From the NCBI RefSeq assembly GCF_963921235.1, contig NC_086108.1, positions 69,628,001-69,692,000 on the forward strand: a DNA stretch of 64,000 nucleotides. Reading direction: 5' to 3'. Under the pieces are notes generated by a model. It worked only from the letters and a program-made list of their open reading frames with translations. It was not told the origin of the DNA and searched no databases. The stretch is from Mobula hypostoma (lineage: Eukaryota). The position numbers and the translations under genes are program-made. Shown piece after piece: positions 1-64,000 of the stretch (position 1 is its first letter; each line of letters begins with the position of its first letter).

Positions 1-787
1 TGATGGGCTCACTTTGCGGTTAAACTATAACTGTGACGACAAAAGGAGGGCACTTGGTCCTTCAAGCCACTGTCAACTCTTTAAAAACTCATTTAACCCC
101 ATGGATCAGATTGAAAGTTCTAATGCAGTGGATTAAATACATCAATTTGAATTTTGAACTCTTCCACAATAATGAGAGAGAAGTTAGAGAATTTTGAAAC
201 TGGTTACTATCAGAATTTAGGAACTCATTTGGAACCAAAGTCACTTGCAGATTTGAAATTTTGATCAACACTAAAAAGAAAGAAAATGGAGAGCTGAAAC
301 AACAGCTGTAAAGCTGTTCAATTACTTACACATTGTGCATTTCCTTAAACCCTACATAACCACTTCGAAATCCGGCAGAAACTGACAAACAGCTTGAGAG
401 CTAGACAGCAAGCAAACAGTTCACAACCTGATACAGTATGTGAAAACAAGTGGCAGCAGAGGTTTGTAGCTTAATTGGTAGATGCACAGAATATTTCATT
501 TATTCCAGAGAAATACTAAACACTCAGAAAGCCTAAGAAATATGTCAGTGCTGGTTACAAACACATGTCTTCTTGAGGGTTTTTAAAAAAACATTCTGGC
601 TCATGTTAAAACAATATTATCACAACTGGTTTATAACTGCGTTTGCCAAATTAAATTGCTTTAAGTTATGTCTAGGTTCCGTTACAGCCCTGGAGTCCAT
701 GGATAGTTGGGAATTTTTTCCAACTAGCACCTCATCATCAATTCTAAAATATTCTTGATTATATAAATTGTATAAATCTACTCAATT

Positions 788-1117
788 AACATAGAACACG
801 GAACAGTACAGCATTGTACAGGCCCTCCAGTTTACAATCCTGTGCTAATCTTTTAACCTATTCCAAATTCAACCCTTCTCTCCTACATAATGCATAACCC
901 TCCAATATTTCTTTCATCCCTCTGCCTAAAAATCTCTTAATTATCTCCAGTGTATCAGCTTTGACTACCAGCCTCAGTAGTGCTCCCAGGCACTTACCAC
1001 TGTGTAAAAATCCTACTACATACATCTGACCTTTCTCCAGTCACGCGATACAGATGCCCTCTGGTATCAGCTATTGCTATCCTGGGAAAAAAAGGCGCTG
1101 GTCATCCACTATATCCA
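788..1117 (-). mobile_element. CR1 LINE 3' fragment
   Basis: Reverse complement of a CR1 3' end (aacatagaac...acagtacagca...ggccc), similar to the copies at 3860 and 41535. Confidence 0.7.
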
Positions 1118-1641
1118 CATTCAGTGGCCACTTTAACTAGGTACAGGAGTAGAACCTGGTGTGATTTTCTACTGCTGTAGACTGTCCACTTCGAGGTTTG
1201 ACGTGTTATGAGTTCAGAGATGCTCTTCTGCACACCACTGCTATTACACATAGTTACTTGAGTTACTGTCACCTTTCTGTCAGCTTGAACCAGCCTGGTC
1301 ATTCCTTCTGACCTTTCTCATTAACAAAGCGCTTTTGCCCACAGAACTGCTGCTCATTAGATGTTTTTTTTTAATTTTCACACCATTCTCTGTAAACTCT
1401 AAAGACTGTTGTACATGAAAATCCCAGATCAGCGGTTTCTGAAAGACTCAACCGCCCTGTCATTCCACAGTCAAAGTCACTTAGGTCACATTTCTTCCCC
1501 ATTCTAATATTTGTTCTGACCAGCAACTGAACCTCTTGACCATGTCCACATGCTTTTATGCATTGAGTTGCTGCCACGTGATTGGCTGATTAGATATTTG
1601 CATTAATGAGCTGGTGTACCGAATAGGGTGGCCACTGAGTA
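1118..1641 (-). mobile_element. Internally deleted Tc1-family DNA transposon
   Basis: TIRs cattcagtggccactttaactaggtac and gtaccgaatagggtggccactgagt. Transposase N-terminal remnants MGKKCDLSDFDCGM and RLVQADRKVTVTQ. Confidence 0.85.
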
Positions 1642-1711
1642 TGTTTTTCAATTCAACCCTATTCTCCTGCCTTCTCCACATAATCTTTGATGCAAGATCT
1701 TTACATCACTA

Positions 1712-2000
1712 GCTGTAGAATTGGGTTTCAATCTCTGCTGCTATCTGTAAGCAGTTTGCACATTCTCCCGCATCAACTTCTCCTGGGTGCTCCAGTTTCT
1801 GCCCACGTTCCGAAGACATATAGAATGAGTTAGGGTTAGTCAGTTATGGACATACGATGTATGTTGACGTCGAAAGCATGGCAACACTTGTGGGCTGCCC
1901 CAGAACAATCCCTAGACTGTGTTGGTTGTTGATGCAAACGATGCATTTCACTGTTTGCTTCAATGTACATTTGACACATAAAGCTAATCTAATCTAATCT
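1712..2000 (+). mobile_element. V-SINE (HE1/MER6-like)
   Basis: V-domain-like text gtttgcacattctccc...ctcctgggtgctccagtttctgcccac, with an (aatct)n tail. Confidence 0.7.
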
Positions 2001-2400
2001 AATCTTACTAATAACCTATCAATCTCCTCTTTAAATATACCCAATGACTTGGCCTCCAGAGCTGTTTGTGACAGTGTATTCCACAGATTCATCACCCTAT
2101 GGCTAAAGAAATTCCTCCTGATTTCTGTTCTGAAGAGATATCCTTCTATTCTGAGGCTGTGCCCACTGGTTCTAGACTCTCCCACCACTGGAAATATCTC
2201 CTCAACATCCACTCTATCTAAGATATTCAATATTCAGTAGATTTCAGTAAGATCTCCCCTCAATCTTCTAAACTTCAGCAAGTATAGGCTCAGAGCCAAA
2301 CTAACCTCGCACATTAACCCTTTTATTCCCAGGATCATTCTCGTAAATTTCCTCTGGACCCTCTCCAATGCCAGCACATCCTTACTTAGATATGGGGTAA
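2001..2400 (-). mobile_element. CR1 LINE 3' fragment
   Basis: ORF remnants LERVQRKFTRMI and RNFFSHRVMNLWN, typical of the CR1 ORF2 C-terminus. Confidence 0.9.
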
Positions 2401-3349
2401 CTGCAAGCTTATGAATTCCCATGAAAAATGTGCACTGCTTCTTTTTCTTATATTTTTAAGAGTACAAAAGGGTGACTGGAAAATGACAGCTAAAATGAGA
2501 AATGAAGCAACACAATGGCCCACTCCAGAAACACGAGCCATGTTTCAGACAGACATTGCATTGAGGTACTGAGGGAGATGTAAAACTGTCAGATGTGCCA
2601 CCTTTCAAAGTCTCCACTTAAATAGGTGAAGGGAGAAGATCCAATTACAGGGTCCCGTCTAAAATTTCCCTGGAAGCAACACCTTAAAAGGCTCACTTGG
2701 TCATTTGTAATATTGGTGTTTATGGAAGCTTGCTGTGCACCAAACAGCTGCAACATCTCTTATGTTCAAACAGTAAACACACTTCAAAAGAACTACATTA
2801 ACTATAGAGCATATTGTGATGACCTGAAGGTACAATGCACAATATAAAGGTGACTTCTTCCCCCAATGGAGACCAGTCTCTGTATAGGTTACACTGTTAA
2901 AGGGGAAAGTGATGGCAAAGAAGAGATTGGACTTTGGAAAGTATGGAGCAATCTCAAATATTACACATTTATGAAATATAAGCAGTTTCCAATTTCAAAG
3001 CTCTGCTTTCTAACAGAATATTTCAGCCTGATCTACTTGGATGTAAATTCCATTCAAGTTTTCCAGATTTTCATAACACAACAGCTCTGTTTCTAAAGGC
3101 TTGAGAGTAAAACTTCTTCACATGACACCAATAAAAGAGATTGTGGGATTAACTAAAGTTTAAAATATTATGAAAAACAAACACTTGGTGGAAATAATTA
3201 ACTAGGTCAAAGTAAATTTCTCTGTTCAAATAGTGTCTTCTTTCACAGTTGCTGCAAAGGAGGATGCATCAGAGATCTTCATAATTCCTGAAATGGATCA
3301 AAGGTGTCTTTAAGTCACTGGACATCTGCATTCAGCACATTGCACAGAT

Positions 3350-3420
3350 ACAGACATAATGTAAAGATTTTTACTCATGTATGTGAAGAATGTAAGAAAT
3401 AAAGTCAATTCAATTCATTT
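3350..3420 (+). mobile_element. Rex1-type LINE 3' tail only
   Basis: gtaaagatttttactc...aaataaagtcaattcaattca matches the 3' ends at ~36105-36165 and ~60497-60557. Confidence 0.7.
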
Positions 3421-3859
3421 CAGTGATGAATGAGAAGTATTTCATCGCTGATCTGAAAGAAACATACCCACAAAGATTGGGACACAGAATTCCTTCTCTC
3501 CACATTTGTGGCATCCAGCAACATCGTGGCTATCAAGCAGACATAACATCAAGGATTCCCAGACAGCAAACAAGCAAGCAAGGAGCACCCACTTTATTTA
3601 GCTAAACATCTTACAGAAAGTGGTTAATATTAGGACATATGCATGAGGATAAAAATAGAAGGCAAGCATTTTTTATATAAAAGTTGTGAATCATGGAATT
3701 ATTAGGTGTTACCAGAAGAAATTAAGTTACATTTATCCAAAGACCAACACTGTTTTAGACTTGACGTCTTGTTCTAATCTGAAAAAGCTGTATACCACCA
3801 CCATGTGGAAGAACAGAGCATCACCAAGAGTATCATCTAAATTTCTGTTTTGAACTGCA

Positions 3860-4802
3860 CATAGAAACGTAGAAAACTTGCAACACAATATAGGCCCTTG
3901 GCCCACAAAGCTGTGCCGAACATGTCCCTACCTGGGAAATTACCTAGGCTTACCCATAGCCCTCTATTTTTCTGAGCTCCATGTACCTATCCAGGAGTCT
4001 TGTAGAAGACCCTTTCGTACCCGCCTCCACCACCGTAGCCAGCAGCCCATTCCACACACTCACCACTCTCTGCGTAAAAAAAAACTTACCCCTGACATCT
4101 CCTCCGTACCTGCTTCCAAGCCTTAAAATTGTGCCCTCTCGTGTGAGCCATTTCAGCCCTCGGAAATGCCTCTGACTATCCACACGATCAATGCCTCTCA
4201 TCACCTTATACACCTCTATCAGGTCACCTCTGAACCTTTGTCGCTCCAAGGAAAAAAGGCCAAGTTCACTCAACCTATTCTCATAAGGCATGCTCCCTAA
4301 CCCAGGCAACATCCACCTCCTCTGCACCTTTTCTATGGTTTCCACATCCTTCCTGTAGTGAGGTGACCAGAATTGAGCACAGTACTCCAAATTGGGTCTG
4401 ACCAGTATCCTATATAGCTGCAATATTACCTCTCTGCTCCTAAACTCAATCCCACAATTGATGAAGGCCAATGTACCTTATGCTTTCTTAACCATAGAGT
4501 CAACCTGCACAGCAGCTTTGAGTGTCCTATGGACTTGGACCCCAAGATCCCTCTGATCCTCCACACCGCCAAGAGTCTTATCATTAATACCATATTCTGC
4601 CATCATATTTGACCTACCAAAATGAACCACCTCACACTTATCTGGGTTGAACTCCACCTGCCACTTCTCAGCCCAGTTTTGCATTCTATCAAAGTCCCGC
4701 TGTAACCTCTGACAGCCTTCCACACTATCCACAACACCTCCAACTTTTGTGTCATCAGCAAATTTACTAACCCATCCCTCCACTTCTTCATCCAGGTCGT
4801 TT
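3860..4802 (-). mobile_element. CR1 LINE, 5'-truncated, relatively young
   Basis: [12 protein letters not shown] motif (4478-4837 frame) and [15 protein letters not shown] / FFTQRVVSVWN (3950-4471). Confidence 0.95.
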
Positions 4803-6494
4803 GTTCTGATTGGTGGGCCGAATGATGGTGTCATCACCCCCTGGCAGTCCAGCCACTTTGGATTTTATAATGAGATGGTGGTGGGATGAAGAATCAGCTG
4901 ATTTAGCTGAAGGACACATTTGGGCTGAAATCCCTGGATATTTGGTGGCGGGGGGGGGGTCACTATGTTCACGAGGTCCATGATGTACATCACACAGACA
5001 GGCACTCTAACTGGACCAGGTTCAACCAGTGCATCGTCAATTGGCTCACTAAACACCTTCCATGACGCAGAGGGAGGGGAGGGTTTGGGAGCTGCACTTC
5101 CAGAGCACCTTGCAGACCAAACACAACTGCACAACCAACTGTGACACCAACTCCTCCCCCACCCCCACAAGTGGACAGATAGAGGAGGGAGGAGAATGAG
5201 ACTAGGGGGATGGAGCTATAATCGAGAAGACAGTTATGGTTTCATTTAATTATAGAGACAATGGCCCCACAGTGACCTCTGTGAAAGAGGTGGATGGCTC
5301 CTGGATTTGTGACAGGTGGGAGGGACGAGGGACGGGGGGGGGAGGTGTGGGGAAAAATGACGTGGTGAGTAGGGGGGCGGGGGGGAACAGTGAAATCCAA
5401 GCACAAGGTCCTACTCTAGAGGATGAATTGACAGCATTCACCTAAATTTACTTATTTCATTACTGGCAAATAATTCTAAACTCATTTCTAAATTCTATAA
5501 TTCCCTTTTCACTTCTGGGTGCACACATGGGAGACTCTTGTCTCCCTGGCACAAGGAGGGGGCAGGGAGCCTGATCCGATGCCAGGAAGTTCTCGCAATC
5601 CAACATCTAAAATTATCTTGGGTCCTCCGACTGATGTTGGAGTCACCCTCTGATCATCAGAGCTCCTCTGATCATCAGAGCTTCTCTGATCTTCTCACCA
5701 GGGGCTCATTGCAAACACACCTCCGCTGCCTCCCAGATGGGTTAACCTCCCTCAAAGAGCTGTGGCCAGCCCAGTTTCTGTGGGCCGCATCGGCTGACTG
5801 CATTCCTCCCCTCCGGAATCCCTCTCCATCACTCCCATATCGGACCAGTTGCACTTGGGTTGTTCTTGCTCCGAGCTGCCTCCCATTTTGTACCACAGTG
5901 TTCCATAATTCTGGTGACAATTTTGTGCTTTTGAAGGGAAGGAAAGATTTTCTAAATCTAAAGCTTTTAAAATCATATCTAGAATAATAATTTTGAAGGA
6001 ATGGATGCTTGCAAAGATTAAATAATTAAGATTTTTTGCCTTTTATACATAAAAATAGTATTAATGCAGGGGAAAAAATGTGTGTTGATGATGACCAACC
6101 ATGATATGCTGCTTAACCAGTGTCAAATTGGAGACATTATCAAAATCCATCTTTCAGTCTCTTAGGTAAAAATAAAATTCTCAATAAGATAACTAACTCT
6201 TCTGAAGTGACCCTGAAAATGATACAAGAATATTCCAGTGAAGAATGCAAAGATCAGCATAAAACAAGGACATGTAAATAACAAAAATGACTGGTTTGTA
6301 CAACCATGATGTTACTAATAAATCCATATATGTAACCCTCATCTCTTACAAACAAATTCTATGCAGCATCATCTCACTTTTTAAAAAAAACTGTATTTAC
6401 ATTAAATTTCAAACTAACCAATTTGGTGACCTCTACTATAGTTCACTTCAGTTGCCCACTGTGAACAGCTCATTAGAACCCAAGAAGATAAAAA

Positions 6495-7500
6495 AAATTC
6501 AAATTCAAAGTACATTTATTATCAAAGAATGTATAAATTATACAACCATGAAATTTGTTTGCTTACAGGCAGTCACAAAGCAAGGAACCCGAAAGAACCC
6601 AATTAAAAAAACACAACCTCCAAAGCATAGAGAAAGAGAAAAAGAACAAATCATGCAAACAATAGCAGCAAGCAAAAACAGCATTCCGAACCAAGCTGAA
6701 TCCTCAGATCCAAATCCCCGGAGCAGTCCAAAGTAGGCCCAAAGCTTCAGTATTCAGTTCATCATATTTGTGGGGCATATCACCACAAAGTTCGCAGACA
6801 CGAAGCACAGCAGCCAGGGGCAGTTTCACAACCTTAACACTGCAGAAAGAGAAGACCCCAGTCTATCTGGGCCGGCATTTAAATTGTCCGAACAGCAGAT
6901 CACACCTTGCACTAGGACCCAGGCCCCACCGTGGCTAATCACTCCAGGCCTAGATTTCAGTGCGGAAGAAGCTGTTCCTGACCACTCCAGAGCGGCTTGG
7001 CACCCAGAGCAATTCAACCTCCCTTGACTCTCAGCACCCTGCCCTTCAGGCTACATGGGCCGGTGTTTAGATTGTCCAAATAGCAGATTGTACCTCGCAT
7101 TAGGGGCCGGGCCTCACTCTAACGAATCACTCCAGGGCTAGAACATGCCGCCCAGCGATTCGCGTCGGGCTTCGATTTTACCGCCAAAGAAGCCGTTCTT
7201 GACCTCTCCAAATCAGCTCAGCACTTAAAGTGATTTACCCTAGCATCTGGGCCAGCTGGAGGGGCATCAAAACTCTTTTGTCCCCTCTGAATCGTCCACT
7301 CCAACCAGAATGGCTCCAACAGGGCACATCTCATGAATTTGCTTTGCCTTTGCTCGCCTCTTTATTGCTTACAGTGATAGTCAACCACAATTCAGCTTAA
7401 AAAAAAGTGTTATTGGTAATGTTTTTAAATCGAATTCCTTTGCTTTTGAACTACCAGTAAGCTGCCGCATGTCTTTGGTTGTGCCATCTTAAACCGGAAA
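6495..7500 (-). mobile_element. Non-autonomous, non-coding LINE-derived retroposon (Rex1-type ends)
   Basis: Minus-strand 5' end tttccggtttaagatggc, a 3' tail shared in style with the local Rex1 copies (aataaatgtactttgaatttgaa), and a GC-rich body with an internal duplication. Confidence 0.5.
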
Positions 7501-7879
7501 ATAGGAGCAGAGGAGGTCATTCAACTCCTTACGTCTGTTCTGCCATTCAATATGTTCATGCCTAATCATATTTAGGTCTCCATCTCCTCTTCTATGCAAG
7601 TTCCTAAAGCCCTCAATTCCTTGACCTTTCAAAAATTTATGTATTTTTGAATAACCACAATGATGTAACCTCTACAAACCTCTCTCTTATGAGTACTTGT
7701 CTTACTCATACAACTAATGACTGAGTAATTACAGATTTTCCCACAGACAGGCATATTTCATTGGTGTTAACCATAGATAGGTCTAAATATCCCCCAACCT
7801 GCTTTCCAAATGACCAGATTGCTTAAGGATGTATGTACGAGAATAATTTAAGGAAATCAAACCAGATATTAGTGCCTGC

Positions 7880-8282
7880 ACTTGCTGGAGTTTAGAAGAA
7901 TCGGGAGGAATCTCACTAAAACATACCAAATTTTGAAAGACCCAGATAGAGTGATATGGAGAGGATGTTTCCTATAGTAGGAGAGTCAAGGACCAGAGGG
8001 CACAGCCTCACAATAAAGAGATGTCCATTTAGAAAAGGGATGAGGAAGAATTTCTTTAGCCAGAGAGTGGTGGATCTTTGGAATTCATAGACAGCCACTG
8101 AGGCCAAGTCACTGGGTATATTTAAAACGGAAGTTGATAGGTTCTTGTTGAATAAGGACATTAAAGGTTACTGAGAGAAGGCAGAAGAATGGAATTGAGA
8201 GTGAAAATACATCAGCCTTATGATCAAACGACAGAGCATACTCAATAGGCCAAATGGACTAATTCTGCTTCTATGTCTTATG
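7880..8282 (+). mobile_element. CR1 LINE 3' fragment
   Basis: gagtttagaagaat...aggaagaatttctttagccagagagtggtgga...aattctgcttctatgtcttatg. Confidence 0.85.
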
Positions 8283-8684
8283 CCAACAAGAGGACAGAAC
8301 TACAGTAAAAGTTTTCCTGGAGTAAACTTGAACCGAAACTCAAGCATACATAAATGGAAAAATCAGCAGGAGAAAATATTCAGCAGTTGGAACCTGACCA
8401 ACAAGATGGAAATCAGCAACAAAAGTGACATGCTCAAATGTTACATTGATATCATATGATGTTACATAATTTATTGTTTTACTTAAGTTTTAAGGACATA
8501 TTATTGCAAAGCACCATTCAATAACCCCAACTTTTGATTCAACATATTGAATTAGACCGACCTTTTTGAACAGTGCCTCTTTGCTGATTTATTCTGAAGC
8601 AAATATGTATTATTTTACATGTAATTAGAAACATATATCAAGTCACAGTGCCATTTTCCTACAGTCAGCTTATATTCCTCTAAG

Positions 8685-10690
8685 CCCTACCCTGCATATA
8701 CTTATTCAAGTGCTTCTGAAATGAAACTATTGAATCTTCCTCAACCAGTTCCACTGGCAGCTTGCTCCATATAATCACCACTTTCTGAATGAAAAAGTTG
8801 CCCCTCAATTCCCTTCGTTTCAAATCTTTCATCTCTCACTCTAAATCTATGCCTCTAGTTTTGGAGTACCCCACCCTGGGGAAAGCCTATTACCATATCC
8901 ACCTTATTGATGCTCCTCGGATTTTATAAACCCCTGTAAGATCAGCCCCACACTCGCCTGTGCTCCAAGGAATAACGACCTAGCCTGGCCCCACTCTCCT
9001 GGGCCCTCTATTCATAGCTACATCCTTATAAATCTTTTCTACATTCTTTCCAGTTTAAAGCACATTCTTCCTAAAACAGGGTGACCAAAACTGAGGTGCA
9101 GCTTCACCAAGTATTTATGTAACTGCAACATAACGTCCCAACTCCTATACTCAATGCCCTGACTGATGAAGGCCAGCATGTTACAGACCTATTTCACTAC
9201 CCTGTCTACCTGGGATACTGCTTTCAATGAATCATGCATTTATAATCTGAGGTTACTCTGCTCCATTACGCTCCCTAGTGCCCTACTATTCATAGTACAA
9301 GTCCTACACTTGTTTGACTTTCCAAAATGCATCATCCACCATGTATCTGTTCTGAAATTCATTTGCTACTCCCCAACCAATAAAGATTCACTTGCAACCT
9401 ATGATAACCTTCTTCACTATCCTCTTTGCTGATTTATTCTGAAGCACATGTGTATCATTTTATATGTTATTAGAAACATACATCAAGTCACTATACCTTT
9501 ACCCAACTTTGTGTCAACTGCAAACTTACAGATCAAGCCTTGTGTATTCATATTTAAATCATTTATAAAAATAAGAAATAATAAGGGTCCCTACAGCACT
9601 TCACAGGTCACTGGCCTCCATTCCGAGAAACAACCTTCAACCACTACCCTCTGCTTCCTACCTCCAAGCCAATTTTGAATCCATCTAACTGATCAACTTG
9701 GATTCTATGGGACCTAACCTTCCAAACCAGCCTATCACGCGGGACTGTTAAAAGCCTTGCTGAAGCCCAAATGGACAATATCCATTGCCCTACCCTCATC
9801 TACTCTTTTTGGTTACCTCCACAAAAAAAGTCTAAAAGATTCCTCGTGCATGGTGATCCACACACAAAGCCATATTAATTATTTCTCATCAGAAACTGTC
9901 CATCCAAATGCTGGTAAATCCTGTCCCTCAGAACTCCTCCAGCATCTTCTCTATACCAACATCAGGCTATCAGGTCTGCAGTTCCCGACCTTGTCCTTGC
10001 TACTGTTCTTAAAAAGTGGAGCAACATTGGCCATTCTTTCCATTCTTCAGGAACTTCAGCAAGCTAATGATGAAGCAAATATCTTAACAAGAGACTCAGC
10101 AAGTTCTTTTCGAGCCTCCCAAAGTCCATGGAGCAATCAATCAAGCCCTGGGGGATTATTCACCTTAATGAGCTGCAAGGCTGCAAATACCTCCTCCCTG
10201 GTAATCTCCATTGGATATCCTTCGGAACATCTCCATTAGTTCCCTCATCCTGTGAGCAACCATGATTTTCTCTTCAGTAAATACAAAACAGAAATATTCA
10301 GTTCAAATCCCCCCCAGCTCAAGATCTGTGTGGCCCAGCTGATCTCCAATGGGACCATAAGTGTCCCAATTCACCCTTTTACTCTCAACATAGCTATAAA
10401 ATTTAGAAATTTCCTTAACCTTCTGCCAGATTAATCTCAAAAATTCTCTTTGCCTTCTTGATTTCTTTAACAGTAGTCTTATTTTACTTTTGTAGTCAAC
10501 AAGAGGTACATTCATCCATGAACTTCTAAACTGCATATATGCTTCTTTCGCTTTCCAGAAAAGACCAGAGCATCAATATCTCCCATCACCCAAGGTTCCT
10601 AAACTTGCCAGGCTTACCCTTCACCCTAACAGAAACATGCTGCTACTGGACTCTTAATATCACATTCTTAATAAGTCTCCCATTTACTAT
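8685..10690 (-). mobile_element. Old degraded CR1 LINE (RT region to 3' end)
   Basis: Remnants such as FYSYVESKRV and an FA(V)DTK-type RT motif near 9505-9525; many stops and frameshifts. Confidence 0.8.
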
Positions 10691-10704
10691 TCATTTCGTA
10701 AGTG

Positions 10705-11660
10705 CTATCGTCCAGTAGCACTTACATCCACAGTATTGAAGTGCTTTAAGAAGTTGGTGGTGAAACACATCAACTCCTGCCTAAGAAGCAACTTGGATTT
10801 GCTCAATTTGTCTGCCAGCACAAGCCATTTCATTCGCTCTTCACTCATCCCGGGAACATCTGGCTAGCAAAGAAGCATGCAGCAGGATGCTCTTTGTCGA
10901 CAAAAGCTCAGCATTCAATGCCATCATCCCCTGAAAACTATTCCATAAGCTTCAAGATCTTTGCCTCAGTACCTCCTTGTGCAACACTTCTATTCCCTTA
11001 AGAGTTTGTGAAAATTCGGCATGACATCTAAAACTTTAACTTCTATAAATGCACAGTGGAGAGTTTATTGACCAGTTGCAATATGATCTGGTAAAGAAAC
11101 ACTAATGCCATTAAACAAAAAATCCTGTAAAAAGTAGTGGATACAGCTCAGTCCACCACAGATAAAGCCCTCCCCATCATTGAGCACATCTACAGAGCAC
11201 TGTGGCAGGAAAGCAGGTCCATCATCAAGGACCCCCACCACCCATACCATGCTCTCTTCTTGCTGCTGCCATCAGGTGGTGATACGGGAGCCTCAGAACC
11301 ATCACCACCAGGATCAGGAACAGTTACTACCCTTCAACTATCAGGCTCTTAAACCAGAAGGATAACTTCACTCGCCCCATCAATTAACTGTTCCCACAAC
11401 CCTCCTACTTTCACTTTCTAAGAATCTCCATCTCATGTTCTTGATATTTATTTATTTTATTATTATATTTTTGTTTGTTATGTATTTGCAGTTTGTCGTC
11501 TATTGCACACTGCTTGTTTGTTTGTACTGTTGGGTATGGACTTTCATTGACTCTGTTGGGTTTCTTAGATTTACTGTGTTTGCTCACAAGAAAACTAATC
11601 TTAGCATTGTACATAGTAAATTATATGTACTTTGATAATAAATTTACTTTGAAATTTGAA
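10705..11660 (+). mobile_element. Rex1/Babar LINE fragment with internal deletion
   Basis: KCFKKLV-type motif, ctcagcattcaatgccatc (SAFN), SIIKDPHHP, and tail aataaatttactttgaaatttgaa. Confidence 0.85.
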
Positions 11661-11729
11661 CCTCGTTAATTCATTTTCCTTCAAGCATGCTCACTCAATT
11701 CACCTCTGTGAGATGCTGCCAAATTCAAG

Positions 11730-13140
11730 ATTCCAGATACCAGATTGTTTAATCTCATTTTCAGTGCACAAGCATAGAAGGGAACAAAATAATTGTTACT
11801 CAGATCTAAACCAGCTCAAAAAAACTCAATAAGATAAAGAGCACAATAAATAATTTAAAAAACACAATAAATATAAATACATAAGATAGCTTATCTACAT
11901 ACATAGGTTGATTGTATGTCCATAAAGTGACACTAGGCAGAGGAGCGTCTGTACATAAGGTGACTGGCAGGAAATGTTAAAGAAGTGGATATTGGGGATG
12001 TGGAGGGGTGGATTAGTGGGTTGAAGTGTTGATCAGCCTTATGGTCTGGGGAAAGTAACTGTTTTTGAGTCTCGTGGTCCTGATGGATGATACACAGCCT
12101 TCTCCCTGAAGGGAGCGGCACAAACAGTGTATGAGCAGGGTGGGTGGGATTCTTCATGATGTTACTGGCTCTCTTCCACCACTTTTCTGTATACACATCC
12201 TTGATGGCGGGTAACACACACAAAATGCTGGAGGAACTCAGCATGCCAGGTAGCATCTATGGAAAAAAGTACAATCGATGTTTCAGGCTGAGACCTTTCG
12301 GCAGGACTTTATTATCAAAGTTACCACATAAAATCTTGAGATTTGTTTTCCTGATGGTGGGTAGGCTGATACCGGTGGTGTGTTGGGCAGTTTTGACTTC
12401 CCGTTGCAAAGCATTCCTGTCTACCATGGCGCAGTTTCCGTAACATGCAGTGATGCAACTTGTTAGGAGGTTTTCTACTGTGCATCTGTAGAATGATATG
12501 AGTATAGATGCACATGGCCCAGCTCTCTGAGCATCCTCAGAAAGCAGGAGGGAGCTTTGGTGAGCTTTCCTGATTGTGTAGAATGTTTTCAGGGACAATA
12601 AGAGATTATGCGAGACGTGCACTTGCAGGAGTTTATAACTAGTCACAGTTCCACCTCTGTGTCGCTGATGTAGAGGTGTGAGTGCTGCAAGTTCTCCTGA
12701 AGCTGATAACCATCTCCTTCATCATAACATTGAGGAAGAGGTTACTTGCGCACACCAGGTCTGAAGCTCCTCCATCTCCTCTCTGTATTCCGTTTCATTG
12801 CTGTTGGCGATGAGCTCCACCACTGTCATGTCATCACTGAACTTGACAACGTGAGTACTCAGGTGTTTGGCCGTGCAGTCAGGTGTGAGCTGAGTGTACA
12901 GCAATCGGCTCCGCGCAGAGCCCTGGGGGGGGAGGGGGGGCACACATGTTGAGGATGATGGAGAGGGAGGAGAGGCAGTGCATCCTGACTATCTGAGACC
13001 CGTAGGTAGGAAGTCCAACATCCAGTTGCACAGTGGTGTACTTAGACCGAGGAGTACGAGTTTGCTTAGCAAGGTCTATGGGATAATGGCATTGAATGCT
13101 GAACTGAAATCCAGAAACAGCATTCTGACAGAAGTGTCAC
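11730..13140 (-). mobile_element. Rex1/Babar LINE fragment interrupted by a Penelope-derived insert
   Basis: KFSDDMTVVELI (RT) and HTLFVPLPSGRRL (C-terminus). Confidence 0.85.
12214..12308 (-). mobile_element. Penelope-like pLTR fragment with mutated hammerhead core
   Basis: cacacacaaaatgctggaggaactcagc...gtttcaggctgagacctttcggcaggact. Confidence 0.8.
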
Positions 13141-13164
13141 AGTGTGCACAGATGTATATTTAAA

Positions 13165-15510
13165 TTTATATGATAGGTCCAGGACAGGTCCTCTGAGATG
13201 GTGATACCCAGGAATTTAGCTACTGACCCTCTCCACCTCTGATCCTCTGATGATTTCCCTCTCCTGAAGCCTACAATCAGTTCCTTCTTGACATTGAGAA
13301 GATGAATTTTTTTGTTTTACACCACTCAGCCAGATTTTCAGTCTCCCTCCTGTATGCTGATTCACAATCACCTTTGATTCAGCCCACAATCGTCGTGTCA
13401 TCAGCAAACTTGTACATGGTGTTGGCGCTGCCCTTAGCCACACAGTCGTAGGTGTAAAGTGAATAGAGCAGGGGCTAAGTACACAACCCTGTAGGGCTCC
13501 TATGCTGATGGAGATTGTGGAGGTGTTGTTGCCAATCTGAACTGACTGAGGTCTGCAAGTGAGGAAATCCAGGATCCAATTGCACAAGGTGGTATTGAGG
13601 CCCAGGTCTTGAAGTTTATGATCAGCTTTGAGGAGACAATAACATTAAATGCTGAACTGTAATCAATAAAAGAGCGTTCTGAAGTATGCATCTTTTCTGT
13701 TCCAGAGTTGTGTGAGGAGCCAATGAGATGGCAGCTGCTGTGGACCTGTTGCGTCGGTGGACAAACTGGAGTGCATCCAAGCCACCACTCAGACAGGAGC
13801 TGATATGTTCCAACACCAGTCTTTCAAAACACTTCATCACTGAATGCAAGTGTGAATGGGTGATAGTCACGAGACAAGTCAGCACGTTCTTCTTGGGCAC
13901 CAGTATGATTGAAGCCTGCTTGAAGCAGTTGGGTACCACACACTGCCAGAGTGAGAAGCTGAAGACATCCTGAAACACACCAGACAGTTGGTTATCACAG
14001 GTCTTCAGTACTCAGCCAGATACTCCGTGTGGCCCAGATACTTTCCTTGAATTCACTCTCTTGAAGGCAGCCCGCATGTCATTTTCAGATACTGAGATCA
14101 AAAGATCATCAGGAGACATGGGGGGGGGGGCGCAATCATTCCACCCTGCTCTGGTGGTCAAAACAAAAACAGAAGGCATTGAGCTCATCTGGAAGCAAAG
14201 CTCTGCTGTTCCTTGCGTCGCAAGATTTAACTTTGTAGGAGGTTATGGCATTCAAACCCCGCCACAGCTGTTGAGCATCCCTCATTGATTCCAGTCTAGT
14301 CCACTTCACCCATGAGATGGCTTTCCAAAGATCATACTTGCACTTTCTGCAACATTCGTGATCTCCAGACTTGAATGCCTCCAATCTGGCTCTCATGAGA
14401 TTCTGGATTTCATGGTTCACCCAGGGTTTATTTATGGGGTTAACCATGAATGATTTCATGAGGACACACTCAGCTACAGCTGTTTTAATAAAGTCTGTTA
14501 TGACTCTGGTGTAGTTACTCACATCCTCAGATGAGTGCTTGAACACGGCCCAGTCCACTGACTCAAGGCAGTCCTGTAACTGTTCCCCTGCCTCCCGCGA
14601 CCACTTCTCAGTTGTCTTGATCTCTGGAGCTTTGCTCTTTTGGCTCTGTCTGTATGCAGGTAGTAGGAGTACAGCCAAATGATCCGACTTGGCAAAATGC
14701 AGTTTTGGGAAGGAACGATAGGCATTCCTTTTCGTAGTGTAGCAGTGGTCTAGTGTGTTAAGACCTCTGATGCAACAGGTTATGTGTTGCTGATAAATGG
14801 GCAGGGTTTTTTTCAAACAGGCCAGGTTAAAGCCACCAACTATAATTTGAAATGCTTCAGGATGGGCTGGTTCTTACCTGCAGACGACATTGTGCAGTTT
14901 TGCGAGAGCTTGCATATAATCTGCTGCTGGTGGTAAATAAACTGCGGTCAGGATCACGGATGAGAACTCCTGAGACAAATACAATAGTCCACGTTTAATC
15001 GTTCGGTGTTCCAAAGTCAGGGGAACAAGAGGTTAACATATCCCCCATGTCCGAACACCAAAGAGAATTGATTAAAAAAAACACGCCACCACGATCCATT
15101 CTAAAAATCGTAAAACCTTCTGGTCAGATAGCTGCGTCTGGCGTGCTCTCTGTTAAGCAAGTCTCAAAGCAACAAACAACTGATCTGCCTCATCTACCTC
15201 TGATACAGCAGCCTTGGTCTAAGATCATCAATCTTATTTTCCAGCGACAGCACATCTGCCAACAGATGCTGGGTGGAGAAGGCCTCATTCCTGGGCTTTT
15301 CAGCCTGGCTTGGATTCCGCCTCCCTTCCGCGTTTCCAGCCACAGCCATGGCATTGACCCTTAAAGGCGCCGCACTTAACTGCTCGGCTGGAGCTCATTA
15401 CTTCCACTCTACTTTTGATCGTGAGATGCAAAGATCAATGATGTACTTTCGTAGTCCAGTGTTAAGAGGAAAGTTACATGCTGCAAAGTGTGGTGAAAGT
15501 AATTCAAAAT
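13165..15510 (-). mobile_element. Rex1/Babar LINE, long decayed copy (APE + RT)
   Basis: YQQHITC..TLDHCYT..SDHLAVLLLPAYRQ (APE end), [38 protein letters not shown]. Confidence 0.93.
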
Positions 15511-15544
15511 AAGTATATTGAAATGGAAAACTGGAACAATTTTC

Positions 15545-15850
15545 TAAAGCCCACAGAGTCACCGATGTATGCCAGCACCATCTTCACTGATGTCCAGTGA
15601 GGCAGGAATGGAGTTTTTGATGAGTGCTATTACCAGTTGTTCAAAGCACTGCATGATGATTGGTGTCAGTGCCACCAGCCAGCAGTCGTTCAGTTCTGAA
15701 GCCGTAGAGTTCTTTAGTATGGGGATGATGGTGGCTGATATGAAGCATATGGGTACAGCAGCCTGGATGAGTGATGCGTTGAAAATGCCCTTGAAGACGG
15801 CAGTGAGCTTGTGGTGTGCACACTTCCTGAATACTTGGCCTGAGATATTA
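15545..15850 (-). mobile_element. Rex1-type RT fragment
   Basis: Minus strand encodes TIIPI..K...LND..LVALTPIIMQCFEQLV-like RT text. Confidence 0.7.
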
Positions 15851-15859
15851 TCTCTGAGA

Positions 15860-16830
15860 TATTACCTTACTCCAAAATTAGCCCTGCTCCATTTTAGTAC
15901 TCTAACATGTGGGCCTGTCCTATACCTTTCCATTGCTACCTTAAAACTAATATCACTAGAGCCAAAGTGCTCCTTGACTGCCACTTCAGTTACTTGCCCT
16001 GCCTTGTTTCCAGAGAAAAGTCCAGTATTGCACCCTACGGAGTAGGGCTCTCCATATAGTGACTCAGTAAACATTCCAGAAATTCCACTCTGGGTAGTCC
16101 AGTCATTACAAGGGAAATTAAAATCTCCCTATAATACTTTATAATCCTTACAACTATGAGCAATTTCTCTACACCTGCCGCTCAAAACTCCAACAGACTG
16201 CTGAGGGATCTATATGCCCCCAGCAGAGTGACCCTCCCCTTCCTGTTTCCTAAGTTTTACCATATGGCCTTATGGATGATTTCATTTCTCAGTACTGCTC
16301 TTAAGCCCCATCTTACCAAAACGACAATACCACATCCTCGATAACCTCTACCTCTGCCACACCCGAGACATCTGTACCCTGGAACACTGAGCTTTCGGTC
16401 CTGCCATTATCTAGCACACTTCTGTTATGGTTACAATATCCCAGTCCTTACGGGCAATCCATGCTCTGCTTGTCTGCCTTACTTGTCAAACCTTGTGCGT
16501 TGTAATAGTTTAGATGAACATTCCTTTGCCGTGCTCACGGCTCTCCTGATTACTAAGCTTGTTCTTGCTGTCTACTGCTTTATCCTATGACTTGTTCGTG
16601 CTCAGAGTCCCACCCCACCGGCTATCTGGTTTCACTTAGCACTGGCAAATTTCTCTGCAAGGATATTCGTGCCTCTCTTGTTCTAGTGTAACTCAGCCCT
16701 CTCGTACAAGTAGCCTCTACGTCAGAGGAGATCCCAAGCGTCCAAGAAACTGAATCTCTACCCTCTGTCAGTTTTTGAGTCACAAGTTCATCCAGCCTCT
16801 TTCTATTCCTGACCTTGCCAGCATGGGCAA
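15860..16830 (-). mobile_element. CR1 LINE 5' region (ORF1 end and APE), degraded
   Basis: VKEHFGSSD..FKVAME..VRVLKWSRANF, typical of the CR1 endonuclease C-terminal region. Confidence 0.7.
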
Positions 16831-17913
16831 CAGATCCTGATTAGAATATTTTATAGATTAGTTTCTAATCCAGGCAATTATAAACTAAGAGAAGCAGACA
16901 AAATAAGAAGCACTTTATATATTTTTTTACCCTCCCCTATTTTGCCAATTTCTCCTTTCAGAACAGAAACATTGAGAAGTGGTCATTCCATGCTCACGGC
17001 CATCCTGATAACTAAGCTTGTTCTTGCTGCCTGCTGCTTTATCTCATGACGTACTTCTGCTCAGAGTCACTTGCTCAGGAGAAAGAGGTTATAAATGTCA
17101 TGACCATGACTGATCACAAATTCTAAAGGTCAAAACTGAGAAATCTAAACCAATATAGAACAATTTCAATGTTTATTATTGATTAGGAAAGAGATCCTTA
17201 GCCAATCCCCCCACTTTCTTAACCTAAATATGTGAAAGCTGATAAAAACAAAGTGGTCTGTCACCACTAATTTTAACCATCATCCCTTTTTTGTATTCCT
17301 ATCATAGATTTTCTATTTCATTCCCTCCACGTTCCTCAGTCTCTATAACATCTTGAGACATTATAAACATTTTTAAGTTCCAATGAAAGGTCATTGATCT
17401 GAAATTTCAACGTTTCTTTTCTCCACAGATTCTACCTGACCTGCTGAGCAGTTTCAGCATTTTCAGTTTTCATTTTAAATTTTGAACGTGCCTTTATTAG
17501 CACCCTGGCTGACAGCAGCTAACTGAGCCTGTAACAGCATGAAAATGAGGGTCCTGTCCTAAGTACTCATTTGATTTACAAATTGTGACTTCAAACTAAG
17601 CCCTGTACAGACTATGACTTAATTATTTGCCAATACAATAATCAGAAATTATTAAAAACTGCCACCTTCCAGGAGCATTGTGGAATTCTCTGCCCAATAA
17701 TGCGATGGAGGTTACCCAGTAAATATGTTTAAGACAAGGTTGGAGAGCTTTTTGCATGGTAGGGGAATTAGGGTTATGGGGAAAAGGCAGGTAGGTGGAG
17801 ATGAATCCATGGCGAGATCAGCCATGATCTTCTTGAATGGTGGAGCAGGCTCGATGGGCCACATGGCCTACTCCTACTCCTATTTCTTATGTTCTTATAT
17901 ATTAGATTAGATT

Positions 17914-18554
17914 AAAGTTGCAGTCTACAGGGCCTGTGTCCTCAGCACACTGCTTTATGGCAGCAAGACCTGGAGCCTTCCACCTTCGCAGCCTGAGACG
18001 CATCCTGGACATCACGTGGACTGACCAAGTCACCAACAATGAGGTCCTGGCCTGCGCCCAGATACCCAGCCTATTTACCCTGCTCCAACAACGCCGTTTC
18101 CGCTGGCTGGGCCACGTACACCGCATGTCAGACGGGAGGATCCCACAAGACCTGCTGTGCGGAGAACTGGCCTCCAGCAAGAGAGCACACGGGCAGCCCC
18201 ATCTTCATTTCAAAGATGTTTGCAAGAGAGACATGAAGTCACTGAAAATGAACATCGAGAGGTGGGAGGACATCGCAAGCGATCGCTCTCACTGAGGCTG
18301 GAACTACGCAGAGGTCTAAAAAGAGGAGAAGAGAAGCTGAGGCTTGCTGCCGAAGAAAAGCGCATTCCTCAGAAAAACAGCACCAAGACAACACTGGAGG
18401 ACCGCGCCTTCAAGTGTAGTCGCTGCAGCCGAGACTGTCACTCCCGTGTGGGCCTCTACAGCCACAACAGATGCTGCTCTAACACAGACTGAAGCAAGAC
18501 TTTCCGGGCGCAGATCCATGGTCTCGTGAGACTAACGGATGCCATAACCACCAC
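17914..18554 (+). mobile_element. RTE-clade LINE 3' fragment with TSD
   Basis: VYRACVLSTLLYGSKTW, AFHLRSLRRIL..WLGHVHRMSDGRIP, C-terminal CSRCSRDCHSRVGLYSH. TSD attagatt at 17906-17913 and 18555-18562. Confidence 0.92.
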
Positions 18555-18599
18555 ATTAGATTGCTGGTCTCATTATCAAGAGAGATTTTCTTTTGATAA

Positions 18600-18960
18600 A
18601 ATGGTTGCTTCACTAATGGTGACCACTAAATTCTGGTCACTAACAGTCATTCCAGGAAAGAATTCGGCTCTCAATTTCACTCCAGATTCACAGAAATATT
18701 GCTGACTTTTAACTGCCCTCTGACATTTCTCGGCCAGCCTTTCATTTGTATCAAAACCACAACACTGAAACAAGATTAAAATTAAACGGATTAGCCACCA
18801 CTGACCCATGGACCAATTTAGACATAGCAAAGGTGTATTACTCCACTGAACGCTGCTAAGTTTTAAAAAAAGAACTCGGAAGTGTCCTAAATGGAATAGC
18901 TGTCCCACAGTTTCACCAATCAACAGCTTCAGAAAAGGTGTATTTTGAATATAACAATGT
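18600..18960 (+). mobile_element. Old chondrichthyan SINE-like repeat, degraded
   Basis: ctccagattcacagaaatattgctgacttttaactgccctctga...tgtatcaaaacc resembles a common shark SINE body, from memory only. Confidence 0.45.
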
Positions 18961-19021
18961 CAAAATCTCAGGTTCCTCCACCACAATCCTTGGAAAGAGC
19001 CACCAGAGAAAGTATGAGATA

Positions 19022-20530
19022 CAGCTGCAAGAAAAAGTTTGTGAACCATTTGTAATTACCTGGTTTTCTGCATCAATTACACATAAAATGAGGTCTGATC
19101 TTCATCTAAGTCATAATAATAGACAAACACAATCAGCCTAAACTAATAACACACAAACAATTATACTTTTCATATCTTTGTTGAACAAGTTGTTTAATCA
19201 ATCACAGTCCAGGCTGGACAAAGTATGTGAATCCTTGTATTTAATAACTGGCAAACTTCCTTCAGCAGCAAAAACCTCCACCAAACATTTCCTGTAGCTG
19301 CTGATCAGACTTGCACAATGGCAAGGAGGAACTTTGGACCATTCTCCCAAGCAAAATTGTTTCAGTTCATCAATATTTTTGGGATGCCTTGCATGAACAG
19401 CCCTCTTCAGGTCATGCCACAGCATTGCAATTGAGTTAAGGTCTGGACTCTGACTTGGCCATTCCAAGTATTCTCCTGTAAAATGTCTTGACACAATTTT
19501 GAATAATTTCACTGTTCCCTCAATGACTGCAAGCTGTTCAGGCCCTCAGGCAGCAAACCAACCCCAAACCTTGATGCTCCTTCCACCATGCTTCACAGAT
19601 GGGATGAGGTTTTGTCGTTGGTGCGCTGTGCCCTTTTTCCTCCAAACATCGTGGTATGCATTTCTGCCAAAAAATTCAACTGTTATCTCATCTGTCCACA
19701 GAACATTACCCAAGAATGTCATGGAACATCCAGGAGGTCTTTTGCAAACTTGAAACATGCAGTAATGTTTTGTTTTTGGAGAGCAATGGTTTCCTCTGTT
19801 GTGTTCTTCCCTGAACACCATTTTTGTTCAGTGTTTTTCTTATAGTGGACACATGAACAAAGACATCAGCAAGTTCTAGAGATTTCTGCAGGGCTTTTGC
19901 TGTTACTCCTGGGTTCTTTATCACCTCCTTCAGCATTGCACATGGTGTTCTTGGTGTGATCTTTGCAGGATGCCCACTCCTCGGGAGAGTAGCAACAGTA
20001 ATTTCATTTTCCTTCATTTGTAGACAATTTCTCTTACTGTGGACTAATGAACACCAAGGTCTTTCAAAATGCCTTTGTAGCCTTTTCCAGCTTCATGCAT
20101 CTCTACAATTCTTCTTCTCGGGTCCTCTGAAAGTTGTTTTGATTGAGCACGGTGCACATAAACAGATCTTTCTTGAGAAGAGCAGGCTCTGTCTCTAACC
20201 TGACATTGCAGATTTTTTTTTAATATATAAATAGGGGCAGGGCACCTCTCCAACCCACACCTCCTATCTCATCTCATTGATTGGCACACTCGACTCCAAA
20301 TAGTTTTTGTAGAAGGCTTTACCCCAGAGGTTCAACTACTTTTTTGAACCTAGATTATGATTATTTAAATAGCGTACTCAGCATTGGTGAGATTGTTTGT
20401 GTGTTATTAGTTTAGACAGATTGTGTTTGCCTATTATTGCCACTTAGATGAAGTTCAGACCACATTTTATGAGTATTTAATGCAGAAAACCAGGCAACTG
20501 CAAAGGATCACAAACTTTTTCTTGCAACTG
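19022..20530 (-). mobile_element. Tc1 transposon, near full length, inactivated
   Basis: Long TIRs (cagctgcaagaaaaagtttgtga... / ...tcacaaactttttcttgcaactg) with TA at the left end. Fragments LSEDPRRRIVEMHEAGKGYK, VLWTDEITVEFFG, SVKHGGRSIKVWG, WPSQSPDLN. Confidence 0.95.
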
Positions 20531-20771
20531 CAAATATATGAGAGGAGATAGTGCTGGGAGCCCTTGGCATTAACACTAGGCCTCAGATCATTAAGACATA
20601 CCACAATAAACTTTTACCCTACTGTCATTCCTCAATTCGTGAATCAATTTGTCTACATCTTAAACAATACTTGAAATCAGTACTGAGAGAGCTGCAAAGC
20701 TGCAGAATGTAAGGAGAGACAAAGTCATTTTAAGTGGTGTAGTTCAAGTCCACGAGATTATATACTTAGAA

Positions 20772-20851
20772 CAGGGGCTCCCACTCTGGGGTCCATGCAC
20801 CTCTCAGTTAATGGTAGGGATCCACAGCATAAAAAAGGCTGGGAACCCCTG
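20772..20851. mobile_element. 80-bp hAT (Charlie-like) MITE
   Basis: TIRs caggggctccca / tgggaacccctg. 8-bp flanks acttagaa / gcctagaa resemble the Charlie NTCTAGAN target. Confidence 0.75.
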
Positions 20852-21899
20852 GCCTAGAATAAGAGAATTTGGGGTCTTCTTTTGAAGAAAGGTTCTGTCG
20901 AATTGCCATAAATTCCTTGGAGATCAGAAAAAGGTGATTTCACTAATTCACAATTTGTAGGAGGGCTTGGCAGATAAATGATGTGAAGAGGTTTCCCCTA
21001 GTGGTGAAGTTTAGAATACAGGGCATGTTTTAAGGATAGCAAGAAATCCATTACTTGAGATACCTGAAGAGAAATCCCTCCTCTAATGCAGGTATGATTC
21101 TTTCAGATTCTCATATCATAAAGTGCTATGGATGCTGCAATAAACACAATTTAGAGTTATTAATGAAAAAAAGGTTATGGAGATTAACAAAGGAAACAAA
21201 GATCAGATCAGCCATTATTGAATGGTGAAAAAGGCTCTGCGGTGTATTTCTCCTGTTCCTTTCGTGAAGCACAAGGCAACACAACTTGCATACTGAAATC
21301 AAATTATAATTTATATTCTTAACTGCATCCCAACACTCTCTCTCCTTCAATTCCCTTACTCTCACCACATTTCAGAAATAAAATGAGGGATAACAGAGAA
21401 AATACAACATGGAAAATGATTTTTATGCAATCATGAATCCAGTGGTGATAAATTTCCAATTCAAGCAGTTTCTAGACTCCTTCATCTGTTACTAATAAAA
21501 GTTGCTTCACTGAACACCATCCAACATTGATTTGAATAGTGAGCAAATAATGTAGAAACAGGAAATCAGCAAACCTCTGCCATAAAAATTACTTAATATA
21601 AAGGTCCAGAACACAATTCCAATTATGACTGTGACTCCAATGAACTAAAAATTTACTGGATCAGTTCTGTACAGGAAAATACATGGTCACAGTCTAATTC
21701 CTGACAGTAAATTAGCACAATCACCAGAATGGGGATTTCAGGACGGGGAAGTCAGAAAAACACACACCAGTTGCAATTGATGGATCACTAGTGCAAAGGG
21801 TGAGCAGTTTCACATTCCTCAGTATCAATATCTCAGAGGATCTGTCCTGAGCCCAATATGTTTAGGCAAAGAAAGGGTTCGCCAAACATCTGTTCTTTG

Positions 21900-22650
21900 G
21901 AAAAGGTTGAAATTCCTTATTCCACATTAGCCAAGCATGCAGAACATCATAAGACAATCAAGCAACGTCAACACCGCTTTACAAAAAGGAAGTATTGTTT
22001 GACAAACTGGCTAGACTTCTTTGAAAATAAAACAAGATGGATAAAGGGCAACTAGTTGATGCAATGCAAGGTACCTGTATTTTCCAGAAGGCATTCAATA
22101 AAGTGGCACTTTAAAAGTTCTTAAGAGGTATGGAGGGTTACATGTTGGCATGAACAGGGAAGTAGCTAACTAACAGAAAAATAGCAGCCACGCTAAATAG
22201 CTTCATTTGGCAGTGAGAGTGGGAAAAAGATCAGTGCTGGGACTTCTATTATTTACAATCTTCAGGACTTGGATGAAGAAACATTTTTGCTGAAAATACA
22301 AGATGGATGTTTCAGCAAGTTAACAGAACACACTGAGTTTGAAGAGGGATATAGATTAGTTGAGTAAACTGGAAGCTGACAATTATCATATAATATTTGC
22401 AAATATGAAGTAATAGCCTTGGGAAAGAAAAATGAAAAAGCAAACTTACGGAAATGTCATGGGACTACAAAATATTGTCCAACAGGGATCTGCAGAGACT
22501 TGATACACAAGACAGACAGATTTGTCATGCAGGACAATGAGTAATTAGCAAGGATGATGGAATATTGGTCTTTATTACAAAAGGCACGGAAAACAAAGAA
22601 TGTTTTGATACAAACTTGTAGCATGCTACTGAAACTACATCTGGAGCATA
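21900..22650 (+). mobile_element. Highly degraded CR1 RT fragment
   Basis: QRQHRFTKRKYCLTNWLDFFE and ttccagaaggcattcaataaagtg (FQKAFNKV). Confidence 0.75.
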
Positions 22651-22754
22651 GTTAAAAAGATATAAAAAAGATAATCTACCATTTAACTAAGTAACAAATT
22701 ATGTATTTAAATGAAATACAGAACAAATTAGAACACTACCAATATCACTACAGT

Positions 22755-23960
22755 AGATACTTTATTGATCCCAAAGGAAATTACAGTGTCACAATAGCAT
22801 TACAAGTGCACAAATATACAAATATTAGAAGTAAGAAAGAATAAAAAAATAAGTGACCTCAAACAGTCTAATGGGGGGGGAGGGGTCATCACTTCTCCAG
22901 CTATTGGTTGACTCATTACAGAGCCTAATGGCCAAGGGTAAGAATGACCTCAAATAGCACTCTTTGGGGCAGCGCAGTTATCTTAGTCTATTACTGAAAA
23001 GTGCTCCTCTGTTCAGCCAAGGTGGCATGCAGGGGGTAATAAAAATCATCCAGAAAACTGCAAATCTGTGTATTAATTCCAAATAGTTATCCTAATAGAA
23101 GGGCCTATTCCACGCAGAATCTTAATAAATAAATAAATGGGAGTTGGCTTGAGCATAGCACAAACACAAGCATTGACTCATTGGGCCAAATGGTCTGTTT
23201 CTGTGTCATTACATCTTATACAAGTTCAAAGTAAATTTACTATCAAAGTACATATATGTCAACATATACAACCATAAGATTCATTTTTGTGGGCATACTC
23301 AATAAATCTATAGAATAATAACCATAACAGAATCAATGACAGACCACTCAACTTGGGCATTCAACCGAAGTGGAGAAGACAACAAACTATGCAAATACAA
23401 AAATAAAGAAATAATAGATGAATAAGCAATAAATTTTGAGAATACGAGATGAAGACTCCTTAAAAGTGAGTTCATTCATTGTGGGAACATTTCAATGATA
23501 GGGCGAGTGAAGTTACCCATTTGGTTTAAGAGCCTAGTGGCTAAGGAGTAGTAACTGTTCCTGAAACTGAAGCTGCTGTACCTTCTTCCTGATGGCAGCA
23601 GTGAGACAAGGACATGATCTGGGTAGTGGGGATACCTGATAATGGATGCTGCTTTTCTGCGACAGCATTTCATGTAGATGTGTTAAATGGTGGAGAGGGC
23701 TTTACCCATGACATACTGGGCTGCATCCACTACTTTTTGTAGGATTTTCCATTCAAGGGCATTAGTGTTTCCAGACCAGGCTGTGATGCAGCCAGTCAAT
23801 CTGCTCTCCACTACACATCTATAGCAGTTTGTCAAAGTTTCAGATGTTATGCTGACTCTTCACAAACTCCTAAGGAAGTAGAGACGCTGCCATGCAGGGC
23901 CCAGGACAGTCCTCAAAAATGATAACACTGAGGAAGTTAAAGTTGCTGACTCTCTCCACT
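22755..23960 (-). mobile_element. Two Rex1-type 3' fragments
   Basis: CCRRKAASIIRYPHYPDHVLVSLLPSGRRYS; Rex1-type tails near 22760 and 23225. Confidence 0.8.
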
Positions 23961-24239
23961 CTCTTCAGCAAGCTTTATGCAAACATGAAAATACGACAAC
24001 TGTGTTGATAACAATAGAGAATACAAAATAAACAGTAAAAAGCATGAACTATCATAATAATCATTGACCAGACTGAGATGTATAAACTTCAATGACTGTG
24101 TAAAGTCCTTGAACTTCAATATGCAACCGTGCAAGTTCAACCGGGACATCATGAATTGAAAAAGATTCAGGACTGTTTTGGTTTCTCAGAAATGATTTAC
24201 TGTAAAGGTTATGAGCAGTGTTTTTTTCTTAACTTGAAC

Positions 24240-27200
24240 GGACAATGGAAATTGTCAGAAACCAGAGTGCAGGTTTCCAACAGCAGATGGGTGACCACCA
24301 GAAGTAAGGGAAGTTAGCAGTCAGTGCAGGGTTCCCTGTGGCCATTCCCCTCAGAACGGCAAGTTTATCCTTTTGGTCACTGCTGGGGGTGGGGGGAGGT
24401 GACCTATCAGGGCACAGCAGCAGCAGCCAGGCCAGTGGCACTATGGCTGGCTCTGAGGCTCAGCGAAAGCCAGGGACAGTGGTAGCGGTAGGAGAATCAA
24501 TAGTTACAGGGATGGACAAGACAGTGTGTTGTCTCCCAGGTGCTGAGGTCCAGATTGGCTCAGAGTGGCTATGGATGATTCTCAAGAGGGACAGTGAGCA
24601 GCCGTAGGTTGTAGAGCACATTGGCCCTAATGACTGGGGTAGAAAGGGAGAAGAGGTCCAGCAAAGTGAGTTTAGGAGCTAGGGAACAGGTTAAAGAACA
24701 GGATCTCCAAGATAGTAAACTCTGGATTACTCCCAGTGCCACGTCCTAATCAGGCATGATGGAACAGATGAATGCATAGCTAAGAAAGTGGCACAGGGTT
24801 TCAGATTTCTGTATCATTGGGATCTCTTCTGCAAAAGGGATTACTTGTACAAAGGGGACAAGTACACCTGAACCAGAGTGAAACCAAAATCCTACTGGGC
24901 ATGGTTGGGAGAGCTTTTGGGGAGGTTTAAATTCATTTGGCAGTGGGATGGGAACCAGGGTGATAGGGCTGAGGATGAGTCAGTTTGTATACAAGTCAAT
25001 GCTATGTGTATAGAGAACGTGAGGATCGACAGGCAAATGATAGAGCAAAATTGCAGTCTGTGCGATGAGGTGAAGTGTAATATGGGGGCAAAATCAAAAA
25101 AAGATGACGAATACAGGACTGAAGGTGTTATATTTGAATGTCAGTATGCAGAATAAAGTAGATGATCTTGCATCACAGTTAGAGATCGATAGGCAAGATG
25201 TTGTGGGCATTACTGTGGTATGGCTGAAAGAAGATCATAGTTGGGAGCTTGACATCCAAGGATATACCTTGTGTCGAAAGGACAGGGAGGTAAGCAGATT
25301 GGTGGGGTGGCTCTGTTGGTAAAAATGAAATCAGCCCCTTGGAAAGAGGTGGCATAGGATTGGAAAATGTAGGATCCTTGTGGATAGAGTTAAGATACTG
25401 CAAGGGTGAACAGACCTTGATCGAAGTTATATACAGGCCCCCGAACAATAGCCAGAATGTGGAACATAACGGAAAACACAAAATGCATGTAATAAGGGCG
25501 ATGGCAAGATGGTAATGAGGGATTTCAATGTACAATTAGATGGGGAGAATCAGGTTGGTGCTGGATCCCAAAAGGGGGAACTTGTAGAATGCCTACAAGA
25601 TGGCTGTTCAGAGCAAATTGTGGTTGAGCCCACTAGGGAAAAGGCAATTCTGGATTGGGCGTTGTATAATGAACCAGATTAAGGTAAGGGAGCTTAAGGT
25701 AAACAAACCCTTGAGAGCCAGTGATCATAACATGATAGAATTCACCCTGCAGTTTGAGAGGGAAATGATGCTGGAGCGGGATTAATGGGGAACAGGGAAA
25801 TGTCAGATGAACTTAATAAAGTATTTTGCATCAGCCTTATCTGTTGAGGACAATAGCAATATGCCAGCAATTTGAGAGTATCAGGGGGTAGAAGTGAGTG
25901 TTGGTGCTACTACCAAGGAGAAAGTGCTGGTGAAGATCAGAGGTCTAAAGATTGATAAGTTATCTGAACTAGACACTCTACCCTCCAGGGTTCTGTGAGA
26001 GATTGCTGAAGAGACTGTGCAGTAATGATCTTTCAAGAATCACCAGATTCTGGAGCGGTTCCAGAGAAATTGCAAATGTCACACCACTCTTTAATAAGGG
26101 AAGGAGGCAGAAGAAAGGAAATATAGGTAAGCCTAACTTCAGTGCTTGAGAAGATGTTGAGGATGCACATTATTAAGGATGAGTTTCGGTTACTTGGATG
26201 CACATGATAAAGTAGGCCAAAATCAGCTTGGTTTCCTTCAGGGGAAATCTTGCCTGACAAATCTATGGGAATTCTTTCAAGAAATAACAATTAGGACAAA
26301 GGAGAGTCAGAAGGCCTTTGACAAGGTGCCGCACATGAGGCCGCTTAATAAGATCAGAGCCCATGGTACTATGCGATGGATTCCAGCATGGATAAAGCAG
26401 TGGCTGACTGGCAAGAGGCAAAGAGTGGGAATAAAGGGAGCCTTTTCTGGTTGGCTGCCAGTGACTAGTGGTGTTCCACGTGTGTCTGAATTGGGACTTC
26501 TTTTTACTTTACATGTCAATGATTTGGATGACAGAATTGATGGCCTTGTCACCCAATTTGCAGGTGATACAAATGATAGGTGGAGGGACTGGTAGTGTTG
26601 AGGAAGCAGGGAATCCACAGAAGGACTTGGACAGTTTGGGAAAATAGGCAAAGAAGTGGCAGATTGCATATAGTGTAGGGAAGTGCATCACTCTGCAGTT
26701 TAGTATAAGTAATAAAAGTGGAGGTTATTTTTTAAAACCCGAAGAAAAATTTTTTTAAAAATCAGAGGTGCAAGGGGACTCAGGAGTCCTTGTGCAGGAT
26801 TCCCTAAAGGTTAACTTGCAAATTGACCCTGTGGAAAGGAAGGCAAATAAGACCATAAGACAAAGGAGCAGAATTTGGCCATTTGGTCCATCAAGTTTAC
26901 TCTACCATTTCATCAGGGCAGATCCATTTTCCCTCTCAGCCCCAATCTCCGGCATTCTCCCCATATCCCTTCATGCCCTGACCAATCAAGAACGTATTAA
27001 CATCTGCCTGAAATATACATAAAGACTTGGCCTGCACAGCTGCCTGTGGCAACGACTTCCACAGGTTCACCACTCTCTGGCTAAAAAAATTTCTCCTCAT
27101 CTCCATTCTAAAAGGGTGCCCCTTTATTCTGAGGCTGTATCCTCTAGTCTTAGACGCTCCCACCACAGGAAACATCCTTGCTACATCCACTCTATCAAGG

Positions 27201-28950
27201 CCTTTCACCCCTCATACTTCTGAATTCTAGTGAATACAAGCCCAGAACCATCAAGCACTCTTCATATGACAAACTGTTCAATCTTGGAATCATTTTCGTG
27301 AACTTCCTTTGAACACTCTCCAGTTTCATCACATCCTTTCAAAGATAAGGGGCCCAAAACTGCTCACAATACTCCGAGGCCTCATCAGTGCTTTATCAAG
27401 TCTCAACATTACATCCTTGCTTTTACATTCTCGTCCTCTTAAAATGAATGCTAATATTGCATTTACCTACCTCATCACAGACTCAACCTGCAAATTAATC
27501 TTTAGGGAATCCTGCTCAAGGACTTCCAAGTTCCTTTGCTCCTCAGTTTTTTGTATTTTCTCTCCATTTAGAGAATACTCTAGCCTTTTATTTTCTTTCT
27601 TCCAAAGTGTATATATTCGTACAGTTCCCAACACTGTATTCCATCTACCACTTTTTTGCCCATTCTCCTAATCTGTCTGTCCTTCTGTAGCCTCTTTTAT
27701 TCCTCAAAACTACCTGCTGTCCCCCTACCTTCATATCATCTGCAAACTTTGCAAAAAAAGCTATCAATTCCATCATTCAAAACATTGACATATAAAGTGA
27801 AAAGAATCGGTCCCAATACACCACTAGTCACTGACAGCCAATCAGAAAAGGCTCCCTTTATTCCCACTCTTTGCCACTGCTCTATCCATGCTAGAATCTT
27901 CCCTGTAATAACATGGGTTCATAACTTGTTTAGCAGCCTCGTATGTGGCACCTTGTCAAAGGCGTTCTGCAAGTCCAAGTAAACAACATCAGCTGATTCT
28001 CCTTTGTCTATCCTGCATGTTATTTCTTCAAAGAATTCCAACGGATTTGTCAGGCAAGATTTTCCCTTGAGAAAACCATGCTGACCATGGCCTATTTTAT
28101 CATGTGCCTCCAAATACCCCAATACTACATCCTTAACAATCGACTCCAACGTATTCCCAATCACCAAGGTCAGACAAACTGACCAAAGTTCATTTCTTCT
28201 CCTTCTCTCCCTTTTTGAAGAGTGGAGTGTAAATTCCTCTGGAACCATTCCAGAATTTAGTGATTCTTGAAAGATCATTACCTAATGCCTCCACAATCTC
28301 TTCAGCCACCTCTTTCAGAACCCAAGATTCCAAACAAATACAACGTCAGCACTCATTCAAGAGGACTAAAATATTAGGACATGATGCAGGCTTTACAAGG
28401 CATTGGTCAGACCACACTGGGGAGTATTGAGAGCAGTTTTGGGCCCCTTATCTAAGATATGCTGGCATTGAAGAGTGTTCAGAGAAGGCTCACGAGAATG
28501 ATTCCGAGAATGAAAGGCTTAACGTTAGAGGAGTGCTTGATGGCTCTAGGCCTGTACTCAGAGTTTAGAAAAATGAGAAGGGATATTATCAAAATCTATT
28601 GAATATTGAATGGCCAAGACAGAGCAGATGTGGAGGGATGTTTTCAAGCGTAGAGTCTAGGACATGAGGGTACAGCCTCAGAATAGAAGGATGTTCATTT
28701 AGACAGAAATGAGAAGGAACTTCTTTAGCCAGAGGGTGGCGACGCTGTGGAATTCACTGCCACGGATGGCTGGGGAGGTCAAGTCACTGAGTATATTTAA
28801 AGCAGAGGTTGGTAGCTTCTTAGTTAGTCAGGGGGTCAAAGATTAGGCGCAGAAGACAAGAGAATGGGCTTAAATCAGCCATGATAGAATGGCAAAGCAG
28901 ACTCGATGGGCCAAGGGACCTAATTCTACTCCAGTGTCTTATGTCTTATG
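24240..28950 (+). mobile_element. Long decayed CR1 LINE (SGNH-esterase-type ORF1, APE, RT, 3' end), interrupted by a nested CR1
   Basis: VAVGESIVTG..VCCLPGA and VEHIGPND (esterase blocks), LKVLYLNVS (APE start), [26 protein letters not shown]1 3' end near 28950. Confidence 0.92.
26850..28334 (-). mobile_element. CR1 LINE nested antisense inside another CR1
   Basis: RNFFSQRVVNLWKSLP and QHGFLKGKSCLTN on the minus strand. Flanking duplication caaata at 26844-26849 and 28335-28340. Confidence 0.9.
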
Positions 28951-29274
28951 GAAGTGTAGTTCCTAACAATATAACTTATAACCTTAATTCGTACCTTAAT
29001 GTGTTACCCTTAATTTAACAAAATACTGCAATGCATATCACAAAACTTCAAAACAGACTTTGCCACTAAGCCTCATAAATAGATATTAGACCAAAAACTT
29101 AGCTAAGGATGTAGGCCTGAAGGAGTGGTTTTAAATGAAGCAATAGAGATACCGAGGAATGAAAGTTTTGGGAGGAAATTGCGGATTAAACACCTGAAGG
29201 CACATCCGTCAACAGAACAGCCTAAGTGGGAATTGCTGGAGATCAACAGCGACAGAGGTTAAGAGTGAAAACGA

Positions 29275-30935
29275 CTTAATTGAAGGGCCATCGCAGAAAT
29301 ATTTAAGTCATCCTTAGCAATAGGTGAGGTACCGGAGGTTTCGAGAATAGCCAATGTTATTCCACTGTTCAAGATAGGCTCCATAAATAAACCAGAAAAT
29401 TATAGGCTGGTGAGCTTGACATCAGTAGTGCGAAAATTATTACAGGGTATTCTGAGGGACTGGGTATATAGGTATTTGGATAGACATTGACTGATTAAGG
29501 ATAGTCAGCATGGCTTTGTGCTTGGTAAGTCATATCTGACTAATAAGAGTTTTTCAAGAAAGTTACCAGGAAAGCTGATGAAGGCAAGGCAGTGGATGTT
29601 ATCTACATGGACTTTAGTAAGGTATTGGACAAGGTTGGTTGAGAAAGTCCAGTCACTCAGCATTCAAGGTGAGGTAGTAAATTGGGTTGGATGTTAGCAT
29701 TGTGGGAGAAGCCAGAGAGTGGTAGTAGATGGTTGCCTCTCTGAATGGAGGCCTGTGACTAATGGTGTGCTGCAGAGATCAGTGCTGGGTCCTTTGTTGT
29801 TTGTCATCTATATCAACAATCTAGATAATAACGTGGTTAAACGCATCAGCACATTTGCAGATGACACCAAGATTGGGGGTGTAGTGGACAGTGAGGAAGA
29901 CTGTCATGGCTTGCAGCAGGATCTGGACCAGCTGGAAAAAGCTGAGGAATGGCAGATGGAATTTAATGCAGATAAGTGCGAGATATTGCACTTTGGTAAG
30001 ACCAGCCAGGGTAGGTCTCACACAGTGAGCAGTAAGGCACAGAGGAGTGTGACAGAAAAAAAGGATCTGGGAACAAAGGTTCACAATTTGTTGAAAGTGG
30101 CATCACAGGTAGATAGGGTCATAAAGAAAGCTTCTGACACACTGGCTTTCATAAATCAAAGAGATGGAATGTTATGCTTAAGTCACATTGGTGAGGCCTA
30201 ATTTGGAGTACTGTGTGCAGTTTTGGTCACCTACCTGCAGGAAAGATGTAAATAAGGTTGAACGGGTACAGAGGAATTTACATGGATGTTCACAAACAAA
30301 AGAAAATCTGCAGGTGCTGGAAATCCAAACAACACACACAAAATGCTGGAGATTAATCTACTGCTCAGTTTTTTTTCTCCAGTCCTCCTGAAGGGTTTCG
30401 GCCCGAAATGTCGACTGTACTTGTTTCCATAGGCGCTGCATAGCCTGCTGAATTCCTCCAGCAGTTTGTGTGTGTTGCTTTACATGGACGTTGCCAGGTC
30501 TGGAGGAACTGAGTTATAAGGAAAGACTGAATAGGTTAGGACTTTAGAAGGTTAGAAGATTGAGAGGAGATTTGATAGAGGTATACAAACTTATAAGGGG
30601 TATAGACAGGGTAAATGCAAGCTGGGTTTTTTCCACTGAGGCTGGTGGGACTACAACCAGAGGTCATGGGTTAAGGGTGAAAGGTGAAAAGTTAAAGGTG
30701 GAACATGAGGGGAAACTTCTTCACTCTGAGAGTCCTGAGAGCATGAAATGAGCTGCCAGTGAAAGTGGTTCATGCAAGCTGGATTTCAATTTTTAAGAGG
30801 TTTGGATAGGTATATGGATATTAGGGGTATGGAGGGCTCTGTGGTCCTGGTGCAGGTTGATGGGAGTAGGCAATCTAAATGGTTCAGCATGACTAGATGG
30901 GCCAAAGGGCCTGTTTCTGTACTGTACTTTTCTAT
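29275..30935 (+). mobile_element. CR1 LINE RT to 3' end, with a Penelope-derived insert
   Basis: [48 protein letters not shown]. Confidence 0.95.
30291..30478. mobile_element. Penelope-like inverted pLTR mini-insertion with 14-bp TSD
   Basis: Two oppositely oriented pLTR ends (caacacacacaaaatgctggag vs ctccagcagtttgtgtgtgttg). TSD tttacatggatgtt (30277-30290) and tttacatggacgtt (30479-30492). Confidence 0.85.
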
Positions 30936-31574
30936 GAAAGCAGTTAATGCATGGATGCACGCAGATTTACGTGATGGAGACCGGCAGAGACCTGACAATC
31001 CCACTGAACGTCGGGTAAATCTGTTTTGTGGCAGCAGTACAGTGAAAGCCATAAATTGAGTACAATTTACAATGAAAGTAAATAAGTAATGCGGCAGAGG
31101 GATAGCAAGGTAGTGTTCAGCTTCTTTCTCTCAGAAACATCAACTTCAGCAATGTTAGCTCTCATATCCACTAATACAACCAATGATACTCAGTTTTCAA
31201 GAATACTACATACATTAAAGCTTTCACTAAAATAAAAGTGGATTGTGGTCAATATTTCATTCTGGAGTCAATCTAAAATCAAAGATGCTGGTTCAATTTG
31301 CCAGCGAGAGACCAGGAAAGATGGAACTGGGAAAAAGAGCTTGTGGCTTTCAAAGGTAATGTCTTAGATCTTCATTGTGTTTTACCAGAGGAAATTTCTG
31401 CTGATGCAGTACTGGATATTGAAGTATTACAAGTTGGAGACTTTCGAAGGGTTAGGGAACGAGGCAGAATTGGCTACCATTCAGAGCAGAAGTGGAACTG
31501 ATGCAATATTTCTGGATGATGTTGCTGAATGTAAATGAGTTAGTGTTGGTGGTGGTGGTGGGGGGAAATCACTT

Positions 31575-32160
31575 TCTTCTTAGACAATCCTTTGGGAAGA
31601 AGGATGACTTACTTCTCCTCCAGTTCCGTAAATTCCAAAATGACTGAAGAAACCAGTGTGGGTCCTACAGATCGTGCCACAAGTGGAGTAGAAGGTACCC
31701 GACAGGATGGACAGCTTTGGAACTCTGTCTGATATGGTGGCCTATGCATAGACCTGCACACAAGCTTGAGTTGTTCAAAGCCACTCCAAATGCTTCAACA
31801 CCACTGTAACCAGTCATAGGGCAGCAAAAATCTCATTAGTTGGTGTGGATCCTACATTTTTCCAAGGAGGTTTTGAGAACATCATTAAATCTTTTCCTCT
31901 ATTTATCTAGTACTAACTTCCTGACAGGGCTTGGATTCGAATACCTAGTTCAATCATCCGGGATCAAGCACACAAACAGCATGGCCTGGCTAATGGGCTG
32001 CACTGAGCGACTCAGATGGGAAAGGACAATGACTTTAGTTTGCTTATCGAGCCAGTAATTTGGAAGACTTTGCAGAGATAGTGATGGTGATCTTCCTCCA
32101 GAACGGTTAAGTGCTTGCTGTAGATAGCCCAGGCTTCAGAAGCATACAAAAGGCAAGAAT
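31575..32160 (-). mobile_element. Old RTE-clade LINE 3' fragment
   Basis: Minus strand reads gatgttctcaaaacctccttggaaaaatgt (DVLKTSLEKC), similar to the RTE C-terminal region; heavily decayed. Confidence 0.55.
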
Positions 32161-32299
32161 CATTGCTCCTAGATGCTTAATGCTGTATTACCCCACATAA
32201 GCTAAGGATATGCTGACACACTGAAAGTGATGGTAAGTAAAGGATATATTCTAAGAAGCACAAGAGGCGTGGAATAGAAAAAGAAGCGTTCAAAGGTGA

Positions 32300-32390
32300 T
32301 TCACACAAAATGCTGGAGGAACTCAGCAGGTCAAGCAACATCTATGGAAATGAATATACAATCAATGTCTCGGGCCAAGACCCTTCATTC
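32300..32390 (-). mobile_element. Penelope-like pLTR fragment
   Basis: cacacaaaatgctggaggaactcagcaggtcaagcaacatctatggaaa...cgggccaagacccttca. Confidence 0.8.
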
Positions 32391-33379
32391 GCCCATCTTC
32401 AATGGTGATTCTCCGGTTATGACCTGATAGACAAGATGGAAATAAATGTGTTCTATCCTTCTCATCTGGAAAAGGATGAAGGAGGATGCTATAGTCAATC
32501 ATTATTTCACAGGATATTATTAGTGTTTTTGACAACAACCATTTTGGCAACATGGCAGGAACAGGAGATTAGAGGTATAGAACCAAGGCACTTTGGGAAA
32601 GGAAGAAAGAAGTGGGAAACTGTATGTTCAAAAACTTGAGAGGAAAGGGGCTTGGATATGGGTCAATAATTTAAGGATGAGGGCTGACAACAACAGGTTT
32701 GAAGAAGACAGCCAAGGAAAGAAAATCATTCACAATATGAGTTGAATGTTGTAGAATGGAAACCCCCATGGTTAGCAATTTGATGGGAACAATATCGGCT
32801 TAGAAAGGGAACAAGATGGGTCAGGAATAAACAATGCAATTCAGGGCTGTAGGCACATTGTGGGTTTGTACTTTGTCTGATAAGCTAAAATATGAGAAGA
32901 AAATGCCTTTTGATGATATACTTTTTAATCTTAGTTCCAAAGAAACAAATTTCTTACAACAAGAGTGGTAGGAATGGGCCAAATTTAGCTTGTAATACAG
33001 AAATTCATCATAGACTAGTATGTACATTTTCAAGTCTCTACATTTTAAACATCTGATTTGTAAAAGAATATGCAATCTGGACACATTAAATTCCCATCTA
33101 TGTTCACTGTGACTTAAAAAGGCTGGCAACAGAGTACACTATGTGATGTGGTCAAATAACAGTATCTATTTAGTGCCAGTACAATTTCAATCTGCTCATA
33201 GAACAGTACATCACAGAAACAGGCCGTTCGGCCCACGATGTTGTACCGAATGATTATTCAGTACTGTTTTGGAAGGAGAAAAACCACCCTTCCCCACTCC
33301 CCATTTATTTATTGGAGTATTTGTCGGAAAGGATGGGTGGGCAAGCAGGAAGTGCCCTATACAAATAATGAGAAAATAG

Positions 33380-34320
33380 CGAAGTACGACGACTGGGGGT
33401 CAAATGTATTATCACTCAAAACAGAAGATGTTAATTTATAAGGAACTGCATTACAAGTGAACACATGTCGTCCCCTTAAATCGGAGGCCTTAATTTGCAA
33501 GTTACATCTGCCAAACATGTTCTCCATACAATTTAAACCCTGTTGGTTCATCCCCCACCCTCCCAGCTGCACTACAACAGCCGCCTTCGCAGTACCAGCC
33601 CATCCGCAGCTGAATCCAGCCTCTGGGGGCTGCCGAAGGCCGGAGGCCAGTCGGCCTCGGCCGGGTAGGCCCAGCACAAACTTAAAAACAAGCCCCAAAC
33701 TTTCCGTAAACTACGCCCGCAGGTTTGTTTCCATGTTAATCGTTTGCCTTTGCCACACAGGCCCAATGTAATGCGAACGTTATGCAGTCAAATGTAAGGG
33801 TTCTCAAGGGCCAGAGCCGGTTTTCGCAATCCAGTGATTTATCTTATAGATATCGTCCTAAACGCATTAACAGTACGAACATTTTGAGTGAGATCGCCCT
33901 GCTTTTACCTGAGTGAGTGTAAAGTGCCCCGCCATGCTGGTTCCTTCACTTTAGCCCATCATGCACTGAAAAAAGTTCGCCAGTCCAGGGCTACAAATAA
34001 AACCTGGCACCGGAATTCCAATGGCGTACACTTCCTGGACTGATTTATCATAGTACTGTTTGCCGGCAAATACTCGGACAGACACATTTCCTTTCATGCC
34101 TGTAGCAATCACTAAATAAAACTGGTAAGCAAATTCAAAGCCCAAGCAGAGTGGAGAATTAGCTGTCTGAAAGGCAGAGAGTAAAGGTGATGGGGAGCCG
34201 TAGGATGAAATCCTGCAATTATCAGTGCGAAGATACTTAACGTTAAAAAAAATGAACAATTCTCGCAATCTGGACACTTTTAAAAAAAACGTTTTTAAAT
34301 CTACAGATGCCGCCAAATGG
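33380..34320. promoter_or_regulatory. EPS15 CpG-rich promoter and first-exon region
   Basis: Repeat-free, CpG-enriched segment around the putative exon 1. Contains an ETS-like ACTTCCTG (~34030) and AATGGCG (~34020). Confidence 0.6.
33909..33935 (-). CDS. EPS15: EPS15 coding exon 1 (MAGHFTLTQ)
   Basis: Minus strand reads agcATGGCGGGGCACTTTACACTCACTCAG|gtaaaa. It resembles the vertebrate EPS15 exon-1 peptide ending LTQ at a phase-0 donor, lies in a CpG-rich zone, and is head-to-head with OSBPL9 as in mammals. Only 9 codons; exon 2 was not found in the window. Confidence 0.8.
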
Positions 34321-35574
34321 AAGTGAAAATAATTCATGAGAAATAGCAAGTTGAAGGCAACAATCATAAACAGATGCCATTGCGTCAGTTTCATTTATTA
34401 GTGATTCAGTAGATTAGTTCTTAAAAACAATAATACGCTAAATTCTAAAAGTGCTAAAAACACATTTTGCTTCCTTCCATCTTGGATGAAGTCTTCCGTT
34501 TATTATTCAGTTTGCCCAGCGTGATTACTTCTGTTCCAGTATATGCCTGCATTACGTTTGCAAAGTCTGCAAGCTTAGTTTAAATATTATGGGTTTAAAG
34601 AACAATTAGACCTTACTAATAACGAATGCTTGGTTTTCTCTGGTTTCCGTTGAATTTTAACCAGGACTTTTCATACGTGTCAAACATCTTCCTCCAACTT
34701 CTCAAAAGGTCCAATCTTCACATCCATAAAACATCCTGGAAAAAAAACTTTTTTATTTGAGCTATTCAGGAAAGGAGTGAGACAGAAAGCAGGAACTTGG
34801 CCTAACATCTGTTATAGAAAAAAATAACGGAATTTTTATGGAGAAGATAATAGCAAGACATTTAAAACATCAAAAAACAATCAAGGAGAATAAAAATTCT
34901 GGTACAAAAAGGAAATGATGCAAAACAAATTAGTTAGAATTCTTCCAGAATACAATATAACAAAAAGGGTGGATTAAGCGAAGCTAGTAAATTTAGTATA
35001 TTTGTATTTCCACAAGGCATTTGATAAAGTGCCAAATGAAAGGTTACTGCAGAGGAAAAGGGTGCACAACAAAACAGAAATATATTCTTCAAAAGATGTA
35101 TCAACCTCAAATTTAACCCTAGCTTAATCAATTTACAATGACTAATTAACCAGTACATCTATGGAATGTGGGAGGACACTGGAGCACCCAGAGAAACCCA
35201 CGCACTCCATGGAGAGGGCACCCTAAGTTGTAATAGCATCATACTATCCACTATGGATGTATTTGACATGGAAGTTGATAGGTTCTTGATTAGTAAGGGA
35301 GTCAAAGGGAGAAGGCAGGAGAATAGGATTGAGAGGGATAATAAATCAGCTATGGTGGAATGACGGCACTGACTCGATGTGCCAAATTGCCTAATTCTGC
35401 TCCTCTATTTTATGCATGGATGGCGAAATGGATAACAGAAAACAAAGACTCATAATAAGTAAGTCTTTTTCAGATTGGCAATCAATAACTAGAGGGCACC
35501 AAGTGGATCAATGTTAAGGTCTTAGCCATTCACAATTTGCAGCCATAGTTAGGATGAAGAAGCTGAGTGTAGAG

Positions 35575-36165
35575 CAGACAAGCAGGATCTCACGTGGTCT
35601 GTACACACCAGCTGTCTGGTGAAAAAGTACAACAGCACCTCTTTCACCTCAGGTTGAGGAAGTTTGGTATGGGCCCCCAAATCCCAAGCACTTTCTACAG
35701 GGGCACAATTAAGAGCATCCTGACTGGCTGCATCACTGCCTGGTATGGGAACTGTACCTCCCTTAATTGCAGGATTCTGCAGAGCGGTGCGGACAGCCCT
35801 GCGCATCTGTACCTGTGAACTTCCCGTGATTCAGGACATTTACAAGGACAGCTGTGTAAAAAGTGCCGTAGGATCATTGGGGACCTGAGTCACCCCAACC
35901 ACAATCTAATCCAGCTGCTACCATCTGGAAAACGGTACCGCAGCATAAAAGCCAGGACCAACAGACTTCGGGACAGCTTCTTCCACCAGGCCATCAGACT
36001 GATTAACTCATGCTGATTTGAGTGTATTTCTATGTTACATTGACTGTTCTATTTATTATAAATTACTATGATTGTATATTGCACATTTAGACAGATGTAA
36101 CATAAAGAATTTTATTCCTCATATAAGTGAAGGATGTAAGAAATATAAGTCAATTCAATTCAATT
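35575..36165 (+). mobile_element. Rex1/Babar 3' fragment
   Basis: QQHLFHLRLRKFG..FYRGTIKSILTGCITAWYGNC, with a (caatt)n tail. Confidence 0.9.
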
Positions 36166-38189
36166 CTGGTGACATAAAGAGAAATAGGTAGGTTAAAGGA
36201 TTAGCAAGATAGAGGCCAATAGAATATGATGTGGAAGAATGTTAGGTTATACATTTCAGAAAAATAAAAAGTAATAAAATATTTCTGTACATAAAGTTCG
36301 TACACAGTTACAGAAAGTAATTAGAAAGGCTAATGGAATCTTAGCCTTTATGGCACGGAGTAAGGGCTTTAATGTTAGGGAAGTTTGATGCAACCTTACA
36401 GAGCAATGGTGAGACCACACGTGGAATACTGTTTTATGATGATTGATGAACTTGCATTCCGGACTGTACAGAAAGTGTTTACAAGTTGATTCCACGGATG
36501 AAATTGTCACATGAAGAAAGGACGTGGCATAATGGAATTTTTAAAATTGCAAGATAATCTTATTGACACATCATGAGAAACAGCATCCCCTCTGTGGACT
36601 CTGTCTAAACTTCTTGCTGCCTCAGGGAAAACAGCTAGCATAACCAAAGACCCCACTCCAGGCATTCTATCTTCTCTGCTCTCCCATCAGACAGAAGATA
36701 CAAGTACCTGAAAGCATGTACCATTGGACTCATGGACAGCTTCTGTCCTGCTGTTATCAGGCTTGTGAATGGGCCTCTTGTGCATAAGATGGACTCTTGA
36801 CCTCACAATCTATCTTATTATGATCTTGTTCTTTACTGTTTACCTGCACTGCACTTTCTCTATCGCTTTTACATTTTATTCTGCCTTCTTATTGATTTAC
36901 CTTGTTCTACCTCAGTGCACTGTGTAATAATTTGATCTATATGAACAGCTTTTCACTCTATTTTGATACATGTGACAATAAACCAAGAACAATAAACATA
37001 CAAGATTTTTTTGGGGGGAGGTGGTTGGCAAAATGGAGTGGAGAGTATGTTTCCCTCTAGAGTGTACCTTGAAGTCAAAGGTGTAGTTTTGGAATAAGAG
37101 ATTACCCATTTTTCAGAAGATGAAAATCAGTGTAATTCTCCATCAGTGGTGTCATTGACAATATGTGCAGTGGAAATAGACAGGTACTTGACAAAACGTT
37201 CAAGAGAGCAGAAAATGTGTTGAAGACAAGGTTGAATAAACCATGATTTCTTTTGAACGGTGGATCCAGGGCCAAGTGGCCTACTCCTGCTCCATTTCCT
37301 ATCTTTATACAGTAATGTATCAATAGCATGATCAAAGTTGAAATTGTTTTCTTTTCAAGTTTCTGATTTTTGATTCTGTCTGTGCACACCCTCTTTTCAC
37401 CAGTTAGCAACTACATATTTAGAATTCATCTAAATCTCTAGATAATGTAACCTTTGTGCTTTTGAAGTTCAATGACAGACCAGCTCCTGCAGTCTCTTCT
37501 TTGATATTCACAAGTGCACTTTTGGCCAATAGATCAAAGTAGTGAAGTGATAAGCATTATCAAGAGCACCAAATTAAGAGACTCCAAATGATAATATACT
37601 TAGGAACTTACATTTTGCTACCAAAATAAATCTGAAATAACAAACGTGTATCAGTAATGATGACAATGTAATCAATGGATTTGCATTTTAAAATGATAAC
37701 TAGTGAACTTTAGATAAGAAATTTGCTACACTTACCTGATTTGAACCAGAATATTTAAGTGCAAATTTATACCCACAAATATATTTCTTACAACATCCTT
37801 ATGTACAAGTAATGCCAGAACACTGCAATGCAGTTGATTCTTATCAAAGCACTGAAATGGCCTTGCATCAAAGCCACTGTAAAAAGCAGCATTACTAATA
37901 AAACGAGATGGACCACCAACCATAATCCTAAACTTCGAACAGGGCACACTCTGCAATATACTCCTTTCCAGCTGCCACAAAACAAAGTAAGCAACAAAGA
38001 ATGTAATTATTTCATAGAAACATAACTTTCAGACTCTTAATGATGTTAGAGTCACACACAATTGTGAATAAATCGCCCTGGGAACCTCAACACTGATGTC
38101 TCCAGATTTCCTTCTTTCAGTTGAAATTTAATTTGTTCATATTCAATTCTGAAGCAGCATTACAGGTAGCCAAAGTTTAGAATATACAA

Positions 38190-39050
38190 CAATGCCCATT
38201 AATGGGGACGGTCTGTGGTGAGTGGTGTTCCACCAGAATCAGTGCTTAGCCTCTTTTATTTGTTATACTAACAAATAGGATGAAAGTAGAAGTGATCTGA
38301 TTAGTAAGGCTGCTGATGAAAAGAAAATTGATCGTTTTGGATATTGAAGAAGGTTTTCAAAGGACAGAATAAGGTATATATAAACCAGGTGGAAATGTGG
38401 GCAGAGAAATGGAGGTAGAATTTCACCCAGACAAGTGTGAGGATATATTCTGAGAAGTCAAATACAAGAGGAAGGCTTACCGTGAAATGGAAAGACCCTT
38501 AGGACCAGTGGTGTAGAGAGGAATTCTGGGGTGGAAGTTCAGCTCCCTGAAAGTGGCAATACAAGTTGATAAGGTGGGAAGGAAAGGATACAGCATGCCT
38601 GCCTTAATCAGTCAGGGTATTGAGTATAAAAGATGGGAAGTCACATTCCAGCTGTATAACGTTCTCTTCACTGTGTTACATGAAAGATTTTGAAGCTTTG
38701 GAGATGGTGATGAAAAGATTTACAAGGATATCGACTGTATTATCTATAACGGAGAGGTTGGACAAATTTGGGTTGTTTTCACTGGAAGCTCTGGGGGTTG
38801 AGCTGACAAAGAGACAAAATTGATTGATAGGATTGACAGCCTTTTTTCCAGGTGGAAATGTCAAATACTAGTGGGCATAAGTTTAACATGAAATGGGGAA
38901 TGTTCAAAAAAAGATTTGCAAGTCAACTTTTTTTTTTCCTTATAGATTAGGAGGTGCCCTGGAATGGGCTGTTAGGGAAGATGATGTAAGCAAAAACAGC
39001 AGCACCATTTAGGAGGCATTCAGACAGACACTTGAACAGAAAGAACATAG
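38190..39050 (+). mobile_element. Old CR1 RT and 3' fragment
   Basis: gctgctgatgaaaagaaaattg (AADEKKI, decayed FADDTKI) and KRFTRI..ERLDKFGLFSLE. Confidence 0.75.
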
Positions 39051-39054
39051 AGAG

Positions 39055-39722
39055 CAACATACACAAAATGCTAGAGGAACTCAGCAGGCCAGGCAGCATC
39101 CATGGAAAAAAGTAGTCGACATTTCAGAAAGTAGTCGATGTTTTGGAAGTAATGAAAAAATAGACAGAAAATAGAGATAGGAATCTCTGCAAGCAGATGA
39201 GATAGGTAGATTGGCATCACAGCTGGGCCTGATATGTCGTTTGTGGCTTCCTCTACTGTCACAATGAGACCACATTCAGGTTGGAGGAGCAACACCTCAT
39301 ATTCTGAATGAATAGCCTCCAACTCGATGGCATAAACATCGATTTCTCTAATTTTCTGTCATTTTCCACCCTTCCCCTTCTCTTTTTTTTATTCCGCATT
39401 CTGGCTCTCCTCTTACCCCTTTGCTTCTCCTCACTTGCCCATCACCATGGTACACACTACTATCAGATTCTTCCTTCAGCCCTTTTCCACCTTTCACCTC
39501 CCAGCTTCTCACTTCATCCCTCCTCCTTCCTCCCACCTTCCCTCTCACCTGGCTTCACATATCACCTGCCAACATGTACTCATCCCTCCCTCCACTCACC
39601 TTCATATTCCGACTTCTACCCACTTCCTTTCCAGTCTTGAAGGATCTTGACCAAAACATCAACTGTTTATTCTTCTCCATATACGTTGCCTGACATGCTG
39701 AGTTCCACCAATATTTTGTGGT
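39055..39722 (+). mobile_element. Penelope-like element: inverted 5' pLTR piece, GIY-YIG C-terminus and 3' pLTR
   Basis: FRLEEQHLIF*MNSLQLDGINIDFSNF (~39275-39355), followed by a pyrimidine-rich UTR and pLTR end. An inverted copy of that end lies at 39055-39145. Confidence 0.85.
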
Positions 39723-40254
39723 ATATTTCTCTATTTGTACTGTTCTATGTTCCATCCCTGGACACTGCTTCGAATCGTTATTTTCAGGTGACCTATAACA
39801 CTGGAATCAAGTACAATACTAGATTCAACTTGAATTTATCAATCCAAGTTTGCCCACAAGTACAATCTGCTCAGTTTTGACCGTTATCTGATTCAAAGAA
39901 GTTTCTGAAACTATGACAGATGTTTACTTCTACCTAGCAGTACAGCATTTTGAATTTTGTTCTGTAAAATTCTTCTGTATTGACAGGAAAGTTAGAGAAG
40001 CAAATGAGAGGAACTAATGGAAAAGAAAAGGAGCTTGTGCTGATAAAATCAGGTATGTACCAAAAAGACAAAATAATCTTTCTTTTTAAGGCATTTATCT
40101 TGGGTTGCATCAGTGAAATTCTAAGGGAGGAATACATTATTGGTGATGTTGCTATTTAGATAAGAGAGAGAAACAAAATTTCAGGTCAATGGGCTATTGT
40201 CATGAAAAAGACTCAAGACCAAGGTTATTAGCTTGAGATAACAAAGATATTTAT

Positions 40255-41010
40255 ACTTTATACTTTATTGTCGCCAAACAATTAGTACTAGAACATACGT
40301 TCATCACAGCGATATTTGAATCTGCGCTTCACACTCCCTGGATTACAAATATTAAATATTAAAATAGTTAAAATTGGTAAATATTAAAAATTTAAATTAT
40401 AAATCATAAATAGAAAATAGAAAAATGGGAAGTAAGGTAATGCAAAAAAACCGAGAGGCAGGTCCAGATATTTGGAGGGTATGGCCCAGATCTGGGTCAG
40501 GATCCGTTCAGCAGTCTTATCACAGTTGGAAAGAAGCTGTTCCCAAATCTGGCCATTTGAGTCTTCAAGCTCCTGAACCTTCTCCCAGAAGGAAGAGGGA
40601 CAAAAAGTCTTTTGGCTGGGTGGGTCGTGTCCTTAATTATCCTGGCAGCACTTCTCCGACTGCGTGCAGTGTAAAGTGAGTCCACAGATGGAAGATTGGT
40701 TTCTGTGATGTGCTGCGCCATGTTCACGATCTTCTGCAGCTTCTTTCAGTCTTGGACAGGACAACTTCCATGCCAGGTTGTGATGCACCCTAGAAGAACG
40801 CTTTCTACGGTGCATCTATAAAAATTGGTGAGGGTTTTAGGGGACAGGCCAAATTTCTTTAGTTTTCTCAGGAAGTAAAGGCGCTGGTGGGCCTTCTTGG
40901 CACTCTGCTTGGTTGGACCAAGTCAGGTCATTTGTGATATTAACCCCGAGGAACTTAAAGTTTTTGACCCGTTCCACTTGCGCACCACTGATGTAAATTG
41001 GGTCATGCGG
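40255..41010 (-). mobile_element. Rex1/Babar 3' fragment
   Basis: AARIIKDTTHPAKRLFVPLPSGRRFRSLKTQMARFGNSFFP. Confidence 0.9.
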
Positions 41011-41019
41011 TCCACTATT

Positions 41020-41285
41020 GGGAGTTCACTGGGAGTTCCCAGCTCCCTCGTGGTTCCGCCTCCTTCTTCTACTACCCATTGTTTTCAAGGGCTATGATGT
41101 CAATGCTTCCCCTACCCCACCCCTTTGTCTTTCAAATTACTGGTCTTTCAACTGAAGCTACAAGCATTCTTCAAATCCTTCCCCATCTTTCATTCTTCAG
41201 TCCTGACGAAGGGTTCAGGCCCGAAACGTCAACTCATCGTTTCTAACTGATGCTGCCTGACCTGCTGAGTTCATCCAGCGTACTT
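41020..41285 (+). mobile_element. Penelope-like pLTR fragment
   Basis: Pyrimidine-rich UTR followed by cagtcctgacgaagggttcaggcccgaaacgtc...gatgctgcctgacctgctgagttcatccagc. Confidence 0.8.
41199..41234 (+). ncRNA. Minimal type-I hammerhead ribozyme motif (Penelope-associated)
   Basis: CUGACGA core (41203-41209), extra A, stem II GGGU-UCAG-GCCC, GAAAC, palindromic ACGU helix III, GUC cleavage triplet (41228-41230). Stem I is AGUC/AACU with one mismatch. Confidence 0.75.
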
Positions 41286-41534
41286 AACATTTTGGTAGAC
41301 TTCAAGCGTACAATGCTTTAAGTAAAAAATAGTTTAAGAAATAGACCAGCAATAAGCCATTCAATCCTTCAAGTTTGTCCCATTTCCATTTCCCCAAATT
41401 CCACTTGTATCCAAAATCGATCATACAGAATTTTGAGCACAATCAATGACAGAGCCTCCGCAATCATCCAGGATGTAAATTTCCAAAGATTCACTGCACT
41501 TCAGTCAAAAATAACTTGTCCTTTGAGAGTCATA

Positions 41535-43372
41535 GAAACCATAGAAAAACTACAGCACAGAAACAGGCCTTTTGGCCCTTCTTGGCTGTGCCAAACCATT
41601 TTCTGCCTAGTCCCACTGACCTGCACACGGACTATATCCCTCCATACACCTCCCATCCATGTATCTGTCCAATTTATTCTTAAATGTTAAAAAAGAACCC
41701 GCATTTACCACCTCATCTGGCAGCTCATTCCATACTCTCACCACTCTCTGTGTGAAGAAGCCCCCACTAATGCTCCCTTTAAATTTTTCCCCCTTCACCC
41801 TTAACCCATGTCCTCTGGTTTTTTTCTCCCCTTGCCTCAGTGGAAAAAGCCTGCTTGCATTCACTCTAGCTATACCCATCATAGTTTTATATACCTCTAT
41901 CAAATCTCCCCTCATTGTCCTACGCTCCAGGGAATAAAGTCCTAACCTATTCAACCTTTCTCTGTAACTGAGTTTCTCAAGTCCTGGCAACATCCTTGTA
42001 AACCTTCTCTGCACTCTTTCAACCTTATTAATATCCTTCCTGTAATTTGGTGACCAAAACTGAACACAATACTCCAGATTCGGCCTCACCAATGCCTTAT
42101 ACAACCTCATCATAACATTCCAGTTCTTATACTCAGTACTTTGATTAATAAAGGCCAATGTACCAAAAGCTCTCTTTACGACCCTATCTACCTGTGACGC
42201 CACTGTTAGGGAACTTTGTATCTGTATTCCCAGATTCTTCTGTTCTACTGCACTCCTCAGTGCCTTACCATTTACCCTGTATGTTCTACCTTAGTTTGTC
42301 CTTCCAAAGTGCAATACCTCACACTTGTCAGTATTAAACTCCATCTGCCATTTTTCATCCCATTTTTCCAGCTAGTCCAAGTCCTTCTGCAGGCTTTGAA
42401 AACCTTCCTCACTGTCCACTACACCTCCAATCTTTGTATCATCAGCAAATTTGCTAATCCAATTTACCACATTATCATCCAGATCATTGATATAGATGAC
42501 AAATAACAATGGACCCAGCACTGATCCCTGTGGCACACCACTAGTCACAGGCCTCCACTCTGAGAAGCAATTCTCTACTACCACTCTTTGGCTTCTTCCA
42601 TTGAGCCAATGTCTAATCCAATCTACCACCTCTCCATGTATACGTAGCGACTGAATTTTCCTCACTAACCTCCCATGCGGGACCTTGTCAAAGGCCTTAC
42701 TGAAGTCCATGCCTTCCCTTCATCCACTTTCCTGGTAACCTCCTCGAAAAACTCCAATAGATTGGTCAAACATGACCTACCATGCACAAAGCCATGTTGA
42801 CTCTCCCTAATAAGTCCCTGTCCATCCAAATGCTTGTAGATTCTGTCCCTTAGTACTCCCTCCAATAACTTACCCACTACTAACGTCAAAGTTACCAGCC
42901 TATAATTTCCCGGATTACTCTTCGATTCTTTTTTAAACAACAGAACAACATGAGCCATTCTCCAGTCCTCCGGCATCTCACCCAAAGACACTGACATTTT
43001 AAATATATCTGCCAGGGCCCCTGCAATTTCAACACTAGTCTCCTTCAAGGTCCGAGAGAATACCCTGTCAGGTCCTGGGGATTTATCCACTTTAATTTGC
43101 CTCAAGATAGCAAGCACCTCCTCCTTTTCAATCTGTACAGTTTCCATGATCTCACTACTTGTTTCCCTTAATTCCATAGACTTCATGCCAGTTTCCTTAG
43201 TAAATACAGATGTAAAAAACCCATTTAAGATCTCCCCCATTTCTTTTGGTTCTGCACATGGCCAACCACTCTGCTCTTCAAGAGGACCAATTTTATCCCT
43301 TACAATCCTTTTACTCTTAATATACCTGTAAAAGCTCTTTGGATTATCCTTCATGTTGACTGCCAAGGCAAT
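41535..43372 (-). mobile_element. CR1 LINE, young 5'-truncated copy with nearly complete RT
   Basis: Three long frames (42665-43381, 42372-42710, 41607-42203): [49 protein letters not shown]. Confidence 0.97.
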
Positions 43373-44199
43373 ACATATCATATTAATATACGTATACTTA
43401 TGACTCCAGTTATCAATGAAGGGAAGGCTTGGAATGATACCTGCATGGTTTACATGGACAGTTTATAGAAATAGGAGAATTAGTAGCAATTAGAGGAATG
43501 CTCACTCAATCTCTTGGTTTCATTGACAAGGTATTAAGAAACGCTTGATCATCATGATGGAATAGAAAGTCAGCCTTGAAAATGATTTTGTAGACAGATA
43601 GTAAAAGGTCAGCTCTGATTATCCAGAGAAAGAGAGCTCAAGTTTCAGGGTGGTATTTGAAAAATCAGTAAATAAAAAATGTTGTTTATCACTAAAAAAA
43701 AAATTGTGTTGAGGTTGCTATTTTGTCCTACAAACCCAAATGATTCAAAAACAAAAAGTTACTTTTAAGAAATAAAACATTTGTACCTAGTGCAAAGTTC
43801 CATAATACCAGAAGTTGACTAAAGATCGGGTTTCAGGGCAGAGTTAGTATAACAAGACACTCAGTCACAACTGCAGGATTTCAAGGAAGTTCATCACCGC
43901 TTCAACTGCAAATGTGGAAATATTAATTTCTGAAATCTCCTCAGCTCACAATATATCATATGATAGCCAATCAGACAAATACACTATGTTTATACATTGT
44001 AATTGCTAATTACATGAATTTGGCTTTTCTGAATTGATACAAGTGGTTAACTTGCTTTCTGTTTGGAAGCAGATGATGTTACCTATTTAGATATTGGAGC
44101 CATTAACAGTTTTAACTGAGAGTAAATGGAATTAAAGAGGCATAAGAGAGAAGCAGGCCAAAGTTTATTGGAAGGTGACATGAACAGGGATGATAACAG

Positions 44200-44782
44200 A
44201 ACAACAATGGCTGGTGTTCCTGGGGGGCAAATGGAAGGTGCAAGGTAAATACATCCCAACGATGAAGAAATATTCTAAAGGGAGGATGAGGCAGCCGTGG
44301 CTGACAAGTCAAAGACAGCATTAAAGCAAAAGGGAGAGAAGATAATATAGCAAAATTGAGTGGGAAGTTAAAGGATTGGGAAGCTTTTAAAAAAAAAATC
44401 TACAGAAGGCAACTAAAAAATCCATAAGGAGAGGAAAGATGAAATGTTAAGGTAAGCTAACCAATAATATCAAAGAAGATAGCATAAGTTTTTTACAGAT
44501 ATGTGTAGAGTAATGAGAGGTGAGAATGGATATCGGACCACTGGAAATTGATGTGGAGGCACAAAAATGATCTTTCATGAATCACCAAACTTTGGAATGG
44601 TTACAGAAGACAGAAAATTGCAAATGTTGATCCAACCTTTAAGAAGGAAGGAAAGCAGAAGAAAGGAAATTTTAGGCCAGTTAGCCTGACCAGTGTTGGG
44701 GATGCTGGAATCTATTATTAAAGATGCAGTTTTGGAATACCTGGAGGTACATGATAAAGTAGACAAAAGTTAGCATGGTTTC
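44200..44782 (+). mobile_element. CR1 fragment cut off by a Gypsy LTR
   Basis: cagccgtggctgaca (QPWLT) and tctattattaaagatgcagttttggaatacctggag. Ends at agcatggtttc, immediately before the LTR's TG. Confidence 0.75.
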
Positions 44783-45019
44783 TGTTCTATTTTGTATTTT
44801 CAAAGCATTGAACTAAGTCAAAGGAAAACACGGGAGTCCAAGAATGCAGGTTTTACTTCATCTTTAAGTGAGATGCACACATATCATGTGGTAGTGTAAT
44901 GACACTTGCAATTAACATGCTTTTACACATAACCCATAATTATTTAATTGAACAAGAATGCTTAAATACATATACACACATGATTACTCAATTATTACTG
45001 AAATATTAAATACACAACA
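44783..45019 (-). repeat. Gypsy LTR (3' LTR)
   Basis: TGTT...AACA termini, adjacent to a purine-biased tract on the minus strand and to gag-pol remnants. Confidence 0.65.
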
Positions 45020-47010
45020 CTTTTGCCAGCTTAGCTATAAACCAACTCAATAGAGAATGCATCCCAACTATAGACACTGTATATTATAATGTAAATACTA
45101 TATTCAGACAGCCACAGCATAGTAAATTTTAAATTGTCCCATTCAGGCCAAAGATTTAATCACTGTGGAGGTTTTCTTACTCATGTGGGTAATGTCTTTC
45201 CTGACAAGGGAGGTCTGTCTGCTTGGCAGGTGAGAATTGTGGCTGTAAAACAAATATAGATTCTGGGAATTCCTCTGTGATTGTAGGAGTTGTCTCTGAG
45301 ACTGCAGAAAGTGGTTCTGACAGCTCTGGACACTTCCCACTTATTTTCCCTCTCTGAATCTACTTTAATCCCTTTCTTTTTCGTTCTCACATTCCTTCAC
45401 TCTTTCACATTCATATTCTGTCTCTCCAACTCTTCCCTCTCATTTCTTCTTCTAGTTGGTGCATCTTGATTTTGGGAAGGTCCATTTAGTTCACTGGAGT
45501 ATTCTATTATAATCCTTCTATTGCTCCCTTTATGATCCGATCTCTCCTTTTGGTTTCCTCATCCACATCATTTGCTGAATCCTTTGTTTTCGTATCTCCA
45601 GTGACTCAGGAGGCAGTTGAGGCATCATTCAGTACACTTCTTAATTGATTTTCAATTGGCTTCATTGCAGAGGATGTGGCATGCAAATTGTGGATGGATG
45701 CCAATCAAGATGTAGTCTCAGCCCATCATGCCCCACAATGCTGGTCCTCCCGTTTTTACCACATACAAGTTCAATGTGGCTTGTTGGTTGTTGTATTTTA
45801 CTGTTACAGATGTCTTTCCCACAGGAGTTCTCTTTTCTTCAGCGCAAGTTCTTAGTTGAATATCTGCAGGCTTCAGTTTCGTATGTTTGAAATGCTGTGT
45901 GGACTCAGTTTGTGGAATGACTGAAACACCAGCCACTGTCCAATTCCATTTTAATGAATTTTCCATTCACTTCTAATGCAAGCCATTTTGCTTGTCTCAT
46001 TAGTTTTCAAATTGTACATCTCTAGATTACATATTTCTGTGTCACTCTCATCATTATCAGATTTTTCATCAACTGCATACAGATTAGTTTTATTTCAAAA
46101 CTGACTTCATCTTTTTCTCTTCTGAGCAGTCCATTTATTTTTGTCTGCACAGCATGCTGTTTGTACGTGTACTTACTTTGTTGCATTTTCTGCATTTAAA
46201 CCTGCAATTGTTTAGTGAATGGGAACCCCTGCCACAATGGTAACACAATTTGTTCAGCTGGGCTGGTTTCTGTTTAGAAGCTGCAATTTTATTCATGCTC
46301 ACTTTCATTCCTGATTGCTACTCAATTGCATCTTTTTCTGCTATTTCCATTGATACTGTGATTTCGACTGCCTTTTTAAAATGCAAGTTATGCTTTAGTT
46401 AGCAGTTTTTGAATGCTTTCTTTTAAGATTTCACAAACTAAATCATCTTAGTGTAACAAGCCCATTACTGAACTAACAATACTCAGACACTCTCTTCAAT
46501 TCAGTCACATACACTGAAATAGACACCTTTTCTTTTTGATTCCACTTATGAAACCTAAAGTGTTCTGCAATCAACAATGGTTTTGGTTCTAAATGTTCCT
46601 GCATCACTTTAACAAAGTCAGGAAAACTCATTTCTGCAGGTTTGGTAGGAACTGTCAAACTTTGGAGCAAACTGTATGCCTTTAAATCCAATGCTCTTAG
46701 CAAAATTGGCACTGGCTTCTCATTAGCCATTTCATTTGCTTCAGAAATACTGTTCCAATAGCTCAGTGTACATGAGCCAATTACCCATTGTTTAACCAAA
46801 CTTGTCAATCTTTCCGACATACCCAGCCATTTCTGCCTTTTTTTAAATGATTATTCTCACCCAGTACCCACTTTGAACACTGAATGCTTCCGTTTACAGC
46901 ATTTTTATTTTTTTTAAAGTTGATCTTGTCTTCCCTTGTGAAGAATATGTGCTGCACTGCCTTTTTTAAAAAAAAACCCAACTGTCTTGCTGTACATGTT
47001 GGACTTCCGA
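44783..47010 (-). mobile_element. Internally deleted Gypsy LTR retrotransposon (gag, CCHC knuckle, protease)
   Basis: Gag-like AYSLLQSLTVPTKPAE..HLEPKPLLIAEHFRFHK..YVTELK, knuckle CYHCGRGSHSLNNC (46204-46245), protease-like VNGKFIKMELDSG (~45935-45975). No RT or 5' LTR seen. Confidence 0.85.
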
Positions 47011-47194
47011 TCACTATTAAACCCTTCTTGGCAGCTTCCTAAACTTAACATATTTCAGATGTTATTATTAAATACAAAACATATGTTTCAGAGAATTATC
47101 TGAATACATGAATGTTTTAGTAATGTCTCAAACTATTTTCATTCATCCTTCCCCCAACTCCTTAGAAACTGCTGCCCATGGTCAAATATAAATT

Positions 47195-47426
47195 TTCTGC
47201 ACTGGAGCCATTATGCCCCTATCAATACTATGATCCCCTCAAAACTAATCAATAAGCTTCAAGACCTTGGCCTCAAAACCTCCTTGTGCAATTGGATCCT
47301 TGAATTCCTGACTTGCTGATCTCGGTCAGGTTGGATTGGCAACAACATCTCCTCCACAATCTCCATCAGCACAGGTGCAGCACAAGGCTATGTGCTTAGC
47401 CCCCTGCTCTACTCACCTTACACTCA
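47195..47426 (+). mobile_element. Rex1 RT fragment
   Basis: [27 protein letters not shown]. Confidence 0.85.
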
Positions 47427-48258
47427 CAGTGGCATGCAAAAGTTTGGGCACCCCTGGTCAAAATTTCTGTTACTGTGAATAGCTAAGCAAGTAAAAGACG
47501 AACTTCCAAAAGGCATAAGGTTAAAGATGATACATTTCTTTAATATTTTAAGCAAGAAAACTTTTATTTCCATCTTTTACAGTTTCAAAATAACAAAAAT
47601 GAAAAAGGACCCGAGGCAAAAGTTTGGGCACCCTGCATGGTCAGTACTTAGTAACACCCCCTTTGGCAGGTATCACACCTTGTAAATGCGTTTATGTAGC
47701 CAGCTAAGAGTCTTTCAATTCTTGTTTGGGGGATTTCTGCCCATTCTTCCTTGCAAAAGGCTTCTAGTTCTGTGAGATTCTTGGGCCGTCTTGCATGTAC
47801 TGCTCTTTTGAGATCTATCCACAGATTCTCGATGATGTTTAGGTCAGGGGACTGTGAGGGCCATGGCAAAACCTTCAGCTTGCACCTCTTGAGGTAGTCC
47901 ATTGTGGATTTTGAGGTATGTTTAGATTCATTATCCTGTTGTAGAAGCCATCCTCTTTTCATCTTCGGCTTTTTTACAGACAGTGTGATGTTTGCTTCCA
48001 GAATTTGCTGGTTTTTAATTGAATTCCTTCTTCCCTCTACCAGAAAATGTTCCCTGTGCCACTGGCTGCAACACAAGCCCAAAGCATGATCGATCCACCC
48101 CTGTGCTTAACAGTTGGAGAGGGGTTCTTTTCATGAAATTCTGCACCCTTTTTCCTCCAAATATACCTTTGCTCATTGCAGCCAAAAAGTTCTATTTTAA
48201 CTTCATCAGTCCACAGGACTTGTTCCCAAAATGCATCAGGCTTGTTTAGATGTTCCTT
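47427..48258 (-). mobile_element. Tc1 IR/DR-type transposon, 3' half
   Basis: TIR cagtggcatgcaaaagtttgggcaccc with internal direct repeat gcaaaagtttgggcaccc (47436 and 47616). VLWTDEVKIELFG, QQDN..WPSQSPDLNIIENLW (DD34E). Confidence 0.93.
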
Positions 48259-51200
48259 TGAACCTTTTGAATGGAACTTTTTGGTCACAGGGGTTATAGA
48301 GGTGGCAAGGCTCTTTTCACATTCTATAGATTTTGGAAGAGTGCCCACAGATTGGCAGGTAGCAAATGTGACCCTGCTATTTCAGAAAGGTCAAAGAAAA
48401 TGTGGAAATGTTGATCTGCTAGCTGATATTGGGAGTGATGAAAAGATTGCAATCTTAAAGGATTCTGTACAAGTTTCTTGGGAAATAATGTGAAGGCACA
48501 GAGTCAATATGGACTGATATACTGATTTTCTTAGGAATATATCTCATGGGAACCATGGGTTATGGTGTACTTGATTCTCCAAATTTTTTGAAGTGGTCCC
48601 TCATGTGACGTTATGAATAAGGCTCATGCAAGAGGAATTGGGGATAATTTACTGGGGTAGACTGAGAATTAGTTAATATATACAAAACTAAGAGAACCAA
48701 TAAACAAGACCTTTTAGGCTTGGTGGGCTATGATTTATGGGACACTAAAGGGCATCAACTTGTTAAGGGATCATATATTATTATTTCCAAACTTACTTAG
48801 GAGGGAAAGTATTAAATAGGTTGAAATTGCAAGAGTACTTGAGTACAAGAATAAAAATGCCTTGCTACATTATGGATAAGAAGAGCTTAGAGAGATGTGG
48901 GCCAAGTGCAGGTGAATAGGGTTGGTATAGATAGGCATCTTAGTTGACGTGGGCAAGTTGGGTCAAAATACCCATTTCTGTGCTACAAAGCCTAATTATC
49001 TGTTCTTCTGGCATCTCATGTAATCTCTTTTTAAGATATTGTTTCCCTCAAAATCAAGAGCATAGAGTTGCTTTTGGTACCTAATCCAAAATATTTTCTT
49101 TAGGAATGCATTCTCCTGAAATAATTTTCCCTGTACAACATCTCAATTGCTGGAGATGTATAGAAAGTGTTCTCATTACAACTCATTTGGATCTCTTTTG
49201 TGCATTAAGTATGTATCCTCAAGAACAAGGAATTAAGAGCAGGAGTAGGGCACTTGGCTCCTGAAGCCTGCCCCATCAATCAACATGATCATGGATGATC
49301 TATGCTGCTTCAGCTCCTCTTCAGTCCAGTTGTCCATAATCCCTGTATCTTCCAAAATTTGAACTATTTCTGCCTTTTATCTACATCTCCAATTATCTAG
49401 TCTCCACCACCTTCTGGAGCAGCAAATTCCAAAGGCCCACTGCCGGAGGAAAAAATGTTTCCATACACCACTTTTAAATGAGCATGTTCCTGCCTCTCTC
49501 ACTGATGAAGATCTCAACATCTCACCCGCCCCGTCATCTCATTTAGGATCCATGTTCAAAACTTTCGGTGGTTCTCAACATGACAATGTAGCTTGATAAG
49601 AAGTTGTAGTCTAAGAGGAAAGATGTTCACCAGTTTTTTTTTAAATTAACATTTCAAATCTTCACCTTGTACTCTATTCACCATCCATCTCAGTGTTCCA
49701 ATCATCTGGTTTCTTGGCATCTGGAATTTTTGTAGCTTTTTTTTTATGTTGGAGGCAAGGTAAAATGCAAATGATTAATATATACTCCTGCTCCTGAGAA
49801 TTTCCTTTATTTAATTACTAAGACTTTCTTAAATAGCTACCTCCCTGCAATAAACTAATTGCTCCCAAAAGCAATGGAATTTTTTTTCTTAGTGTGCATC
49901 TGCCACTAATTAACTCAATCACCAGGAATCAGACTGCCTACTATGGTTCACTAAATGATCAGCCTCTATCTGAAACTTGTATTCTTTCGCGTTTTCAAGT
50001 ATGCACATTCTGCACAAAATGACAATTTCCTCAAGAGACTGATAACCCTCCTTATATAAAAAATACTAGTAACAAGCATAAAATAATCTAAATGTATGCA
50101 TGCATTGTGCTTTGTCATTAATTATAATACCCACTTCTAAACACTGTTGCATTGAACAGTACAGAACAAGAAAATGCTCTTCTGCCCACATTGACCACAA
50201 TGTTAAATCTATTCTAAACTAATCCCATGTGCTTGCACGAGGTCCATATCCCTCTATTAGTTCATGTGCCTGCCTAAGTGTCTTAAGTTTTGCTACTGTA
50301 CATTCAAGTTGCATTTTAAGTCCTAAGAGGGAAATTTCCAGTATTGTGATAACTAGAGAAGTTTGATCTAGCTACATCAATCACTCTAAATTTTCTTCAT
50401 GGTCTTCATATCACCAAAAAAGCATTCAAATCTAAACGCATTCATAAAATGACAAGACACACTAGCCTACTATATGAATGAAGGAGCTCAGTTTAGTAAC
50501 AAACCCCAGAAGCAGCTCTAATTAACACCAAAGGAAAATCCATCCTCATTCCTGGCAAAATTAGGTAATGAACACAGGCAAAGAATCAAAAATATGAAGT
50601 TTCCTATTTTACCAATCAACATTTAAAAAAACTAACTAAATGGTGTGAGACTTCAAAGATCTGTGATACAGAGGGACTTTGGTGTCTACTATTTGATTCA
50701 CAAAAGGTAGCATATTGTCTAACTAGTAATTAAGACATCAAATAGAACATTGTCATTTATTGCTACTGGAAATGAATTCAAAAGTGGGGATGTTATGATT
50801 TAGCTACTTGAGAACTGGTGTGACTACTTCAGGAGTGTTAAGAAATGGCATTATTATGTTGGAAGCTATTGGGAGAATGTTTACTAAAATAGTACAGCTA
50901 TCTAGAATGGGTAAGTTAACTTATGAGGAAAAGTGGACAGACTGGCATGTTAAAGAGGGAGAGGGACAAGATTGAAACATACAAGATCCCAAGAGATCTT
51001 GTTAAGGTGGATATGGAGAGAATGCTTTGTCTTCTGGGAGAACCTGGAACTAATAACTACTGGTTGTATACAGTATATGTAATAGTCCAGGCACATACAT
51101 TTAGCTTGGGTGCCCAAGACTTGCACAGTGCTCTAGTAACGTTATGCATGCACTGTACTGCTCCCGCAAACAAAAATTATGACATATGTGAGTGATGATA

Positions 51201-52319
51201 AACCCAATTCTGATATGGGTCTTTACTGTGGACTGAGTGGGAAGGGGGCAGGGAGAGGAATTGTGGTTGGAAGAAGGGAAGGGAGAGGGGAGGAAGTGGA
51301 ATGCACCAGAGAAACATTCTGTAATGATCAATAAAGCAATTATTTGGAATCAAATGACCTTGCCTGGTGTCTCAGGTCTGGGTGTATCTGAACCCATGCC
51401 ATTCCCCACCTGGCACTCCTTCTCTACCACCTGTCCCACGCCCCTCCCACATTTCTTCATCCTCACCATTCCCAATATCCTTTGTTCCTGCTAGATTTAC
51501 AAACTCACTCTCTGCTCCATGTTAACAAATACAGTGATAGGCAAAAATTTTTGGTACCCTAGCTATAAACACAATACTCTATAAAATGTTGCTCCTTTAA
51601 GATAGGAGGCATTTTAATTTTCCATCTCAAAATATAAAGTCTATGGTCAACACTTTGAGGAAGAATTCCTCAAAATGTGAGCATAATCTTTGTATTTTTT
51701 TAAAGGTAGAGGTAGATACATAAGTGATAGGAAAATGTATTAAAGTGTACTGCTGGTAATAGGAATGTGGAGTAATGGCTAAATTAGATATCAGTGATTT
51801 AATTAAAATTTTAAAAAGTAGTCTTGGTGGATCGATTGGCCTACAACTGCTCCAATTCTGAATGTGTCTGACTTTCATTTAAAATACAGTTCCCTCAACA
51901 GAGAAAAACATTCCATAATGCTTCAGAATAGCAGCACATTAAAATATGGCATGGAGCCACATTCAGATAACCAAACATTTCGTCAAAGCATTCTATCTAA
52001 AGAAAAACTTGTGCTAGAAATCCAAAATAAAAAGACAAAATGCTGTAAATACAGAGCAAGTGAGGCAGGAAATTTTGGACAGAGATAAACAAGAACATTT
52101 CATGTTGATGACCTTTCAATGACTAGCTGTGAAATGTTAGACATGATACAAGTTTAGAATTACAAGGGTGAGATAGGAGCAGAGAGAACAAGATGACAGT
52201 CCAGGAGAGATTGAATGACAAATGGTGATGAAGATGAAGGAAATTGGTAATGCCATTGAAATTATATCTAGAGCAAGTGCAGGAGGTACAGTATATCCTT
52301 TATCTTAGTACCAAACTCT

Positions 52320-53150
52320 CTGAACCCACTCTGTAGGACCTCGTCACCCTTCCTGCCTATGTAATTGATACCACCCTAGACCACAACCTCTGCCTACTTA
52401 CCTTGTCCTTTAAGGATACTATGGACTCAATTAGAGAAGTCCTTGACCCTTCATTCCGGAATGGTATGTTGCTTCCCATAACCATTAAATCCCCTATCAC
52501 TACTGCTCACCTCTTCCCCTCTTCCCTTCTAAGCCATACAACCAGACAGCTGTAGCTTTCCTCTGCTAGGTCATCACCCTGAAAAGTATCAAAAATAAAT
52601 ATACTTGTTATTGAGGGATAACCTGCACTGACTGCTGTTGCTTTTCCCTCTGACCCAGTTCACCGACCTGTAAATTCGGAGAAGCTGCCTCCTTGTAACT
52701 CTTGTCACTCGAACACTCTGTCTCCTGAATGACTTGTAGGTCATCCAGCTTCAGCTCCCAATTCTCAAACATGATCCAGAAAGAGCTGCAGTTGGATGCA
52801 CTTCTCAAAGATGTAGTGAACAGAGATACTGGAGGTCTCCCTGACTTCCCACATCATGCAGGGGTACACCACCGCCCTGATTCCATTCCCACTCTTCTAC
52901 TTGTGCAATAAGAAAGAAAGAAAAGAGAACTTTTCATGTTGATGACCTTTCCCACTCTTCTACTTGTGCAATAAGAAAGAAAGAAAAGAGAACTTTTCAT
53001 GTTGATGACCTGATTCCATTCCCACTCTTCTACTTGTGCAATAAGAAAGAAAGAAAAGAGAACTTAACAGAAACATCACCTTGACCTCCACTCCTCAAAG
53101 CCTGAGCTAAAGCCTCTAACTCTTCCCACTCTAACCCTGCCCACTCACTG
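52320..53150 (-). mobile_element. CR1 5' region (ORF1) remnant
   Basis: Minus strand gagaagtgcatccaactgcagctc (EKCIQLQL) and gtagtgataggggatt (VVIGD esterase block I). Confidence 0.65.
52876..53065. repeat. Three-copy direct repeat with templated linkers
   Basis: Three identical copies of cccactcttctacttgtgcaataagaaagaaagaaaagagaactt, separated by ttcatgttgatgacc linkers. Confidence 0.95.
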
Positions 53151-53154
53151 TAGC

Positions 53155-54030
53155 TTCTCTGTTCTTGTAGTTTAATACCAGTTGGCAGAGCAATGCATGG
53201 TACACTACCGCCACCTACTGAGTTGGACTGTGTAGCAGGGATAGGAAGTATATACGATATCCACTAAATTCCTGCCTCCAAAAAACTCAATAACAAAAGT
53301 TCTAAAGTTTTTAAGAAGGTCAAATACACAATTCTATACATTACAATGGCAGTGATATCCGAACAAACTTCTAATGTTAAACTGTGACTGTCCCAAAGAT
53401 CACAATTTAGCGATTAGGTGTTCCATTTGCACCTCATTGGAACTAATTCAAACAATATGCTGCACTCTTTCTTGACGCGCACACGCTACAAATGCTTGTA
53501 TCCTGCACATTAATTCTGAAAAAGGAATTATTCAACCTGGCATGTCCAATACATAAACTAACAAGTACAACCTTCCCTCCTTTTATACCCATCTCCCAGT
53601 TGAGTTCCCACCATCCTCTGAATTTTATACAAACGCCATCCTTTCTTTTTCTTATTCCAACTTTTTTGCCACACTGATTGAATAGACTTTTTAATTATGG
53701 CTTTCATCTCCCTCTTATGCAAAGGCACTACTACATTTATATCCTTAATTTTAAATGATTGCTTGGCAAGGACATCTGCCACCTCATTTCCATTAAAACC
53801 TAACATGGGCAGGAAATGTATACATGGGCCTAGTCCCTACTGCCACAACAGATGTTGTACAATCTCAAGGATGTCTGGCCTACAGTTTGAAGTAGCTGTT
53901 TTAATAGATGTCAAGACCGAGAACAAATCAGATCACAGAAGTAGCTAATCAGGGCATAGTTCAACTAATTCCAAGACTAAAATAATAGCAACCATCTCAG
54001 ATGTGAATACTGATACTTTAAGAATCTTTT
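53155..54030 (-). mobile_element. Nimb/I-group LINE 3' part (RNase H, C-terminus, 3'UTR)
   Basis: RNase H motif GNEVADVLAKQ, IGHARLNNSFFRI..CSVC, and 3'UTR ...cagtaggtggcggtagtgtacc. Confidence 0.8.
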
Positions 54031-54049
54031 CTAAAGTCACCAGAAATAT

Positions 54050-56700
54050 CCCCTGACTTTTAATGGTGGTGAGCAGTCCAACTTAAAGGTGCATTACCAC
54101 CACTAACTGGACTGAAGTGTTGTGAAATAAAACCCTGACTAGTTCTTTATCAGATGAAAACTAAATTACCCCTAAAAGTCCTACAGATTGTAAATTGTGA
54201 AAGACTATTGTGAATTAAATTAAAGTCATTTCCATAACTTTAGTAAAGTTTTTAAATGAAAACTATCAACCCCTAAAGATAGTAGTGCAGCCTGCATTTG
54301 GTTTCCTTCAATCTTACATGCTTTACATTGTAAAAGGATGTATTCTACTGTTTCATAATGATGACAAAACCTACATATCCCAGAGTGATGTTTTCCAACA
54401 AAATACAGGGAATAATTAAGCATAGTATGCCCAATTCTAAGTCAAGTCAATACAATTCCTTACCTTCTTGTTTTACCCCATTCTCCCATCAATCCAACAG
54501 TTTTATTTACTCTGTAAAAGAGTCTCCCCTTATGCCCATTATCCACAAATTTTACCATAATCCCCTAATTCTTAGCCCCACCAACCCAGAGCTTCTGATT
54601 TGCTAGTACCTAACTCAGAGAAAATATCATTAATCATAATATTAAACAATAAAGGGCTACAAATACTGGCTTGTGAGGTCCCAATCTATCTCATAGAAGC
54701 CCAAATCTACCTTACCTACCCTTACCTGCACAGACAATACAAATAAAAAAATTCGAAAATATTACATAGCCTTCCTCTCACTCTTAATTTCCATAATTTA
54801 ATCTAAAGCCCTTCCTTCTATAACATATCATATGCTTTTTCAATATCAGAAATACTGCTATTACAACTTCTTCATTTATCTGTGCTTTCCTAATATCACC
54901 TTCCAAACACGAAACTGAATCCAAAGTCATTCTACTCTTCTGAAATCCCCTCTGATAAAACTCTGATTACCTCTTTTTCCCTTAAATATAACCACTCTAT
55001 TACCATAAGCTTACACAACTGAGACATTAATGACATTGGTCTATGGTCTATAACTAGAAGGGTTTCCCAGGTTTTAAAATAGGCACTACTACAGGCATTT
55101 TCCATAGGGTGGGGAGAAGATGGCCTAAACTCTAAATATGATTCAAGAATTTTAGTATTATCTTGAGAGTTGTCAGCCATATGTTTAAACAATACAACAA
55201 CATATCATCCTTCCTTGGAGTTGTCTGATCTGTACTATTAATATCTAAAAAGTTCTACAATAAAACCATTACCATCATCTGCAAACAATGCCAGTGAACT
55301 CCATGCCTTAAAACCTCCACACCATACAACCCTTAGTGAGCTAGAGCTACATATACTTTCCAACAAATCAATCAAAAGCTTTGCACAAGAGTCGTAAAAA
55401 TTTACCACTTTAATACCTCTGCCTGTTGAATCCAGTATTTTGACTATGTGCCTCATATATTTCATTCACATCCACAACTCCATATCCTATCCCCTTCCTT
55501 ATAAAACTTGCAACACCACCCCCTCAACCAACTAACCTATCACATCTAATTACAATATAATCCTGCAAAGAAAAACTTAAATTTGGTAACAACAGTTATA
55601 CAAATATACTTTTCAGCAGCTTTCACAATAATTTTAATTTTCTCGGTACAACTAGATGCCTGAGCAATACAATTCACCATATATGTTATAAACATCACAA
55701 ACTTCATTTTATCAACTCGTACAGTATACTTAGTAAGAGAACTGATGCCAACATATGCTTCTCTGACTGGTAATACTTCATCAACATTCAGTTTAGCTTT
55801 TTGCAAGGCCTCTGCATAAGACACCTAACTGTACTTTAACATGTTGAACTTCAGCTGCCTCCTTAAGAACTTCACATTCTCTATAAGCTGAATTATGTTC
55901 TACTCCACAATTACAACAGTTAAACTTCATGCCTTCACAATCTTCATACTTACGTTCCCCACTGCACTTACTACATCTTAGTTTCCCACAACATACTGCC
56001 ACCACATGCCCAAATCTCTGACTTTTGTAACATCTAGGTAGAGGTGAAATATAAGCTCAAATGTCATAACTAACATGCCCAAAACTAACTTCAGAGAGCT
56101 TCACCTCATCAAAATATATCAATATAGATAAACTACCTATCCTTTCCCCATTTCTGAAGCCTTGCAATCTTTTTACCTCCGTAACCTTGCCTCCCAATAA
56201 CCTCATCAAAATCTTCACCAGAACACCCATTGTAACACCCCCAATACCTCCATTTTCATTAGGCAACATAGATGCTATCTTTTTGCCAAGTAAAGTCTTC
56301 AAACATAATGCCTTCTCCCATTGTTTCTTATCCTTAGAAACGACTAACATTATTTCCTCTTAAAGTACAAGCACATTCTATATTCCCTATAGCCCCTATA
56401 GCCATTTTTAACTCTGTAGTTAATTTAATGAGATTGAAAGAAGAGTGTTCCAGGTCAAATTTAAACAATACCTTGAAATCTCTTTTCTTTCTCCCCCCGC
56501 CCCCCCGCCGAAAAAAATCCCATCCTTCCTCTCTATCACTGCAAATCACTCCAATATTATGTTTCTTTTTCCATTTTCCAGATCTGGATTCAAATTCATT
56601 GCAACCTCCTCTCACCAACCCACATACCAGAACCCTCCATTTGCAATTTATTTTCCAGATCCCCTCCCGTTCCTATTCCAGATAAGATCAGATCCCCCTC
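54050..56700 (-). mobile_element. Nimb/I-group LINE, decayed with internal deletions (CCHC ORF1, partial APE/RT, C-terminal knuckle)
   Basis: ORF1 knuckles (..FGHVVAVC..CSKCSG..CCNCGVEHNSAYREC), HRPMSLMSQLCKLM, CRFCHHYETVEYILLQC, and a 3'UTR motif at 54060-54125. Confidence 0.85.
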
Positions 56701-56749
56701 CCCCCTCCCTTCCTCCCCCTTCCCCCTTCCTCCCCCACCATCCTTTTAA

Positions 56750-57015
56750 ATTCCAGCAAGTACAAACCCAGAGCCAGCAAACATTCCTCATATTATAACC
56801 CTTTCATTCCTGGAATCATCCTTGTGAACTTCCTCTGAACCCTCTCCAATGCCAGCACATCTTTTCTTAGATGAGGAGCCCAGAACACTTCACACTACTC
56901 AAGGCGAGGCCTCAGCAGTACCTTATAAAGTCTCAGCATCACGTCCCTGCTCTTGTATTCTAGACCTCTTGAAATGAATGCTAACATTGCATGTGCCCTC
57001 CTCACCACTGGCTCA
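56750..57015 (-). mobile_element. CR1 fragment
   Basis: ctctgaaccctctccaatgccagcacatc (antisense of DVLALERVQR). Confidence 0.85.
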
Positions 57016-58934
57016 ATATTGTGGTAGAAAAAAACACAACTGGAACAAAATGTTATCATGATCAAAATAAAGGAATATTAAATAACAAAAATAAAATGAA
57101 ATTTTTTTTAGGATAAATTGAATACACAGGTAGAAGAATAGTAGTATTTGCCAGGGGTTGAATGTTGCAAAATCAATATAGGCAGGAGATCAGTGAATCA
57201 TTTTAAGGAATCATTACATGTGGAATTCTCCAAACACACTTTCTCTTTTATGGGGGGAAAGCATGGATGGTGAAGATAGGGAGGAAATCTGTAGAGAGGA
57301 GAGGGAGACAAGTTAGTGTACCATCACTTTTACTTATTCTACAACCATTATTTACTTCTGTCTATCTTAGAATCTCCATAAAACATTCCAACATTGAGTA
57401 TAAATTCACCATTGTCAGGCATATTTTTGGATTTTATCCATCTGCTTTGCCAAACATCAGATAATAAAAATTTGGAAACAGCACAATGTGTTTGAAAGAT
57501 GATGTATGTAATGTTCAATAACAAAACACTTCTCACCTCAGCTGCAATCCAGCTTGAAGATAAAACAAGATTTACAATTTAAAAAATAGCTGAAAAATGA
57601 AGACTATTTTACTCTTGGTTAATGAGAATGACCGGTGTTCTGCTGTTATGATAAGGGTATTTGCTTGTGTTTTTTACATCATTCATGGCGATGAAAATTT
57701 ATCATAGCTTTTTAATTGCCAACCGCCTCCTCCAACTGAATTAAATGGTTTTCCAGTATGTCAGTTAAGAGTCAAACTTATTGTTTTGGGTCTTGAGCTC
57801 TCAGAAATGTGTTGTAGTTTTGCTATGTTCTATGTTTCTATATTCTAAAGTTGAAGACTCGGCCAGCTCCATCGTGGGCCCTCCCCAGCATCGAGGATAT
57901 CTTCAAAAGTCGGTATCTGTCATTAGGGACTCCCATCGCCTAGGACACGTCTTCTCCTCATTTCTACTATCGTGGAGGATGTACAGGGGCCTGAAGACAC
58001 ATATTCGACATTTTAAGAACAGCTTCTTCCCCTCTGCCATCAGATTTCTGAATGGACAATAAACTTACATGCACTACCTCACTTATTTTCTTTTTTTTTG
58101 CTCTACTTATTTAATTCCATAAATATATTTCTTATTGTAATTTATAGCTTTTTATTTGTATTGCAATGTACTGCTGCTGCAAAACAACAGATTTCATGAC
58201 ATATGCTAGTAATATAAACCTTATTCTGATTCTGAATTTTATTATTGTGATACATATTCAGCTCCATTAGGAAGTTCAGTTGTACAACATAATGCTGAAA
58301 ATACTGAAATTAATCTATCTACATAATTCCAAGCCACCTTTAGTGGTATTGGAAGAAAGTAAGATTAACTAAAATTGAAGAATCTTGCACCAGGACTGCC
58401 AAGTGCAGTTGCACCTCTGATTTTTGAATTTTCTCCACGATCTCCTGGATTCCAAGATCAACAAAGTCCAAAGATTCATTTTTACGTGATCGCTGATTTC
58501 ATCCATAGGCAGTATGAGAAACATCGTGATTGAGGAAATACCAAAAACCTAACCTTGACTTCCAACTCCCAACATTCTTGAGAAGCTATGCATACGCTGA
58601 ATCTGGAAGCTCGAGGTGAAGCCACCATACTGTTAGCTATCTTGTATTGTATTTGAGCAAAAAGGGCAATGCAGAGACCCCTGTCTTCTACAGCAAAAAA
58701 AATCGAGTGTAATTTTGGTGGTGCTTGGATTATCTGGGTGTGCTGGTAAGCTCCGTTCACAATAATATATGCAGGACAGTAGCATCAAAGATAAGTTGAT
58801 AACACTATGACAGGTTCTAATATCAAGTTGAGTTTATATCATCTCACAAGCATGGTCAGGTACAGAAACAATGATAAACTTGCTTATAGGCACATAGATT
58901 TAGACAAGGCACACTAATGAGTGATGCTTACACC

Positions 58935-61247
58935 ATGTGAGGTTGGTCATGACTAGAATGAACTTCTGCCTCAGCAAGGACCCGGACACACTGCAATTTG
59001 CCTATTGTCACAATAGGTCTACGGCAGATGCAATTTCAATGGCTCTTCACATGGGCTTAGATCACCTGGACAAAACAAACACCAATGTCAGGATGCTGTT
59101 CGTTGACCATAGCTCAATGTTTAACACCATCATTCCCACGTTCCTGATCGATTAGCTACAGAACCTGGGCCTCTGTACCTCTTTCTGCTATTGGATCCTC
59201 AACTTCCTAACTGGAAGATCACAATCTGTGTGGATTGGTGATTATATCTCCTCCTCGCTGACGATCAACACTGGTGCACCTCAGGGGTGTGTACTTCCTC
59301 CACTGCTCTACTCTCTCTATACACATGACAGTGTGGCTAGGTATAGCTCAAATACCATTTATACATTTGCTGATGATACAACCATTGTTGGTAGAATCTC
59401 AGATGTAGATGAAAGTACGTACAAGAATGCGATATACCAGCTAGCTGAGTGGTGCCTCAGCAACAATGTCAGGAAGACAAAAGAACTGATTGTGGACTTC
59501 AGGAAGGGTAAGATGAGAGAACATGAACCCTGGCCTTCACCCTGCCTTGATCCTGGACTTCCTGTCAGATTGCCGGCAGGTGGTAAGAGTGGGCTCCCTC
59601 ACCTCTGCCCCTCAACACAGGAACGTCCCAAGGGCTGTGTCCTAAGCCCCCTTCTTTACGCTCTGTATACCCAATACTGTGTCACCACCCACAGCTCCAA
59701 TCTGCTAATTAAATTTACAGATGCTACAACATTGATTGGCCTTACTTCAAATAATAATGAGACAGCCTACAGAGAAGAAGACATCACTCTGACACAGTGA
59801 TGTCAAGAAAACAAACTTTCCCTCATTGTTGCAAAAACAAAGGAGCTGGTTGTGGACTGCAGGAGAAATGGAGACAGGCTCACTCCTATTGACATCAATG
59901 GATCTGGGTTGAGGGGTGAACAGCTTCAGGTTCCTCGGTATACACATAACCAAGGATCTCACGTGGTATGTACATACCAGCTGTGTGGTGAAAAAAGCAC
60001 AACAGCACCTCTTTTCCCCCAGATGGTTGAAGAAGTTTGGCATGAGTCCCCAAATCCTAAGGACTTTCTACAGGGGCACAATTAAGAGCATCCTGCCTGG
60101 CTGTATCACTGCCTCGTATGGGAACCATACTTCCCTCAATCGCAGAACTCTGCAGAGAGTGGTGCGGACAACCCAGCACATCTATAGATATGAACTTCCC
60201 ACTATTTAGAACATTTACAGAGAGAGGTGTGTAAAAAGGGCCTGAAGGATCATTGGGGACCCAAGTCACCCCAACCACAAACTGTTCCAGCTGCTATCAT
60301 CGGGAAACGGTACCGCAGCGTTAAAGCCAATCCAACAGGCTTTGGGACAGCTTATTCCACCAGACCATCAGACTGATTAATTCACCCTGACACAATTGTA
60401 TTCCAAAGCTATATTGACTGTTCTGTTGTATATCTTACTGTACATACTATTTATTAAAATTATTATAAATTGCATATTGCACGTTCAGGTGGAGATGTAA
60501 AGATTTTTACTCCTCATGTATGTGAAGGATGTAAGAAATAAAGCCAATTCAATTCAATCCTCACATAGAGGGATCAGAAGTAGAGAGAGTGAGCAATTTA
60601 AAGTTCCTGGGTGTTAAGATCTCCAAGGATCTAACCTAGTCCCAACATATCGATGCAGCCGTAAAGAAGGCAACAACTTTATTTCATTCGGAGTTTGAAG
60701 AGATTTGATTTGACAACTAAAACACTCAAAAATTTCTATAGATGTACTGTGGAGACCATTCTGACAGGCTGTATCATGGGCGGGGGAGGAGGGACGGGGG
60801 CTACTGCACTGGACCGAAAGAAGGTACAGAAAGTTGTAAAATTAGTCAGCTCCATCTTGGGTACTAGCTACCATAGTATCCAAGACAGCTTCAAGGAGTG
60901 GTGCCTCAGAAAGGCGACGTCCATTATTAAGGATCCCCATCACCCAGGGCATGCCCTCTTCTCATTGTTACTGTCTACAGGTACACACTCAGTGATTCAG
61001 GAACAGCTTCTTCCCCTCTGCCATATGATTCTTAATTGGACATTGAACCCATGAACACTACCTCACTTTTAAAAAATATATATTATTTGTTTGCACTATT
61101 ATTAATCAAATCAATATACATTTATATACTTCCTGCAGTTGATTTACTTTTTTTCTCTCTCTATATTATCATGTATTGCATTGAATTGCTGCTGTTAAGT
61201 TAACAAATTTCACAACACAGGTTGATGATAATAAACCTGATTCTGAT
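58935..61247 (+). mobile_element. Rex1/Babar LINE with a second Rex1 nested at ~59530-60557
   Basis: [29 protein letters not shown]. The outer copy breaks at gaacatgaacc and resumes at aatcctcacatagagggatcagaagt after the inner copy's (caatt)n tail. Confidence 0.9.
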
Positions 61248-61754
61248 ATGAATCCATGACATCAATTCATTCAATAAACATATGACTTATTTATATTATC
61301 TATGTAAGTACAGTACAAATTCACTTTCTTAATTGCCCATTCCTATTTGCCATAAGGAGGTGTTGGTTAACCACCTTAATGGCTTGTGGGAGTACTCACA
61401 CGAGTCATTGAGTAAGGAGTTTTAAAATCTGGACTTGCCAGGATGATGGAAAGACAATATAATTCCAAGTCAGGGGTGAGTGTGATTAGTAAAGGATCTT
61501 GTATATGGTGGTAATACCTCAACTGTCTCTGCCTGAACAAATCACTTAATGAAGAGGAATTATTGGTAGGGCTTGCCAGGCGATGTATCAAATACATTCT
61601 GAAATTCACCTGTGAAACAACTATTTGATTCCATTTATTACACTTTAACACCATTCAGTGTTACATATAACTTAATATTTAACTTTTTATGCATGTGCAA
61701 CGTTTGTCAGTTTAGTCCTCTGAACCTTCATACGTTTTAAAGAAAGACGATCTG

Positions 61755-61880
61755 GTGCTGAGGAAGGGTCTCGGCCCGCAGCGTCGACTCTATTCCTTTC
61801 CATAGATGCTGCCTGATCTGCTGAGTTCCTCCAGCATTTTCTATGTGTTACTCTGAATTTTCAGCCTCTGCAGAATCTTT
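61755..61880 (+). mobile_element. Penelope-like pLTR end, upstream of the OSBPL9 promoter
   Basis: ctgaggaagggtctcggcccgcagcgtcgact...gatgctgcctgatctgctgagttcctccagcatttt. Confidence 0.8.
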
Positions 61881-62099
61881 TATGTTGATGAACTGATAGT
61901 TAACGCTCATGTGTTTGAAGACCTGAGAAAGAATTTTTAGTTTTTATGTTAGAAAACAAAACGGCCGTTATTGAGTGCCGTAAACTGCTTTACCACATTG
62001 ATTTTATCCACTACATTAGCTTTACAGCTGATGATCTGATTCTCTCTTGCAGACAGTCTTATGAGCCGGTTGAGCAACTAAGAGGTAAAGAAGCAAGTA

Positions 62100-62950
62100 A
62101 TCACGAGAATAAGCTAAATTAATACGGAGTTGGCGTCACCGTAAATAGTAAGCGTGTAAACCTGGCCACTTTAAAAAAAAGCTCTCTGTCAACGATAAAA
62201 TCTGCGTCTCCTCCCCTCGGCTCAGTTCTTTTCCCAATGAGCAGGCGGCGCTGACGTAGTGGTCGGTTTGTTATCATTCCCTGAAGATGGCGTCGATCAT
62301 GGAAGGGCCGCTTAGCAAGTGGACCAACGTTATGAAAGGATGGCAGTACCGCTGGTTCGTGCTTGACTACAATGCGGGCCTACTCTCTTACTACACGGTG
62401 AGTGGATTGGAGGTGAATTAGTGGCCTCCGGGGTGAGGGAATGGAGTGGAAGCCGTAGCTCGCTTGTCACCATGCAGGTTTTTCTCTATCCCCACCCGTT
62501 CGCCTGTACGGCGGACTGCATTCGTGTATCACACCAACTTAGACGGCAGGGCGAGGAAGGGCCCAGCCCCCGGTGGGATGCAACGTGTGCGTGAGAGACG
62601 GCGCAGTTGTCCAATCGCACTCCAAGTTCGTGAACATGGCTTGTCAACTAAAAAAGGCTAGCAAATGAACATACAGTTAATGGGCGGGACTTCTACTTTA
62701 AAGGGTCAGGCTGGTAGGTGAGAGTAGGTGAAATAGCTTTAGGATAGTCGAGTGGCCTGTAAGGTGGTGGCTTTGTGGAACAAAAGTACGAGTTTTTTCC
62801 CCCACGGCTGTGCAAAATGCTCTGCAGAGCACGGTAAATCCACACTATCAGGTAGAAAAACGATAGGTACACTTTGCAAAAGAATGTAAAACATTCTAAT
62901 GTTGTCTGCTGTCCATTGAAGAGTGTCCGTTGCACCGAAATATTTGTTAA
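62100..62950. promoter_or_regulatory. OSBPL9 CpG-island promoter and first-exon region
   Basis: High CpG density against a CpG-depleted background. CCAAT at 62234-62238, CRE-like TGACGTA at 62252-62258, YY1-type AAGATGGCG at 62284-62292. Confidence 0.75.
62287..62397 (+). CDS. OSBPL9: OSBPL9 (oxysterol-binding protein-related protein 9) coding exon 1, start of the PH domain
   Basis: Translates [37 protein letters not shown], the recognisable ORP9 N-terminus. Strong Kozak context (aagATGg), 111 nt, phase-0 donor ACG|gtgagt, and it lies in a CpG-rich island. Confidence 0.97.
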
Positions 62951-63532
62951 ACCCTGTTTCCTTTGTTTATAAATGTTCGATGCATTTCACTAATTCTACA
63001 ATCAAAAACTTTGCTAACTATTTATGACAAAAGTATTGTTATATAACTTAGTGTTATATACTTGAACATTTATCTAATTTGTAACAAAATTCATTACATG
63101 TGGACCTGGAATGGGAAAAAAATGCCCTCAGACATTTCAGTAAATTCACGCCATTTTGAAATGTTAAAAAAGAAGTGATTTCATTTTTCTGGTATTGCTG
63201 CTATCCTTGTGTAACATGCAGTCACAATACTGGATAGTTAAGAGACAAATAGCCTTGTTAGCCTTATTTTAAATGAATCCACTTTACTGCTCTTCAGCAT
63301 TGATTAAATTGGTAGGTTGATCCTTTTTCATTAGATGATGTTAGGTGAACATGATTTTAGAATGCCTATCTCTTCACTCGGTGGTGAATCTTTGGAGTTC
63401 TTTATTCTTGTGAATTTGGTTGACAGGTTGGAGATATGTCTCTACCAAAGGAGGTGAAAGGTTATTCTTCCCTCCACTAGCCTGCAGGTCACCCTAAGGC
63501 AAGATGTAGCTCCTGCTTAGCATCCCTGCCGG

Positions 63533-64000
63533 GCAACACATACAAAATGCTGGAGGAACTCAGTAGGCCAGGCAGCATCTATGGAAAAAAGTACAGTTGA
63601 TGTTTCAGGCCGAAACCCTTCGGCAGGACTGGAGAAAAAAGCTGAGGAGCAGACTTGAAAGGTGGGGGGGGGGGAGGGGAGAGAGAAATGTCAGATGATA
63701 AGTGAAACCTGCAGGAGGTGGGATGAAGCAAAGAGCTAGGAAGTTAATTGGTGAAAGAGACAGAAGGCCATAGAAGGGGCAGGGGAGCACCAGTGGGAGG
63801 CGATGGTCGGGCAACAAGATAACATGAGAGAGGGATAAGGGGATGGCAAATAGTGAAGGTGGTGGGGGGAGGGGGTTGGAGGTATTACTGGAAGTTTGAG
63901 AAATTGATGTTCATGCCATCAGGTTGGAGGCTATCCCAACGGAATTTCCCGTCCCCTTGTCCCTCTCTCATGTTATCTCCTTGCCTGCCCATCACCTCCC
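63533..64000 (-). mobile_element. Penelope-like element in OSBPL9 intron 1, with an orientation switch at ~63942
   Basis: Minus strand LQPDGMNINFSNFQ* (GIY-YIG end) plus pLTR. 63945-64000 is the reverse complement of ~63795-63850. Confidence 0.85.

What the first reader, a model, noticed from the sequence alone, without database searches (positions are those of the whole stretch)
41199..41234. Intact-core minimal hammerhead ribozyme inside an abundant short repeat
Seen: AGUC-CUGACGA-A-GGGU(UCAG)GCCC-GAAAC-GUC-AACU, containing all hammerhead core nucleotides, with helix III reduced to the palindrome ACGU. Known: Penelope-like elements carry minimal type-I hammerheads in their pLTRs that cleave as dimers through such palindromes. 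Inference: this is the best-preserved copy in the window and may self-cleave after 41230 when paired with another copy, although the innermost stem-I pair is a C-A mismatch.
Basis: partly seen in the sequence, partly recalled or inferred. Interest (0 to 1): 0.7.

Follow-up and report, generated by a model that had tools for sequence, protein, structure and literature searches.

The report
Decayed Penelope-element minimal hammerhead copy
This is a real copy of the small self-cutting RNA motif that Penelope-like jumping genes are already known to carry, left behind in a short dead fragment of such an element, with a mismatch right at its cutting site that probably silences it.

Summary
The motif is present letter for letter at 41199-41234. 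It is rare by chance (2-3 of 400 random windows) and is the only one of 10 window copies with all 11 core bases. It sits in a ~250-bp fragment (about 41037-41284) of a dispersed repeat. Two sister copies carry, upstream, the C-terminal end of an RT/GIY-YIG protein, and three show head-to-head arrangements, so this is the pseudo-LTR end of a Penelope-like element. The architecture matches the minimal hammerhead of Cervera and De la Pena 2014. Self-cleavage here is unlikely. G is the common letter at 41231 (5 of 9 sister copies; 41-51% of contig depth), so A looks like CpG decay. In a dimer the mismatch stays on this copy's own cleavage site. No intact partner lies nearby, and no transcription is shown. 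Only its catalytic half is intact. Earlier notes of this scan report the same kind in this genome and in others. Ordinary: a new copy of a known kind.

The parts
41037..41284 (+). 5'-truncated terminal (pseudo-LTR) fragment of a Penelope-like element, no coding sequence left; boundaries approximate
   Evidence: Contig depth falls to near zero at 41020-41039 and to zero from 41300; longest laid pieces start at 41037 and end at 41284. No target-site duplication found.
41037..41198 (+). Pyrimidine-rich 3'UTR-like segment of this subfamily
   Evidence: 71% C+T; not alignable above chance to the two ORF-bearing copies (343 and 262 of 500 shuffles score as high); joined to the hammerhead in contigs of 279-280 nt with 9 other letters and 3 gaps.
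41199..41202 (+). Stem I, 5' arm (AGUC), intact
41203..41210 (+). Core C3-A9 (CUGACGA) plus the single unpaired base before stem II
   Evidence: the extra base between 9 and 10.1 is a listed trait of PLE minimal hammerheads (PMC4209133)
41211..41222 (+). Stem II (GGGU/GCCC, G10.1-C11.1) with 4-nt loop
   Evidence: loop base 41217 is C in 93-96% of laid depth
41223..41230 (+). G12-A13-A14, palindromic helix III ACGU (41226-41229, no loop) and C17; predicted cut after 41230
   Evidence: site by standard hammerhead numbering, not observed
41231..41234 (+). Stem I, 3' arm (AACU); A41231 breaks the pair next to the cut
   Evidence: G at this place in 5 of 9 sister copies and 41-51% of depth in 4 runs
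41249..41279 (+). Most conserved family segment, small hairpin before the element end
   Evidence: 90% identical over 31 nt to copies 32342(-) and 39100(-); highest contig depth; folds as a hairpin
39218..39355 (+). Sister copy: C-terminal remnant of the RT/GIY-YIG protein, one internal stop, about 280 nt upstream of its hammerhead relic (39638-39720)
63884..63946 (-). Sister copy: last codons of the same ORF, upstream of the hammerhead copy at 63633-63528
   Evidence: 82% identical over 51 nt to 39312-39362, E 9e-9; translation
12206..12311 (-). Sister copy, core 10 of 11 (A6C)
17375..17469 (+). Older, divergent sister copy
30293..30483 (.). Sister copy 30378-30483(+) with an inverted end piece 30293-30351(-) that carries a longer tail
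32293..32391 (-). Sister copy, core 8 of 11
39050..39720 (.). Head-to-head pair: 39150-39050(-) and 39218-39720(+)
61752..61856 (+). Sister copy, core 9 of 11, G at 1.1
63528..63633 (-). Sister copy, core 10 of 11 (A6C); closest to 41199 by blastn (78% over 101 nt, E 8e-17)

Best explanation
[quoted passage not shown] In the parent element two copies on one tandem transcript would pair through the palindrome, each core cutting the other copy after C17, probably slowly and with help from the element's protein (inferred from papers, not shown here). This copy was inserted without ORF or partner and then drifted: a probable CpG G-to-A change broke the pair next to its own cut site. It is most likely inert at this locus. 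Shown: sequence, family membership, ORF remnant on two sister copies, inverted structures. Inferred: CpG origin of the mismatch, loss of activity, lack of transcription.
For: Family of 9 strong copies. Peptide upstream of copy 39638 finds 36 proteins; one of them (P0021, RT motifs followed by a GIY-YIG-like end by eye) finds 52 proteins of 734-958 aa, 40 with RVT_1 and 15 with GIY-YIG. A profile of those 52 hits the window only at 39215-39349, at profile positions 800-845 of 847 (iE 0.016). Head-to-head copies and a longer optional tail are PLE traits (PMC8557442 passages). All four sequence traits listed for PLE minimal hammerheads but covariation are met (PMC4209133). G at 41231 is common; window CpG observed/expected 0.26. 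Nearest same-strand copies: 1.5 kb (core 6 of 11), 10.7 kb, 20.5 kb. Folding favours non-hammerhead states.
Against: The 41199 subfamily is tied to the PLE ORF only through the shared hammerhead-plus-tail; its own upstream part does not align to the ORF-bearing copies. Pfam support for the near hits is thin: GIY-YIG in 2 of 21 scanned, both under the cut-off, 12 with no family, 7 with unrelated host domains. Covariation among 10 window copies is not above shuffles (208 of 500). About half of the laid depth also has A at 41231, so A may be shared by many copies. The folding energies ignore tertiary contacts and had no active-ribozyme control. The 500-fold figure is a review statement on trans-acting constructs and not specific to C-A.
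Confidence: 0.8

Rival explanations
1. Same origin, but this copy still self-cleaves after 41230 at a meaningful rate when paired with another copy or helped by a protein.
For: Core 11 of 11, stem II 4 of 4, Watson-Crick palindrome, three outer stem-I pairs. C-A can form a wobble-like pair (own knowledge). An anole PLE hammerhead cleaved once the protein was added (PMC11167929).
Against: Mismatch at the cut-site pair persists with any partner that has C2.1. The 36-mer folds into UGACG/CGUCA with probability 0.87-1.0; stem II probability drops to 0.08 and 0.01 in longer context. No good partner within 10 kb on the same strand; no exon seen around it; RNA ends at the cut site were not found even for the active anole element.
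Confidence: 0.1
2. The copy works as a trans-acting enzyme strand: its intact 5' arm, core and stem II pair with another family RNA through the palindrome and cut that RNA, not itself.
For: With natural copy 30378 as substrate all 5 stem-I pairs, 4 helix-III pairs and stem II form.
Against: That fold is -12.8 kcal/mol against -24.9 for the best dimer and about -11 for each monomer; only 9 intermolecular pairs hold it; no evidence that the locus is transcribed; dimers of intact motifs already cleave weakly in cis (PMC4209133).
Confidence: 0.04
3. The fragment is a non-autonomous SINE-like element or retrozyme monomer that took over the PLE end, not a truncated PLE.
For: Its upstream 160 nt differ from the ORF-bearing copies. 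Non-LTR retrozymes related to PLE pLTRs were reported in one chondrichthyan, consensus about 363 bp, with solo monomers (bioRxiv 10.64898/2026.07.22.740005).
Against: No tandem array at the element; sister copies end in ORF codons and start at varied points, as 5' truncation predicts.
Confidence: 0.05
4. Chance resemblance to a hammerhead.
For: Short motif; no Rfam hit; covariation not significant.
Against: 2-3 of 400 controls; sister copies keep the same layout at the place where PLEs are known to carry it.
Confidence: 0.01

Closest known systems
Minimal type-I hammerheads (min-HHR) of metazoan Penelope-like elements (Cervera and De la Pena 2014, PMC4209133; read parts 1-2 of 4: abstract, results, discussion, start of methods; supplements not seen)
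   Same: No loop 3, palindromic 15.2-16.2, extra base between 9 and 10.1, G10.1-C11.1, short stem I, mostly single dispersed copies from truncated elements, some close pairs on opposite strands.
   Different: Stem II is 4 bp (7-8 bp in their Schistosoma families); 1.1-2.1 pair broken in this copy; cartilaginous fishes are not named in the parts read (teleosts, coelacanth, Xenopus, reptiles are).
PAc (Poseidon) hammerhead of Anolis carolinensis (Frangieh et al. 2024, PMC11167929; read parts 1-2 of 4)
   Same: Hammerhead in the pLTR, followed by a stem-loop and an optional tail at the element end.
   Different: PAc is a full, active element; its ribozyme cleaved only with the protein and was not needed for insertion in vitro. 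This copy has no ORF. P0021 shows a C-x4-C-x2-C motif between RT and endonuclease (by eye), which points to Neptune or Nematis, not Poseidon.
Non-LTR retrozymes (Li, Clavereau, Pollet 2026, bioRxiv 10.64898/2026.07.22.740005; read part 1 of 5, section 12 and passages; supplements not seen)
   Same: Non-coding, type-I hammerhead, related to PLE pLTRs, present in one chondrichthyan.
   Different: Defined by tandem units each with a complete motif; this copy is solo.
Canonical type-I hammerheads (Schistosoma Sm-alpha, newt satellite, intronic vertebrate motifs; PMC6155905 passages)
   Same: Same catalytic core and topology.
   Different: 6-bp stem I with loop-loop tertiary contacts and a small helix III loop; absent here; no Rfam match.

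Membership tests
PLE minimal hammerhead | Conserved core CUGANGA, GAAA, UH | tested here: met
   11 of 11
PLE minimal hammerhead | Helix III reduced to a palindrome, no loop | tested here: met
   ACGU 41226-41229; 4 of 4 pairs in a dimer
PLE minimal hammerhead | Unpaired base between 9 and 10.1; G10.1-C11.1 pair | tested here: met
   A41210; G41211-C41222
PLE minimal hammerhead | Stem I of 4-5 bp closed next to the core | tested here: not met
   Not met in this copy (1.1-2.1 is A/C, 3 pairs left); met in sister copies 12311 and 30378. Read as decay of a member.
PLE minimal hammerhead | Family-wide covariation in stems | tested here: inconclusive
   10 degenerate copies, one misaligned: 77% of cells pair (19-51% when slid), 3 pairs with two-sided change, 33 of 500 shuffles as high; score 208 of 500
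PLE minimal hammerhead | Cleavage as a dimer | not testable with these tools
   Needs a bench assay; only contigs were available
Penelope-like element (EN+) | Motif lies in the terminal repeat downstream of an RT plus C-terminal GIY-YIG ORF | tested here: met
   Met for sister copies 39638 and 63633; for 41199 only through shared terminal sequence
Penelope-like element (EN+) | This copy itself joined to ORF sequence | tested here: not met
   No ORF remnant upstream of 41199; consistent with 5' truncation
Penelope-like element (EN+) | 5' truncation, inverted head-to-head copies, optional 30-40 bp tail | tested here: met
   Seen in sister copies at 30293-30483, 39050-39720, 63528-64000; traits from PMC8557442 passages
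Neptune/Nematis clade of PLEs | CX2-5CxxC linker between RT and endonuclease; RT phylogeny | tested here: inconclusive
   Motif seen by eye in database protein P0021, not in the window; no tree built
Non-LTR retrozyme | Tandem repeats with a complete hammerhead in each unit | tested here: not met
   No such array in 36000-46000 (13 short rows)
Canonical type-I hammerhead (Rfam) | Match to an Rfam hammerhead model | tested here: not met
   No hammerhead family among 8 matches at E<=5

The most novel reading that the evidence does not exclude
Dispersed relic copies like this one, with an intact catalytic half and a broken substrate half, act in trans: when caught in host transcripts they pair through the palindrome with RNA of younger family members and cut it, so a genome full of dead PLE ends would form a pool of ribozymes that restrains the element.
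Probability: 0.04. Interest if true: 0.65.

Novelty: new member of a known kind. Interest (0 to 1): 0.1.

Why it matters
As found, little: thousands of such motifs per genome were described in 2014, and this is one decayed copy. It would matter if relic copies were shown to cut RNA in cells, in cis or in trans, because the in vivo role of PLE hammerheads is still open (low activity in vitro, not needed for insertion in the anole system). Searches for a paper on elasmobranch PLE hammerheads found none (0 papers; 1 paper, where 'shark' describes the shape; 5 listings, not read), but the 2026 preprint includes one chondrichthyan, and the library lacks most subscription journals.

Tried and rejected
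No whole genome is held, so no genome-wide count. Family DNA patterns found nothing in viral contigs, metagenome contigs or prokaryote genomes, as expected for a vertebrate repeat. Rfam: no hammerhead. Sequencing runs: no RNA holder listed; 8 runs with shares 0.10-0.15; 4 of the 8 were laid, all contigs, RNA status a guess, so they show neither strand, level nor ends; no start/end pile-up was listed and none could be. No other letter reached 10% at any core position, but laying needs close word matches, so this leans towards the reference. The 41-residue remnant found nothing in the word-indexed search and only a chance Pfam hit. A regular expression for the zinc-finger linker also matches the endonuclease's own cysteines and was not used as evidence. 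A whole-window six-frame Pfam scan was not completed, so exons on the minus strand or away from CpG islands could be missed and 'intergenic' is only probable. Lunse et al. 2016 on dimer cleavage is not held; I saw only its citation and a review's summary (PMC6765202 passages). Pairwise scores for copies 17375, 39150, 39638 and 52117 rest on shaky alignments; 52117 was left out of the majority line. Rejected: retrozyme array, chance, domesticated intronic hammerhead (no tertiary-contact anatomy, decays like its family).

Full report
Observation. The 36 bases are as written: stem I arm 41199-41202, core 41203-41209, one unpaired A, a 4-bp stem II with a 4-nt loop, GAAA at 41223-41226, the palindrome ACGU at 41226-41229, C17 at 41230, and AACU. 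The bare core pattern is no rarer than chance (44 of 100 shuffles; 37 of 200 with a loose descriptor). The full layout is: one hit in the real window, 3 of 400 and 2 of 400 in Markov controls (descriptor written after seeing the motif). Rfam has no matching model at E<=5.

The repeat. blastn with 41101-41320 finds 7 other places. A profile finds 9 copies at E<1e-10, one of them not in the training set, plus weak ones; the best hit on the reversed window has E 0.31. Among 10 copies scored, 41199 alone has 11 of 11 core bases; the others have 6-10. Four public runs (4 of 8 listed, contigs only, two coded organisms) lay 593-1182 contigs each on 40960-41540 and outline the element at about 41037-41284. 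The window is vertebrate: it is rich in LINE and DNA-transposon remnants and holds a PH-domain first exon. That it is a ray or shark comes from my recall of this repeat and from earlier scan notes, not from a test here.

Link to Penelope-like elements. Upstream of copy 39638(+) lies a 41-residue remnant with one stop (39233-39355); copy 63633(-) has its last codons (82% over 51 nt). The remnant finds 36 proteins. Of 21 scanned in Pfam, 2 show weak GIY-YIG, 12 nothing, 7 unrelated host domains with the peptide attached. One hit, P0021, reads as RT end, cysteine linker and GIY-YIG-like end (by eye) and finds 52 proteins of 734-958 aa, 40 with RVT_1 and 15 with GIY-YIG (two rechecked). A profile of these 52 hits the window once, at 39215-39349, on its last 50 positions (iE 0.016). 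So the hammerhead repeat follows the stop of an RT/GIY-YIG ORF by about 250-280 nt. Head-to-head copies at 30293-30483, 39050-39720 and 63528-64000 and a longer optional tail match the PLE insertion pattern (PMC8557442, passages). Limit: the 41199 copy has no ORF remnant, and its upstream 160 nt do not align to those copies above chance; it belongs by its terminal 100 nt (78% identity, E 8e-17).

How it works. From PMC4209133 (parts 1-2): such motifs cannot close helix III alone, show no cleavage as monomers and low cleavage as dimers. From PMC11167929 (parts 1-2): the anole PLE motif cleaved only with the element's protein, was not needed for insertion in vitro, and RNA-seq ends at the site were not found. 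In a dimer each molecule's 5' arm, core and stem II cut the other molecule (topology, my inference; pair check). For this copy the catalytic half is whole and the substrate half is not: with natural copy 30378 as substrate all stem-I pairs form, while in the reverse direction and in the homodimer the cut-site pair is broken. G at 41231 occurs in 5 of 9 sister copies (A in 3, T in 1) and in 41-51% of depth, 28-50 contigs per run. It lies in a CpG, in a window with CpG observed/expected 0.26, so G-to-A decay is the likely origin. A review passage gives 500-fold or more loss for a mismatch at this position (PMC3138052). Folding also disfavours the active state: the 36-mer prefers UGACG/CGUCA (-11.1 against -4.7 kcal/mol; pair probabilities 0.87-1.0), stem II falls to 0.08 and 0.01 in longer context, and the 111-nt region is not unusually stable (z -1.55). 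These energies lack tertiary terms and an active control, so they weigh little. The nearest same-strand copies are 1.5 kb away (core 6 of 11), 10.7 kb and 20.5 kb. The only exon seen is 21 kb downstream and is a first coding exon, so the copy is probably intergenic; the exon scan was incomplete.

Against my reading. About half of the laid depth has A at 41231, though laying favours letters like the reference. Covariation among the 10 copies is not above shuffles. No activity or expression data exist either way.

Comparison and verdict. It works like, and by sequence traits belongs to, the PLE minimal hammerheads of 2014, as a decayed member with stem I broken. It is not a tandem retrozyme and not a canonical hammerhead. 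Earlier notes of this scan reach the same class: 30 of 178 notes in this genome fit 'hammerhead', and others come from other genomes; these are unchecked and were seen after my reading was fixed. New member of a known kind, interest 0.1. The boldest reading left open, relic copies cutting family RNA in trans, I put at 0.04.

Noticed in passing
window 12281-12304(-), 63603-63626(-), and decayed 30378-30483(+): Two sister copies have the core CUGCCGA (A6C) and a third has C at the same place; they share downstream sequence, so a subfamily with a C6 core seems to have amplified. Natural C6 hammerheads prefer Mn2+ and are slow in Mg2+ (PMC7151607, abstract and results). A genome-wide count would test whether cleavage is needed for PLE spread.
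   Followed up: partly
window 62287-62397(+): First coding exon of a PH-domain lipid-transfer gene in a CpG island, followed by a GT donor; closest solved chains PLEKHA3, ORP11, CERT. The name OSBPL9 is recalled, not from a call.
   Followed up: partly
window 63795-64000: The long hairpin that drew weak microRNA matches in Rfam is an inverted duplicate of PLE 3'UTR sequence (86% over 57 nt), not a microRNA.
   Followed up: yes
window 33501-34000: CpG-island-like stretch (GC 0.51, CpG o/e 0.71) with no exon recognised; it could be a promoter or young insertion near the element.
   Followed up: no
window 17375-17469(+), 52033-52117(-): Older copies with a different stem II sequence and, in 17375, a U-A pair at the innermost stem I position by eye; possible compensated variants of an older PLE family.
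   Followed up: partly
protein hits (P0003, P0005, P0009, P0017, P0024): Several database proteins are host genes with the PLE endonuclease tail peptide attached at one end; probably gene-prediction or assembly chimeras, or exonised copies.
   Followed up: no
window 40440-41017 and 41540-43460: The fragment is flanked by LINE remnants: one ends at 41017, and a CR1-like copy on the minus strand follows (class name recalled).
   Followed up: no
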